From assembly GCA_000388065.2 (NCBI GenBank), contig KB932203.1: a stretch of 64,000 bases of DNA. One strand, written 5' to 3'. This document shows positions 1-64,000 of this stretch, piece after piece (position 1 is the first letter of the stretch; the number at the start of each line of letters is the position of its first letter). The notes below the pieces were generated by a model, which searched no databases, was not told where the DNA came from, and worked only from the letters and a program-made list of their open reading frames with translations. The position numbers were made by a program, and so were the translations under genes. This stretch comes from Fonticula alba ATCC 38817. Its lineage: Eukaryota; Protista; Nucleariida.

Positions 1-2702
1 CACGGCCTGCCGGCGCGTCAACTACCCCCCGCCCCCCGCCCGCCCCTCGCGAGCGGAGAAGCGAGGCCGTTCTCTCCTGGGTCCTCGGCCCGGCGCACGC
101 ATCAGAGCCCAGCCCCCGGAACCCCCACGGGACCCCCCCTTCCGGCGCGCTCACTGGGACCCACGAGCACAGGCGACAACCCCACCTTGAAGAGTGCGCT
201 TTCCCACCGTTCTTCTTCCACCGGGAGGAAATGGGCCCGCCGCTGGAGGATGTGGAGGGGGGGGGGGGGGGGGGGGGGGGCGGGGACCATGCGACCGGGT
301 CTGCCTTCGGGCCCGGGAGGGGGCAGGCGGATCAAGATCCCAAGTACACATTCTGGACTCTCGGGCGAAGAGCGCACGGGCGGGGGCGCGACAAATGTCC
401 CCAAGAGGCGGCGCTTGGATTCAGCTAGAAGCGCGCCCCGCTGGCCAGATCGAGCGGGGGACACCTGGACGCGAGGATGCAAGGGGGAAAGTGGGGTGGG
501 GGGGGGGGGAGGAGGGCGGCCCCACAGTCCTTCTCTCCAGAAACACATTACCATGCAGTGCCCCCGCTAGGGGATCTCGCATGCGATCCCCCCCCCCCCG
601 CCCTGCCCCTTCGCCGCGCACTGGCGCCAGGAGAACCCCACGGCAAGTGATCTGTAGCGTCGGGAAAAAGAGACCCCTCATCCCCCTTGGACAAATAATC
701 AAGTGCCAGCCCCTCCACCCCGTAATAGTGGCGCATTCCCTGTGACATTCTCCCTCGCCTCAGCCGAGGCGAATGTCTCCCCCCCCCCCCCTCTGTAGCC
801 TCCCTTGCCCCCGAGTGGCATCCCCACGCGCTGGACGCAACAATGAACTCAGCAGATGGGATTCGCTCTGTTGCCGCCCCCCCCCCCCCCCCCCCCCCGG
901 CCCAGAGCCCGCCTCAGCCGAGTCTTCCTCTCTTGGCCCCCCCGCCTTCTCTCACACGCATCTGCAAATGAACCAGAAGCCACCTGACATAGGGTTGGCA
1001 GCTCGGCCATGGGTTAATTTAAGCCGATCTCACTGGAGGAACGCCGACCGGCGGCTTGGAGGGGGGGGGGGCGGCGATGCCCGGGGTACACCAGGCGGCC
1101 GGAGAGAAGCGCCCAACGGGAGGGGACAGGAGGGGAGGCCAGAACCCGAGCCCCCCTCCCCCCCCCCCCCGCCCGACTGTGAGGGCCACGGAGGGAGGGC
1201 GCGAACAGGACAAGAGGCACCCCCCTGCTTGAGAAGCCGCCACGCAGACCGGCGAAAACCCGCGAAATAATAATGTTAAATATCAGTGGAGCACCCCGCG
1301 TGTGTGCTGGTCACAAAAAGCGAAGAAAAAAAGGAGGGTCCCTTGCCCCACACGACGATCCTCGTTACCCTGTTAAGAGGCCCTCCTCCCCCGGGCCCAG
1401 GCAGCCAGGGCCATAGACGCGGCCGTACCCCCCTCCCTCCCCCCCCCCACCTGGCGCCAAGCGAACAATGTTCTCCTCGGGCGCAGCCCTGCTGCTACCG
1501 CCGCGCGGGGGACACCAGGATGCGCGCGGCCAGACCCACAACACAGCGAGCAACAATCGCGGCGCCGGCCGTGGTCGGGCTATATGGTCGGGGCCCCGGG
1601 ATTCAAACCCAAATCCCGGCTTGCCTCTCCCCTGCCTGTGCCGCTCTTGGGGAGTTCTCCCCGTCCCCCCCCCCNNNNNNNNNNNNNNNNNNNNNNNNNN
1701 NNNNNNNNNNNNNNNNNNNNNNNNNNNNNNNNNNNNNNNNNNNNNNNNNNNNNNNNNNNNNNNNNNNNNNNNNNNNNNNNNNNNNNNNNNNNNNNNNNNN
1801 NNNNNNNNNNNNNNNNNNNNNNNNNNNNNNNNNNNNNNNNNNNNNNNNNNNNNNNNNNNNNNNNNNNNNNNNNNNNNNNNNNNNNNNNNNNNNNNNNNNN
1901 NNNNNNNNNNNNNNCCGTCGGCCCTCCTGCTCGTGTCCGCCTTGATCCGCTCTCGCTGCTGCCTCCTTTCCACCCCCCACCCCCGGGTCCTGTGCCCCAC
2001 AGCGGAGCCCAGGTGTAACTCGCTTCTCCACCATACGTCTGGTGTCTCCCGTCCCCGCCTCCCGACATGCCCGCTGAGAAAAAAAAACAACTTCGAGCCA
2101 ACATACACAGCACCCCAGACTAGTGGGGGGATGGGACGCCAGCACCGACCAGCTCTCCCCACACAAGAGCCTGCCGGTGACGAACACACTGCCGGGCTCC
2201 ATACGCACTCTTTGCCCCCTCTCGGGCTTTCCTCCTGCATGGTCGACACTCACCTTTGAAGCCTTCGACGCCCCCCCGCCCCCCTCGCCACTTCTGGACT
2301 TACTCCTTCGTCCTCGTCCCGTCGATCGCAGTTCACCCTTCGCCGGCTGAATCGGCGAGGGCGGCGCGCGGGCATCTGCGAGACACACGCCGCACAAAGA
2401 GGTCACATGAGGAACACACCATACCGAAATACAAACTCAACATCACTTAATCAACATGTAATGACATAAATATGTCACATGAACAACCAACTCGCCGAGC
2501 GAACGGCGTGCCCTTTTCCGCCCCGAAGCCCGCATGGCGGCTGCCACTTTTCCAAACTTCCATCCTCCCTGGGACTGGACCAGGACGGATGAGCGGGGGG
2601 TGTTGCGCCGACACGCGCCCGCGCGTCCCTGCGAGCGCGTGGTCCCCGAATGTCTCTTTTCCGCGGGCCCCGAGGCTGGGCACCCTTTTCTAGCAAGTCC
2701 CT

Positions 2703-2736
<34 letters not shown>

Positions 2737-3225
2737 CCGCGCGCACCCGCCCGCCCCCGCCGCCCCCCCAGCATTCGTGTCGAGCCCAGAGAGCGCCCTG
2801 GGCAGAGCAAGAATGGGGGAGTGCAGAATGCCCCCTCTCTCGCGCGCGCGCGCATGCGTCCACGCGTCCACGCGTCCGCAACAGGGCCCAAACTCCTGGG
2901 AGAGGGGGGAGCCGGCCACAGCCCCGGATCCCCCATCCTTGATCGGATCTTCCACACCCCCCCCCCCCCACACTCGCCGCCCCCCCTCCCGAGAGCCTAT
3001 TCGGCCCGTCGAAGCAACAATAGAGTGGGTCTTTTTCAGGCCGTGCACCATCTTTAGCCGCAAGCCGGCCCTCAGACCTACCCCGACACCACCTCCACCT
3101 CGTTGGCTCATCCATCCAACCTCATTGTGCTTTTTTCCCCCTCCCCTCCCCCATACACACACACACACACACGCACATCGCCCCTCTCCCCCCCGTTCGA
3201 GCGCCGCCACCCGCCCTTCCCCATC

Positions 3226-6200
3226 ATGGCTCCTCGCCAGCAAGACAAGGTAGATCTCTCTCTCTCCCTCTCCCTCTCTCTTTCTCCCTCTCTCTTTCTC
3301 CCGGCCTTTCTGCGTGCTCCCCGTCTCCTCCATCTCCCACTCGGTCACTCACCCCCCCCCCTCCTCTCTCCCTTTCTTTGTCCTCCTGTCCCACCCTCCT
3401 CCCGCAGGCCAAGAGCGTGGCCGCCCCGGGCAAGACGAAGTCCGCGAGCGCCGCCACCGCGGTGACCAAGCAGCACAAGAAGGCTGACAAGTCGCAGCAC
3501 AAGAAGAAGCTCCTCGCTGCGGCTGCCGAGAAGAAGGCCAAGCAGGCCGCCAAGCAGGAGGCTGCCGGCGCCGCGGACGCCGGCGCCGCCGAGGAGAAGC
3601 CGGCTCCCACCATCAAGTTCACCCCCTCGGACACCTTCCAGAAGGCCTCGGCCTCCGGTTTGGTGGAGCTCCTTGGGCAGTTCGTCGATGCAGGCTCCAA
3701 GGCCCCCGCCAAGATCCCGGGTCTCTCCAAGGCCATTCTCGCCAAGGCGGCGCAGGTCCAGCCTGCGACTGAGGTGCGTGCCGATCCCGCCCCCTCCCCC
3801 CCTCTCCCGTTGTGTTTGTGCCCTTTTGTCTCCCTCCCCTCTCCCTCTGCCCCCGCTGACATCGTTCGCCCCCCCCCCCCCTCCCCCTCCCCCCCCCCCC
3901 AACCCCACCGACGAGATGGCCTACCTCCTGCGACGCTGCATCCGTGGTCTGGCCTCGTCCGAGGTGACCCTGCGCGGGCACTTCGCCGAGCTGCTGGTCC
4001 AGCTGACCGGCGCCCATGCGCAGGCCCTCACCTTCGCCACTTTCGCCGACCTGGCCGAACAGAACCTCAACACCCGGACCTCGGAGATCCGCGACACGGT
4101 CCTCACGCCGGCCCTCTGTCTCCTGACGACGGTTCTCCTCCGGACCGGGCTCCTCTTCGCCACGCCCGAGGGCTTCACCGCCTGTCTGGATCGCCTGCGC
4201 GAGCTCTTCACTCCGAAGCGTGCCACCCGGCAGGACGTCATGCCCGTGTACCAGGCCATCCTGGCCGAGTGCCTGTCGGCCAACGGGGCCGAGGATGATG
4301 ACCCCCGCGCGGCTCTTCTGCCGGTGCTGCTCGAGCACCTGGCCGCCCTGGTCCGCCTGGACGTCCTGAGCCCGGAGCTCATTGCACTTGCGGTGCAGCT
4401 GACCGACCATGCGGCCGCCGGGGTGCTGACTCTGCCGGCCAAGGCCAACCTCTTCCCGCAGCCCACCTGGGCCGCCAAGACCGCCGGCTGCCTGGCGCAC
4501 CCGTCCAACATTGACCTGGCCATCATGGTCATCCTGGACGACACGCAGGTGTGCCTGAACATCGAGCACCCGCTGTGGCGCGCGCTGGCCAACAACTTTG
4601 CCCGGCGCAGCAACGGCCCGAAGGCCGTGTCCTGGGTGACGCACAGCTTTGCCGCCTTCTGGTCGAAGATCTTCGAGCAGGGTCTCCTCCAGGTGGAGAA
4701 CTACACCAAGCTCGAGCTGGCGCTGACCTTCGTGGCGCAGCTGGCCGCGGCCGGTGCCTCCGGTAGCGTCCTCTTCCAGGCCCTCTCGCCGAACCTGGTC
4801 TACCAGTTCCGCCGGGCTCTGGTCACCACCAAGAAGCCGATCCATGCCCCGGCCATGGCGCTGGTGCGTTTGTGCCTCTTTTTTCCTTCTTTCTCCCGCC
4901 CTCTCTCTTTCTCACACATGCCCACCCACAACCTCCCTCTCTCTCTCTCTCTCTCTTTCTTTATTTCTTTCTCTCTCTCTTTCTCTCTTTATTTATTTAT
5001 TTATTTCCCTCTCCCTCTCTTTCCCTCTCCCCCCCTCTCTTTCCCTCCCCCCCCTATCTCTCTCTCTCTCCCTCTCTCCCTCTCTCTCTTCCTCTTCCTC
5101 TCCCCTGCCCTCCCTTCTTTGCCAGATGAATGCCCTGATTGCTCGCTGTGCTGGTGATGTGGAGCTTACCCTGCAGATGTCCTTCTGGACGGTGCATGCG
5201 TACCTCCCGCGCGCCTTCTCCACCGCGGCCAAGAAGCAGCTGCTGTCCTTCCTGTATGCGGCGCTCCCCAACCGGGTCGCCCTGCTTGCCCGGCTTCAGG
5301 AGCTCTTCTACGACCCGCGCCCCCTGCTGGCTCGTTACCTTCAGGCCACCGGCGGGCAGAGCCGCAAGTCCTCGGCCGCCGAGGAGGCCGCCAACCCGGC
5401 CCTCGCGGCCGAGGCCGCCGCCTCCGCCCAATCCCAGGAGGCACACCTGGCCAACAGCCTGCGTCTCTTCCTGCTGGATCACATGCAGATGATCCTGCGC
5501 CAGTCCGACAGTGTCAGCACCCTGGTCGAGCCGCTGCTCAGCCTGGCCCTGTGTGTTGGTCACTTCCAGGTCAGCCCCGAGGCCAGCCTCAGCAGCGAGG
5601 GGAGCCTGGCGGTGCCGGCCGCCCTGCAGGCCGAGGCCACTCGGCCGGCCCCGACCCCGGCCTTTGATGCCCGGGTGCGGTCCGTTTCGCGGACCGCCCT
5701 GTCGGCCCTGCTCTTCGCCGGGTGCCAGCTGGCCCCGGGGCAGGCGACCGCCGCCCCCCCTGCCGCCAGTGGCGGCCCCGCTGGCCATGTGACCCTGTCC
5801 AGCAAGCTCGAGGCCAGCATCCGGCTGATGCGTCTCGTGGGCGACGGGTTCATGGCGCTGGCCGGTGCCACGGCCGGCGTCGTGAAGCTGGCCCGGCCGA
5901 CCGATGAGCTGGCTGTGCCGGAGCCGGCGGTCGACCCGGCTGACGAGGTGGCCGCCCTGGTCGAGGCCCATGGGCTGCTGACTGCCAGCCTGGCCGCCGT
6001 GGCCAAGCAGCGCGGCCAGCTGGCCGCCGATGATGCCACCAGCCCGGCGTACCTGACCGTGTTCGAGCTCCTGGCGCGGACTTTCTTCTTCCAGGTGTTG
6101 GTGGGCGAGCTGCCGATCGAGGGGTTCACCGATCAGCTGAGCGATCTGGACCAGGCTCGGGCGGCGCTCTTCCCCAAGCCCTCTGGCCGGGGGAAGGCCC

Positions 6201-8683
6201 CGCTGGCGGTGTCCCTGGGTGCCGTGGCCGCGGGCCAGCCGAGCCCGGTGGCTGTCGTGGTGGACATGCTGCTGGCCATCCTGATGCAGCCGAGCCAGCT
6301 GCTGCGTCTGATTGCGCAGCACTCTTCCGATGTCTTCTCGCAGAGCTGCGACTCGGAGTCGGTGCAGCTGCTGGCCAATGTGCTGGCTGCCTCCACGGGA
6401 TCGCTGGTCGATGGCGAAGGGGCGGAGGATGCCGAGGATGACATCCCCGAGGATGAGGAGATGTCTGACGGCGAGGCGGCCAGCGATGGCTCCGACTCGG
6501 ATGGTGCTTCCGATGCTTCGGACAGCTCCGACGATGAGGACGAGGATGATGACGATGAGGACGACGACGACCTGGAGTCCAATCGCCTGGAGCTGACCCC
6601 GGAAATGCGGAGCCTCCTGACCGGGAGCCGCGCTGCCGGCGATTCGAAGATGGCCGACGCATCGGGCTCCTCCGACTCCGGTTCCGGCTCCGAGGGCGAG
6701 GACGAGGACGAGGACGACGAGGTGGCCGATGATGAGCAGATGTTCGCCATCGAGCATCAGCTCCGCAAGATGTTCAAGCTGCGCCGCCTGCAGGCGCAGG
6801 CTGAACGCAAGAAGACCCGCATCTCGCAGGACTTCCAGATCAAGGTCCTCTCCTTTGTGGACACCATCATCTCGCACACTCGCAAGCCGGAGCCGGTTGC
6901 CGAGCTGCTGCCGATCGTCACGCGCCTGGCCCTGGGCACCAACACTCCGGAGGTATGTCGGGGGCTTTCCTGCTTTTCTGGCTCCTTTCCCTTCGCCCCC
7001 CCCCCCTCTCCCCCTGTGCTGCCCTTCCCGTTGGATGGTGTTCTGACTTTGCTGGTCTTTCTCCTTCGTGCTTCCCCTTCTTCTCCGGGTGGGGTAGTTG
7101 CTGTCCCGTGCGGCGCAGACCCTCGGCAAGTTTGGGCAGTTCCGCCCGAGCAAGGAAATCGAGCAGGAGGATCTGCGCGCGCGTCTTGTCGAGCAGCTGG
7201 ATGACTATGCCAAGTCCATCCGGACCATCAAGAACACCACCACGTCGGTCTCCCTGCAGGATCTCCTGTCCATTGCCTTTGTCACGACAGTGCGTCTGCT
7301 GGATGTGTCTGCCTCGACCGGTGGCAAGGCCGCGGACTCGTCCAGCCCGCTGGGCATGGCCCAGGGTCTGGTCCTCGACCTGGCCAGCCAGGGCGAGGTC
7401 AACAGCGTGGTGGAGGACTTTGTGGCATTCACCGTCCAGCGCCTGTCGGTGCTGGCTGGGCCGGTGCTGGCCGGTGTTGCTGAGCAGCTGGCCGCCGCGG
7501 CTGCCGCCAAGTCCACGCGTGACCTGCACCGGCATCTGCGCTTTGCCGAGAAGCTCCTGCTGAACTTGTCGGTGCGTGAGAGAAGGACAAGTGAGCGAGA
7601 GGTGTCTCTCCTGCCTCACGCGGTCCCGTGTCTCCTTCCCTCGCTCTGTTCCCTTTCATGATGCTTGGCTGACCTTCCTCCTTCCGCAGGGCGCCGACCA
7701 CTATGCCCCTCTTGTCAGCAAGTTTGTGCTCGCCGCGCGCGACATCATCCAGATGCTGGCCGACAATGAGGACATCTCCAAGAACTGGTTCCACACTCGG
7801 ACTCTGCTGCAGCTGCTGAACACCATCCTGCGTCGCTTCCGCCGGAACCTGCCCGAGGACGAGGTATGTGCCCCCCTATCTCGTCCCCTTTGCTCTCTCC
7901 CTCCCTCTGTCCATGTTCTTTTTTGCTTTTGTGAATCACCGCGCTCCCTCCCCGCCCCCCTGGCGGGTGTGCACAGGCGGCAGGCCAGGAGCGACGAGAG
8001 GAGCCATGTGCCATTCATCATACTGGCGCATCCTCAAGGCCGGTGTTTTTTTTTTCCCCTCTTCGCACCATCCCAGTTGCCTTCTTTCTGCTGTCTCTCT
8101 CTCTCTCTCTTCCCTCCCCACCTGTCGCCCCTTGTGTATTGCTCTTGGCTGTCGCTAACTTCGTCATATGGGATTGTGTCAATTTGCGCAGATCTTTGCC
8201 AAGGAGCTTCACACTGCTCTGGATGGGACCCTGTCTAATGTCGCCCTGTTGGCCCGGTGCCCTCAGTGGCGTTCCATGATCCTGAACATCCTGGAGGGTG
8301 TCGGCCTGAAGTCTACCGTCATCGTGGTCGGCAAGCGGTCGCCCAAGTCTCTGGTCCAGAAGGCTTCCACTGGCGGGGTTGTTGTCGCCGCTGCCGATGT
8401 TCAGAACCTCCGGAAGCAGGGTCGCAAGGAGCGCCGCCGCCAGGCGGCTCAGGCCAAGCGTCAGACCACCGCCGAAGAGGCCGAGTCCAAGAAGCGCACG
8501 CGCTCTGAGGACGAGGATACCAAGGTGGAGGAGGGTGCCAAGCCCGCTGATGAGGATGCCAAGAAGGACGCCAAGAAGGACGCCAAGAAGGACGCCAAGA
8601 AGGACGCCAAGAAGGAGGCCGAGAAGGACACCAAGACCGACGCCCCGTCTAAACGCCGCCGCATTGCCGATGGCAAGAAGTAG
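3226..8683 (+). CDS. MYBBP1A: Myb-binding protein 1A / DNA polymerase phi (Pol5) family nucleolar protein, ~1434 aa, 7 exons (3226-3249, 3408-3773, 3916-4863, 5126-6952, 7098-7571, 7690-7863, 8192-8683)
   Basis: Motif MAYLLRRCIRGLASSE matches the conserved Pol5/MYBBP1A Y-x-L-x-R-L-I-R-G-L-x-S motif. Helical body, long acidic D/E tract followed by DDEQMFAIEHQLRKMFK, and a Lys-rich C-terminus. All exon phases are consistent with GT..AG. The acceptor of exon 5 could alternatively be 7119. Confidence 0.88.
8558..8629 (+). repeat. 12-bp coding tandem repeat GCCAAGAAGGAC (AKKD), 4 perfect + 2 degenerate copies
   Basis: Read directly in the last exon of the MYBBP1A model. Confidence 0.95.
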
Positions 8684-11179
8684 GTGGTCACACCCTCCTA
8701 TGGTTGTTTCCCCTCCCCCCCCCTCTCTCTCTCTCTCTCTCCCTCTCTCTTCCTCATGCACGGATGCCCCCTTTACCGGGCTCGGTTTTGTCATTTGTGT
8801 GATTTGCTGAGGAACTGCCGCGCTGAATCATGTTATGCCCTTATTCCTCGGTCTTCCTCTCCCTCTGACGATACTGCACGACACGCGCCCCCAGAGGCCG
8901 GGGCTAGTGCAGCGAGCGAGGAAGTGCCATGGTGCCACTTCTGCCGCTGTTCTCGCCACTTTTTCGCCGGGTGCCAGATAGGGCGGCGAGAGGGAGAGGG
9001 GGGCCGATCAGAGAGACAGAGAGAGAGGTCATCAAACACAGCCACACACACACACCCCTGCGTGGTCTTCAGCCGAAAAAAAGAAAAAGACCCGGCCCCG
9101 CCCGGCTGGTTAAGGCTCCCTCCTTGTAACCCAAATAGATGAACTCAACTGTCCTTATGGTCGTGATCGAGGCCCCTGGAGGCGTGATACGGCCGCCCGA
9201 GGGCAGAGCAAAGCCGCGCTCTTGTCCGGGGGCGGGGGCGGGGGGGATTGTGCTGGATGCACTCTCAGGGACGTCTCTTCCCGACGAGCTCGCTCAAGAC
9301 CCGCCCCCCCCCCCCCCCCCCCCACCCGGAAAAGGGCGGGAGGGGAGCCACGCTACGGAGTGGGCCGGTGCCAGGGGCCGCGGGGATGGTAGCCTTTGTG
9401 TGGGGCTTATGTGTGGCGTGCCGGGGCGGGAGGAAGGGGGGGACGTCTGCAGGAGCATTTTGGGAGGGGCAAAATTGTCGACGGCCCTGGCACCCCGTGT
9501 CGGGAAGGGCGGCCCCCGGTGGCGACTAAGGTGTACTTTTCGTGTGGCCTTCATTGGCCTACGGCTGTCCGGAGGGTGGCCGAAAATTTGGAGCTCGGCA
9601 GGAGGCTGCGTCACGCCCCTCGGGAATGAGAAGGCTGGAGCATGGCTTTCGGGAGTGGCGGCCGACTGGAGGAGTGCGACGGCTTCACGCCGCCGGCCTC
9701 ACACGTGGAGAGGGGGTCTACGTTTCTCGCCATCTGCCTCTGCCTTCCCTCAAAGAAGACGGAGGACATCCAGGTCCCCGGGCCACGGGGGAGGTGTGGG
9801 GGGCGGGGGCAATTGTTCAGCGACCGTGTGTAAGCTGGGGCTTGGCTGGCGTGTGCGCCTGTGTCCGCAAGTATGTGTGTGTGTGTGTATATGTGTATGT
9901 GTGTGTATCTCTGTGTGTGTGTGTGTGTGTGTGAGTATGTGTCACCGACTGGGGAATGCCTCCACTCCGGGGGGTGTTTCGCCCGTCCCGTGGTCACTTT
10001 GCCAAGACTACGCGTTGGAGCGGGAGCGAGGGCGGTTGTGCCGCTGTCCGCTTGGCTCGGGGATAACTGTTCCTCCGCAAGCCAGTCCGCCACAAGAGGG
10101 AGTCCCTGGGGGTGGCCCGGCTTGGGGAGGCCCGGCATCCAACGCCTTCCTCTGGAGGGCGGGGGCGGGGCCCCATGGCGTGCCGAGGCGGCGGGCACGA
10201 AGACTGGTCAGCGTGCCCGGGAAACAACTATATTCAAAATCCGTCTTGCCCAAGCCTCGGGCTTTCCCGCTTACCGGGGAGGAGGCTGTTGGAATCCCCC
10301 GCTCGAGCCTCGTTCGCCGCGGCTTTTGCGCTCGCACGGCCTCTAAGGCGGCGCATCAGCGCCCCCGCCCCTTTTTCCCCGGGTGGAACCGGCTGGCAGG
10401 CAGGGGCGATGTGAGTCGGGCGGGATAGGCGCGGTGCGCATGGCCCCGGCCCCGGTCCCTTGGCGGTCCGGTGGTTTCACTGTTTTCGGGTGTCCTCACC
10501 TTGGGTGAATGAGAAACGCAGGCGGGGCGCTGCGGGCGCCAAGAGGCATGCCTCGTGTCGGGGGAGACCGGCGACAATTACCATGCTCCCCCGGGGGCGC
10601 GGCCCGGGGGGGGGGGAGCGGGGGCGGGGGGCAGGGCTAATTGCACCCGCGGCAGGCCTCTCGGCGACCTCAACCGCGCGTCAACCTTTGGCGCTTGGGC
10701 CGTGGCGCGCGCTGGATTCTTTGGCGGGCGGCCCTAATGGCGGACCTTTTCCTCGGCTGTGCCTGAGCAAGGCGGGCAGGTGGCCGGAGAGAGCGCGCGC
10801 GCGCGCTCAGCTGTATTGGGTCCCGATGCGCAGGTGCCCGCTTGTCGGTGTTGTTGTCCATGTGAGCGTCCGAAAGGGAGGCTCGACACCCGGAGGGCGG
10901 CGTGGCAACGCGTCCTCCTTTGGACCGAGGACCCCTGTCCGTCGCAGAGGTGGACCTTCGGGGGGGGGGGGGGCACTCGGCTCGGCCCTGGGCGGCAGGT
11001 GGGGGGCCGGGGCCGGCGGGCGAGGACCGCTTGCCGGCTGTTTTCCCCCTCAGGGCGGTGGCAAAAAGAGGCGCCGGACCATCTCAAGCAAACGCCCACC
11101 CTGGTGTCCATATTTTGCGGAGGGCATGCGTCCACGCAGACCCGCGCCGGTGCACACACGGAGAGTGGCGCGGCGTGCT

Positions 11180-11214
<35 letters not shown>

Positions 11215-14074
11215 CCGGCCCTAGGGCAGCCGCTGGGGTGGGGGGGGAGGCGAAAGGCCGGCACGGCGCAGGTCGTGCATCGGAAGACATGCCCGGGGGG
11301 GGGGGGGTCTGCGAGGGGCCCGGGTCTCGGGGGTCGCCGCGAGTGAGACCTCCCTTGCCGGCCTTCCTTTTCCGGCCGCACGGGGAGATACCCCCCTGCG
11401 GGGTGAGGGTGGTGTGCGGCCGTGTTGTGGCAGGGGTTGCTGCTTGTGGCCTTGCTCCGGGCATGCCGCGCGCCCTACCGCGGGCCGGGAGGCGCGCCCT
11501 CGGTGCGCAGATTAAGAGATTGTCCAAGAGCATGGGAACCGGGCCGTGGGCGGATTGCGCGATTGCCGCGGGCGCGCCCAGGCCACGGCGCTATCTCCCT
11601 CGGGCCCTGGGCGGGCCGACCTCGGTACTTGGCCCTGCGCCGGGCCTGGAGTCCCGGCAAACTTGCGCCCGGCCGCGGGCGGCTCCGACATGTCGGTGCG
11701 CGTGCGTGTGTCTCTCTGTGTACATGGGGGGCGGGAGTCTGAAGGCGCCAGTCGGGCACAGTCGAGAGGGCCGGGGCCGGTGGTGGGAAGGGGCTCCTGA
11801 CGGACACGATCCCCGCCAGCCGCCGGGGCCGACGCGCCCGAGAGATCGGCCAAACGACCGGCCGTTCTCCGCCGGCCGGGGGGGGGGGGGGGGGGCGGGG
11901 ACAGCGGGCCTGGACCGGATGCGTGACCTCGTCGTCGGCCCACCCTCTGGGGGGCGCCGCCTCCACCCCGGACCCTGGGGGCTCCCAATGTACGTCTCCG
12001 CCGGGGCCTCGGTCACGGAACGACGAGGGGCGATGGACGAGGAAATGCATTTATGCCCACGGAGACGGGGTAAACACAGGGCTGCTCCCGCGCGGCATTG
12101 GGGCGTCGCCCCCGGTCGACCGTCGCGATAGTCGGCCCGGTGTTTATATTAAGCCGGAGGGCGGGCCGGCGGCGGTGGGGGACTCCTTTTTGTACGTCCG
12201 CCAGCACGGCATCCGCCGGCGTAGGGGGGGGGGGCGACCGATGGCCGCCTTGATCCGACGGCCGCATCACCGGTCTTCCTTCTCGACACACCGCGCCCGG
12301 GCCCCGGGGTCCGGCTAGAAGTCGCGGAGCCGGAGCCCGTGCCCGGAGAAATAGGCCCCCCCCCCCGCCCCGCCTCGGCCTCTGGGCGCCGAAGAGGGTG
12401 GCCCCCACATCTCCGCCGCCCGGGGCCCGTGGGCGTGCGCTGGTATTTCTGCGTGCGCGGAAAAAGCACGCCCGCGCAGCTGGGGCCCGAAGGCATTATC
12501 ACCCGGCGGGGATTCGCGGCGACGCGCCGGCGTGGGGGGTCTCCTGCGTCCTCCACACGGGGCACGGCGCGCGCCCACATGAGCCGGCCAGCCAGCCAGC
12601 CAGCCAGCCAGTGTGCCCTCCAGCCAGGGTGGGATACAGGATGACTCTTTTTCATTTCGCCCACCGCCGGGGAATATTCCGTCGTCCCACCAACCGCCGG
12701 GGCCCTCGCCGCCCCCCCCCCCCCCCCCCCGAGGCTTTCTCGCACGTTTCCCCCCGTCTGGGGCGGCCGCGTTCAGGTGCTCCCCGGGCCGGGTGGGGGC
12801 AGAGCCCGTGTGCTCCGCGACTCGCCTGCCTGGATGTTTGCCGCGGGCCGCCGGCCACATTCTGAGCGCGGGAGGGGGAGCACTCGGGCGGGGGGGGGGG
12901 GGAACGGCCGGAGAGGGGCGCGTTTAGAATCCACCGAGGAATGCCCAGCCAGATGTGCCCGGTTTGTGCGCAGCCCCCCGGGCCCGGCTGGCCGAATCGC
13001 ACCAGCGATCTGGCCTGATGTGTTCGGCCACGGCCCCCGCCACCCGGCTTCCGGCCAGGACAAGGTAGGATGACCGCCATAATCGGCATCCTAACTTCCC
13101 GCGTTTTTGGGCACCCTTGGCCGGATCGGCGCCGCCCGGCGGCTTTCCTCGGACACAGTCGTTCCCGGAACCGGCTGTTGGCCTCTTCGTTGAGTCCTCC
13201 CTGTCCCCCCCCCCGCCCCCCCTTTGGGCCGCCCCCCGGGGAGGAGGGGGCGGGCGACTTCGGGCCCGCTCAAGCCGCGCTCTTCTCGCAGCAGTGCCCA
13301 GGGAAGAGATCAGATAAGACAAAGTCGGAGAAAGATGGTGATTTGATGTGTGCCCGCGGCCCGGCCGAACTGCCGAGCCAGCCGCCGGCCGGCCTTGCCC
13401 AGGAAGGCTCTCGGCGCCCTGCCCTGCCCTGCCCTGCCCCCCCCCCCCCGTCTCCCGGGCTAACACCGGGTGTGCCTATGCACCCCGGCTCCGAGCCCCC
13501 GAGTCCGAGGCAATGCGGCGCCGAGCGAACAGTTCCAGCACCGAGCTATAGTCCTCCCTCTTCTCTCTCTCTCTCTCTCTCTTGCTCGGATGTTTGCCCT
13601 GTCTTGCCCCTGGGAAAGCTGATGCCTGGGAATCGTGGCATCTGAAGGGGATGCCTTGGCCGTTTCCCATTGCAGGCGACCCTGGCCATTGCACGGCGAG
13701 GCGCGGCGGGTGTGGATGTATTCACTCTCCCTCCGCTGGTCCGCCGCCGCCGCGCATGCTGGACCGGAAGTGTGTGTGTGCGTGTGTGTGCGCATGTGTA
13801 GGACCGGGGCGGGGGCGGGGGCGGGGGCGGGGGCGAGGCGGGCGGAGGCCCCGGGACGCGTCCCCCGCCCCCCGCGAGCCCGTCCCAGGGGTGTATGGCC
13901 CCTCCTCAGCGCCTCCCCCCGCTCCTCTCGAGCCTCAAAAAACACCCCCTTCAAGACGTCGCTCCTTCGACCGGGACAGATGCTTTTCCCCCTCCCCCTC
14001 CCCCCCCCTGAAGAGAGCGCCCCACTCCTTCCTCGTCCCTTCCTCCGCCGCCGCTCTTTCTAACCAGCGCGAGC

Positions 14075-15758
14075 ATGGCCATCCTTCGCCTCGCCGGGTC
14101 GCTTCTGACCCTGGGCCTTTCCCTGGCCGCCGGCCTCGGCTCCGCGGCCCCGGTCCCGGTGTCCGCCGACATCGCCGACCAGCGCTCCTGGTATGCCCTG
14201 TCGACCAACGGCGCTTCCGTCGTTGGCGGTGGCTTTGACCTGGAGTACCTCGTCTCCAACACCGACCTTCGCGGTGTCTACGTACGTGTGCCCTAGTCTC
14301 CCCCCCCCCTCCCCCCCTCGCCGCCACTCAACGTCCACAATGATCCGCGCCTCCTCCCCCTCCTGCTCTGCCCGGTTTCCGACTGCTCACCTCGATGCCT
14401 TGCTGCTGTCCCCCCTTGCTCCCGTGTCTGGTCGCGCGCGCCGGCCCCCCCCCCCCCACCCTACACAGGGCCGTGATGAGCGCTTTGCCCTCGTGGTCGA
14501 CACCCCCTCCGGCATTGACCGCCTGATGGACGCCGGTGACATGAAGGCCGTTCGCCTGTCGGACTTCGCCGACGCCGAGGAGGCCTACACCGACCAGGCC
14601 TCCCCCCTGTACGACATGCATGTGGTCCAGTGCTCCTCGCCGGAGCAGTTCCGCCAGCTGCGCGCCCTGACGGCCGAGATCGCCACCGAGCGCCAGCGCC
14701 GCGCCGATGACGGCCTCGATTCGTACGACTTCGCCGCCGACCTGGTTCACCTGTCCCCCCGGTATGATGTCCTGGTGTACCGGACCCCGGCCGGCCGGCC
14801 GCTCGATGCTCGCATCGACCCGCACATCTACGAGGTCATGCGCGCCGGTCGCCGCACCATGCGCATCCCCCCCCGGACCTTCAAGCAGAGCCCCGCCTAC
14901 AACCATGTGAAGCTCTACTCGCCGATCATCGAGCAGGCCGTCAACAGCGTCAACACCGGCAACCTGCGCAACGTCGTGCAGCACCTGTCCGAGAAGTACC
15001 ACACCCGCCACTCCATGTCCCGCGGTGCCGTCGATGCCCAGGCGTACCTGGCCTCGCGCCTGCAGTCCATGGGCCTGAGCGTCAGCCTGCAGCAGTTCAA
15101 GGAGGGCTACTCGCGCAATGTCATCGGCGAGCTGCGCGGCGCCCAGGAGCCCGACCAGATCGTCGTCATCGGTGCCCACTATGACTCCCGCATGAACGAT
15201 GTCAATGACCCGCTCAGCCGGGCGCCCGGTGCCGATGACAATGCCTCCGGCTCCTCGGCCCTGATGGAGCTGGCTCGCATCTTCACCAGCAACAACGCCA
15301 CCTACCACTACACCGTGCGCTTCGTCTTCTTCAGCGGCGAGGAGCAGGGCCTCTACGGTTCGGAGGCCTACGCCAACTCGCTGGCCGCCGCCGGTGAGAA
15401 TGTCATCGCCATGTTCAATGCCGACATGCTGGGCTACCGTGTTCCTGGCACCCCGATCACTCTGGGCATGAAGGACCGCTACATCACCGAGTGGCTGCTG
15501 GCCGTTGCCGAGGACATCATGGCCGTCTATGTGCCCAACCTGCCGGTTTCGCGCAGCTCCTCCTGCTGCTCGGACTACCGCTCCTTCTACTATGCCGGCT
15601 ACCCGGCCATCGGCTTCTTCGAGAACCCCACCACCGCCTCCACCTACCCGCAGTACCACACTTCGGATGATGTCATGGCCAACCTGGACTTCGAGCAGCT
15701 GACCATGGAGACCAAGGCCTTCCTGGCCACTGCCATGACTTTCGCCGTGCCCCGGTAA
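14075..15758 (+). CDS. Secreted/lysosomal M28-family zinc aminopeptidase, ~498 aa, 2 exons (14075-14281, 14469-15758)
   Basis: Signal peptide MAILRLAGSLLTLGLSLAAGLGSA. M28 motifs VVIGAHYDS, APGADDNASGS, FSGEEQGLYGS, NADMLGY and YHTSDD contain all five Zn ligands plus the catalytic Glu. Intron GTACGT..CAG is phase 0. Confidence 0.93.
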
Positions 15759-17074
15759 GCAGCCGGCTACCCTCGTGCGGCAGTCTCTCTCTCTCTCCCC
15801 CTCCCTCCCTCCCTCTCCCTCCTCCATAACCACGAAGGCGGCGGATGAGGGGGGGGGGGCCTCAACCCACTGAACGTTTCCTCCGGCCGGGGANNNNNNN
15901 NNNNNNNNNNNNNNNNNNNNNNNNNNNNNNNNNNNNNNNNNNNNNNNNNNNNNNNNNNNNNNNNNNNNNNNNNNNNNNNNNNNNNNNNNCTGCCCAGCCC
16001 CCGCCGCCGCCACCGGCGCCTGCAAGGTGACTGGAGTTGGGGGGGGGGGGGGGGGGGCGGGGGGGAGTGTCCTTTGGCCGAGAAGGTGAGGGCGCACATC
16101 GGGCCCATGGGAAGAATCCAAGGCGCCGGGGGGATGGCAATCACCCCGTCCCTTCGGCCTGTCTTCCCTGTCCATTTGTGTGTTCCTCCTCCTTGTTCGT
16201 TCCCTCCCCCCTCTCCCTTGCTCCTCTTGAGGTGCTGCTTTTGCGCGCACGCGCATTTGCACGCGCGAAGGGTGTCGGAGAGACGGCACAGTCCTTCCAT
16301 ACGCGCGTACGTACCCCACGTGTGAGTGTGTGCAGCATTCCCGGGGGGGGACGATACGGTAGACGAATGGCCCCGAAGGAGGCGAGCGGGAGGGCGACTG
16401 TGTGCGTGAGGAGAGTGAGAGAGAGAGGTCTCCCCCTCCCTTTCGCGCGCATGCAGTTGAAAGCACGGGGGGCCGGACCGCGATGGCAGCACGCCGGCCA
16501 AAAAGCAGCAAGCGGACATGTGCGGCGGTGTGTGGTGTGTTCGTTCTCCGTGATCAACACGGTGAACAGAGAGGCAGGCGAGAGAGGTGCCGGTGTGTGG
16601 TGTCATGCAAACTGTGTCATGTGCTTGCACGCTCTCCCTCTCTCTCTCCTCCCCCCTCCCCCCCCCCTTCCCTTGGGCTGGCTCTGCCTCTGCCTCTGTC
16701 TCTCCCTCTCCCTCTCCCTCTCCCTCTCCCCCTCCTCTGTCCTCCCTTTCCTTCCTTCCCTTCTCCTCCCCCTGCCCATGCGCCCGCGCGCGGCTTCTCT
16801 CTGTCCTTCTGGCTTGCCCAATCTACGCCTCTCTCCCACTTCACCACAACCCTTTGTTGCTCTCTGCACACGCCCTCTCAGCCATTTTGCGAAGGGGGCA
16901 TGCTGCGGCTTTCCCTTGTGTGTATCTTCAACCTTCCGCTTTGCGCGTGCGGCAAGCGGCGCGCGGCGGTGTGTTCTTTCTTGTGTTTATCGCCGCCATG
17001 TGTGTGTGTGTGTGTGTGTGTGTGTTTGTGTCCTCAACATCTGCGTGTTTCTCCACACGCACATACCCACATAC

Positions 17075-17106
<32 letters not shown>

Positions 17107-20100
17107 TACTCCGCATGCTGGACGGTGCTGGTGGGATCTTGCATTCTCCCGCCCACTTCCTCCTGTACATGGTGTCCCAAACAGCGACTGCACATGCTGC
17201 GTCTCACATGTGTAACAACAGCACAATACGATGGCCTTTTTGCGATGCTAGTTCTCGAGTTTTATTTTGGTTCTTGCCCTTCTTCCTAAGGGGGGGTCAC
17301 CCCGGCACATGCTTGTATGTAGTACAGAGATGCTGATGCGCCGTTGTTTGTCGGTGCTGGCGCCTCGGGCAGAGGGGGACCGTGGACTCGGGAGGGGATT
17401 CCGGGCTGGAGGCACATTGTGCGGGCCCAAGCATGGGGGCCGTTCGCAGGTGTCGTATCAAGGGCAACAGAAAGGCCAACCGGACATCACACCCCTCTTG
17501 CAAGGTCACCCCCTCGCGTAGTCACGAGACGGACCACGGACCGGCTTAGCATATGGGGTTTTTTCCGGGCCGGCTCCCGGGGCGTCGGGCGGCGGAGCAG
17601 GTCATCCGCCGGATGGCCTGGAGGGGGCTGAGTCCGCAGGCCGGAGGGCGGTGGAGGATGAGGGTTGGTAGGCCCCTCGCACAAAAGGCGGCAGTTATAT
17701 GGGGGCTCTGGTCGGTGGTAATCGCTCGTGTCTGTGCTGTTTCCAGTCGCGGCTTTCGTCGGGACTTTGTGTCTGTGCGGGACCTGCGCGCTGTCGGACC
17801 TCTGGCGGAGCGGAACATTTGGTCCGTGCCCACACACCGGGGGGGGGGGAGCGGCATTCATACCTCCCCGGGTCCGCCGCAAGATCATGACCGGGGCCGG
17901 GGGGGGGGGGGGATCAGGCTGGGCGAGGCGTCGCAACACCTGGCTGCTCCCCACGGCCGGCGCATGTGGCCAGGGGGGGAATGTCTGGCCAAATCGGGTC
18001 AATCATCGGGCGGCGAAAGGTTGAGGGGGGGCTGTGTGGGCAGCAATCCCCCCCCCCCCCCCCCGGCCCTGCGCGCTCACATGGCCGCCGATATCGTCGG
18101 CGGAGAGTCAGCGGTGTGCGGGGACCGCCGAGACACATGCGCCCACGGCTCGGGGGGGGGGGGCGGGCGTGCGTGCGTGCGTGCATATAATGTGGCCACT
18201 CCGCTGACGGTGGTATTTGGGCGGTCCCCCTGTGGCTATTTATATTCATGCGCCCGAATGAATGTGCGCGCGATCGTGTGTGTGTGTGTGTGTGTGTGCG
18301 AGCGTTTCCTCCATAAATGGGCTCGTGGGGCCGGTCTGTAGGCCAGGGAGCAGGAGCCGGGGGAGAGGGGGGTATTGGCCTGAGCGGAGGCAAGGTGCTT
18401 TGTGTCGCCCCCTCCCCCTGCTCGCCCCCGGGACCAGGGCAGGGGTGGGTCAGCCGCCATGAGCGGATCATTGTTGTTATTATTTCGTCGCTGCCCACGG
18501 GGGGGGGGGGGGAAGATACGGGGGCCGAGCTCGCCTTTGGTGCCGCACCGAAAGAAGGCGGCCTCATGGAGAGGGGAGGCGGGGGCCGGTAAGATGTGCG
18601 GTGTTCCGATCCCCGGCATCCTTGGTCAGCCTGGCGAGCGTGCATGGGTGTGTGTGAAAGAGGGAGTGTGATTATTATTCCCCCCCCCCCCCCCCGGCCC
18701 GCACGTTCCCAGCCTTGTCCCTGGCGGGACAGGGTGACCATATGTTCCATGTTCTGGCCGAATGACGCCGGGGATTTACCCGGCTGCCGGGGGGCGGGGG
18801 GGGGGTTAGGACGCGTGCGGCGTGGTCGCGCGGCCCCCGGAGCGTCGTCGGGTCACATCATACTCTTGGCCAGCGACCCTGGCCCGGGGGGGGGGAGGCA
18901 GGAGACCAAGGTGAAGAGGCGAGGGCTTCAGCAGGGGGATGCCCTTCCCCAGGCGTGCGGTATGCCAATTCACCTTGGCCTGGTGCGTCGGCGGGGCCTT
19001 CCCAAATTTGGTCGGGCGCGTCGGATACCTGGTTGTGCACCGGACCCGGAGTGGGGGCCGGCTCTGGCTCTGGCCCGGCGGCGAGCCCGCACTCTCGGGT
19101 GTTCCTTTTTTTTCCGCGTGCAGCGTCCTCGTCGCGCATGGGTGGTGCCCTCGCTCCGCGCCAAGCGGTCTTCCCATTTTTCTTCGGCTGCCGCCCCCCG
19201 TGCCCGCTGCAGGCCGGGCCGGGCACCTGGACCGGGGCCCTGCCTCCCGCTGCGCATCTCTCTCCGGCCACCCTTTAAAGCAAGTCATCTTCCGCCGGGC
19301 GTGGCCCATGCTCGGTGCGTTAACGGCGATCCTTCGGTGAGGCCCAGGCTCTTGGCCCCGGGGCAGCAGCCTTGGCATCATATGGTGTCCTGGGGGGGGG
19401 GGGGGGGGGGGGGGGGGAGGGCGCCGGAGGCCAAAGGCCTGGGGGCCGCATGCCCTTCCTCACCCGCCCGGACTTCACGTCAGTGCTTGCCTCAGCCCGC
19501 TGAGGTCCTCTCGTTGCGGGAGGGGAAGCTCCACAAGGAGGGGCAGGGCCGGGGCGCCCCCTGGACGCGGGCAGCCCCCACCCCACGGGCGGTGAGGCTT
19601 TCGCCGGGGACCGGGGGGCGGGGGGGGNNNNNNNNNNNNNNNNNNNNNNNNNNNNNNNNNNNNNNNNNNNNNNNNNNNNNNNNNNNNNNNNNNNNNNNNN
19701 NNNNNNNNNNNNNNNNNNNNNNNNNNNNNNNNNNNNNNNNNNNNNNNNNNNNNNNNNNNNNNNNNNNNNNNNNNNNNNNNNNNNNNNNNNNNNNNNNNNN
19801 NNNNNNNNNNNNNNNNNNNNNNNNNNNNNNNNNNNNNNNNNNNNNNNNNNNNNNNNNNNNNNNNNNNNNNNNNNNNNGGGGGGGGGGGAGGCGAAGTCCC
19901 GCTTGCCGCTGGTGATGTGGGCAAGGAGGGCCTGGCGGGCCGTGCCGCGCGGCGGACCGCCCCAGGGCGGAGATCGCCCCCGGCATGGGAGCGGGAGCAC
20001 CCCGCCCCCGCCCCCGCCCCCGTCAGGTCGGGTGCTGCCCCTCTCGGGCACCACGCCGGCAGCCCCAACCGCTGGGGCAGATTGGCCGGGCGGCCCCCAA

Positions 20101-20994
20101 CCGGGCACGCGCGCCCGGGGCCTCCGCCGCAGGGGAGGGCCGCGTGAGCCCTCGCCCTTCCCACGATCTGCCAATGTGCTGGTGCCCGCTTGGCCGGATG
20201 CCCCCTTGTCCCTCTCCCCCCTCTCGTTGCCCTGTCCGCGCGGCGGCTCAGTCGGCGCGGGGAGGCCCTCCGGTTCACAGGGCCGCCCGGGCCGCGTGTG
20301 CGGATGTTATTTTATCCCCCCCCCCCCGCCCCCGCCCCCGCCCCCACCCCAGCCCGCGACCCCCGCCCGCGCAGCCTGCCAGGACTTGGGGCACGGCGCA
20401 AAGGCCATCCAACTCCAATGCTATATGCGGTATGTCCGGGCGCGCGCGCGCGCGCGCGCCCGTGCACAGCGCACTGACCTCGTGAAACGTTCTGGGCCCC
20501 CGGGGGTCCTCCCCATCCGACCCGTGTGTCGGGCGTGTGGCGCCCCCTTCCCCCCCCCCCCCCCCCGGCCCCCACCTGGCGGAGGGTCTGCGGCTCGGGC
20601 CGGGCGGTTTGCAAGAGACAGATACCTGTTGGGCGCGGTCCCGGAACGGGGGGGCGGGGGACATGGCTCCCCTTGTCCCTCGCTCCCCTCCCTTCCCCCG
20701 TGTCCGACACGCACGCGCGCACGTACACACACACTCAAGTGAAACACCACTCGGCCCCGGTGCACTGACGCGCCCGCCCCCACACCCTGGTTATTGGGTA
20801 TGATCCCTCCCTCCCCCTCCCCTCTTCGCTTTCCTCCCCCGCCCCCCCCCTCCCCTCCCCTCCTGACAGCCCCCCCCCTCCCCTCCCCCGCCCTGCCAGC
20901 CCCCCTCCCCCGCCTTCCTCCCTACACGGAACTCCGGAAGCAGCCAGTTCCCGCGCGAGACCCCGTCCCCCGCGTGCGCCCTCCCCGCCCCACC

Positions 20995-23113
20995 ATGACC
21001 ACCTCAGTCAGTCCTCTTCCCGCCGCGGGAACGAGCGACACCTCCCCCCTGCTGGGCAATGACCCGTCGGTCTCGTACGACTCGGCCGGCCTCTATGCCC
21101 CGGAGGAGGATCCTCACGCTCTCAAGGAGAAGCGTATCGAGCGGTGCGCCCTCTTGACTTCTCGCCCGCCCGCCCGCCCGCCCGCCCGCTTCCCTCTCCT
21201 CTGGCTTTTCGCTTGGCTCCGCCTCGCACCCCTCATCTCACCCCTTGGCCCCTCCCCCCCCCCCCCAACAGCATCGCCATCGCCATCTCTGTGTTCGTCA
21301 TGTTCATGGGCTCCATCATGTTTTCTATCACCCTCTCCTCGATGGTCTACTTCTTCGATATCCTCGAGGGTGTGCCGACCATTGAGGCGCGCGACCCGAC
21401 CCAGTCGCACTACCCCCTGGACGGGATGGGCTTCTACGGGCTCATCGTGGCCGCCTTCTCCCTCGGCCAGGCCATCTCCTCGCCGCCCTTCGGCTACTGG
21501 TACAACCACCGCTCCGCTCGCGGCCCCTACATCTTCGGCATGTGCTTCATCTTCTTCGGCTCGGTCCTGTACTTCCTGTGCGTCGGCAAGTGGATGATGT
21601 TCTTCGCTCGGCTGATCATCGGCATTGGCGCCGGCACGGCCACCGTTTGCCGGACGCACGTGGCGGTCGCCACCCCGGTGGACAACCGCACCGGTGCCAT
21701 GGCCCTGGTGGCCGCCGCTCAGGCGGTCGGCTTCATCATTGGCCCGGCCTTCTCGCTGGCCTTCGGCGATGTCAACCTCCGCATGGCTCCCTACCTGTTC
21801 TTCGACAAGTATACCGTCCCCGGGTTTGTGTCCTGCCTGCTGGCGGTCATTTCCTTCCTGGCGGTGGTCTTCCTCTTCCGTGAGACCGAGCTCGAGCGCA
21901 TGAACAAGCTGAATGCTCGCCTGGAGGCCGGCGAGCAGGAGAGCATGCTGGACAAGGTCAATGCCAAGTTCCGCACCCTGGTCAACCGTGCCACCACCAC
22001 CATGGGCCTGGGCTCGGTCAACTCCAGCGACGACTCTGCCCCGATTGGCGGGTCTTCCCTCAATGCCGACACCGCGGCCAATGTCGAGGTCGATGCCAAC
22101 GAGGAGGACGAGATTGTCTTCGACCGCACGGCCATCTACGTCAACATGGTCATCTTCTTCTTCATCACTTCCTCCTTCTCGGTGTTCGAGACCATTGCCA
22201 CTCCCTTCACGTCGGTCAACTTCGGCTGGAGCGTCGCCGACAACTCCCTCTTCCTGACCCTGGCCGGTCTGAGCTCCGTCGTGTCCTTCATCGCGGTCAA
22301 GCCCCTGTCCGCTCGTGTTGGCGATCGCCCGCTCCTCTTTGTCGGCCTCATCCTGGCCGCCACCGGGCTGCTCATCCGTGTTGGCTTCGGCTACCCGGAC
22401 TGGGTCATTTCCGAGACTCAGTATTGGATTTCCACCTTCTGCCTGTACACCATCGGCTACCCGATCTCCAATGCCATTTGCTTCTCGGTCTTCTCCAAGA
22501 TCATGGGCCCGGCCCAGCAGGGCACCCTGACTGGTTGGCACATGCTTGTCGGTGCCGTGGCTCGCCTGGTTGGTCCCCTGTGGGCCAGTGCCCTGTTCGA
22601 GGTCCGTGCTGCTCTTCCTTCTTCTTTCGGCCTTTCCCCTCCCCCTTGCATCTGTGCCATCCTCCTTTCCCGCTCGGCGCCGCGCCTGTTCCCCATCGAC
22701 TGACATCTTTGGCCTTCCCTCCGTTTCACCTCCTCTTCCAATCCGCATCCCCGCATTCCCGCATTCCCGCATTCCCGCACGCGCACAGGTCGACCAGCGT
22801 GCCATGTATGTCTTCGGTCTGACCGCTGCCATGAACTACTTCGCTGCCGTCCTGGTTTTGGTCTTCTGGAAGCGCCTCGTGCCTTACGGCGAGAATGAGC
22901 ACAGCTCCGGTTACCGTGCCGTCCCGTATGAGGCCAACTCCGACAGCGATTCCGCCTCCAACGAGGACGACTCGGCGCCGCTCCTGTCCGGCTCGGCTGG
23001 CGTCGGTGTGTCCGACTTCCAGAAGCCTGTCCTCTCGACGCCTTCCATGTCGGTCCCCTCGGCTTATGACGATCACAACCCGTACCTCGCCTCGAGCCAC
23101 AACGACACCGCCG
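20995..23113 (+). CDS. MFSD8: MFS transporter, MFSD8/CLN7-like; exons 20995-21143, 21272-22601, 22789-23113; the 3' end probably runs into the gap at 23148-23372
   Basis: About 12 hydrophobic segments. AAFSLGQAISSPPFGYWYN, FARLIIGIGAG and GFIIGPAF are typical of this MFS subfamily. Acidic dileucine motifs occur at both termini. Splice phases are consistent. Confidence 0.8.
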
Positions 23114-23700
23114 GTGCGTGCCCCATCCCTTCTTTCTCCCCCCCCCCNNNNNNNNNNNNNNNNNNNNNNNNNNNNNNNNNNNNNNNNNNNNNNNNNNNNN
23201 NNNNNNNNNNNNNNNNNNNNNNNNNNNNNNNNNNNNNNNNNNNNNNNNNNNNNNNNNNNNNNNNNNNNNNNNNNNNNNNNNNNNNNNNNNNNNNNNNNNN
23301 NNNNNNNNNNNNNNNNNNNNNNNNNNNNNNNNNNNNNNNNNNNNNNNNNNNNNNNNNNNNNNNNNNNNNNNNCCCGCCCTTCTCCGCCTCGGTGGCTCTC
23401 CTCCTCCATATGGGCCCTCTTTTTTTTGTCCTTCTCCCCCCTTCTGCCGTCCATCATTCGCTCCCTTCCCCTCTCTTACCCATGTGTTGCCCTCTGCTCC
23501 GCCTCATCTCTCCCAAACAGACGGCCTGTAAGTGTGCTCAAACATCCTTTCTCGGGTGCGCATGCGTGCGTGTGACTGGCCGCATTTTGTGGCCTCGCCG
23601 CTCTTGCTTTCGTCCCTCTCTGCGCTTGAGAAAGGGGATCTCCCCCTTCGATGGCATATGCGCATGCCGTGAATGTGTGTCGGCTGGGGGGGGGGGGGGG

Positions 23701-24126
23701 GGGGGCTGCGTATATGAATGTATGTGTGTGTGCGCGCGCGTGCATGCGCGCCGCTCCATCTATCTTCAGCCCTGCGCGCGCCGATCACTGCCCCTTCTTT
23801 GACAATTGCCCAGCACGCGATTTGTTCAGCAAGTGCCCTTGTGAATTCCAGCTTTTTAAAAATAAAACGATCAAACTTTCCGAACACAACGGAGGTGCCG
23901 CGACGTGTGCTCTTCCGATCTGGGGGCGGCTGCGTATATGAATGTATGTGTGTGTGCGCGCGCGTGCATGCGCGCCGCTCCATCTATCTTCAGCCCTGCG
24001 CGCGCCGATCACTGCCCCTTCTTTGACAATTGCCCAGCACGCGATTTGTTCAGCAAGTGCCCTTGTGAATTCCAGCTTTTTAAAAATAAAACGATCAAAC
24101 TTTCCGAACACAACGGAGGTGCCGCG
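23701..24126. repeat. ~200-bp direct duplication (about 23701-23902 and 23922-24126) joined by adapter sequence; assembly artefact
   Basis: GGCTGCGTATATGAATG...CAACGGAGGTGCCGCG occurs twice, separated by the Illumina adapter. Confidence 0.93.
23902..23921 (+). other. Illumina TruSeq adapter/read-2 primer remnant GACGTGTGCTCTTCCGATCT
   Basis: 20-nt exact match to the 3' end of the TruSeq read-2 primer, at the junction of a duplication. Confidence 0.97.
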
Positions 24127-24503
24127 CGGCGCACTCGCACGCGGCCTTGTGCCTGGCAATGCGCAGCCCATGTGCGGTCTGAGACCCACACACACACACA
24201 CAGGTGCAGGGCACCAATGACCCGACGGAGAGAGGGAAAAGTCTTGCCTGGTCGGAGAGCAATCCATTCGCTCCTCCCCCGCCCCTCTCTTCGCCCGGCT
24301 TATATGAAAAGGACATCCAAAATGGAGAGAGTATGCTTCGCATACATCTTCTCGCTGCGACGCCGAAATGAGGCTCGAAACATGTCTCCCGCCCCCCCCC
24401 CCCTACCCTCGGTCTCTTTTGTGGCGGTATCTCACGGTACAGAGCGATAGGCATGTCTAGTCTTGGCCGGGTCAAGGCGGTCACAAAGGAAAGAGCACGA
24501 GGC

Positions 24504-25749
24504 TCACTGGATGCGCTCCTCGCCCTCGCGGACCTCACGCAGAGACAGGAACTTCAGCTGAACCTGACCGCGGGTCTCCTGATTGAGGGTATCATTCAGA
24601 GGGCCAAAGGCACCGGGGTCGATCAGGGCCGTGAGCTGGAAGTCCGACGAATAATCCTCGCTCTCGATTGAAGAAAACAGCGGGCGGATTTTTTCCTGGC
24701 ACACAGCCCCAGGAGAGGGACATCAGGGAGTCGGAGGGATGCAAGAGAGAGAGAGAGAGACAAAGGAGTTAGTTCCCGGTTTAAAGCCGAGGCCGCACGA
24801 TCCCGGGCAAGGGTCGACCCTGGCAGGGGGGGGGGGGGAGCCCAAAATAAGGTGCATCACGCACCATCAGGCGCTTGGCGTCGCGGGCCGAGTCCATCGT
24901 CACGGAGACACGCATCTGCGCGCGAGAGATCGGCAGGACGCCGCTGGTCCGCAGAGTACGGATGGCCTCCAGGGCCTGCTGCTTGACGGCGTTGGTGCTG
25001 CTGCTGGCGCTGCCGCCGGCATTGGCCTTCGGCGTGAATTTGGCACTGGTCATGGCCTTCTGGATCATGGTCACCGGGTACGGACGGTTGGTCTCCGGGT
25101 TGATGCACATGTCCGACACCATTTGGGCCACCTCGCGCGAAAGGTTCTCCGAGTGCTGCTGGCGCTCGCGCTCGGCGACCTGGAACTCGCCCTTCTCGAG
25201 GATCTGCCCCCACGCAGAAGAAGAGGAGTTAGCATGGGATGGGCGAGGAGCCGGCGCCGATAGGCAGACATGGCTAATGGGTCGGGACACACCTCGAGGA
25301 TGATCTTCTTCACGTCGTCCGTCTTGAAGGCCTTCATCAGCTGCTCCTTGTTGGGGACGGTGCCACGCGAGACATTCAGGAAAACGTTGTCGATCTGAAG
25401 GACATTGTCGATGTTGGTCTCGCTGCGAACAAAGATTTAGTGGGGTTTGGGGAGGGAGGGAGAGCGAGCGAGAGAGCCAGAGCGGAGGGGAGAGATGACG
25501 CGATAGAGGAGCGACACCCGAGGGAAAGGTGCGGACAGTAGCACAGAGGCCGGTGATTAGTCAGGCGCAGCAGGGACCAGGCTCTCGGGGNNNNNNNNNN
25601 NCATGGACAGGACAGGCTGACACGCACACACGGTTACGCCACTCCATCACCTTGTTCTTGTAGCAGGCGATCTCAAAGCGGATGCCACCCTTACGCAGGC
25701 GGACAATGGACACATTGGTCAGGCGGATCTGGTTCATCGGGGTGAACAT
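24504..25749 (-). CDS. SBDS: Ribosome maturation factor SBDS/Sdo1, ~260 aa, 4 exons (25749-25628, 25422-25293, 25203-24865, 24695-24504)
   Basis: [67 protein letters not shown] and LIDPG are diagnostic. Exon phases sum to an intact frame. Confidence 0.97.
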
Positions 25750-26737
25750 GGTTGCGGATTCTTCAGGAAGAGCGAGGAGAGGGGGATGCGATATCCGGAG
25801 CGGGGAGAACGCGGCGGAAAGCTGAACAGTGGGGATATGTGATAGAGGGGCAGGGCGCGCTGTGGAGGGGGGGGGGGGGGGGGGGCGGGTGGGATGGGTG
25901 GGGGGGTGTGGGGGAGGGGGGGGCGGGGGGGGGGGGGGGGGGGGGGGGGCGGGGGGGAGTGGGTTGCGGAGCATGTGGCAGGGGAAAGGGCAGAAAGAGA
26001 TGAGGCGAGCGGCAGGGGGGGGGGGGGAAGGAGGATGATCGGTTTCTGTGGACATGCCGAAGCCCTCCTTCTAGAGTTCCCCTTTTGCATGACCCCTGCC
26101 CCTCTCCGGGCCATGCTGCTGACGATGGTGAGGAGGGGGGCAGGCCCCGACGGGAGCCGGGGTACCAAGCGCGCGCGTGTGTTCCTCTTTCACGGAGCAC
26201 ATGCCAGTCCCACGCCCCCCGGCCGGCCGGCTCGGGGTCCTTCTCCCTCTCTCTGAGTGCCGGCCACGAAGGCCGGCACCGATAATCGGCCCTTGAGATG
26301 CGCGGCTCATTCGGTGGGAGTTCCCATGGCCGCCGACGCCCTGCGCAATAAACCAGAAGCGTACTCCGATCCCAGAATGTAGATCATATTGGTGGGTATA
26401 TTTTCAATGTGCAACAATGTCTGGGGGGCGGGGGGGGGGGCAGTCCGGAGTGGCTGGAATACATGAGAGGGCCTCAAAGCCGTGCAGGTGGAGAAGACAG
26501 CCGGGCCGCCGAGAGAGAGGAGAGAGAGAGAGAGAGAGAGAGAAAGAGGCGCACACACTCTAATAGGGATCTATGTGTTGCACAGCAGAGAGGATGTGTG
26601 TGTCCGGAGGGGGGGGGGGACCGTGCAAGATACGGCAGCAAGGGAACGGGAGGCCGAAGCACGCGACGTTCAAGGAGGGCGGGAGGAATGGACAGATCTG
26701 GGCTCACCACTGGCGCTGCTGGGCGGGCGGCTGCGTC

Positions 26738-28197
26738 TTAGTCGTCGCCGCCGCCGGACTTCCGGCGCTTGGCCTTCGAGTCACCACTCTTCATCTGCTC
26801 TTTCGAGAAGAAGCGCTTCCGGGTGTTCTTTTGCTTGGACAGGCGCTCGGCCTCCTCCTTATCCATCTTCTTGCGGCGCTCGGCGTTACGACGCTCGCGC
26901 TGCTCCTGGCGGATGGCCAGCTTCTCGTTCTTCAGGGTGGCAATCTGCTGGATCAAATGGTGGGCCTTGCGCTCATCGGCCGTCATGATGACCGCCCGAC
27001 GGGTCTCTGCCGAGGCGGACGTCTGCCGGGCCATGTCCTTGGGCTGGGAGGGAGAGAGGGAGAGGGCGCGAGTTAGAGACCACTGCGAGGATAGGGTGCG
27101 AAGGGGGAAAAAAAAAGGCAGACCAGCGCGAAGGCACATGACAACACGCGTGCTGCTCTCGTCGCCCTGATTGCCAGAGCGGTGTGGGGAAGGGGCAAAA
27201 ACGGGGGGGGGGGGTCCAAGAGCGAGCATGGGAAGAGAAACACGAAAGATGGAGCATACCTTGGCCGAGAAGGGCAGCGACGCCTGCAGCGACGCCGGCA
27301 CACGCAGGGGAGCGAAGACACGCTTCTGGCGCTCGACCTTCTCGTACTTCGACTGGGCCAGCTTCGGGGCCTGGAGATTGCGCTCGCGCCGGAGCATGGA
27401 CACCGTACGCATACCCTCCCACTTGGCCTTGTCCTTCTGGAGGAGGTTGGTGATGGGGAAGTAGGCGTTCTTGGCCTCGACCGGCACCCAGGCGCGAAGG
27501 AAGACAATGTCTGACGAAGGGAGCCGTGGGATTAGCGGGCGAGGGGGAACTGGAGAGGCAGCCGAGGGAGGGACAGAAAGAGACGGAAGGAGAGCAGACC
27601 CAAGGCCGGCAGGCGACGTACCACTGCGCAGAACGCGGTCCTCGAAGGTCGCTCGGAAGCAGCCTTCCGGCTTCAGAAGGGCCTTCTTGATGTGGCCTCG
27701 GATGCCGGAGACGGTGCGGATCTTGGCACCCTCAAAGCGAGCCACCTCCAGCGAAGAGTTGAACATGCCACGAATGAAGGCGGTGTTCTGGATGGCGTTC
27801 GTGCGGGCATGAGGGGAGAGGGGCGCGTGCGCGCATGTTTGCCATGTCAGCATGCCTTTCGGCACGACGAGGGGGCGCATGGTGCGCTGTGAGGGAGGCG
27901 GAGCATGCAGACAAAGCGCGCACCTTGAAAATCTCGTAGGGCTCACCAGTCAGCTTGAGCTTCTTGATGATGGTGAACGCCTTGTCCAGCTCCAGCACGA
28001 CACCGGTGGCGCTCACACGGAAGCCGGGCTGGGGAGGAGGGTGGGTTGTTTTTGTTTTTGTTTTTTTTTTCGGCATGGCAACGCAATCCCGGGGTGTCAG
28101 TGACCGGGCAGCAAAAGGAGAGGCAGGCGAGAGGAGTTGTGGCCAGCCAAAGTGAGGGGAGCATGTAAGTGCCCCGGGCCGCTTTGCCTGGCCGTGG

Positions 28198-28237
<40 letters not shown>

Positions 28238-28387
28238 NNNNNNNNNNNNNNNNNNNNNNNNNNNNNNNNNNNNNNNNNNNNNNNNNNNNNNNNNNNNNNN
28301 NNNNNNNNNNNNNNNNNNNNNNNNNNNNNNNNNNNNNNNNNNNNNNNNNNNNNNNNNNNNNAGAGAGAGAGAGAGAGAAAGAGAAAC

Positions 28388-28436
<49 letters not shown>

Positions 28437-28489
28437 AAGAGAAAGAGAGAAAGAGAGACAGAGAGAGAGAAAGAGAGAGAGAGAGAGAA

Positions 28490-28535
<46 letters not shown>

Positions 28536-31500
28536 CGGCTCCAGGCACACGCACCACGCTGTTGCTGAGGTTGACAAAGGCACACACACCGGTGTTCGGG
28601 GGAATGATCGGGGCGTAGAAGGTGGCATTGCAATGCATGTGCTCCGGGGTGTACTTGAGCATGCGGTTGCGCTGGCCATCGTCCTTGATCGACAGAAGCG
28701 GCGTCGCCTGGAAGCGCCGCCAGCCGACCGACAAGACCAACGGGTCCTGGTTCTTCAGGATCTTCTTGTACCAACGGTGCTTCTTCAAACGAATCTGAAT
28801 AAAGCCGACGGTGTCCTCGCCCGGAAGCAGAGCACCAACCACAATCAGGTACCGGGGGTCGAAGTGCTGGACAAACTCGCACGGCAGGCCCTCGAGCACG
28901 ATGCGCACATACTGCCCCGGCTGGTAGCCGATGAACTGGGCACGCATTTCCGGGGCAATGTCCTCGAACTCCTGGCGGTTGAACTGCTGCTGCTGCTCGA
29001 TGGCCTTCTTCTGCCGGTCGAAGTCGGTCTCTTCCTTGTCCTCGGCCCCGGCGCCGCGTGACTCGTACTCATCGATGAAGCGCTGCTTGAGCAGCTCCTT
29101 CTTGCGCTGGAGCTCCTCCTCGGTTGGCTCATCGCCGCCCTCATCGTCACTGAGGATGGAGTCTCCGGCCCCGGCGGCGGAGGCGCCGCCGCCGCCGCTG
29201 CCATCCTCATCCTCCAGGTCCTCGAAGTCCCCGGTGGCATCGTCATCACTGCCGGCACCCGCGGCAGCACCCTCGGCCCCGGTGTCGCCGGTGATGAAGC
29301 GCGACCGCAGCGAGGCCAGGAAGTCCGGATCCTCCCACAGATCGGCATCGGCCACATCGCCACCCAGGTGCAGGTTCAACTTGGCCCCGTCGTCCATGTG
29401 GGCCAGCTGGCTGCTGGTCGAGGAGCGCACCTTGCGGAAGCCATCGGCATCCGGCTTGCCCGCCGACCCGGCATCCTCCTCGGCCCCATCACCATAGACC
29501 AACTTCTGCAAGTTGACCCGGCGATTGACCTGCATGCGCTCGGCCAGTGAGTCGATGTTGGCACGCCACTTGGTCTCGGAGGCGTCAGCGATGCCGGCAT
29601 CCAGATCCATGCGGTCGGGGTTGTAGACGAAGTCCGCCAGGTCCGGCTCGTCGTCGTCGTCGCCGTCGTCGTCGTCATTGCCATCGCTGGCGTCGTCGCT
29701 CTCATCCTCCTGCTCATCAAGCTCGGAGTCGGTGTCGGCAAAGGCCAGCTGCCCATCATCGCCATCCTCCTCGTCCAGGGCGCCAGTGACGTTGGCCCGG
29801 CGGATGCGCTTCTGATGGGTCTCCTCGTCGATGTCCTCGTCCTCGTCGAAATTCTCCTCATCATCCTCATCCTCATCATCATCGTCCTCGCCGTCGGAGA
29901 TGGTGTCGTTGAAAGAGGAGTTGGTGCCGTCCTCAAAGAGGGCACGGCGGCGCACGCGCGGCGCGGCCTTGTCCAGGGCAAACTCTGGAGCCAGGCATGT
30001 CGTTCGAAGGTAAGCGAAGGTAGAACCGATGAGCAACACCACGGGAACCGGAGGGTGGGGAGGGGGGGGGGCGGGGGCAGAAGAAGGCAAAGGAGGGAAG
30101 GTGATACGCACTGGCGCGCGCCTCGGAAGCCAAAACTGGGGCCGAGTCCTGGAAGATCTGCAGCTCACTCTCCTCCAGCTTATCGGCCAGGGTGTGTTTG
30201 CTGTCCTGCAGCGAGATGACCATCTGATCGCCCTCACTGCGCTCCACTGTGCGACGAGGCACACGCATGGTCCATTGAGAGAGAGAGAGAGAGAGGATGG
30301 ATGGGTCAGCATTAATCCGGGGGAGGGGGGGGGAGGGGCAAAAGTACCGGCCCGCCCGCGAGGGGACATGTGACCGGCGAGCACGCACTATCAACCTCGA
30401 GGCCAGAGCCATCGGACTTGCGCTGGTACACACCCGGAACCTCGACATAGACACTGTCGCGATCATAGGTGATCTCGCCAATGTCGGACATCTACGCCGG
30501 GACCAGGAAAGGGAAGAGGGGCACCGAGAGGAGGCGGAGCAGGGCGGGAAAGACGGGAGTTAGACATCCGTACAATTCATGTGTCAAAAAAGAAGTCGAA
30601 GGAAGGGGGGGGGGGCGATGGCGCCAAAGGGCGGGCTGTCATACCGGAGCATAGATGAGCTTGTGCTTCTGGTCCAGGCGCTTGGCCACCTTGTCCGGCA
30701 GGGGGCACGGGTCCTCCAGAGCCGACACCTCCTTGATGGCGAAGTCGCCGACACCCGGGAGATGAACCTTCTGGTGGGACTTGAGGTTCGTGCCACGCAC
30801 ATAGCCATACAGGGCCACGGTCCGGTCACAGTGGACATCCCGCTCGATCAGGTGCGGCTGGGTGATGTCCTCCATGCGATCGGCCACCACATGCGAATGG
30901 CTGTTGCGCCAGATGAGCGGCCGGAACTTCATGACCGAAATGAAGCGCGACAGGTTGTTCACCTCCATCTTCGGGTAGCGCCCATTCAGCAGACCACTCA
31001 GGTAGAAAAGCTTGGCTCCCTCGTAGATCTCGGTCCAGAAGCTGCGACATGTCAGAACACCGGGCCGGGGCCGGGGCCGGGGCCGGGGCCATGGGCAAGG
31101 GGGCCGGCCTGGAGGGCGGGAACAAAGGCAAGGACATTTGAGACGGACCGCTGCTTGAGGCGCTTCTTGTGCTTGCGAAGGCTCTTGTCATCGGCAAAGC
31201 CATCCAGATGAGTCAGGACACCCATGATCCGAGGGAAGCCATGGGTCTGGCAAAGGTTCAGGAACTCGAAGGTCTCCTGCGGGTGACCAGAAGGAAGGGA
31301 GAGAGAGGGGGGCGGGGGGGGGGGGGAGGGGGAGGAGAAGGGACATCAGCAAGCAGTGACAATAGATGTCGTCGGGTGAGGGGGAAGGAGAAAAGTGCAC
31401 NNNNNNNNNNNNNNNNNNNNNNNNNNNNNNNNNNNNNNNNNNNNCGGGCGCGGCGGGGGGGCGCACTGCGGAAGGAAAGGACCACGCCCACAGCCTGCCC

Positions 31501-33441
31501 TTGCCGGGGGCGGATGGGGCGGGCGGGGGGATTGCACCCATGCTGGGGGGCGGGGGAGGGGGCGGGGAACGGCAATTCCCGCTTCGGATGGTCGGGTGGC
31601 CGGGTGGTCTCCGCGCTCCGGCCGGGTGCCGCGTGTGCGTTCTCACGTGCGGCGCAAGCGTTGGGACTTGGCCCATCCGATCAACCTGCATGGACGAAGG
31701 CCGGGGCTGGCTCCGGGAGCCGAGGAGAGGGGAGGGGGGCCAGGCATCAAGCAGGGCGCGCCCCGGTTCACCGCAGGGGGACACCCTCGCCCTCCCCCGG
31801 GCACACCCATCCCCAGATCTATCGTAGGTGGGGGGGCAGGGGGGGCTGATGGGCTGGCAGCACGGGCGTTCGAGCACCTGGCCCGCCGGGCAGCCCTCCT
31901 CCCTCACTCCGCTGGCCATCCCCGCGTGCCTCTCTTCCCTGCCCTCTGCCTCCTATTCTGCCGAGTTTGCCCTGCCCCCCCCCCCTGCCGCCCCCCCTTG
32001 CGCATCCCGTCCGTCCTTCGTCCTGTAGGCCGGCCTTGTCGAAGAGATGGACCGCCGGATGGCCGCCCGCCGGCGGCTGCCGCTGCTGCGGCCCCCGCCA
32101 GACCCCTTTGCCATCGGGTTTGATTTCGCCCGCTTCACCAATCTCAACCTCGAGCAGGATAGTCTCCTGCTTGCGGAGCATGTCCGTCGAGCCATCCTGT
32201 CGCATGACTTCGCCACCGCGGCCGCCGGTTGCTCGGTGCTCCTCCGCCGTGGGGCCCCGCTGGAGCCCTCCCTCTGGCATGTGGTCCTCGGAGCCTTGCA
32301 GGCCAATGTGGCGGACGCGGTCCGTGCGGAGCCCGGCAGGACAGGCCCCGGATCGCCTGCTCATCACCATGATCCCATGCGGTCTGCCAGCGCGCCGGCC
32401 TACCTGTCGGCGGCCAAGGAGTTCGTGCAGGGCGTCCTGGCGCCGCACCTCGGGCCGATGGCTCTCATTGAGGCATGCTTCATGCTGGCCTCTGAGGGGC
32501 AGACTGCCGATGCCCTGGAGTTGCTGAGCGTGTATGTGTCCACCCCCCTCTTCTGGGTCTTTTGCGCTTGCTCTCCCCCCCCCCCTCCTCCTCTCCCTCC
32601 CTACGCATGCTGACGGCTGCCATTCTGTCCTGCCTGTCGCCCTCCTCCCCCCCGGCCAGGGACAGCAAAAGGAGGACGAGGAACACGCACCATCTCGAAG
32701 CCGAAGCTGGCATCCACCATGAGCAGAACCAGGTCCGCGGTCTTGGCGCAATCGATCATGGAGTTCATGTCATTGCCACACTCGAAGAAGGTCAGGCGTC
32801 GGCTCTTGCCGGAAACCACGGTAATCGGGCCGTTGACCTCGCGCAGGTTCTGCTTGGTGTACTTCTTCACCAGGGACTTGATGAGGGTGGTCTTGCCGAC
32901 GCCGGGCGGGCCGACAACGCCAATCATCACGGGCGGGGCCTCGGCCGCCGAGAGGCCAGCCGTGCGGCTCGCCATCGGGGCATGCATGCGGCGCTCGGCC
33001 TTCTCCATCTTGTGCTGCTGGGCGCGCATCATGCTGCGACCAGAGGCAGCGATGAAGGCCTGTACGCAGGGAGACCCATTGTGGAGGGGGATACATGAGG
33101 AGGGGAATCGTGCGCAGGGTGCGGAGCGGGAGGCAGGCGCGATTGTGTGCGTGGATGCGTGTGTATGAATGGGGGGCCGAGTGAGAAAGGAAATCGCAGA
33201 AGAGGGAGAGAGAGAGAGAGAGAAAGAAGGACAGAGAGGAACAGGGCATGTGGGGAGGCGGACGAACCTTCGGGTTGCGGCGGCGCTCGGCCTCAATGTC
33301 GCGGGGGGCATCCTTGTCGCGCTTGGTCGGGCGCTCGGGGATGGCTGTCCCGCCGGAATTGGCTGCCAGACGGTCGACCTTTTGCTGCTTCTTCTTGGCC
33401 AAGCGCACATTGTGCTGCTTGTGCGTCTGAGAGTCGGCCAT
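26738..33441 (-). CDS. BMS1: BMS1 ribosome-biogenesis GTPase, ~1187 aa, 11 exons (33441-33268, 33059-32691, 31276-31149, 31041-30645, 30491-30389, 30246-30112, 29984-28555, 28028-27924, 27787-27622, 27510-27260, 27043-26738)
   Basis: P-loop GPPGVGKTTLIKSL; TFFECGNDMNSMIDCAKTADLVLLMVDASFGFEMETFEFLN; RFWTEIYEGAKLFYLSG; KKHRWYKKILKNQDPLVLSVGWRRFQ; RMLKYTPEHMHC; FEGAKIRTVSGIRGHIKK. All ten introns are GT..AG with consistent phase. Confidence 0.97.
28200..28530. repeat. (GA)n/(GAAA) microsatellite in BMS1 intron 7, interrupted by an N-gap (28238-28361)
   Basis: Read directly. Confidence 0.95.
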
Positions 33442-36400
33442 GGTGGCTCGCAGGTGGTGGTGGTGGAAAGGCCGGAAGCCCGGGGTGGAACCAAAAGCCC
33501 GGAGCGGGGTGGGTGAAAGGAGCCGGAGGTGGAGGAGAAAGCAATGGGAGGGGGGCTCCGTGAAGAGGGGGAAGGGGGAGGGGGGAAGCTAGAAGGGGCA
33601 GAGGGAGAGAGGAAGGGGGACAGGAGGAGCTATGACCTCCTTTCGAGGGTGGTCACACACTGACAGGGGTCCTTTTGACCGGGCGGGAACAGGAGGCGGG
33701 CGAGATACGGGGGGGGGGNNNNNNNNNNNNNNNNNNNNNNNNNNNNNNNNNNNNNNNNNNNNNNNNNNNNNNNNNNNNNNNNNNNNNNNNNNNNNNNNNN
33801 NNNNNNNNNNNNNNNNNNNNNNNNNNNNNNNNNNNNNNNNNNNNNNNNNNNNNNNNNNNNNNNNNNNNNNNNNNNNNNNNNNNNNNNNNNNNNNNNNNNN
33901 NNNNNNNNNNNNNCCCCCCCCCCTCCCTCCCTCCCGGTGGCTTTGCCCGAAGAAACATCAACGATGCGCGATTCTTCCAAAGCGCCAACTGCCATGGGTA
34001 CCTCGGCTTGCTTTACATTCACCAAGCCATCAGTGCGGCAGCCAACAGCAGCGCCACTTCGCTGGCTGGTGCTTTGCGCCGGGCAGCCAGCCGGCGCCCC
34101 GCCCCGGTGGATCGCCACGATGCTCGGAGCTTGGCCGGGTTGCTGGCCGACCGTCGGCTCCGGGCCGATGCCCGCCGGGTGGTTGTGGCCGCCCTGCCAC
34201 GGGTCCCTTCGGCCGGGAGTGACCTGCGCTCGGCCGAGCGGCATCTCCGCCGGGCGGCCGAATTGGATCCCCAATCCGAGGCCTGGGTCTTTGGCCTATG
34301 GCAGCTGTATGGCCTGGCTGGGCGGCTGTTGACGCGGTCATCGCGTGAGCGCGGCCCTCTTGGCCTGGTCGTTCGCAGCCACCTTCGCACCTTTCTCAAA
34401 GCCAATCCGGACAACCTGGCCGGCTGGGTGTATGTCTCCCATGCTCGCTTTCTCTCTGCTTCTCTCTCTCTCTCCATGTTCCCCTTCTTGCCCCTCCCCT
34501 ATGCGGCCATAACCATAACCGCCATTGACACGTACGCTTCGCCCCTCTTGGCCCTTTTTTCGACCCTCCTCTCGATGGCCGTCTCCAGCATGTACCATGA
34601 CTTTCTTCAGGCATCGGCCGAACTGTCGAGCCAGCGCGCGCCCGGGCGCTCGAACGCCCTGGTCATGGCCGAGGCAGCCGGCAAGGCGCCGGACTCGGCG
34701 GATCCCCGGCCGCGCTTGGATCCGTTGCACTTCTCGTCGCTGGGCCGAGCATCGGCCAAAATCGCCCGGCTCGATCCCCTTTGTCGGCGCCTGATCTATG
34801 AGCAGGCGCTGCTGCATTTGATGCGCGAGGCCGTGGGTGCTGGCGCCGCCATCCCCGGGAGTCAGCGTTTCTCCTCCACCGGGCCCCTGTCGGCGGGGTC
34901 CTTCGCGCACCTACGTCGGGCATTGGACCTGGCCCAGTGCCGGCTGCTGGCCCTCCATGCATCGACCACTGTGCACTATCGGTGTAGGACGGCCGGCGCG
35001 CGGCCCATTGCTCTGGACACGCCTCGGCCATCGGCCGGCGATCCCTGGGCCGAAATGGCGGCCCTCGGTGTTCGATGGCCGGCGGACTTGTCGCTGCTGA
35101 TCAACCGGCTGTCCACCGACCGGCCGGCGCCAGCGCGGCATCTCCATCGGAAATCCTACTGGCAGCAGCGTCCCTGGACTGGGCGAAACTTTGGTGCACA
35201 CGCGCGCGACCTGCCCGCCCAGAGTACCGCCGACGTCATTGGCCTTCAGGATACGCCATCCATCCGGGCGTCGTTGGCGGAGAGTCACATTGGCGGCTGG
35301 CAGCCGCTGCTTCCGCTTCAGAGTGAGCATCTTGCCCAGTTGGCCGGGACCGCCGGCGGGGGCTGCCATGCGCAAATCGAGGCATCAGACTGCTTGGATC
35401 TCGGCCACCGGGCTGCCGAGGCCGAGGCGCGCGAGCTGCTGCAGCTCTGGCGCCAAGCCTTGCGACTGGGCATGATGGCGGTGGGCCCCCCCCATCCCGA
35501 CACCACACGGACCTGGCCCGGCGGCGCGCCCCAGGCGGCCGAGCATCTGGCCGAGCTCCACCGAGCGGCCTCGGCCCCGGGCGCCGAAAGCCGGCATTTC
35601 CCCAGCAGCACGGCTTCCTGGCTGGCGTCGATGATTGCCCTCATCCCCGAGGCGGGTCTTGGGCAATCGCACGCGGTCTTCAACCACCTTACTCGGCCAA
35701 GCGCAAGCACAGGTGCCACTCGGCCGGCCACTTGCCACTGGTCATACGGCGATGGTCCGATGGATCTCTGGGACCCGGCGATCCAGCAGGCGCGCCATTC
35801 TGCCACCACGGCCGTTGCCTCGGCCGGTGCGACGGTGGCCCGGGCCGACGCCCGTCCGGGCAATGTTTCACCTTTCCCCGGCTCGGCTTCCGCCCGTTCC
35901 CGGTCCTCCCCCGCGAGCGACACCTCCTTTTCAGATCACTCGGATGGGGCATCCAGCTCCCATTCCCCTTCAGACCCCCCGTCGGATCCCTCTTCGGACT
36001 CCTTGACAGACTCCTCCTCGGGCTCCTCCTCAGATTCAGATGGAGCCCCCTCCCCGCCCGTGGAATCCCCTGCCCTGGATGCCGATGCCCCCTCCGCATG
36101 CTCAGCCCCGGGAGGGGGATGTTCGTGTGCTGGGCGCGTTGCTCGGATCTGGGCGGCCGTGGTGACCTGCCAACTGCTGGTGGCGGTGCTTCTTTACGCA
36201 CCGCAGCTTTGCGCCCTTCCCGATCCCACCGGACTGCAGGGGCTCCTTCGGCACTTGAAACGAGCCACGCACCCGGCACACACGTCGACCACCGATGGCG
36301 GCCGCCCTCCGTTGCCGATGCGCCTGTTCAACTTCCTCTGGGGTGGCTTCTCCGGGCGGGGGTTCATCCCCCTGTGGCTGCTTCGAGGGGAGCTGGCCGA

Positions 36401-36995
36401 GGCCGTCCGGGCGGTTCGATCATCGGCCGCCGGAACCGAGGATCTGGTTCCAGGCAGGTGGTTCATGACCCTGCTGGACCATGTCGGGGTGTACTTCGAA
36501 CTCCTGAGTCGGGCTCTGCTCGGCTCGGCGGGCGGGTGGTACGCTCCGGTGCACCCGATGGACGATGCTGTCCCTTCGGTTCGGCGCTTCCATTACCAAC
36601 AAGCGCGGCATCTTATGCGTGCGTTGGTCTTCCCGGGCCGCACCACGGCCGAGAACATTGTCGCCTGGCAGCCGGAGGATGCGCCTGAGCCGGACAAACG
36701 CCCCTCCCAGCTGCTTGGCCTGCCCCCGAGTGACATCTCCCGGGATGGCGAGGCGTCTGACTTGGAAAGGGGAAGAAGCCCTTCGCCAAGCGCCCCGGAT
36801 CCGCTGTTCCTGGCGCCGGAGATGCTGGAGGGTGGGCCTGTTACGCGTTCAAAGCGCCGTCGTTTGTTGTCTCGCCGACTGGGGGCGGATGGTCAGGTTT
36901 CGACCGCTCCGGCCGATGACCACCAGGATGCAACTTCATCGCCGGCCGCCTTCCTGGATTTCGAGTCCCAGACCCAGTCGCAGCCCTTGTTTTGA
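32047..36995 (+). CDS. TAF1A: Divergent TAF1A/Rrn11-like RNA polymerase I initiation factor (TPR-like N-terminal region) with a long C-terminal extension, ~1122 aa; exons 32047-32531, 33953-34429, 34589-36995
   Basis: EHVRRAILSHDFATAAAGCSVLLRRGAPLEPSLWHVVLGAL resembles the Rrn11/TAF1A N-terminal block (L-x-x-A-L-L-x-H-x-W/F...P-x-x-x-W). LELLSV|NINDARFFQSANCHGYLGLLY resembles the TAF1A Y-x-G-L-L block. AERHLRRAAELDP is TPR-like. The phase-2 donor GTATGT (32532) matches the phase-2 acceptor AAG (33950-33952). Family assignment is by eye, not by HMM. Confidence 0.62.
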
Positions 36996-37038
36996 GCCCC
37001 GACAGTCAGGCTCGGCCTCCGGTTTCACAGCCTTTTTC

Positions 37039-37073
<35 letters not shown>

Positions 37074-37472
37074 GTATATGTATATGTATACATACAAACA
37101 CGACTTTCAAGGAATTGTCCTTTGTTCCGTCACTTCTGCTGTCCCTTTCGGGCCTTGTGACCGTGTGCTGATGGTAATTGCGGATGCGGACACTAATGCG
37201 GGCGGGGGAGGGTAGGAGAGATCTATTTCGCAAGGACAAGCACAGTTGAAGGGACAAAGGAACAACTGTACATGGCAGGAACAAGGACAAAGAATGGCAT
37301 CGTGCACCGGGGAGGAGGGGACATAGAAAACTCGAGGGAGAGAGAGAGAGGGGGGGGGAGGGAGAAGCATGGCAGAGGGGAGGAAAGAGGACGAGAGGTT
37401 GGCCGGACCGGCCGGTCAACCAAAGGAAAGTGCCAAACAGCCGGACGGGCACCACATCTTGGATGCTGGCTC

Positions 37473-38846
37473 TCACACGAGGGCGAAACCGATGGGCTCT
37501 TCCAGCGCGCGGCGAATGCGCTTGAGTGCCTCGCGCCCACTACGATAGCGCGGCACGGCAAACAGACGAATGCACGTGTGCGCAGAGGGGAGGACCCGCT
37601 TCGGGAGATAGTGATGTGGGCACATGCGCACCGGGGCCTGTGCATAGGTGGCGCGCTCGTCATCGGAGTCGGTGCGCGGCTCGTCCATATCCTCATCGGT
37701 GCTCAGCTCCGAGTGGTTGTACACCCCCTTGCACTTGCACATGAGGCTGGGCGCCAGGCGAGAAACATCCGACCTGAAGACGCTGCTCTCGGAAGCAGGG
37801 CCACCGGTGTGCCGGTCGACCATGGCCGCGGGGATGTCACCCTCCGAAGCCGAGGCAGCGGCAGTCGAGGTGTCGGAGGACACCGATGGCCGATCGACCG
37901 CCAGGAGCTCCTGCTCTCCTGGTGGAAGGGGAGAGGGACTCCGCGAGGCAGGGGCACCCGAAGGCAACATGATATCCGCCAGCTCGGTGGCGAACACCGC
38001 GGCAGACACGGCAATATCAAGGATGCCCATGCTGCCATCTGGGGCCTCATTGTCGCTGTCCTCGGTGTCACTGCTGTCCGCATCATCGCCGCTATCATTG
38101 GCCCCGGGCTGGTCGCCCTGCTCAAGGGCATCGGAAGTGACACGGGGAGATCCATCGGAAAGGGTGATCCCCTCGGAGTCGCTCGACAACGACATGACAT
38201 CATCACCGACTCGCCAGGTGGGGTCCGGCTGCGAGGTCTCCCCGGCGGAGGAGGAGGCCTCCAAGTCGGAGGAGGAGGCCTCCAAGTCGGGGTCATCCTC
38301 CACCGAAGTCGAGGAGTCCGAGTCGGAGGCCACATCGGTGCTCGACAAATCGGACGAAGAGAATGTCGGGTCGGGCTCGGACTCGGAAGAGTCGGTCTCC
38401 ATGACGCGCGAGAGGCCGATCTTGATCGAGGGCGGACCGCCCCAGAATGAGGAGGATTGCCCGGCACAAATGAAGCGCACCAGGCGATCCAGCTCTCGCG
38501 GCGTCAGACACCGAAGGGCCCGGACAAAGCGCCGCATGGCCGGGTGGCGGCGCTTTAGCGGCAACAGCAAGATCGACCGATCCAAGATGTCATCAGCCGT
38601 GAAGTGGGTACTCCGTGCCTGGAGCAGCTCCCCTGGTGAGGATGCCGTCAGGGCGGGGGTCGGCTGCAGAAGTCGAGCCAGGGCACGGGGCTGCCGAAGG
38701 GCGCGAAGGAGCAGGAGCAGGAGAGACAAGCAACAAACCGAGGAAAGAGGGAGAGAGAGGGAGAGAGAGAGAGAGGGAGGGAGAGAGGGTTAGGCTGACG
38801 GATGGGTCGCGGACTGGATGCCTGCAGGGCAGACCGGGAAGGAGAA

Positions 38847-38885
<39 letters not shown>

Positions 38886-41800
38886 GGGGAGAGAGGAGAA
38901 GGGAAGGGAGAAAGAAAAGACCAACAGAACGCACCGCCCAGAAGAGGGGGATTTCGGTCGGCGCAATCCGATGATTCTTGGTTGGCAGGAGGGCCACCGA
39001 AATGCCATAGGCAATCGAGTGGGCAGCCTTGCGCACGGCACTGGTGGGACCGACCAGATGCGCCGCCTGCCGGACGATGTACTCCTCGACATTGAGACTT
39101 GTGACATCGCCCTCGGATGAAACCACCCCGGTCAAAGCAGCCAGGTTGGCATCCAGATCGCCGATGTCCTGCAATGTTGGCAGAGGTGCCTCGATGAAAT
39201 CCTCGGCCACATTGGGCACCGGGCCGGATCCGGGCTTCAGCGCGGTGATCACTCGGGTGAAGGTCAAGCCCAGTTGGGCCACAGTGTCCGACTCAAGGTC
39301 CAGCCCGGCGCTCGGGACATCAACATTGACCGGCGCGTGCGGGGTGCTGGACGAGACGTTCATGGCCGCGGAGGAACGCAAAAAGCGGAAGACCTTGGCG
39401 AGAGACTGGCACCCGGCGGAACGGATCAGGGGTTCATGTTAGCAGGAGCGGCCCGAGCGGGGAGGGAGAGCGAAAGGGGCCGCATGGCACGAAAGGCCAA
39501 ACACGACTGGAAGATCGCCAAGAAGATGGGGGAAAGAAGGCGGGTGTGGGTGCGGGGGGGGGACCGGAGAGCCAGAGCACAGCGGGAAGGCGAAAAACGC
39601 ACCGGGTCAACAAGGCACGCCTCGGCTTCCAGTTCGGCCGGCTGGAGGTTCGGGCTGAAGCCGTGGCCAAGATCCCGCGCCCAGCGCAACGACGGAGGCA
39701 GCTCCGACTCCGGGTGCATGCCGATGAGGTCCGCCGAGATGAAGCGCCACAGGAGCGGCGCCAAGGGCGGAATGCCGAAAGTGCTCCCGGGCCCGGGAGT
39801 CGCGCCATTGAGGGCCGCCAGCCCGAGCCAAATGCCCACCAGGGTATAGTAATTCAGCAGGCGGATGACCTCCAGCGAGTGGGGCTCCCCCCGGTCGGCG
39901 GTGCCGGTGAACAGCGCCAGCGGGCTGTCGGTCCTCGGGAGGGCAAACGGCCCGGGACCCCATTCCCGGCCCCAGGGGAAAGTCTCGCCCAGCTGGTCGA
40001 TGGCCGAGTCATCGGCCCCGCCGACCTCCACGAAGAGCCGGCTACTCGACCGGAAGAGCACGCGTCCCAGGCTGTTGAGGTACTCACGCAGGGGTCCACC
40101 AAGGTCCAGGCCTGCCTCCACCTCGAGCTCATTATCGGACCCGGAATCGTTGAAATTGAAGTCATTCGAAGAAGCGACGCTGGAGTCACTGGAGTCGCTG
40201 GAGTCACTGTCGGAGTCGGTCCCACTGCCGGACGGGGAGTCGGAAGATGCGGAACTGGCAGCAGGCGTATCATCGAGAGGGCCATCATCCACGGACGCCT
40301 CATCGTCACTGGACAGGGTGATGACGAGAGGCGTCTCCTCCTTCAGGTCATCCTCCACATCGCCATCATCGGCGTCGGTGTCCTCCACATCGCCGTCATC
40401 GGCGTCGGTGTCCTCCGCATCGCCGTCATCGGCCTCGGCCTCCGGCTTGTCGATGGTTGCCGAGCAGGAGGCGGCGTTCTCCTCGACATCGGCCCCGGTC
40501 TCCGGGGTGCTGGCGGAGTCCGGCAGATGGCCATCCTCCACGGAGAAGGGGCAAGCCACGGCCGGAGTGGGGACATCACCAACACCCGCCTCGAACAGAG
40601 CCCCAGACTCGGCCTCGGCCTCGGCCTCGGCCTCGGCCTCGACTTCAGAGGCTGACCCATCTTCCAGCAGCTCCGTGTCATCCGAGTCGAAAAAGAGAGA
40701 CATCAAGGGTCCACTCGACGATTCATCGTCACTGGTGGAGGAGAGCGCCGCCAACATCGGCGCATCACCGAATAGGGCCATCAGCTCCCCGTCCAGCAAG
40801 CCCCCATCACCGCCTGAGTGGTGGCCGGTGCCTGGAAGGCCGTCCAGATGCGCGGCAAGCAGGCTGGCCATATTTTGGTCTTTCGGGAAGAGGAAGGATG
40901 CGGTGAAGAGGTCATACCAGAGGTTCTCCTCGGTGGCGTCGCCGCCGACACCGGCCTTGGCACCGCCAGCCGGCCGGTCAGACCCATAAGCCGTGATGAA
41001 CTGAATGCGCAAGGGCTTTTGAATGTTGAGGCGCTTGTGGAGCAGCCCATGCAGGGTGTCGCGAACGAGATTGTTCCGACGAACCGGCAGGGCCAGGTTC
41101 AGCGACTCGGCCAGGGTGAGACTCTGTTGCCGAGGAATCCGCCGGATCTCGCGGTCTTCCGGCAGAGAGAAGGGCGCCTGGGTCGGCAGGTCGGGGAAGT
41201 GGCGGGAGGTGTAGCCCGCATTCTCCAAATCATTCGCGGTGAAGGAGAGCTTGTCATGGACAAAGCGGAAAATCACGGTACTAAGGTTGTTCTGCGTGCG
41301 TGTGTGTGCGTGTGTGTGCGTGTGTGCGTGTGTGCGTGTGTGTGCGTGTGTGCGTGGCCAAAAGAGCGCAAGAATCGGGAAGGGCGGCAGGGGAGAGAGA
41401 GCGGGGAAATACAAGAGGAGAGGACAATGAGGATGCGGATGACAGCGATATGTCAGGATGCAGGGGGCGAAAAAAAAAAAGGCAAGCGAAGTATGTGCCA
41501 AGGGAGGAAGAGGGGGCCCGACGCACGGAGATGGCGGCATTGAGTTCGGCCCAGGAACGGGCGCGCCAGGCGGCCGCCACCACCGAGGCCGGGAGGACAG
41601 AACTGGCGGATGCCCAGCGGGGAGCCCGGGCCAGAGGCAAGGCCTGATGTGCCACCTGCCAGAGCAACCGGGTGATGTCGGAAATGGGCCCATCTTCGGG
41701 ATTGACAGCGGGTGGCCCGGCGGCCAAGAAGCGCTGGAGGGGAAGCTGCGTGGTCAAGGCCCGATGAATGGACCGGACGCACACACGCGCCCGATGCGGG

Positions 41801-43832
41801 GTCGCCACCACCATGCCGAAGGGATGGCCACTGGCCGGGCCGGTGGCTTGCCGGGAAAGAGCATCAAAAATGAGCCCGGACAGCTCGATCGTCGGGGCAT
41901 AAGAATGAGCGGCCAGGATTTGCTCCGGGGCCCGGAATAGGCGCGCCACGGTCCGGGTGAATTGCTGGATGGTGGACTTGGCAACCGGGGCATTTTCCGA
42001 GCGCGGAGTCCAATCGGCGAAGGGGAATTGGCTTTCCTCCAAACCCAGCCCCGCGCGGCTGTGGTAAAGCACTCCCAAGGCCTCGGAAAAGAGGACCACC
42101 AGGCTGGCCGCGGTGAGACTCCCCGAAGGGAGGGGCTCCGGGTGGATGGACACCCGACCGGCCAGCAGCGACAAAGACGGCAAGGTCGGGCCCAGGTCGC
42201 TGGAAAAGACACTGGGCTGCGGGTGGACCGACCGTGGGCCAAGCACCACGCGTTGGGCATTGGCCAGGGCATTGCGCATGCTGTGCAAAAGCGCATGCGC
42301 GGCCAGGGGCAGCGAGGCAGCCAACACCGCCACGGGCTCCGGGCCGAAGGCCAGCAGGAGCAGAGCCACAAGGGCCTCATCGCGAAGATTGGCCACATGG
42401 AAGGCCTGGTCCTTCTGGCCATGTCGGCCGATGGACGGGACGTCATCATGCCGGCGAGTGACGCGCGGAAGCCAAGCACGCAGTTGGGCCGCGGCCAGCA
42501 GCGCGCGTGGCACCGCCCGCGCAAAGGCCGCCTCGGCGAGGATGCTTTCACGGCGGAGAATGGCCCCGAGCAAGTGCTGCAATGGGCGCAGGGCGGTGGC
42601 CTGCATGTGTCGAGCCGCCTCGCCGGTCAAGGGCCCGAGAGCCGGGCGCGGCCGGAAGGGGCGCAAGTAGTGAATTTCCGCGAAGGGAGACTCCAGGGAA
42701 CTGGTCGGGTGATTGCCCGGCCCGAGGGTGGCACTGCGGACTTGCTGGCGCGGGCAGCGATCGGCCTCCAGCGGCACGAGGAGGATCACCAGAGTGGCCC
42801 ACACGCGTGGGGCAATCAGCAGGCCAAAGGCCGGCACGGCGTCGGAGTAGTCCAGCGGCTCGGCCCCCCCGGCGCCACAGGGCCAGGCCCAGGCTCCCAG
42901 CGGGGCGGCCGCCGCTCGGGTGTTGCGAACGAGGCGCCGATCGGCCTCCAACACGGGCGGGGGAAATGGGAACCCGGCCAATTGGGAGAAGTCCAAAAAG
43001 TCATCCTCCGGCCCGGTGGATGTCTGGCAGGCGGCCTGAAGCTGGGCAAAGTCCGCTCGCAGGATGAGCTCGGCCAGCAGGCCGGGCGCGTCGACAAACA
43101 GCCGGTAACAAAGGGCCCAATCAGCCAGAGTGGCTGCCCACTCGAGGCAGTTGGGGAGATTGTCGGCTGCCAATCGGCAGACAAAGCCGGCAAGGCGGAA
43201 ATACACCGCGGCATTAGAGCAGCCAGATGCCACGGGCAGGGGGGTGGGGGGGGGGCAGGAGGTCAGGGGGGAGAGCGCGGACAAGAAAGGGAGAAGCCTA
43301 TGTTGAGAGAAGGAGAGAAGGAGAGAGAGAGAGAGAGAGAGAGGAGGGGAGGGCAGGCGGGAAAGGGACCAAACGTACCGACAACGGAAGAGGGCCTGGA
43401 GTTGCTCGGGGTGCAGCGGTACCCGCGGGACAGATCGTCGGCCGTGCGAGTCAGCCACCGTGCCAGGAAGCAGTTGGCCGGGGTCGGGCAAGCCGGCGGA
43501 CAGTTGGCCAAGGCCGGGCCCATGAGGATCCGGTGACGCAGAGCCACGCAGAAGGCCGCCGTCAGAGGATGCCGCCCGGGGCTGGTGGACGCGGCATAGT
43601 CCAACGACACGGCCGCCGCCCGCAGGGGATTGGCCGGGATGATCATTTGGCAAAAGCGCTTCGTCTGCTCCGGGGTGAGGTCCTCGATGGTGTCCAAGAA
43701 ACCAAGCATCTGCATGATGGTCTCCCCGCAACAAAGACAGTTGGGCGTGACCAGGATGCCCTTTCGGGGAAAGAGATCGCCCTCGACGGGGATGCCCGAG
43801 CCGTCGTGCGCCGCTGTCGACCCGTCGGCCAT
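37473..43832 (-). CDS. HECT-domain E3 ubiquitin ligase, ~1823 aa, 5 exons (43832-43379, 43166-41527, 41291-39603, 39405-38935, 38690-37473)
   Basis: HECT start LPVRRNNLVRDTL...LRIQF; N-lobe YTLVGIWLGLAALNG; C-lobe FVRALRCLTPRELDRLVRFICAG; catalytic end LPSAHTCIRLFAVPRY...RALEEPIGFALV-stop. Phases are consistent. The N-terminal ~700 aa is unrecognised and the start codon is uncertain. Confidence 0.85.
40348..40437 (-). repeat. 30-bp coding tandem repeat (DADDGDV/AEDT-type), ~3 copies, within the HECT N-lobe insert; a nearby (GAGGCC)x5 encodes AE repeats at ~40608-40640
   Basis: GTCCTCCACATCGCC(A/G)TCATCGGCGTCGGT-like units read directly on the plus strand. Confidence 0.85.
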
Positions 43833-45860
43833 GTTTGTGTCGAGGCGGAGGAGAGAGAGCGAGAGGCAAAGAGAGAGAGAGAGAGGGGGGAGAGGAAGAG
43901 AGGGGGGAGAGGAAGAGGGAGGGAAGAAGAGGGAGAGAGAGGGAGAGAAGGGGGAAGGGAGAAATAAAGGGAGAGGGGGGGGGGGATGTCCCGAGGAGGG
44001 GAAGGGCCAGGGGGTCGCGCTGAGGAGGGAGCGGAGAAGGGGGGCGGGAAGGAGGGGGAGAGGTGGAGCAGCGGTCGCCGTGGTCGGGTGGTGATGATAC
44101 GGCTTCTTGGGGGAGTGATGGTGTGCACCGGGTGCAGTGTGGATCTCCAAGCATGCGAGATGACCACGCCGACGCCTCTTGAGCTTCGTCCACCTCCGGT
44201 ACATGTGCCCAGGTGCTTCCCCCGGGAAGGGGGCGGGCCAACGGATTTGATTGAAAAGTAGGAACGCCCCTTCCATGGGAGCGGCCCGTTTCAGAGGGCC
44301 CGCTAATCGTGGAACATTCCTGCCTCGCGGGACAATCGCGGGGATCGAGTCATCTCGCGGGAAATACCAGGGGCGGCCGGGGGGAGGAACACACGGCCGG
44401 GGGGGCGGGGGGGGGGGCGGGGGGGATCCACGGGTCTGGGCCCGAAGACCTGTGTTGTACCCAGGGCGCTTGGAGGAGGCTTTGTGCTATTGGGCTGGGG
44501 GACCGACCGCCGCTGGGGCGACGGTGGCGCTGCGCTGGTCGGGCGCCCTAGGCAGGGCTATCTGTGCCCTGCACCACGGCGAGAGAAGCGGGAAGCGATC
44601 AACTCCCTACCGCTAGGGGCCCTTCCGTGGGAGAACGTGCGGGGCGGCGAAGCGACGAAATGAAAAGAGAATGGCCAGCGACCACTGGAACCGCGTCAGA
44701 GGCAAGGCCAGGCAGGTGGCTGGGCCGCTGCTCCGCCGGGACACCTGCGCGGAGGCCCGGAGGACCGAACACCTCGACACCTATCTCCTCGGGCATGAAC
44801 GGTCAAGGTGCAGTTGCGTAATGTGATGGTCATTGATGGGCATTGCCGCGGCCGAACACCGGGGCAGGTGCCGCCAGGCCGCTGGACTCAGGTAGGCTCG
44901 CCCTTCCGCTGATACGGCGGGCATGATGCCGCAGCCCAAGGAGAGAGAGCTGCATGGAAGAGGCGAACCGCGCAGGCCGAGAGACTAGGCGGTCCGGTGG
45001 GCGAGGCCGGAAATGGCCGTGTATGAGCTGCAGGCATGATCCTTTGTTGCCGGCCCCGGATTTCCTGTGTGCCGCCCCCCCCACACACACACACATACAC
45101 AGAGCCGGCACCATCCAGGTGCGGCTCCCAAGCAGACCGGGCTTCCCCCTTCGGGGTCAAGCCTTCGAGGCCGGGAGGGGAGACAAAAATGATCGGGACT
45201 TTGCATAGCATTTTCTACAGTATGGCCTGCACGTGATTTCATTTTACCTTGAGTCCTCCTGTCACAGCGCCGCCTCAACGGACGGCCGCCGCCATCCCTT
45301 GTCACCCGTTTGTGAGTGTGCGCGGCCGTTCGCGTCCCCCGGCTTGCGGCCTTTTTCGCTGCTTCTCTTGGCCGCTCCCCCGGCATTGCCCTGCTGTGGG
45401 CGGGGGGAACCATAACCCCCCCCAGCGAGAGACCCCAGGCCCGAGGTCGCGGGCTGCCCCGGGACCGGCGGCAGATCACTTGCCTGCCATCTTCAGGTGG
45501 ACGTGTCTCTCTCTGGACCCGGCGCGGGCCACCCGAAAAACCCGCCCGCCGAGACGAAATGACGCTAGCGCCCGGGGAAGGGGGGGGGGGATGACAACGC
45601 CTCGATGATGCGCCCCTGGACAAGCAACAGGGTCCATCTTTTGGTCAGACATATAATCGGGCCCGCTCTAGAGGCTTCCTTTGCTGGATGCCACCAACCT
45701 TCCTCCTCTATTCCCCCCTCCCGGCATTTGCTCCTCTCCTTTTGCTGCCACTTGCCCCCGCTCCTCGCCTTCCCTCCCCTGAGTCCCTGCACTCGCCTTC
45801 ACCTCCTCGCCCTCCCCACCCACCCACCCACCCACCCCTGTCCCTTTTCTCTTCTGTACC

Positions 45861-47368
45861 ATGAGCGCTCCCTCCGCCCCTGGTGCCACTCAGCAGCCGC
45901 AGGATGCCCCCAAGGATGTGGTTGAGCTGCCCGGCTCCCATGTCCCGGGGATGATCCCTACCTCGGTCGTCGTGCACCCGCTGGTGCTGCTGAGTGTGGT
46001 TGATCATTACAACCGTGTGGCCAAGGTACGGGCTGGCCGGTGTGCCTTCTTTTTTTTTTCCCCTGCTTTTTTCGTGTCCTGCTCCCCCCCCATTTCCCCT
46101 GGGACAGGTTGCGCATGGCCTTCCACGACCGCCGGCTCACCCAATGACCTCCCACCATAGGGCACCACCAAGCGCGTTGTCGGTGTGCTCCTCGGCCAGT
46201 GGAATGGGTCCACCATCGACGTGTCCAACAGCTATGCCGGTACGCCCTGGCCAACTTGGACCTGCCTCTTTCCTTTTGCCTGCCCTTGCCCGGGGAATCC
46301 CCCGCTAACCTTGGCTCCCCTCCCCCCCCCCCCCCCCCCCCCCCCCACCCATCCAGTCCCCTTTGAGGAGGAAGGACAGGACTCGTCCATCTGGTTCTTC
46401 GACCACGGCTACCTTGAGGAGATGTGGCACATGTTCCGCAAGATCAATGGTACGTAGGCCCCTCCCGCCGCCATTCTCCCGTCCGTTGTCTCTCCCTCTC
46501 TCTCTCTCTCTTGCCCTGGCGCCCCTTGGCTCTCGTCTGAAGCACACACACACACACATGAATGCCAATGTACCGGTGTATTCGGCCCGCTAACTCGACG
46601 ATCGCTCGGCTCCCTCTTCCGGGCTTCAGCTCGCGAGAAGATCATCGGCTGGTACCACACTGGTCCGGCTCTTCGGTCCAGCGATCTGGCCATCCACTCG
46701 GTCATGTCGCGCTTCTGCCCGAACCCGGTGCTGGTGACGATCGATGTCAACCCCGAGTGTGTCGGTCTGCCCACCGAGTCCTTTGTGGCCATCGAGGAGG
46801 TTGATGTGCGTCTTGGCCAGCTGCTTCTTCCCTTTTCGACACCCAGTCGCCCCACCGGCCACTCACGCCATTCGCTTCCGCGCGTGCGCACGCCCGCAGG
46901 ACTCCATCAATGCCTCCACTTCCTCCGAGTCTGGGCCCTCCTCGCGGAAAACCTTCACCCAGGTGTCCACCGAGGTCCGTGCCACTGAGGCCGAGGAGAT
47001 TGGTGTTGAGCACCTCCTGCGCGATGTCAAGGACAATGGTATGCTGCCCCTCTTCCTCCCCCTCTCCCTCTTCCCCTCTCCCCCTCTGGTGCTCCCCTTG
47101 TCCCTTTGTCCTTCCGAACATGCCTCACTTTTGGCCTGCGCACCAGACATCGGAGCCTGCCACTGACACGCCCCTCTGCTCCCAGCCGTTAGCTCTCTTG
47201 CAACCCAAGTCACCGAGAAGGTGTCCTCCATGCGCAGCCTCCACAACCACCTCAAGGATATTGCCACTTACCTGCAGATGGTCCGTACTTGTCCCTCCCT
47301 CTCTTTCTCTCTCTCTCTCGCCGATCCTCGGGCCCCCTCTGCCTCTCCAACTGACACGCTTTGCCCCG

Positions 47369-47402
<34 letters not shown>

Positions 47403-47758
47403 GCATGCATGCATGCATGCATGCACACCATCAACATCGATGTCTGGCCCTCCATCACAAACAATGACAGGTTGCTGATGGACGGATTCAGCCCAACCCC
47501 GTGGTGTTGACCAACGCCCAGGCACTGCTGGCCGGCCGGCCGGATATTTCCGGCTCGGATGCCCTCTCGGCTGCCTTCACCTCGGCCGGCAATGACGCCA
47601 TGCTTGTGCTTCACATTGCGGCCATGTGCCGGTCGCTCACCGCCCTGCATGATCTGATTCGCAACCGCCAGAATGTGGCCAGCTCCGAGCAGACCCTGGC
47701 TGCCGCTGCTGCGGCGGCGGCGGCCGAGCGTCCTGCCGCCACCCCGAGCACCGTTTAG
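45861..47758 (+). CDS. PSMD7: 26S proteasome lid subunit Rpn8/PSMD7 (non-catalytic MPN), ~344 aa, 7 exons (45861-46025, 46161-46239, 46357-46449, 46630-46805, 46900-47038, 47186-47280, 47471-47758)
   Basis: VVVHPLVLLSVVDHYNRV, KRVVGVLLG, DVSNSYAVPFEE, NAREKIIGWYHTGP, GLPTESF, ATEAEEIGVEHLLRDVKD and NDAMLVLHIAAMCRSLTALHDLIRN. Confidence 0.97.
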
Positions 47759-48162
47759 ACGGACACGGGATAGCTGGCCAGTCCCTGTGGATGAGCAGCT
47801 GCAAAATGAGAGCAGCTCCGGCTCTGCATCAAACTGCCCCTCGTCTCCCTCTCTCTCCCTCTCTCGGCAACAGTTGCACCCCACATATCGCATAAATCCC
47901 CCCTTTCAATCTCGCACACCCACGGGAGTGACTCTGCACCGCCTTGATGTGCCAAAGGAAGAAGGCGAGGCACGGAGGGGGGGGGGAAGGGGCGGGCGGG
48001 GAATGGGTGGGGGGCAACAACGCCGCCCGCGAGCCGCGATCAGCAAGGCGTGACAAGCGGCGGGGGCTCAAGTCTGGCCACGCACGTGACCTATCCCGAT
48101 CGCGGCCCCCGCGCGCCTCACCCATGCATTGTGCGCTCTGTCGGGGCCTGAGCTGGGGCTGG

Positions 48163-48164
<2 letters not shown>

Positions 48165-48205
<41 letters not shown>

Positions 48206-48216
48206 TCGTCGTCATC
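48165..48216. repeat. (GTC)n trinucleotide repeat, ~17 units with two ATC variants
   Basis: Read directly between PSMD7 and the phosphoesterase gene. Confidence 0.9.
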
Positions 48217-48629
48217 TAGATCTCCGTGTGCTTGCAGACGGTCGAGGAGGTGGGGCCAAAAAAAGAGGGGGGGGGCTGGTCGAGGCATGTATCAGTTCGG
48301 TAGGTGGCGCTTGACACGCGTGTGGGACTCCGGTTAATTCATCTCTCGCCCGGCATCGGACGACACACCCTCCTCTGCTTTCTCGCTCTCTTTTTTTTTT
48401 TTCCCCAGGTGTCGGGGACGCTTTGCTGGGAAACAGGCTGAAAAGTGTGCCCGATCGAGGAACAGCCCTCACGACCCAGATTCCCGTTCTTTCCTGTTGC
48501 ACTTTTCCGTCCCCTGCCGCACATCGCCCCGCCCACCTCCCTCCTTGCCTTCCCCACCCCCCCACCCCCCTCCGCGGCTCCCCTCCTCGGCATCCTGCGG
48601 CCTCGCCCTGGCCGCTTGGAGGCTCGGCC

Positions 48630-51416
48630 ATGTTGACGCCTAACTTGCAGACACCGCGCTCGGCTGGGGGGAAATTGGGTCCTGGGCCTCGGGTTCGGGC
48701 CCGGTGGACACCGCGCCAGGGCCGCCGCGGCCGGAGAATCACTCGACTGCTCATCTTTGCGGTCTTGCTGCCGACCCTCTTCTTCGGGGTGATTTTTGCC
48801 ATCGTGCTGGTGTTCGTGCCGCAACTTTGGTGGACAATTCCCCAGGCACTTCGCCAGCTGGCCGATGAACGGTGGCTCGGGCGGATTCTCACCACTGGCC
48901 GATGTCATTTGCTCACGGCCCCGGTGGTTCAACTGGGCCTGCCACAGCCGGAGCAGGACTCTGCCCTCCTTCGGCCACTGGGCGCGACACTGGGCATCTC
49001 ACCGGATGCTTGGGAAGCTGCCACGCATGACGGCATCCCCGGGTACAACTATCTCTGGGTCGATATGTACGAGAAGGGCGGCTGCCAGACGCACATACAC
49101 ACACGCACGCATGCACGCACCCCTTTTCGCCCATCAGGCCCCTCTCGGCCTCCGACTGCGCCCTGGCCACTGGTCACACTTCGACCATGGATCCCGCCAT
49201 TTGCATCGCTGACTCTCCCTCCCCCGGGCAAAAAAAAAAACAAAAAAAAACAAGACACTTCCTTGCCACATGCCCACATGACTACTGCTTGCAATTGTTC
49301 CACACACCCCCTCACGCCGGGTTTCAAGCCCGGCTTTTCTGGCACACACTCGGCGCAACGCCCGCCCTGCGTGAGGTTCAGCCGCTGGCGGGTGCCGAAT
49401 TCGCCACACATGCGGGGCATTGCACTGGCTGGGCCATGCGCACTGCCCTCCCGAGTGAGGCTCCCTTGGTCTATCGCGCACGCATCCTTGCCGTCTTGCC
49501 GAAGGGCTTGAGTTCGGTGAGAGGCTCCTTCGGCGTCGACATTTTCCGCTTGTCCGCCCCCGATGGCGTGAGCCGAGTGGCATCCGCCAGTGGAACGAGC
49601 CTCGGTGGCGGCGGCGGCAGCGGCGGCGGCAGCGGCGGCGGCGGCGGCGAGGGCAGCCGCTTCAGCCCCAGTGGGGATGCTGTGCCAGCTCGCGGTGCCG
49701 GCGCCGACATTGATGGTGGCGGGAATTTCGGGCCCGGCAGCGGTGGTGGGCCCATCGCCGGGAGTCTGTGCTGTGCGCGACGCGGGAAGGGTCTCGCCAG
49801 GCCCCCCTGTCCGAAGCTATTTCTCCCGTATGTTGCCGCTGCGCCAGGGCGACGGCGCCCTTGTTGGGACGTGCCAGCCGCTTGGCCGCCCGAGCGCTGG
49901 GCTCTGCCCGCTGGAGGCGTGACGCTGGTGGCCAGCACGGCGGTGTCACTCGGTGCGGCCGATCCCCGACGCCCACGGTTGGCCTTGGCCGCTGACAGCC
50001 AATACGGCTCGTTGGTGTTCCGCCAGCTGGTGGCCCAGCTGGCTGACCAGGCACCCGATGCCGTCATCCTGGCGGGCGATGTGGTGGAAAACTCCCGCTA
50101 CCTGGACAAATGGCTCCGACACTTCCACTGGCCACTTGGGAAGTTGTTTGTCCGGCGCGATGGGCACTCGGGCCCCGGCCCGCGGCTCCCCGGACTGCTT
50201 GTTTCCCCGGGAAATCATGATCTGGAAGGGCAGTATGAACACTTTCACGCGTTGCTCGGGCCGCCGGTTGGCAAACCGGCCAATCGGACGTGGGCTGGCA
50301 GCGATCCGAATGGCTCTTGGCCGGACCCCTTCAACTTGGGCTACCCCACCCCCGGGGGACTCTTCCAGTCCGGTGGCCTGCTGTCCCCATGGCTGAGTGT
50401 CAGCTCGCTCAACTCCTTCGATGGTTCCTTGCACCAGGAGCAGCTGCTGGTGCGTGCACTGCGCGCGCCAGCAGCCCGGCGGGCCGCCTGTCGCCTGGTA
50501 ATCATGCATACGCCACCTTGGGTGGAATTTTGGGAGCCAGTTGCTTGGCACCGCAAGAAGGAGGTACGTGCCTGGCCTGGCCTGGCCTGCCCTTCCCCTC
50601 GCATGCACCGCCCATTTTCTGTCCGCAAGCATGTGGCTCGCCTGGTGCGCCGTGGCATCTCCTCCGCCTGCTAACGTCGCATGCATGTGCGCACATCTGT
50701 ATGCATGTGTGTGTGTGTGTGTTTGTATGCTCCCAGTATGCCCCATCCGACCATGCGCGAAAACGATGGGTCGATCTATTCAACGTGCGATCACCACCCT
50801 TTATTTTGCCCCCCCCCCCCCCCCTGGCTCCCATCGAAGAGGCTTTCACTTGTTTGGCGAGGGGATGCGAAACAGAGAAGAACGCGCGGCGAACATGTGT
50901 GGAACTGCAATCGGGCCTTTTTTTTTCTCTCGCTCCTGTCGCTCACCCACTCATCTGCCTTTCGGTTCACTTGCCCGTCCATCCATCGAACAGTCCCTGG
51001 GGGTGGATCTCGTTGTGTCTGGACACTCTCACCTATACCAGCGCAGTCATATGGCTCCCTTTGTCGTGAAGAATGGCCCCGGTGACAGCCAGCTGGTTGC
51101 TTCGACCTACGTGACCATCGGCGGGGGTGGTGGACACTTGGACCTGGAGCCGCACACCCCGAGCCTGTCCAGTGACCGCACGGCCAAGGACCACTGGGCC
51201 CGCTCGGAATTCCACTTCTCCCAAGTTTTCGCGCGAACCATCCACAACCGCCACTTTTATGCGTTGGCCGAAGTGCGGCCGGAGCCGGTGCCCGGATCGG
51301 AAGGGCCCAAGCTTGGCGGAGACTGGTACATCCACTGGGAGGTTTTTTCCTTCGGGCAGGATCGAACTCTGGACCTGGCAAGTATCCCCTGTCGTGGCCC
51401 GCTGGACGGGCCATAG
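48630..51416 (+). CDS. Membrane-anchored calcineurin-like metallophosphoesterase (purple-acid-phosphatase-like fold), ~738 aa, 4 exons (48630-49066, 49255-50563, 50737-50784, 50994-51416)
   Basis: N-terminal TM LLIFAVLLPTLFFGVIFAIVLVFV. Metal motifs ADSQ, AGDVVE, SPGNHD, IMHTPPW and VDLVVSGHSHLYQR, plus YVTIGGGGG. Splice phases are consistent. A possible further upstream exon has an acceptor at 48408. Confidence 0.85.
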
Positions 51417-51705
51417 CATTGGCCCAAGGAGCGGGGCGGGGGTTTCACCGATGAGGCTGTCCGGGACATTGGAAGCAAAATGCAGAGACAGATGAAATAT
51501 GCGACTTTTCAGGCCAGCAAATGGGGTGATATTTGCCCCCTCTCGGCATATATGATACAAGGGGGGGGAGAGAGAGAGGAGAAAGGGGAGGGCGAGAAAA
51601 GGGGAAAAGAGGGGGCCAGGCAAACAGAGGAAACCCCCACCGACGGGGGATGCAGCCGCGTGGGGGGGGGGGGGGGGACAGGGAAAATTCGCCCCAAACA
51701 GGGCA

Positions 51706-52491
51706 TCAAATCCGGAAGAGAGCCAGCACTTGGTCCTCGGTCAGGCCCGCGGCGGTGATCTTCCCGGCAGCCAGCGGAGCCCAGAGCTCCGTCAGCAGGA
51801 CCATGACCGCGAAGCCGGCCACCTCGAAGCCGGCCTCCCGGGTGAGGGCCACCGCCGCGGCGGCCGTCCCGCCAGTGGCCAGCAGGTCGTCCAGGACAAC
51901 GGCACGTGGCTGGCGACCGGTCGCGATCGCGCCCGTGCAGGCGGCCGCAGCCCCGGCCGGGATGGCCAACACATCGGCACCGTACTCCTTGGTGGAACTG
52001 CGCTCGATGACGGTCCCGGGAAGCTTGCCGGCCTTGCGCACCGGGATGAAGGGGATGTCCAATTGCTGGCACACCAGCGGCCCGAAGAGGAACCCCCGCG
52101 CGTCCAGGGCAATCACCGCATCCACTTGCCCGAAGTGCTCGGAGATCTGCCGGACCAGCTCATTGACCACAATGCGTACCGCCGCCGGATGATGGAAAAT
52201 TGGGAAGATGTCCTGGAAGAGGACGCCCTTTGTTGAGTTCGTGTTCATGTGTGAGAGGGCGGGAGGGAGCCAGAGAGACCGACAAAAGGTGGCAACAAAG
52301 TATCAGACGCTGACCCGGGCGAATGGAGAGAGAGGGAGGGAGATACGGAGAGAGGGGGGGGGGAGGAGGGAGGGAGGGAGGGAGGGAGGGAGGGAGGGGA
52401 GAGGCCCACGCACAGGACAGGGGAAGTCGGGGTGCTCAGCCAGCAGGCCGCGCACATCCTCGAGGGTGTTGATCGGCTGGGGGGACGACAT
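51706..52491 (-). CDS. APRT: Adenine phosphoribosyltransferase, ~199 aa, 2 exons (52491-52414, 52227-51706)
   Basis: PDFPCP|GVLFQDI, LDARGFLFG, PVRKAGKLPG, EYG and the PRPP-binding motif VVLDDLLATGGT. Confidence 0.96.
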
Positions 52492-53045
52492 GGGTGGGTT
52501 TCTTGAGGAAGCTCGGCACTTGGAGTGGGGCGGGCAAAGGGGGGGGGGGGGATGAAACCGGCGGACCAACCGGCGCACCAGGTCCCGCTTAAAAAAAGCG
52601 CTCCACAGAGTGTGGAACACACTCAGGGTTCCGCCGCCCCCCCCCCACCACCCACCCTGGCCCCATCCTCCTGCCGGAGCCCAGTCACAGGCGAGGGGCC
52701 GATCGACACGTTGGCTCATCCAGCTCCCAACGGATGTGGGACCATGCTGTGTCGGCCGCCTGTTCCTCGCCTCATCAAGCCGGGACCAGCTCGGGAGCAC
52801 AAGGTTAGAGAGCCGGTCGGCACCCCCGCCCCGCCCCGCTCCGCCCCGCCCGCCCCATCCCCTTCCGAAGGACACCAGGCGAGGCGGCGAAAGACCAATG
52901 AGGCGCCCTGCAGCTGGGCCCATGGGCAGCCGGACCATGTAAGGCAACCCTCCTCACCCACCTTCCCCTCCTCCGCGCTTCTGTCTCCCCCCCCCNNNNN
53001 NNNNNCCCCCCCCCCCCCCCTGGCAGAGCCCCGCGTTCCGGCGAG

Positions 53046-56000
53046 ATGATGCTCGCCCGGGCGCTTCGACCATGGCGCCGTCTGGATAACCCGGCGGCTT
53101 CGATTTTTCTGCTTCGCCATGGCACCCGAGCAGCCTACTCCGCGGGCCCACAATCTTCCACCGCGGATGCTTCCTCCTCCCAGGTGAAGCCCGCTCCTGG
53201 GGCTCCTTCATTTGACACACAGAAGACCGGCGAGTGGCTCGACAAGTCAGCTCCGACGGCCAATGCGCCTCTCCCCCAAGCCGGCTCCCCAAAAGCCGGC
53301 TCCGACCCGCTCTCTGCCAAACCCCAGCCGAAGAGGCCTGACCACGCACCGTCAGGCAACAATGATGCCACTACTCCGGCAGCGGCTTTTGTCAGGACAC
53401 TCCCGGCATTGAATTATTTCGACTTGCGCGCGACATCCGTCCACAATCCGCCAGCCCGCCCGGCCAGGCCGGCCGACAGTGTGACCCTCTCCCGGACAAC
53501 CTATCGCCGGTGCCTGCTGTCCGGCGAGCTGCTTCGTGGTATCACCCTGTCCCCTGTCGGGCCTGCCGCCGGGGCTTCCTCCACGAAGGGCTCGGCCCCC
53601 GGCACAGGGCGCACTAATGCCACCGCTCGCCAGTGTGTCTGCAACAGTCGCCGATCGAGCGGGTATCTGCTGGACCAAACCACAACGCCAATCTGTCCCC
53701 AGTGTCAGTTTTATGGGTCCATTCGCAGCCTCTCGATCAATGGTACGAAGCCAGGGCCTGGGGGGGGGGGGGGGGGGGGGAACGCATCGGGGGAGTGGTG
53801 ATGTGTGTCAACCTTGCTAATGATGTCTGTGTCCTTCCCACTAGGTGCCCAAATCTCCCCCTCCTTCTTGGGCTTTCTTCTGCGCACTTTCTCCATGGTC
53901 GACCAGCTCCACCTTTTCTGTGCGTTGTGACATCGTCCCAGTCGCCCATGTCTGCCCCTTCTCCGCATTGCCCCTCCTCTCACACACACCACCACCACCA
54001 CCACCACCACCACCTCTCCGACTCCGGTCCCTGTCCACCAGCGGTTCCCTTTACTTTGGAGCACTTGAATGAGCTGCAGATGGCCTTGCAAGGTCGGCCG
54101 CGCCTGAACTCGCTCACCTTGCACAGTGCGCCCCCCCCCCCCCCCCACACACCAGCCCCCCCGCCCCTCCCGAACGCCTGCCCGCCCAATTGGCCCGACG
54201 AAGGCGGCCAGCCGCTGTGTACCCTTTTGATTGACTCCCTCTCATCGAAGACTGCTCGATTGGTGAGAATTTGGTCAGTGTTCTCCTCCGCTCCGACCTC
54301 CTCCGGCACACCTCCTATATCGATCTGTCTCGTGCGTTCACATGCCATGCCCCTCCGCCACCCCCCCCCCACACACACACACACCTCATTGCAACCACTG
54401 ACATACTGGGTCTGTCGCCAACTAGACAACAACTTTGGCATCGCCGGATCCATGAACCTCCTTGCCCGGCAGCTGGCCACGGGCCAGCTGCAAGCCCGGA
54501 TCCTTGACATTTCTGGTACGCTCCAGACGCGCGAACTCCGCTCGTGCCCTTTTCCAGCCCGCCCCTCAGCCGCAATTCCACTAGATCCCATGCAGGCAAC
54601 CTAACATCCTCGTATCTCTTGTGGCCGGGGAAAAAAACGAAAGGCAATCACCTGAACCATCGCGAAGCGGCAATTTTGTTTGGCGCCCTCCATGCCAACA
54701 CATCTTTGCTGGCTTTACGCATGCGAAGTATGTCGCTCCTTGCTTGGTGAGAATGCGCGTCCCTCAGTGTCTATTGCAACGTCTCTGACATTCCCTCTCC
54801 CGCCCCTAACCGATGGCCGTCGGTAGACATGAAGACACCCAATGTCGATGTGCGCGTGCCGCTGGCGGATTTGTTCATGAGCGCATCTCGCCTGGCGGAA
54901 TTGGATATGAAGGGTGCGACCCGCTTTGCCAGCGACTCTTCCCCTGGCCTCTCTTTGCTGGAGGCGACTCCTGTCCTTCTTTTTTTTTCCTGCCCCCCCT
55001 CGATCGATCGGCGCCTGTCTGGTAAGAGGGGGGAGAGGGGTCCTGCTGCTGCTGCTGCTGCTGCTACCAGCCCATCGGCAATCCACGAGATGGTGCCTGA
55101 CATTTTTTGAACACAGGAACGCCGCTCTTGAACGAGGACCGGCATGCACGCGTCGCCGGCTTCTGGGCCAAGGCCAAACAGGGACTGCCGAACTTCAGCC
55201 AGCTGCGGTTGGGGCACATCCCGACAAATCGGATCTTCGAGACAACCGGAGTATTTGTCCCGACCTCCTCGAAACCGATTCAGCCGAATCTGGAATCCAT
55301 TCGAAACCTCCGGCAGGCGGCCTGCGTGCCCTGTCACACGGTCGAACGGTCGCCCTTCCGCAACTTGCAAATGCAACTGTCTCCCTACATGCGGGAGCGC
55401 ATGGCCCTGCATCCGGACATCGATGCTCGATTCAATGTGACGGCTCTTCATACGCAATCCGGCCCATTGCCGGCTCGACTGGCTGGCGGCCGGATGTCCA
55501 CACTGCTTACCGCGGCCCAGCGATACTTCGGCCCTCATACGCATGCTGAATCATTCGCAGGTACATTGTTCATTGCTCCCTTCTCCGATTCCCTCTCTCC
55601 CCTCCTCCCCTCTTGGTCAAATTGTCCGGGTGACTGATCTCCTTTCCCTCTGTCACACACACACACACACACACACACGCTGCCCCCGGACTGACACATG
55701 CGCTCGTGCTAAGAAACTTCCACGTGCCGGTGGGAGCAAAACTTGAGGAACTTCGCCCAGCGCCGGCCCGAACTGACAGACCCTCGGCCAACGGCTCACC
55801 TGCCGACCCTCAAGCCACTGGCGGCCATGCTTCGTGCCGGTCGAGCATCCTCGGCTATCCCCAGGCAGCGAGAGCACCCGGACCTGCCACCTATTTTCAT
55901 GGAATCCTGCCCTGATGCTTCGCGCCCCCTGCTGGCAGCATTGCAGCTTCCGGCCTCCGCACTATCGCATATCCCCAATGCCCGGATCAGTAGCTGCCAC

Positions 56001-57551
56001 TTGGGCCGAGTGCTGGTGGGTCATGTGGTTGTGTCGTACATGTCAATCGCCGAGCTGGTGAGTCTGCCGCTGCAGGCGCTCTTCGCCCAGTGTATGGACA
56101 CGCTGGCGGCCTTGTCGCGACTGGAGACCCCGGTATCGGACCACATGATGGCCCTGGTTCGTGCATTTGACCCGACGGCCAGCCTGACCGCCCTGGAGCT
56201 GGATCCTACCATTCGGCTGGCCGTCTTTTCGGCGTGCTTCCGGTTGTTTGTTTCGCTGCCTGCCATCTGCCATGCGGAGGAGATCCTCTCGCTGGAGAGC
56301 ACCTCGGAGGGATTGGCCACGCTGGCTGCGTCGGTCAGCAGTCGGACCTATGGTTTGGCCCAGGCAGAAGAGAGGGCCTCTTCGACGGCTGGGCCATCGA
56401 CGACCGTGGCCCCCATCCCACGAAGGGCATTCGCCGAAATCCGCCGAGCGGCCCTGGCTAGAGCTCGTCTGCGGCGCCGGGATGAGGGGCCGCAGTGGAG
56501 TGTCAGCGCCATGCAGATGACCGACAATGGGTCCTGGTCCAGGCACCTGCGACAGCAATTGACCCAGGCCCGGACCACGGTCGAGCTACTGGGGCAGTAC
56601 ATAGGCCGGGACCCGGTCGAGGTGGCAGCCCTGGCGGCCCGCCAAACCGCGGCCTGGACCTCCCGCGAGGTGGCCGTATGGCTGGCGAAGCTACGGCCGA
56701 GCCGCCAGTCCTGGAGGCCTCACTCCTCGCAGGGGCTGATGCATCAGCTCCTCTGCCCGGCGCCCGAGTGGGCCGACCGCCCGCGAGGCTACCTGAATGC
56801 CGAGCCGATCATGGCCGATGCCCATCAGTGGGATTCGCCACTGGACGGCTTGGGCTTGATGGGCCTGGCTCGCCTGCTTGTGACCCCGGTCCGGAGCCGC
56901 GATCAGGCCGAGGATCATGGCCCGTCGACCGAGTTGGCGTATCCATGGACCCCGGAGGCCCAGGCCAGGAGCAATCTCACGGAACATCGGGAGCCCTGGC
57001 AGCAGCATGGCCGGTCGATGGCAATGGGCGTCATGTCGAGCGACCCGCGGCCGCCCTGCCTGACGGTGACCGATGAGCAGATCGACCAGCATATTCAGCA
57101 GCTGCTCAATACGCTGCCCGCCGAGCGGACCGTCCTGCGCCAGCATCTGGGGGACTTGCTCCAAGCCGCCACCCAAACCCAAGGAGCAGGGGCCTGGCTT
57201 CCTCTGCCGGAAAATGGGCTTGCTTGGTACATGAACATGCCGATCACCAAGGACATGAGTATGCAGGCCGCCACCGCGGGGCTGCTCGGTGGCCTGCGCG
57301 CTTCCGATGCGTCCGGTGCCTGGACGTCGGCCGAGGAGGATATGTCCGTAGGTGGTTGGGGCAGCGGCGCCGGCATGGAACCCTGGGTGTCCTCGCGCCA
57401 GCGCCTGGCCGGCGCCCCCTTTGCCTTCCACGAGTGGCGCCTCTCCACGCCGAAGGAGCAGGAAGACCCCGCCACGCGGCAGCCGCCACTGGCGACCCTC
57501 ACTCCGGCATCCTTCCCCACCTCGGGCCTCTTGCTGGAGGACCTGATGTAG
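53046..57551 (+). CDS. RNI-like leucine-rich-repeat protein of unknown function, ~1132 aa, 8 exons (53046-53742, 53845-53919, 54042-54125, 54426-54515, 54644-54727, 54827-54913, 55117-55560, 55714-57551)
   Basis: Spliced repeats LNSLTLHNNNFG, ARILDISGNHL, ALHANTSLLALRMRN and RLAELDMKG fit the 28-30-aa RNI/NLR LRR pattern. All seven introns are phase 1 with CTRAC branch sites, and the exon lengths sum to an intact frame. Confidence 0.75.
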
Positions 57552-59340
57552 GCTGGCACTCGGCTGGGGTCGAGTCGTCCCCACTTGTGAGGGATTGGTG
57601 TGTCCCTCCTCTGCGCCGCTCCTCTTCGACCCTCTTGGAGGAGTATATAGAGCCCTGTGTGCCGCTCCCTCCCGGGAGGCTGTCACCACCACCGCCGCTG
57701 CTGCTGCCGCCGCCGCCGCCGCCATCACTGCCACATCAAGCGTCTCCCTCAGGCCGGCCCTCGCGGGTCACATGGCGTTCACACCCAAACACACACGCAC
57801 ACACACACATTACACTGCCCCATGTGTCCCAACAAATAGATCCTGGGCCTGGACACTCTCTGGGAGGATGTACATATCCCCATGCAGGCACGCGGAAATG
57901 AAAAAAAAAAAGGGGAAAGGCACAAGTCCGAAGGGGGGGGGGGGCTGGTATCAGGGTTGAATTAATACTGGCAATGTCTCTTAACCCAGGTACACATAGG
58001 GCCTTGCCATTTCGGTTAGGGTGGACTAGTGGCAGCCGAGGGCATTGCACATCGGCACCAGGGGACTTTGCAGGATTGCTAGGCCGAGGTGCTCCCCCTA
58101 GGGGAGAGGCTGTGCACGAGTGCTCCATCGGCTGGGCTTCGGCTTTTCGGAAGGGGGCTGCTCGTGGGGTGCACGTGCCCCGGCCGGGCCACACAGCGCC
58201 GGCTTGCTGGTCGGAAACCGCCGCAGCAGGTGGCGCCCGTGCATGGGCGATCCCCAGGTCAACCCTACCCGCGGGGAGCGGCGACACAGACACACGGGGG
58301 CCGGCGCGGGGGCCCCCTGCGAGGCGCCACCTCCTTTCCCCCGGCCCAGCTTTTCGAGAAGGGTCGGAGCGGAATTGCGCAATCTGTCCCCCCACCCCCC
58401 CCCTCCCCGGCCGCCCAGCCGCCCGGCCGCCCGGCCGCCCAGCCGCCCGCCTGCCCTTCCAGACTTGGGTGTTGTGGGAACCGGCCCGCACAGGTCGAGT
58501 CCCCCCGGGCAGGAGCGACAGTCAAGAGGGCCGCCAGGGCAGAGAGGGGGCGAGGCAACACCCTGGGACTGGATCCCAAGAGGCATCCGCGTTCCACTCT
58601 GGGCGGGCTTTACATGGGTCTCCTTGGCAGGGAGAGGGCTCAACGAGAACGGGGCCAGATCGCGGACGACGAGTATGAGTGTTCGCGCGCGCCATGCACC
58701 TCCGATGATTGGAAAACAGCCGGGGGAAGGGGGGGGGGCATGACGCAATTTCAGCAACGACGCCGAGAGGGAGGGTGCCGCCCCGCCCGGCACAGCCTGA
58801 AGCGGCGACTCCACGGGGGGNNNNNNNNNNNNNNNNNNNNNNNNNNNNNNNNNNNNNNNNNNNNNNNNNNNNNNNNNNNNNNNNNNNNNNNNNNNNNNNN
58901 NNNNNNNNNNNNNNNNNNNNNNNNNNNNNNNNNNNNNNNNNNNNNNNNNNNNNNNNNNNNNNNNNGGGGGGGGGGGGGCGGAAGGCAGGCCCGATATGCG
59001 ATCCGCCCACTCCGTCCGCCGGGGCGGGCGCGGTGACCCTTCGCGGCTGGCGCAATAATAAAGGGGGAACACATCGGCCACGCACGGGGGGCAGGGGGGC
59101 GGCAGCGCGGGGCGAGGAGCCACAGCCGCCGAGAAGCCCATAGGTCGAGCGACGGAAATACTTTCGGAGAGTCTGGAAGGTCGAGCCGCCACCTTGACGG
59201 AGCGCCCGCAGGGTGGCGGGGGGGGGGCCTTATTAACAGGGTGGTATCGGGGCCCAGAGCCCCCAAAAGAGGGGCCTTTTTTAATCCCCACATATATCAC
59301 CTTCCCCGGTGTCCTCCGGCGTGCCTTCGGGGGGGGGGGG

Positions 59341-59422
59341 GGGGTCGGGGCGCGTGCGTTCGGGATCCGAACCCCGGGGTCGGGGCGCGTGCGTTCGGGA
59401 TCCGAACCCCGGGGTCGGGGCG
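59341..59422. repeat. Exact 35-bp tandem repeat GGGGTCGGGGCGCGTGCGTTCGGGATCCGAACCCC, 2.3 copies, with internal palindromes
   Basis: Units at 59341-59375 and 59376-59410, partial unit at 59411-59422. Confidence 0.92.
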
Positions 59423-60863
59423 TTTGTGGGAAATGCCCCCCGATCCAAAGGGGAAAGAGGCCCCTTTATTTCTCGCGAGCCCAGAGCAGCGGTTTTAGCG
59501 AGCACAGGTCACCCTCGTCCCGCCCCCCCCCCCCCGTGCCGCTTCGGAAGACAGCGAGGCCCAGCGGGGGGAGGGGTGACACCGAGGCCACCGGCTGCGG
59601 GAGCGAGGAGGGAAGATGTGTCGGCGTGTGCATGCGCGTGTGCGTGTGTCGCCTTGGGCCCCTTTTTCGTCCACTTCACTTTTCGAGGTGTTTTTTTTTG
59701 GCCGGCTGGCGTGCGTAGCTCCCGGCCCCTCTTTGGCTGCCCATGTCGGCGCGCGTGTTTGTCTCTTCGACGCCGCTCCTCAAGCCGGTTCTTCCCATGG
59801 CGCGTCTGTTCCGGGGTTGCCCGCCCGTCTTGGCCTCTCGTCCCGAGCCGCGCGACCCGCTCGGAGAGCGAGCCTGGCAAGCAGCCGAGGGGCGGGTGCT
59901 CATTCCTGGCCGCCGGCATTTTTCCCCCCGGCACGCAGGCCTGTTGGAAGCGCGCATGCTCGCGCATGCCCAATTACCGACCGCGCGCCGCGCTTGACGG
60001 CTTTCCGCACCTGCCCCGGGGTGCGATGGGGACAACACCCACAGAAGGGCGGGGCGGGCGGAGTCTCTCCTCACAAAGGCCCGGCCGCCGGGGACACATG
60101 AGAGCCGCCGGGCGTCAGCCCCGAGCACTGCTCCTCCCCCCACACCACGGGGGCGGGGGGGGCGGGGGGAGCACATACCCGGGGTCTTTGGCGGGACAGG
60201 CGTGGCAGCCGGCAAACAGGGTAAGTTGGACATCTTGCTCCCTTGTCTCTCCCCCCTCCCCCGGGGGGAGGGGGGGGGGGGAACGGCGGGGTACAGGGCG
60301 CCCGCCCCAGTTTCGCACTCCCACCCATCCATCCAGGCGCCCGAGCATCAGGGGGGGGGGGGTCTCCGGGGCGTCGGCCGTGCCAGCCGACAAGGAGAGA
60401 CCCAGGGTAGGAGGGGGATATTTAAGTGTTTATTGCGTGGGACTGATTCAACATCGTCGGTCCCCCTTTTTCAATCTTCTCACCATCGCCCACCGCGCGA
60501 AGCACCTGCTGCAAACACCAGCACGCCTCCCGCCGCCCGCCCCCCCCCTCTCTCTCTCCCCGTCGCCTCGTTGCGTCACCCTCTCACCCTCCCCCTGTGT
60601 GCTCTCCGGTCGACCGAAGGCACCAACCACCCAGCAGTAGCCCCGGCCTTCGCTCCCTGTCGTTGCCGCCTCTCCCTCTCTCCCTCTCTCCCTCTCTCTC
60701 TCTCTCTCCTCCCCCCCCGAGAGCGAGATATCATCTGCGTACGACATCGCCGCCCAATCCATTCTCCTCCGCTGCGCACATCCTCTCGCCTCCCCTCTTC
60801 CCCGCCCCTCCCCCTCCCCCTCCTTCAGCACGCTGCCCGGGCTTCTTCTCACTCTTCGCGCCC

Positions 60864-60920
60864 ATGCTCTCCTCTCTGGATACACGACGATTGCGATTGT
60901 GTCACAGCTGCGCGCTGTAG
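60864..60920 (+). promoter_or_regulatory. Candidate upstream ORF (MLSSLDTRRLRLCHSCAL-stop) in the bZIP leader
   Basis: It is the only ATG between a TATA-like GATATTTAAG (~60417) and 61305. Function is inferred only. Confidence 0.35.
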
Positions 60921-61320
60921 CCTCCTCCGCTCGCCCCGCTTCCCCCCCCCCCCCCCCCCCCTGCTCACCCACGCTCAGTCGCCCTTCGAGCGTCGAGCCC
61001 TCCATCGACGCCGCCTCTCGCGCACCACCCTGTCTCTCTCCTTCCTCGAGAGCCCCCTCCCTTCTCTCCACCCAACCAGCCCTTCTTGCCCCTCCGAGTT
61101 CGAGCACCTCGACTCGGTTGTGATTGCTCTCTCCGCGCAGGACGCCGCCCCGTGCCTCCTGCCTCTTCCCGAGCCCGCCCTGAGCTCCCCCTCCTCCGCC
61201 GGTTCCCTCCTCTCCTCCCTGTTCCCCGCCGCCGAGACCACCGACACCACGCTCGGTCTCTGCGCCTTCCCTTCTTCGACCGCTACCACCCCCTTCCTCT
61301 CGCCATGCAGCACCCCTGCA

Positions 61321-63249
61321 ATGCTCGAATCGCCCGTGCCAACCCCGGCACCGCTTTGCCATTCGGCTCCCCTGATGGCAACCGGCACTTTGAACTCGCC
61401 GCCGGATCGGCGTACCGTTCCTCCCGCATGGTCATCCCGAGGAGCGGAGCGCGCCTGCCTACCCGCATCAACGGACCCGCCGGATCCTGCTTTGATAGTG
61501 CATGCACCCTCGCCTCCTCCGATACCGCCGCTCTCGCTCTCTGGCGCCGTCGCCGCTCCCCTGTCTCCTCCGCCGTTGGCGGCCGTCGCTCCGGTGCCCC
61601 CTCTGCCACCTTCTGCTTCGGCGCCCTGGCCGCTTCGACTCTTGATTGACAACGACGAGGTCCCGCCATTGCCGCCTCCATCTCTTGATGGTTCTCTCCC
61701 CACCGGCAATTCCACCACCTTCTTCGATGACAGTATCCCGATCCACCGCTCTCCCCTCCACACCGCCATCCCCCCCCTCCCCGCCGACGAGGAGGGTGCT
61801 GATGATGCTGCCGGCAGCCATGGTGCTGGTGAGGGTGCTGGTGGCCCCCCGCTGCTCCTGAGCTCGTCGCTGCCTTCCATGGCATTCTACGACTACCAGC
61901 GGCCCGACCACTCGGCCTTCCATGCTGGCGAAGTGTTCCCCTACCACCTCCTCGAGGGCCAGAGCTTCGAGCACGCCCATCCCCATCACCAGACCCACGA
62001 CCATGCTGATGGCCATGCGTTCCACCACCACCACCATCACCCCTCTCACCATCACCACCACACTGGCGGCGGCTACCATCACCCTCCGCAGCATGCCCTC
62101 CCGCCGTCGTCATCCTCCCAGCAGCCGCAGCCGCAGCCGCAGCCGCCTTTCCGCGCTCCCCACCTCGACCACGACCAGCCGAGCTTCCTGCAGGATTCCG
62201 ACCTGCAACACATGGGTCTGCTTGGGAATGGCTCCGATGTCGGGTCGCACACGGCCTCCTCCTCGGCGTCTTCTTCCTCGCTGGCCGGCAGCCTTTCTCC
62301 GTTGTCCACCTCTGTCTGCTCCTCGTCGGCTTCCCCTTCGCCGCCGCAGGGCTACTTCCCCCATTCCCTCGCCAGCCAGCAGGGGCATCCCCATGTTTCT
62401 GGCCCGGGTATGGATGCTTTGTCTGCAGCCGTCGTTGGCCACAGCGACTCCTGCTGCCCTCCGGTGTCGATGACTTTCCCCCCGTCGTCGTATCATTCCC
62501 ATCTTTCGGCGGTTGCCCCGATGCACTCGCAGTTCGATCACGTCTTCGCCGAATTGCATGATGCCTGGCACTCTGCCCATGATACTGGCGCCAGTGGCTA
62601 CAGCAGCGATGCCTCGAGCAACGGCTCCCCCGGTGGGCACTTTGACCACCACCTCTCGTCGTCTCCGGTGCAGCCCCTCCAGCACCGGACCCTGGGTGAT
62701 GGCGTTGCCCCTGTCGTTGGCGTTGCGCCGGTGACCGTTTCCCAGGCTGCTGGCGTTCCCCCCTCGCCCCAGTCCTCGGAGGAGTCTTCCCCGGTTCCGG
62801 CTGCCGCCGCTGTTGTTGCTTCTGCTGCTGCCCCCCCGGTGTCGACGGCTAGCCCCTCCTCGAGCCCGGCCCCGGCGCTCGCTCGTCGTGGTCGTCCGCC
62901 CGCCGCCACCCTGTCCAAGGCTGCCCTGCTGGTCGCCGCCGACACGGCTGGCTCTCGGGGGTCCTCGCCGGCTGTCGCGTCGCAGGCCCCCCTGTCCGAG
63001 GAGGAGCAGTACCAGCGCCGGCGCGAGGCCAACAACCTCTCCGCGCGCAAGTCCCGCCTTCGCCGCAAGCAGCGCGAGCTCAACACCAAGGCCGAGTCCG
63101 AGAAGCTGCAGGAGGTCAACTCCCAGTACCTGGACACCATCCGGGATCTGGAGCGCAAGGTGGCCCTTCAGGCCGAGCAGCTGTCCTTCTACAAGGCCCA
63201 GCTCGCTCGCTTCCAGGACTACATCCCCCTCCAGCACTCGGATGTCTGA
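61321..63249 (+). CDS. bZIP transcription factor, C/EBP/PAR-type basic region; intronless as modelled; start uncertain (ATG 61321, ~642 aa, or ATG 61879, ~456 aa)
   Basis: EEEQYQRRREANNLSARKSRLRRKQRE is followed by a heptad zipper (LQEVNSQYLDTIRDLERKVALQAEQL). The upstream region is His/Pro/Ser-rich and low-complexity. Confidence 0.88.
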   Translation: MLESPVPTPAPLCHSAPLMATGTLNSPPDRRTVPPAWSSRGAERACLPASTDPPDPALIVHAPSPPPIPPLSLSGAVAAPLSPPPLAAVAPVPPLPPSASAPWPLRLLIDNDEVPPLPPPSLDGSLPTGNSTTFFDDSIPIHRSPLHTAIPPLPADEEGADDAAGSHGAGEGAGGPPLLLSSSLPSMAFYDYQRPDHSAFHAGEVFPYHLLEGQSFEHAHPHHQTHDHADGHAFHHHHHHPSHHHHHTGGGYHHPPQHALPPSSSSQQPQPQPQPPFRAPHLDHDQPSFLQDSDLQHMGLLGNGSDVGSHTASSSASSSSLAGSLSPLSTSVCSSSASPSPPQGYFPHSLASQQGHPHVSGPGMDALSAAVVGHSDSCCPPVSMTFPPSSYHSHLSAVAPMHSQFDHVFAELHDAWHSAHDTGASGYSSDASSNGSPGGHFDHHLSSSPVQPLQHRTLGDGVAPVVGVAPVTVSQAAGVPPSPQSSEESSPVPAAAAVVASAAAPPVSTASPSSSPAPALARRGRPPAATLSKAALLVAADTAGSRGSSPAVASQAPLSEEEQYQRRREANNLSARKSRLRRKQRELNTKAESEKLQEVNSQYLDTIRDLERKVALQAEQLSFYKAQLARFQDYIPLQHSDV

Positions 63250-63689
63250 ATCGCCCGCCGTCATCAGCATCGTCGCCCCCATCGCTGTCGTTGCGCCCTG
63301 GCACCACCACCACCCTCCCCCGGGCCCACGACCCAGTAAGGTGGCTCTCCTCCTCCCCCCCCCCCATTGCATTGCCCCCTTTCCCCCCTTTCCTCCCTTC
63401 CGTGCAGTGCCCGCTGTTGAATGGCCTCGCGTTGGTCGCGATGGTGAGACCGTGAACGCATCGGGGCAGGGCCAGGGGGGGGAGGGGGAGGCGGGCGGGG
63501 CCCCGGCTGGGGCTCCTCCAATCCATTGGAGTTGCCCCCTTCGCCGCCCCTCCGCCCCCCCCCCCCCCCCCCCCCCCAAGGGAGGGGGAAGTGACTCGAG
63601 GTCGAGTCCCCGAGCGACTGGACAAAGCGAGAGATCGAACGGGAGGAGGGAGAGTGAGCGGCACAATCGGCGGGAAGTTGACCGTCCAG

Positions 63690-63890
63690 GAGGACCCGGA
63701 AGAGCCAGGAATTCGAGCATGCGGAGCAGCTCCGCGTCAGTCGTGCCGCCTCGGACGAGTCCCTGCGCGAGCTCCAGGCCGAGCTGCACACCCTGCGCAG
63801 CCAGCTGTCCCTGGTCCAGGGGCAGCTCCAGGCGGCCGTCACTTCGCGCGCTGCCGCCGAGGCGGTGACCGCCCAGTCGCGCGAGGCGCT

Positions 63891-63892
<2 letters not shown>
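63690..63892 (+). CDS. Coding-like coiled-coil exon fragment (…EFEHAEQLRVSRAASDESLRELQAELHTLRSQLSLVQGQLQAAV…); parent gene unclear
   Basis: Strong GC3 codon bias (CTG, GCC, GAG, CAG) and heptad leucines. An in-frame TGA at 63679 implies a splice acceptor (CAG at 63687-63689 or 63706-63708). The fragment ends in a poly-C tract. Confidence 0.5.
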
Positions 63893-63933
<41 letters not shown>

Positions 63934-64000
63934 TGCCCCGTCTTCGGTCTCATCTCTCTCTCGCCGCCCGTGAGCGCTGTTCACACATAAATTTCTTCGT

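What the first reader, a model, noticed from the sequence alone, without database searches (positions are those of the whole stretch)
31277..33952. Interleaved head-to-head ribosome-biogenesis genes: BMS1 and a TAF1A/Rrn11-like gene each start inside the other's intron
Seen: BMS1 intron 2 (minus strand, 32690-31277, 1414 nt) contains exon 1 (32047-32531) and the upstream region of the plus-strand TAF1A-like gene. That gene's intron 1 (32532-33952, 1421 nt) contains BMS1 exons 1-2 and the BMS1 upstream region. Both joins restore conserved motifs (GFEM|ETFEFLN; LELLSV|NINDARFF..GYLGLL). The other modelled introns are only ~89-526 nt. Inference: if real, the two pre-mRNAs overlap antisense for at least 1.39 kb with no exon-exon overlap. 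That would couple a Pol I initiation factor to a 40S assembly GTPase through transcriptional interference or co-regulation. Caveat: the segment is one contig between gaps 31401-31444 and 33719-33913, with an abrupt C-rich to purine-rich switch at 32653/32654. Swapping its two halves (31445-32653 and 32654-33718) gives two ordinary introns of ~161 nt plus gap and a ~0.9 kb bidirectional promoter. A circularised mate-pair chimera would produce exactly this. I rate real versus artefact at roughly even.
Basis: partly seen in the sequence, partly recalled or inferred. Interest (0 to 1): 0.85.

Follow-up and report, generated by a model that had tools for sequence, protein, structure and literature searches.

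The report
Assembly artefact mimicking interleaved genes
The apparent interleaving of BMS1 and its neighbour in the Fonticula alba reference genome is most likely a wrongly joined small contig, and the real locus is probably an ordinary head-to-head gene pair with two short introns.

Summary
The window is Fonticula alba GCA_000388065.2, scaffold KB932203.1. BMS1 (minus strand) has a 1,414-nt intron 2 holding a coding-looking plus-strand exon (32047-32531). That exon can splice over BMS1 exons 1-2 to 33953.

The join 32653|32654 that creates this layout has no read support. No listed contig from eight public runs carries it. In two source-sample runs and one independent run, the ten letters left of 32654 are GGGGGGGAGG, not the assembly's CCTCCCCCCC. 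A second independent contig also stops aligning at 32654.

The source runs link the two halves at three other, mutually incompatible junctions. One of those contigs also carries a proven circularisation junction (38154|32092), which marks a jumping library. Such junctions read downstream|upstream, so they place 32654-33718 upstream of 31445-32653.

The swap gives both introns normal length (161 nt plus gap) and normal strand composition. It joins G-run to G-run and C-run to C-run, and leaves a shared promoter region of about 0.95 kb. I put an artefact at about 0.9.

BMS1 is confirmed. The TAF1A/Rrn11 label is not: the neighbour has no detectable homologues and only faint TPR-like features. Interest is low.

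The parts
33268..33441 (-). BMS1 exon 1 (58 codons, ATG at 33441)
   Evidence: Exact spliced alignment of annotated protein P0001; translation.
33060..33267 (-). BMS1 intron 1, 208 nt, GTTCGT..CAG, rich in C and T on the coding strand
32691..33059 (-). BMS1 exon 2 (P-loop GPPGVGKT; ends ...DASFGFEM)
   Evidence: The motif runs on uninterrupted in the intronless relative L001.
31277..32690 (-). BMS1 'intron 2' as assembled (1,414 nt, 44 of them N). Probably about 161 nt plus a gap of at least about 120 nt in the real genome.
   Evidence: a length outlier, with C = G = 0.34 against C 0.42-0.47 in the other gap-free introns. Only its two end pieces (32690-32654 and 31400-31277) look like intron on the minus strand.
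31149..31276 (-). BMS1 exon 3 (starts ETFEFLN)
32047..32531 (+). Putative first coding exon (161 codons plus 2 nt) of the plus-strand neighbour. It is absent from the public annotation.
   Evidence: ATG start, GTATGT donor and in-frame join to 33953. Coding periodicity and best codon score in this frame. No homologue and no RNA evidence obtained.
32532..33952 (+). Neighbour's 'intron 1' as assembled (1,421 nt, 195 of them N). Probably 161 nt plus a poly-C tract in the real genome.
   Evidence: Pieces 32532-32653 and 33914-33952 are about 80% C+T on the plus strand, like the gene's other introns. The acceptor is AAG rather than YAG.
33953..34429 (+). Neighbour's exon 2. The annotated model (P0227) instead starts at 33964 in another frame and uses a 29-nt 'intron'.
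31445..32653 (.). Segment Y: left half of the contig between the gaps. It holds the upstream region and exon 1 of the plus gene and the start of its intron. It probably belongs to the right of segment X.
   Evidence: contigs are continuous inside Y up to 32616, and none runs from Y into 32654 as the assembly does. The 63 letters left of 31445 are a G-rich run plus 40 nt.
32654..33718 (.). Segment X: right half of the contig. It holds the start of BMS1 intron 2, exons 2 and 1, and BMS1's upstream region. It probably belongs directly after the 31400 side.
   Evidence: contigs of X2, X3, X5 and X6 are continuous inside X and leave the assembly exactly at 32654.
32644..32663 (.). Unsupported junction 32653|32654 (record positions 3187799|3187800)
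   Evidence: The assembly reads CCTCCCCCCC|GGCCAGG. X2, X3 and X5 read GGGGGGGAGG|GGCCAGG. X6 stops aligning at 32654.
31401..31444 (.). Assembly gap 1. The missing sequence is longer than the 44 N written.
   Evidence: An X2 contig runs 112 letters past 31400 without reaching 31445 or 32654.
33719..33913 (.). Assembly gap 2, flanked by G10 on the left and C10 on the right

Best explanation
The 2.27-kb contig between the two gaps (31445-33718) is a chimera. Its two halves, Y (31445-32653) and X (32654-33718), are joined in the wrong order.

**Proposed true order**
- The order is ...31400 / gap ending in a G-run and AGG / X / poly-G plus about 40 nt / Y / poly-C / 33914...
- The locus is then a plain divergent pair: BMS1 on the minus strand and an orphan, faintly TPR-like gene on the plus strand.
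- The distance between the two start codons is about 0.95 kb.
- BMS1 intron 2 is about 161 nt plus a gap of at least 120 nt.
- The neighbour's intron 1 is about 161 nt plus a poly-C tract.

**How the false join probably arose**
- Both real continuations run into G or C homopolymers that Illumina reads cover poorly.
- In a jumping (circularised mate-pair) library, reads that cross the circularisation point join the end of a fragment to its start.
- These reads offered the only continuation at those dead ends, and the assembler took one.

**Shown and inferred**
- Shown: the assembly's junction is absent from read contigs, the flank of 32654 is different, circularisation junctions occur in contigs of this locus, and both intron length and composition are anomalous.
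- Inferred: the exact true order, and that the assembler used a junction read.
For: 1. Junction test. No listed contig of X1-X8 carries 32653|32654.
   - X2 (2,029-nt contig) and X5 read GGGGGGGAGG before 32654.
   - The 33 letters before 32654 in X3's 1,099-nt contig end the same way, if its single mismatch is C31551>G.
   - X6's contig also stops aligning at exactly 32654.
   - X2 and X3 are from the source sample. X5 and X6 are 2025 samples filed under another organism.
   - X2 and X3 contigs run past 32654 without a break, so the assembly's path is not a retained branch in those runs.
2. The source runs link Y to X at three other, mutually incompatible points:
   - 32539 + GGGGGGGAGG + 32654 (X2);
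   - about 31550 + GGGGAGG + 32654 (X3);
   - 32604|32887 (X4), which would delete part of BMS1 exon 2.
   - At most one of these could be genomic.
3. The X4 contig with 32604|32887 also begins with 30 letters identical to 38125-38154, joined to 32092.
   - This is a same-strand downstream|upstream junction, the signature of a circularised fragment.
   - Read the same way, every Y|X junction requires Y to lie downstream of X. The implied fragments are 1.2-2.3 kb.
4. Contig depth in X and Y is not twice that of the flanks, so a tandem duplication is not the cause.
5. Homopolymer continuity.
   - X ends in G10 or more, and the sequence left of 31445 is a G-rich run of about 23 letters plus 40 nt.
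   - Y ends in C7, and 33914 starts with C10.
   - The assembled order instead abuts a C-run to a G-run, and a G-run to a C-run.
6. Gene structure.
   - BMS1's other nine introns are 107-526 nt. The eight without a gap have C 0.42-0.47 and G 0.13-0.26 on the coding strand.
   - The neighbour's other introns are 147 and 159 nt.
   - Both 1.4-kb introns are outliers. After the swap, each consists only of pieces about 76-80% C+T on its own strand.
7. Unchecked first-reader notes report other permuted or misordered small contigs in this assembly.
Against: - A 2,029-nt contig from the source sample (X2) does place Y before X, as the assembly does, though at a different junction.
- The library types of X1-X4 are not on record. 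If X2 and X3 are plain fragment libraries, their Y|X links are unexplained under either order.
- The implied fragments (1.2-2.3 kb) are shorter than the one proven jump fragment (4.8-6.1 kb).
- Three fragment starts fall within 11 nt of each other (32644-32654). I explain this by selection: only junctions at a dead end survive in the contigs. That is inference.
- No contig was seen that positively joins 31400 to X, 33718 to 31445, or 32653 to 33914.
- Only assembler contigs could be laid, not raw reads of the source, and the output tables were truncated.
Confidence: 0.8

Rival explanations
1. The interleaving is real. Y does precede X in the genome, and the assembly is wrong only locally at 32653/32654, where a hard-to-sequence C-run/G-run structure has been lost. 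Each gene then starts inside the other's 1.4-kb intron, and the two pre-mRNAs overlap antisense.
For: - The assembler's contig and the X2 contig of 2,029 nt both have Y before X.
- The public annotation accepted the 1,414-nt BMS1 intron.
- No contig positively showing the alternative adjacencies was recovered.
Against: - It needs three different 'deletion' artefacts of about 100, 282 and 1,100 nt in the source runs, all spanning one spot. The largest cannot arise within a short-insert library molecule.
- The simplest version, with the assembly's CCTCCCCCCC directly followed by GGGGGGGAGG, is contradicted. X2 reads T, and X3 reads more G, to the left of that G-run.
- It needs a C-run abutting a G-run at one join and a G-run abutting a C-run at the other.
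- Both genes would hold a tenfold outlier intron whose composition flips exactly at the suspect junction.
- The X4 junction 32604|32887 sits in a contig with a proven circularisation junction. It is impossible as such a junction under this order.
Confidence: 0.08
2. The contig is misassembled in a more complicated way than a two-piece swap. For example, only 31445-31544 lies left of X, and X is followed through poly-G by 31545 onwards. The G-rich run at 31545-31567 would be a second false join. The genes are still a simple divergent pair.
For: - In X3, the 30 letters left of X's G-run match 31525-31554 with one mismatch.
- Another X3 contig has 30 letters left of 31545 that do not fit the assembly.
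- Several contigs of different runs start or end at 31545-31567.
Against: - X1 (31445-31581) and X2 (from 31536) read straight through 31544/31545 as the assembly does. X7, an independent soil sample, covers 31445-31567.
- The X3 link has only 30 letters on its left side. It fits equally well as a jump junction at about 31550.
Confidence: 0.07

Closest known systems
Chimeric contigs and misordered small contigs in short-read assemblies built with jumping (circularised mate-pair) libraries
   Same: - A same-strand junction joins a downstream position to an upstream one (38154|32092 in a read contig).
- The false join lies between two gaps, at homopolymer dead ends.
- The contig reads as a circular permutation of the expected order.
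   Different: - The assembler and library types were not on record in the tools.
- That the assembler itself used a junction read is inferred, not shown.
Divergent (head-to-head) gene pair with a shared bidirectional promoter region
   Same: After the swap, two start codons about 0.95 kb apart face away from each other. The strand composition switches once, near 31850, between them.
   Different: - Co-regulation of the two genes was not tested.
- The partner gene's function is unknown.
Nested or interleaved genes (a gene, or its first exon, lying in another gene's intron), as known from animals
   Same: The assembled letters mimic a reciprocal version of this arrangement.
   Different: The DNA continuity that defines it is contradicted by reads at the one junction that creates it.
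BMS1 / Bms1p, the GTPase of the 90S/40S pre-ribosome
   Same: - The P-loop G domain, AARP2CN and the RIBIOP_C domain are present.
- It has full-length relatives across eukaryotes at 31-51% local identity (bit scores 95-296).
   Different: Nothing unusual, apart from a long acidic insert that is common in the family.

Membership tests
BMS1 ribosome-biogenesis GTPase | C-terminal Tsr1/BMS1 domain (Pfam RIBIOP_C, PF04950) | tested here: met
   E = 2.9e-46 and 1.9e-19 on the two large ORF pieces. Also precomputed on P0001.
BMS1 ribosome-biogenesis GTPase | N-terminal Bms1-type G domain with P-loop, and an AARP2CN domain | tested here: met
   GPPGVGKT lies in exon 2, with P-loop family hits. PF08142 and PF00009 are recorded on P0001.
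BMS1 ribosome-biogenesis GTPase | Full-length similarity to named BMS1 proteins of other eukaryotes | tested here: met
   110 hits, many named BMS1, mostly 1,100-1,300 aa.
TAF1A / Rrn11 (Pol I core factor / SL1 subunit) | Match to the family's Pfam model | tested here: not met
   No Pfam family at E <= 0.01 on the 1,013-aa read-through, nor at E <= 1 on the annotated 898-aa protein. Only TPR_14 and TPR_2 at E = 0.06-0.4 on exon 2.
TAF1A / Rrn11 (Pol I core factor / SL1 subunit) | Sequence similarity to any known member, including chains in solved structures | tested here: not met
   phmmer against 1.84 billion representatives found only itself plus repeat noise. phmmer against PDB chains found only TrkH at E = 0.15. 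The exon 1 search found nothing.
TAF1A / Rrn11 (Pol I core factor / SL1 subunit) | Helical/TPR fold matching Rrn11 or TAF1A | tested here: inconclusive
   The single-sequence AlphaFold2 model is all-helical but has mean pLDDT 36, too poor for a fold search. The Atlas gives generic TPR-like neighbours at 0.88-0.94.
Interleaved / nested gene pair | Independent DNA evidence that the host intron and the guest exon are contiguous | tested here: not met
   No listed contig from eight runs carries 32653|32654, and at least three runs read different letters there.
Interleaved / nested gene pair | Transcripts of both genes spliced across the other gene's exons | not tested
   The BMS1 splice is in the annotated protein, but a splice does not tell the two DNA orders apart.
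Jumping-library circularisation chimera | Same-strand junction joining a downstream position to an upstream one a few kb away | tested here: met
   The X4 contig reads 38125-38154 | 32092-32604.
Jumping-library circularisation chimera | The assembly's own junction traced to such a read, and the library type known | not testable with these tools
   Library descriptions are 'not on record', and only assembler contigs of the source runs were available.

The most novel reading that the evidence does not exclude
The two genes really are interleaved in Fonticula alba. Each promoter and first exon(s) would sit inside the other gene's intron, around a structure-prone C-run/G-run that defeats short reads. 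Transcription of the 40S-assembly GTPase and of its orphan neighbour would then interfere with each other over about 1.4 kb.
Probability: 0.08. Interest if true: 0.6.

Novelty: not a real feature. Interest (0 to 1): 0.1.

Why it matters
If real, reciprocal interleaving of two genes in a compact protist genome would be a rare architecture with built-in antisense coupling. The evidence says it is not real.

The value here is practical:
- It flags a chimeric contig in the only F. alba reference, at KB932203.1:3186591-3188864 with the false join at 3187799|3187800.
- It shows that the annotated 1.4-kb BMS1 intron is an artefact.
- It shows that the neighbouring gene model (P0227) probably lacks its true first exon and begins with a patched 11-residue start and a 29-nt 'intron'.
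- Unchecked notes on other pieces of this genome suggest the same kind of local permutation recurs. Unusual gene structures next to small gap-bounded contigs in this assembly should therefore be distrusted.

Tried and rejected
- **Exact-product look-ups.** I looked up the 223-aa ORF in X and the 188-aa ORF in Y to fetch real contigs. Nothing is on record.
- **Homologue searches to recover gene calls on read contigs.** The exon 1 ORF and the ORF crossing 32654 gave no near-identical hits. Exon 1 had no hits at all, and the best BMS1-fragment hit was 66% identical. No independent long contig could be fetched.
- **Metagenome scan with BMS1 exon 2.** It returned one distant, intronless relative (L001, 75% identity) with only about 350 nt upstream of the gene. 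That is useless for gene order, though it confirms DASFGFEMETFEFLN is contiguous.
- **Newer F. alba assembly.** A literature search found none. The 2026 preprint that mentions F. alba re-sequenced Acrasis kona.
- **Raw-read runs of 'organism B'.** These belong to a large-genome organism in which F. alba is only a passenger in one study.
- **Tandem duplication of X and Y.** Rejected on depth.
- **Simple 10-nt palindrome omission at the junction.** Rejected, because X2 and X3 do not read C to the left of the G-run.
- **An RNA gene as the reason for a long intron.** No Rfam match in 30500-35000.
- **Fold test of TAF1A-likeness.** Abandoned, because the model had pLDDT 36.


Full report
**What the window is.** The 26.7 kb I could compare is letter-for-letter identical to Fonticula alba GCA_000388065.2, scaffold KB932203.1. 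Window position c equals record position 3155146 + c. The window is 65% G+C and has ten N gaps. Two of them, 31401-31444 and 33719-33913, bound a 2,274-nt contig.

**The observation.** The minus-strand gene is BMS1.
- Its large ORF pieces hit RIBIOP_C at E = 2.9e-46 and 1.9e-19, and exon 2 carries the P-loop.
- The annotated protein H696_02454 (P0001, 1,187 aa) aligns to BMS1 of many eukaryotes.
- Threading P0001 exactly onto the DNA gives 11 exons. The introns are 208, 1414, 107, 153, 142, 127, 526 (124 of them N), 136, 111 and 216 nt.
- Its join, GFEM|ETFEFLN, is uninterrupted in an intronless relative from a metagenome.

On the plus strand, an ATG-initiated exon at 32047-32531 ends at a GTATGT donor. 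It joins 33953 in frame.
- Its codon-position G+C is 0.75/0.51/0.80, and its codon score is best in that frame. It is therefore probably coding.
- The public annotation does not use it. The neighbour (P0227, 898 aa) starts at 33964 in another frame, with 11 residues and a 29-nt 'intron'. That start looks like a patch.

So the letters are as described.

**Testing continuity, as the scan's note asked.** Public runs that hold this stretch include four from the source sample (X1-X4, 2012). They also include four 2025 runs filed under another, large-genome organism (X5, X6, X8, X10), which hold F. alba at about 3-6x where laid, and soil and sediment metagenomes (X7, X9). Only assembler contigs of these runs could be laid. 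Across eight runs, no listed contig carries 32653|32654. Instead:
- X5 (156 nt) and X6 (460 nt) stop aligning at exactly 32654. X5 continues with GGGGGGGAGG where the assembly has CCTCCCCCCC.
- X2 (2,029 nt, depth 39) also reads GGGGGGGAGG immediately left of 32654. So does X3 (1,099 nt, depth 47), if its one mismatch is read as C31551>G.
- The X2 and X3 contigs run on past 32654 without stopping, so the assembly's path is not even a retained branch in those runs.

**The complication.** Source-run contigs do link Y (31445-32653) to X (32654-33718) in the assembled order, but at three other places:
- 32539 + GGGGGGGAGG + 32654 (X2);
- about 31550 + GGGGAGG + 32654 (X3, with only 30 letters on the left);
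- 32604|32887 (X4), which would remove 196 nt of BMS1 exon 2 and cannot be genomic.

With the assembly's own junction, that makes four mutually exclusive joins. Depth in X and Y is no higher than in the flanks, so there is no duplication that could hold both orders.

**What explains four local, same-strand, inconsistent joins.** The 30 letters before 32092 in the X4 contig match 38125-38154 exactly. The junction 38154|32092 joins a downstream position to an upstream one on the same strand. That is what a read across the closure point of a circularised (jumping-library) fragment looks like. X4 therefore contains such junctions, in the very contig that also carries 32604|32887.
- A circularisation junction always reads end-of-fragment | start-of-fragment. 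Each Y|X join is therefore possible only if Y lies downstream of X.
- The implied fragments, each plus the X-Y gap, are about 1.2, 2.0, 2.2 and 2.3 kb.
- Under the assembled order these joins would have to be deletions of about 100, 282 and 1,100 nt around one spot. I see no mechanism for that in short-insert libraries.
- The junctions probably survive in contigs, and in the assembly, because they sit at dead ends. X's left edge runs into a G-run. Y's right end runs into C-runs at 32575-32588 and after 32653.

This last step is inference. The library types are not on record. The implied fragments are shorter than the one proven fragment (4.8 kb under the swap, 6.1 kb as assembled). These are the main weaknesses of the argument.

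**Independent lines pointing the same way.**
1. Homopolymers match under the swap.
   - X ends in G10 or more, and the 63 letters left of 31445 in an X1 contig are a G-rich run plus 40 nt.
   - Y ends in C7, and 33914 begins with C10.
   - The assembled order needs a C-run against a G-run, and a G-run against a C-run.
2. Introns here are strongly C/T-rich on their own strand. The eight gap-free introns of BMS1 other than intron 2 have C 0.42-0.47 and G 0.13-0.26.
   - As assembled, BMS1 intron 2 has C = G = 0.34.
   - After the swap it consists of 32690-32654 and 31400-31277, at 76-80% C+T on the minus strand.
   - The neighbour's intron 1 then consists of 32532-32653 and 33914-33952, at 77-80% C+T on the plus strand.
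3. Both genes lose a tenfold length outlier at the same time. The neighbour's other introns are 147 and 159 nt.
4. An X2 contig runs 112 letters past 31400 without reaching either 31445 or 32654. Gap 1 is therefore longer than its 44 N under either order.
5. Unchecked first-reader notes on other pieces of this genome describe permuted or re-orderable small contigs.

**The resulting picture.** The locus is an ordinary divergent pair. The distance between start codons is 277 + about 70 + 602, or about 0.95 kb, with one composition switch near 31850. BMS1 intron 2 is 161 nt plus at least 120 nt of unsequenced G-rich DNA. The neighbour's intron 1 is 161 nt plus a poly-C tract. I put an artefact of some kind at about 0.9, and the simple two-piece swap at about 0.8.

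**The partner gene.** The TAF1A/Rrn11 label found no support.
- There is no Pfam family on the annotated protein or on the read-through ORF. Exon 2 gives only sub-threshold TPR hits.
- There is no PDB relative.
- phmmer against 1.84 billion representative proteins returns only the protein itself, plus ubiquitin-repeat and TPR noise.
- Exon 1 finds nothing.
- Language-model neighbours are generic TPR or helical-repeat clusters at scores that shuffled sequences also reach.
- A single-sequence AlphaFold2 model is all-helical but unreliable, with pLDDT 36.

It is best called an orphan, possibly TPR-like protein. The proposed functional coupling of Pol I initiation to 40S assembly has no basis in this data.

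**Verdict.** The letters are as described, but the biology is not. This is most likely a chimeric, circularly permuted contig in a short-read draft assembly. The useful outcomes are a correction to the reference and to two gene models.

Noticed in passing
window 33964-34026: The public model of the neighbour gene (P0227, 898 aa) starts with 11 residues (MRDSSKAPTAM) read in a different frame and then uses a 29-nt 'intron' (33998-34026). This looks like a prediction patch, made because the likely true first exon (32047-32531) was stranded on the far side of BMS1 exons 1-2.
   Followed up: yes
window 24504-25749 (minus strand): An SBDS gene (SBDS_N, domain II and C; 60S maturation) lies directly downstream of BMS1 (40S maturation) on the same strand. 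That puts two ribosome-biogenesis genes in tandem. The 11-N gap at 25591-25601 lies inside it.
   Followed up: no
window 31445-33718, runs X5-X10, X15 and X25: Near-identical F. alba DNA (0-3 differences per contig) occurs in 2025 runs filed under another, large-genome organism, at about 3-6x in the three that were laid. Soil, sediment and wastewater metagenome runs hold it too, and the one soil run laid shows about 4-5x. The species or a very close strain seems widespread, and it is a passenger in someone else's samples.
   Followed up: partly
window 31887, 32143, 32521: Single-base differences from the reference recur across the independent runs: C>T at 31887 in X5 and X8, C>G at 32143 in X6 and X8, and T>C at 32521 in X5 and X6. 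These are probably strain polymorphisms. X2, from the source sample itself, shows G>C at 31990 and one base fewer at 31975, inside a C-run, which may be reference errors.
   Followed up: no
window 31401-31444: Gap 1 is written as 44 N, but a source-run contig extends 112 letters beyond 31400 without reaching known sequence on either candidate far side. The gap length is therefore underestimated.
   Followed up: partly
L001 (Ga0308021_10008895), 280-3936: This metagenome contig holds a BMS1 gene read as a single open frame of about 1,200 codons, with no intron, at 65.6% G+C. It is 75% identical to F. alba over the G domain. The organism is unknown.
   Followed up: no
window 31060-31092: BMS1 intron 3 contains a short (GGGGCC)n-like tandem run. 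G/C-rich low-complexity runs are common in this genome's introns and drew thousands of spurious contig matches when reads were laid at 90% likeness.
   Followed up: no
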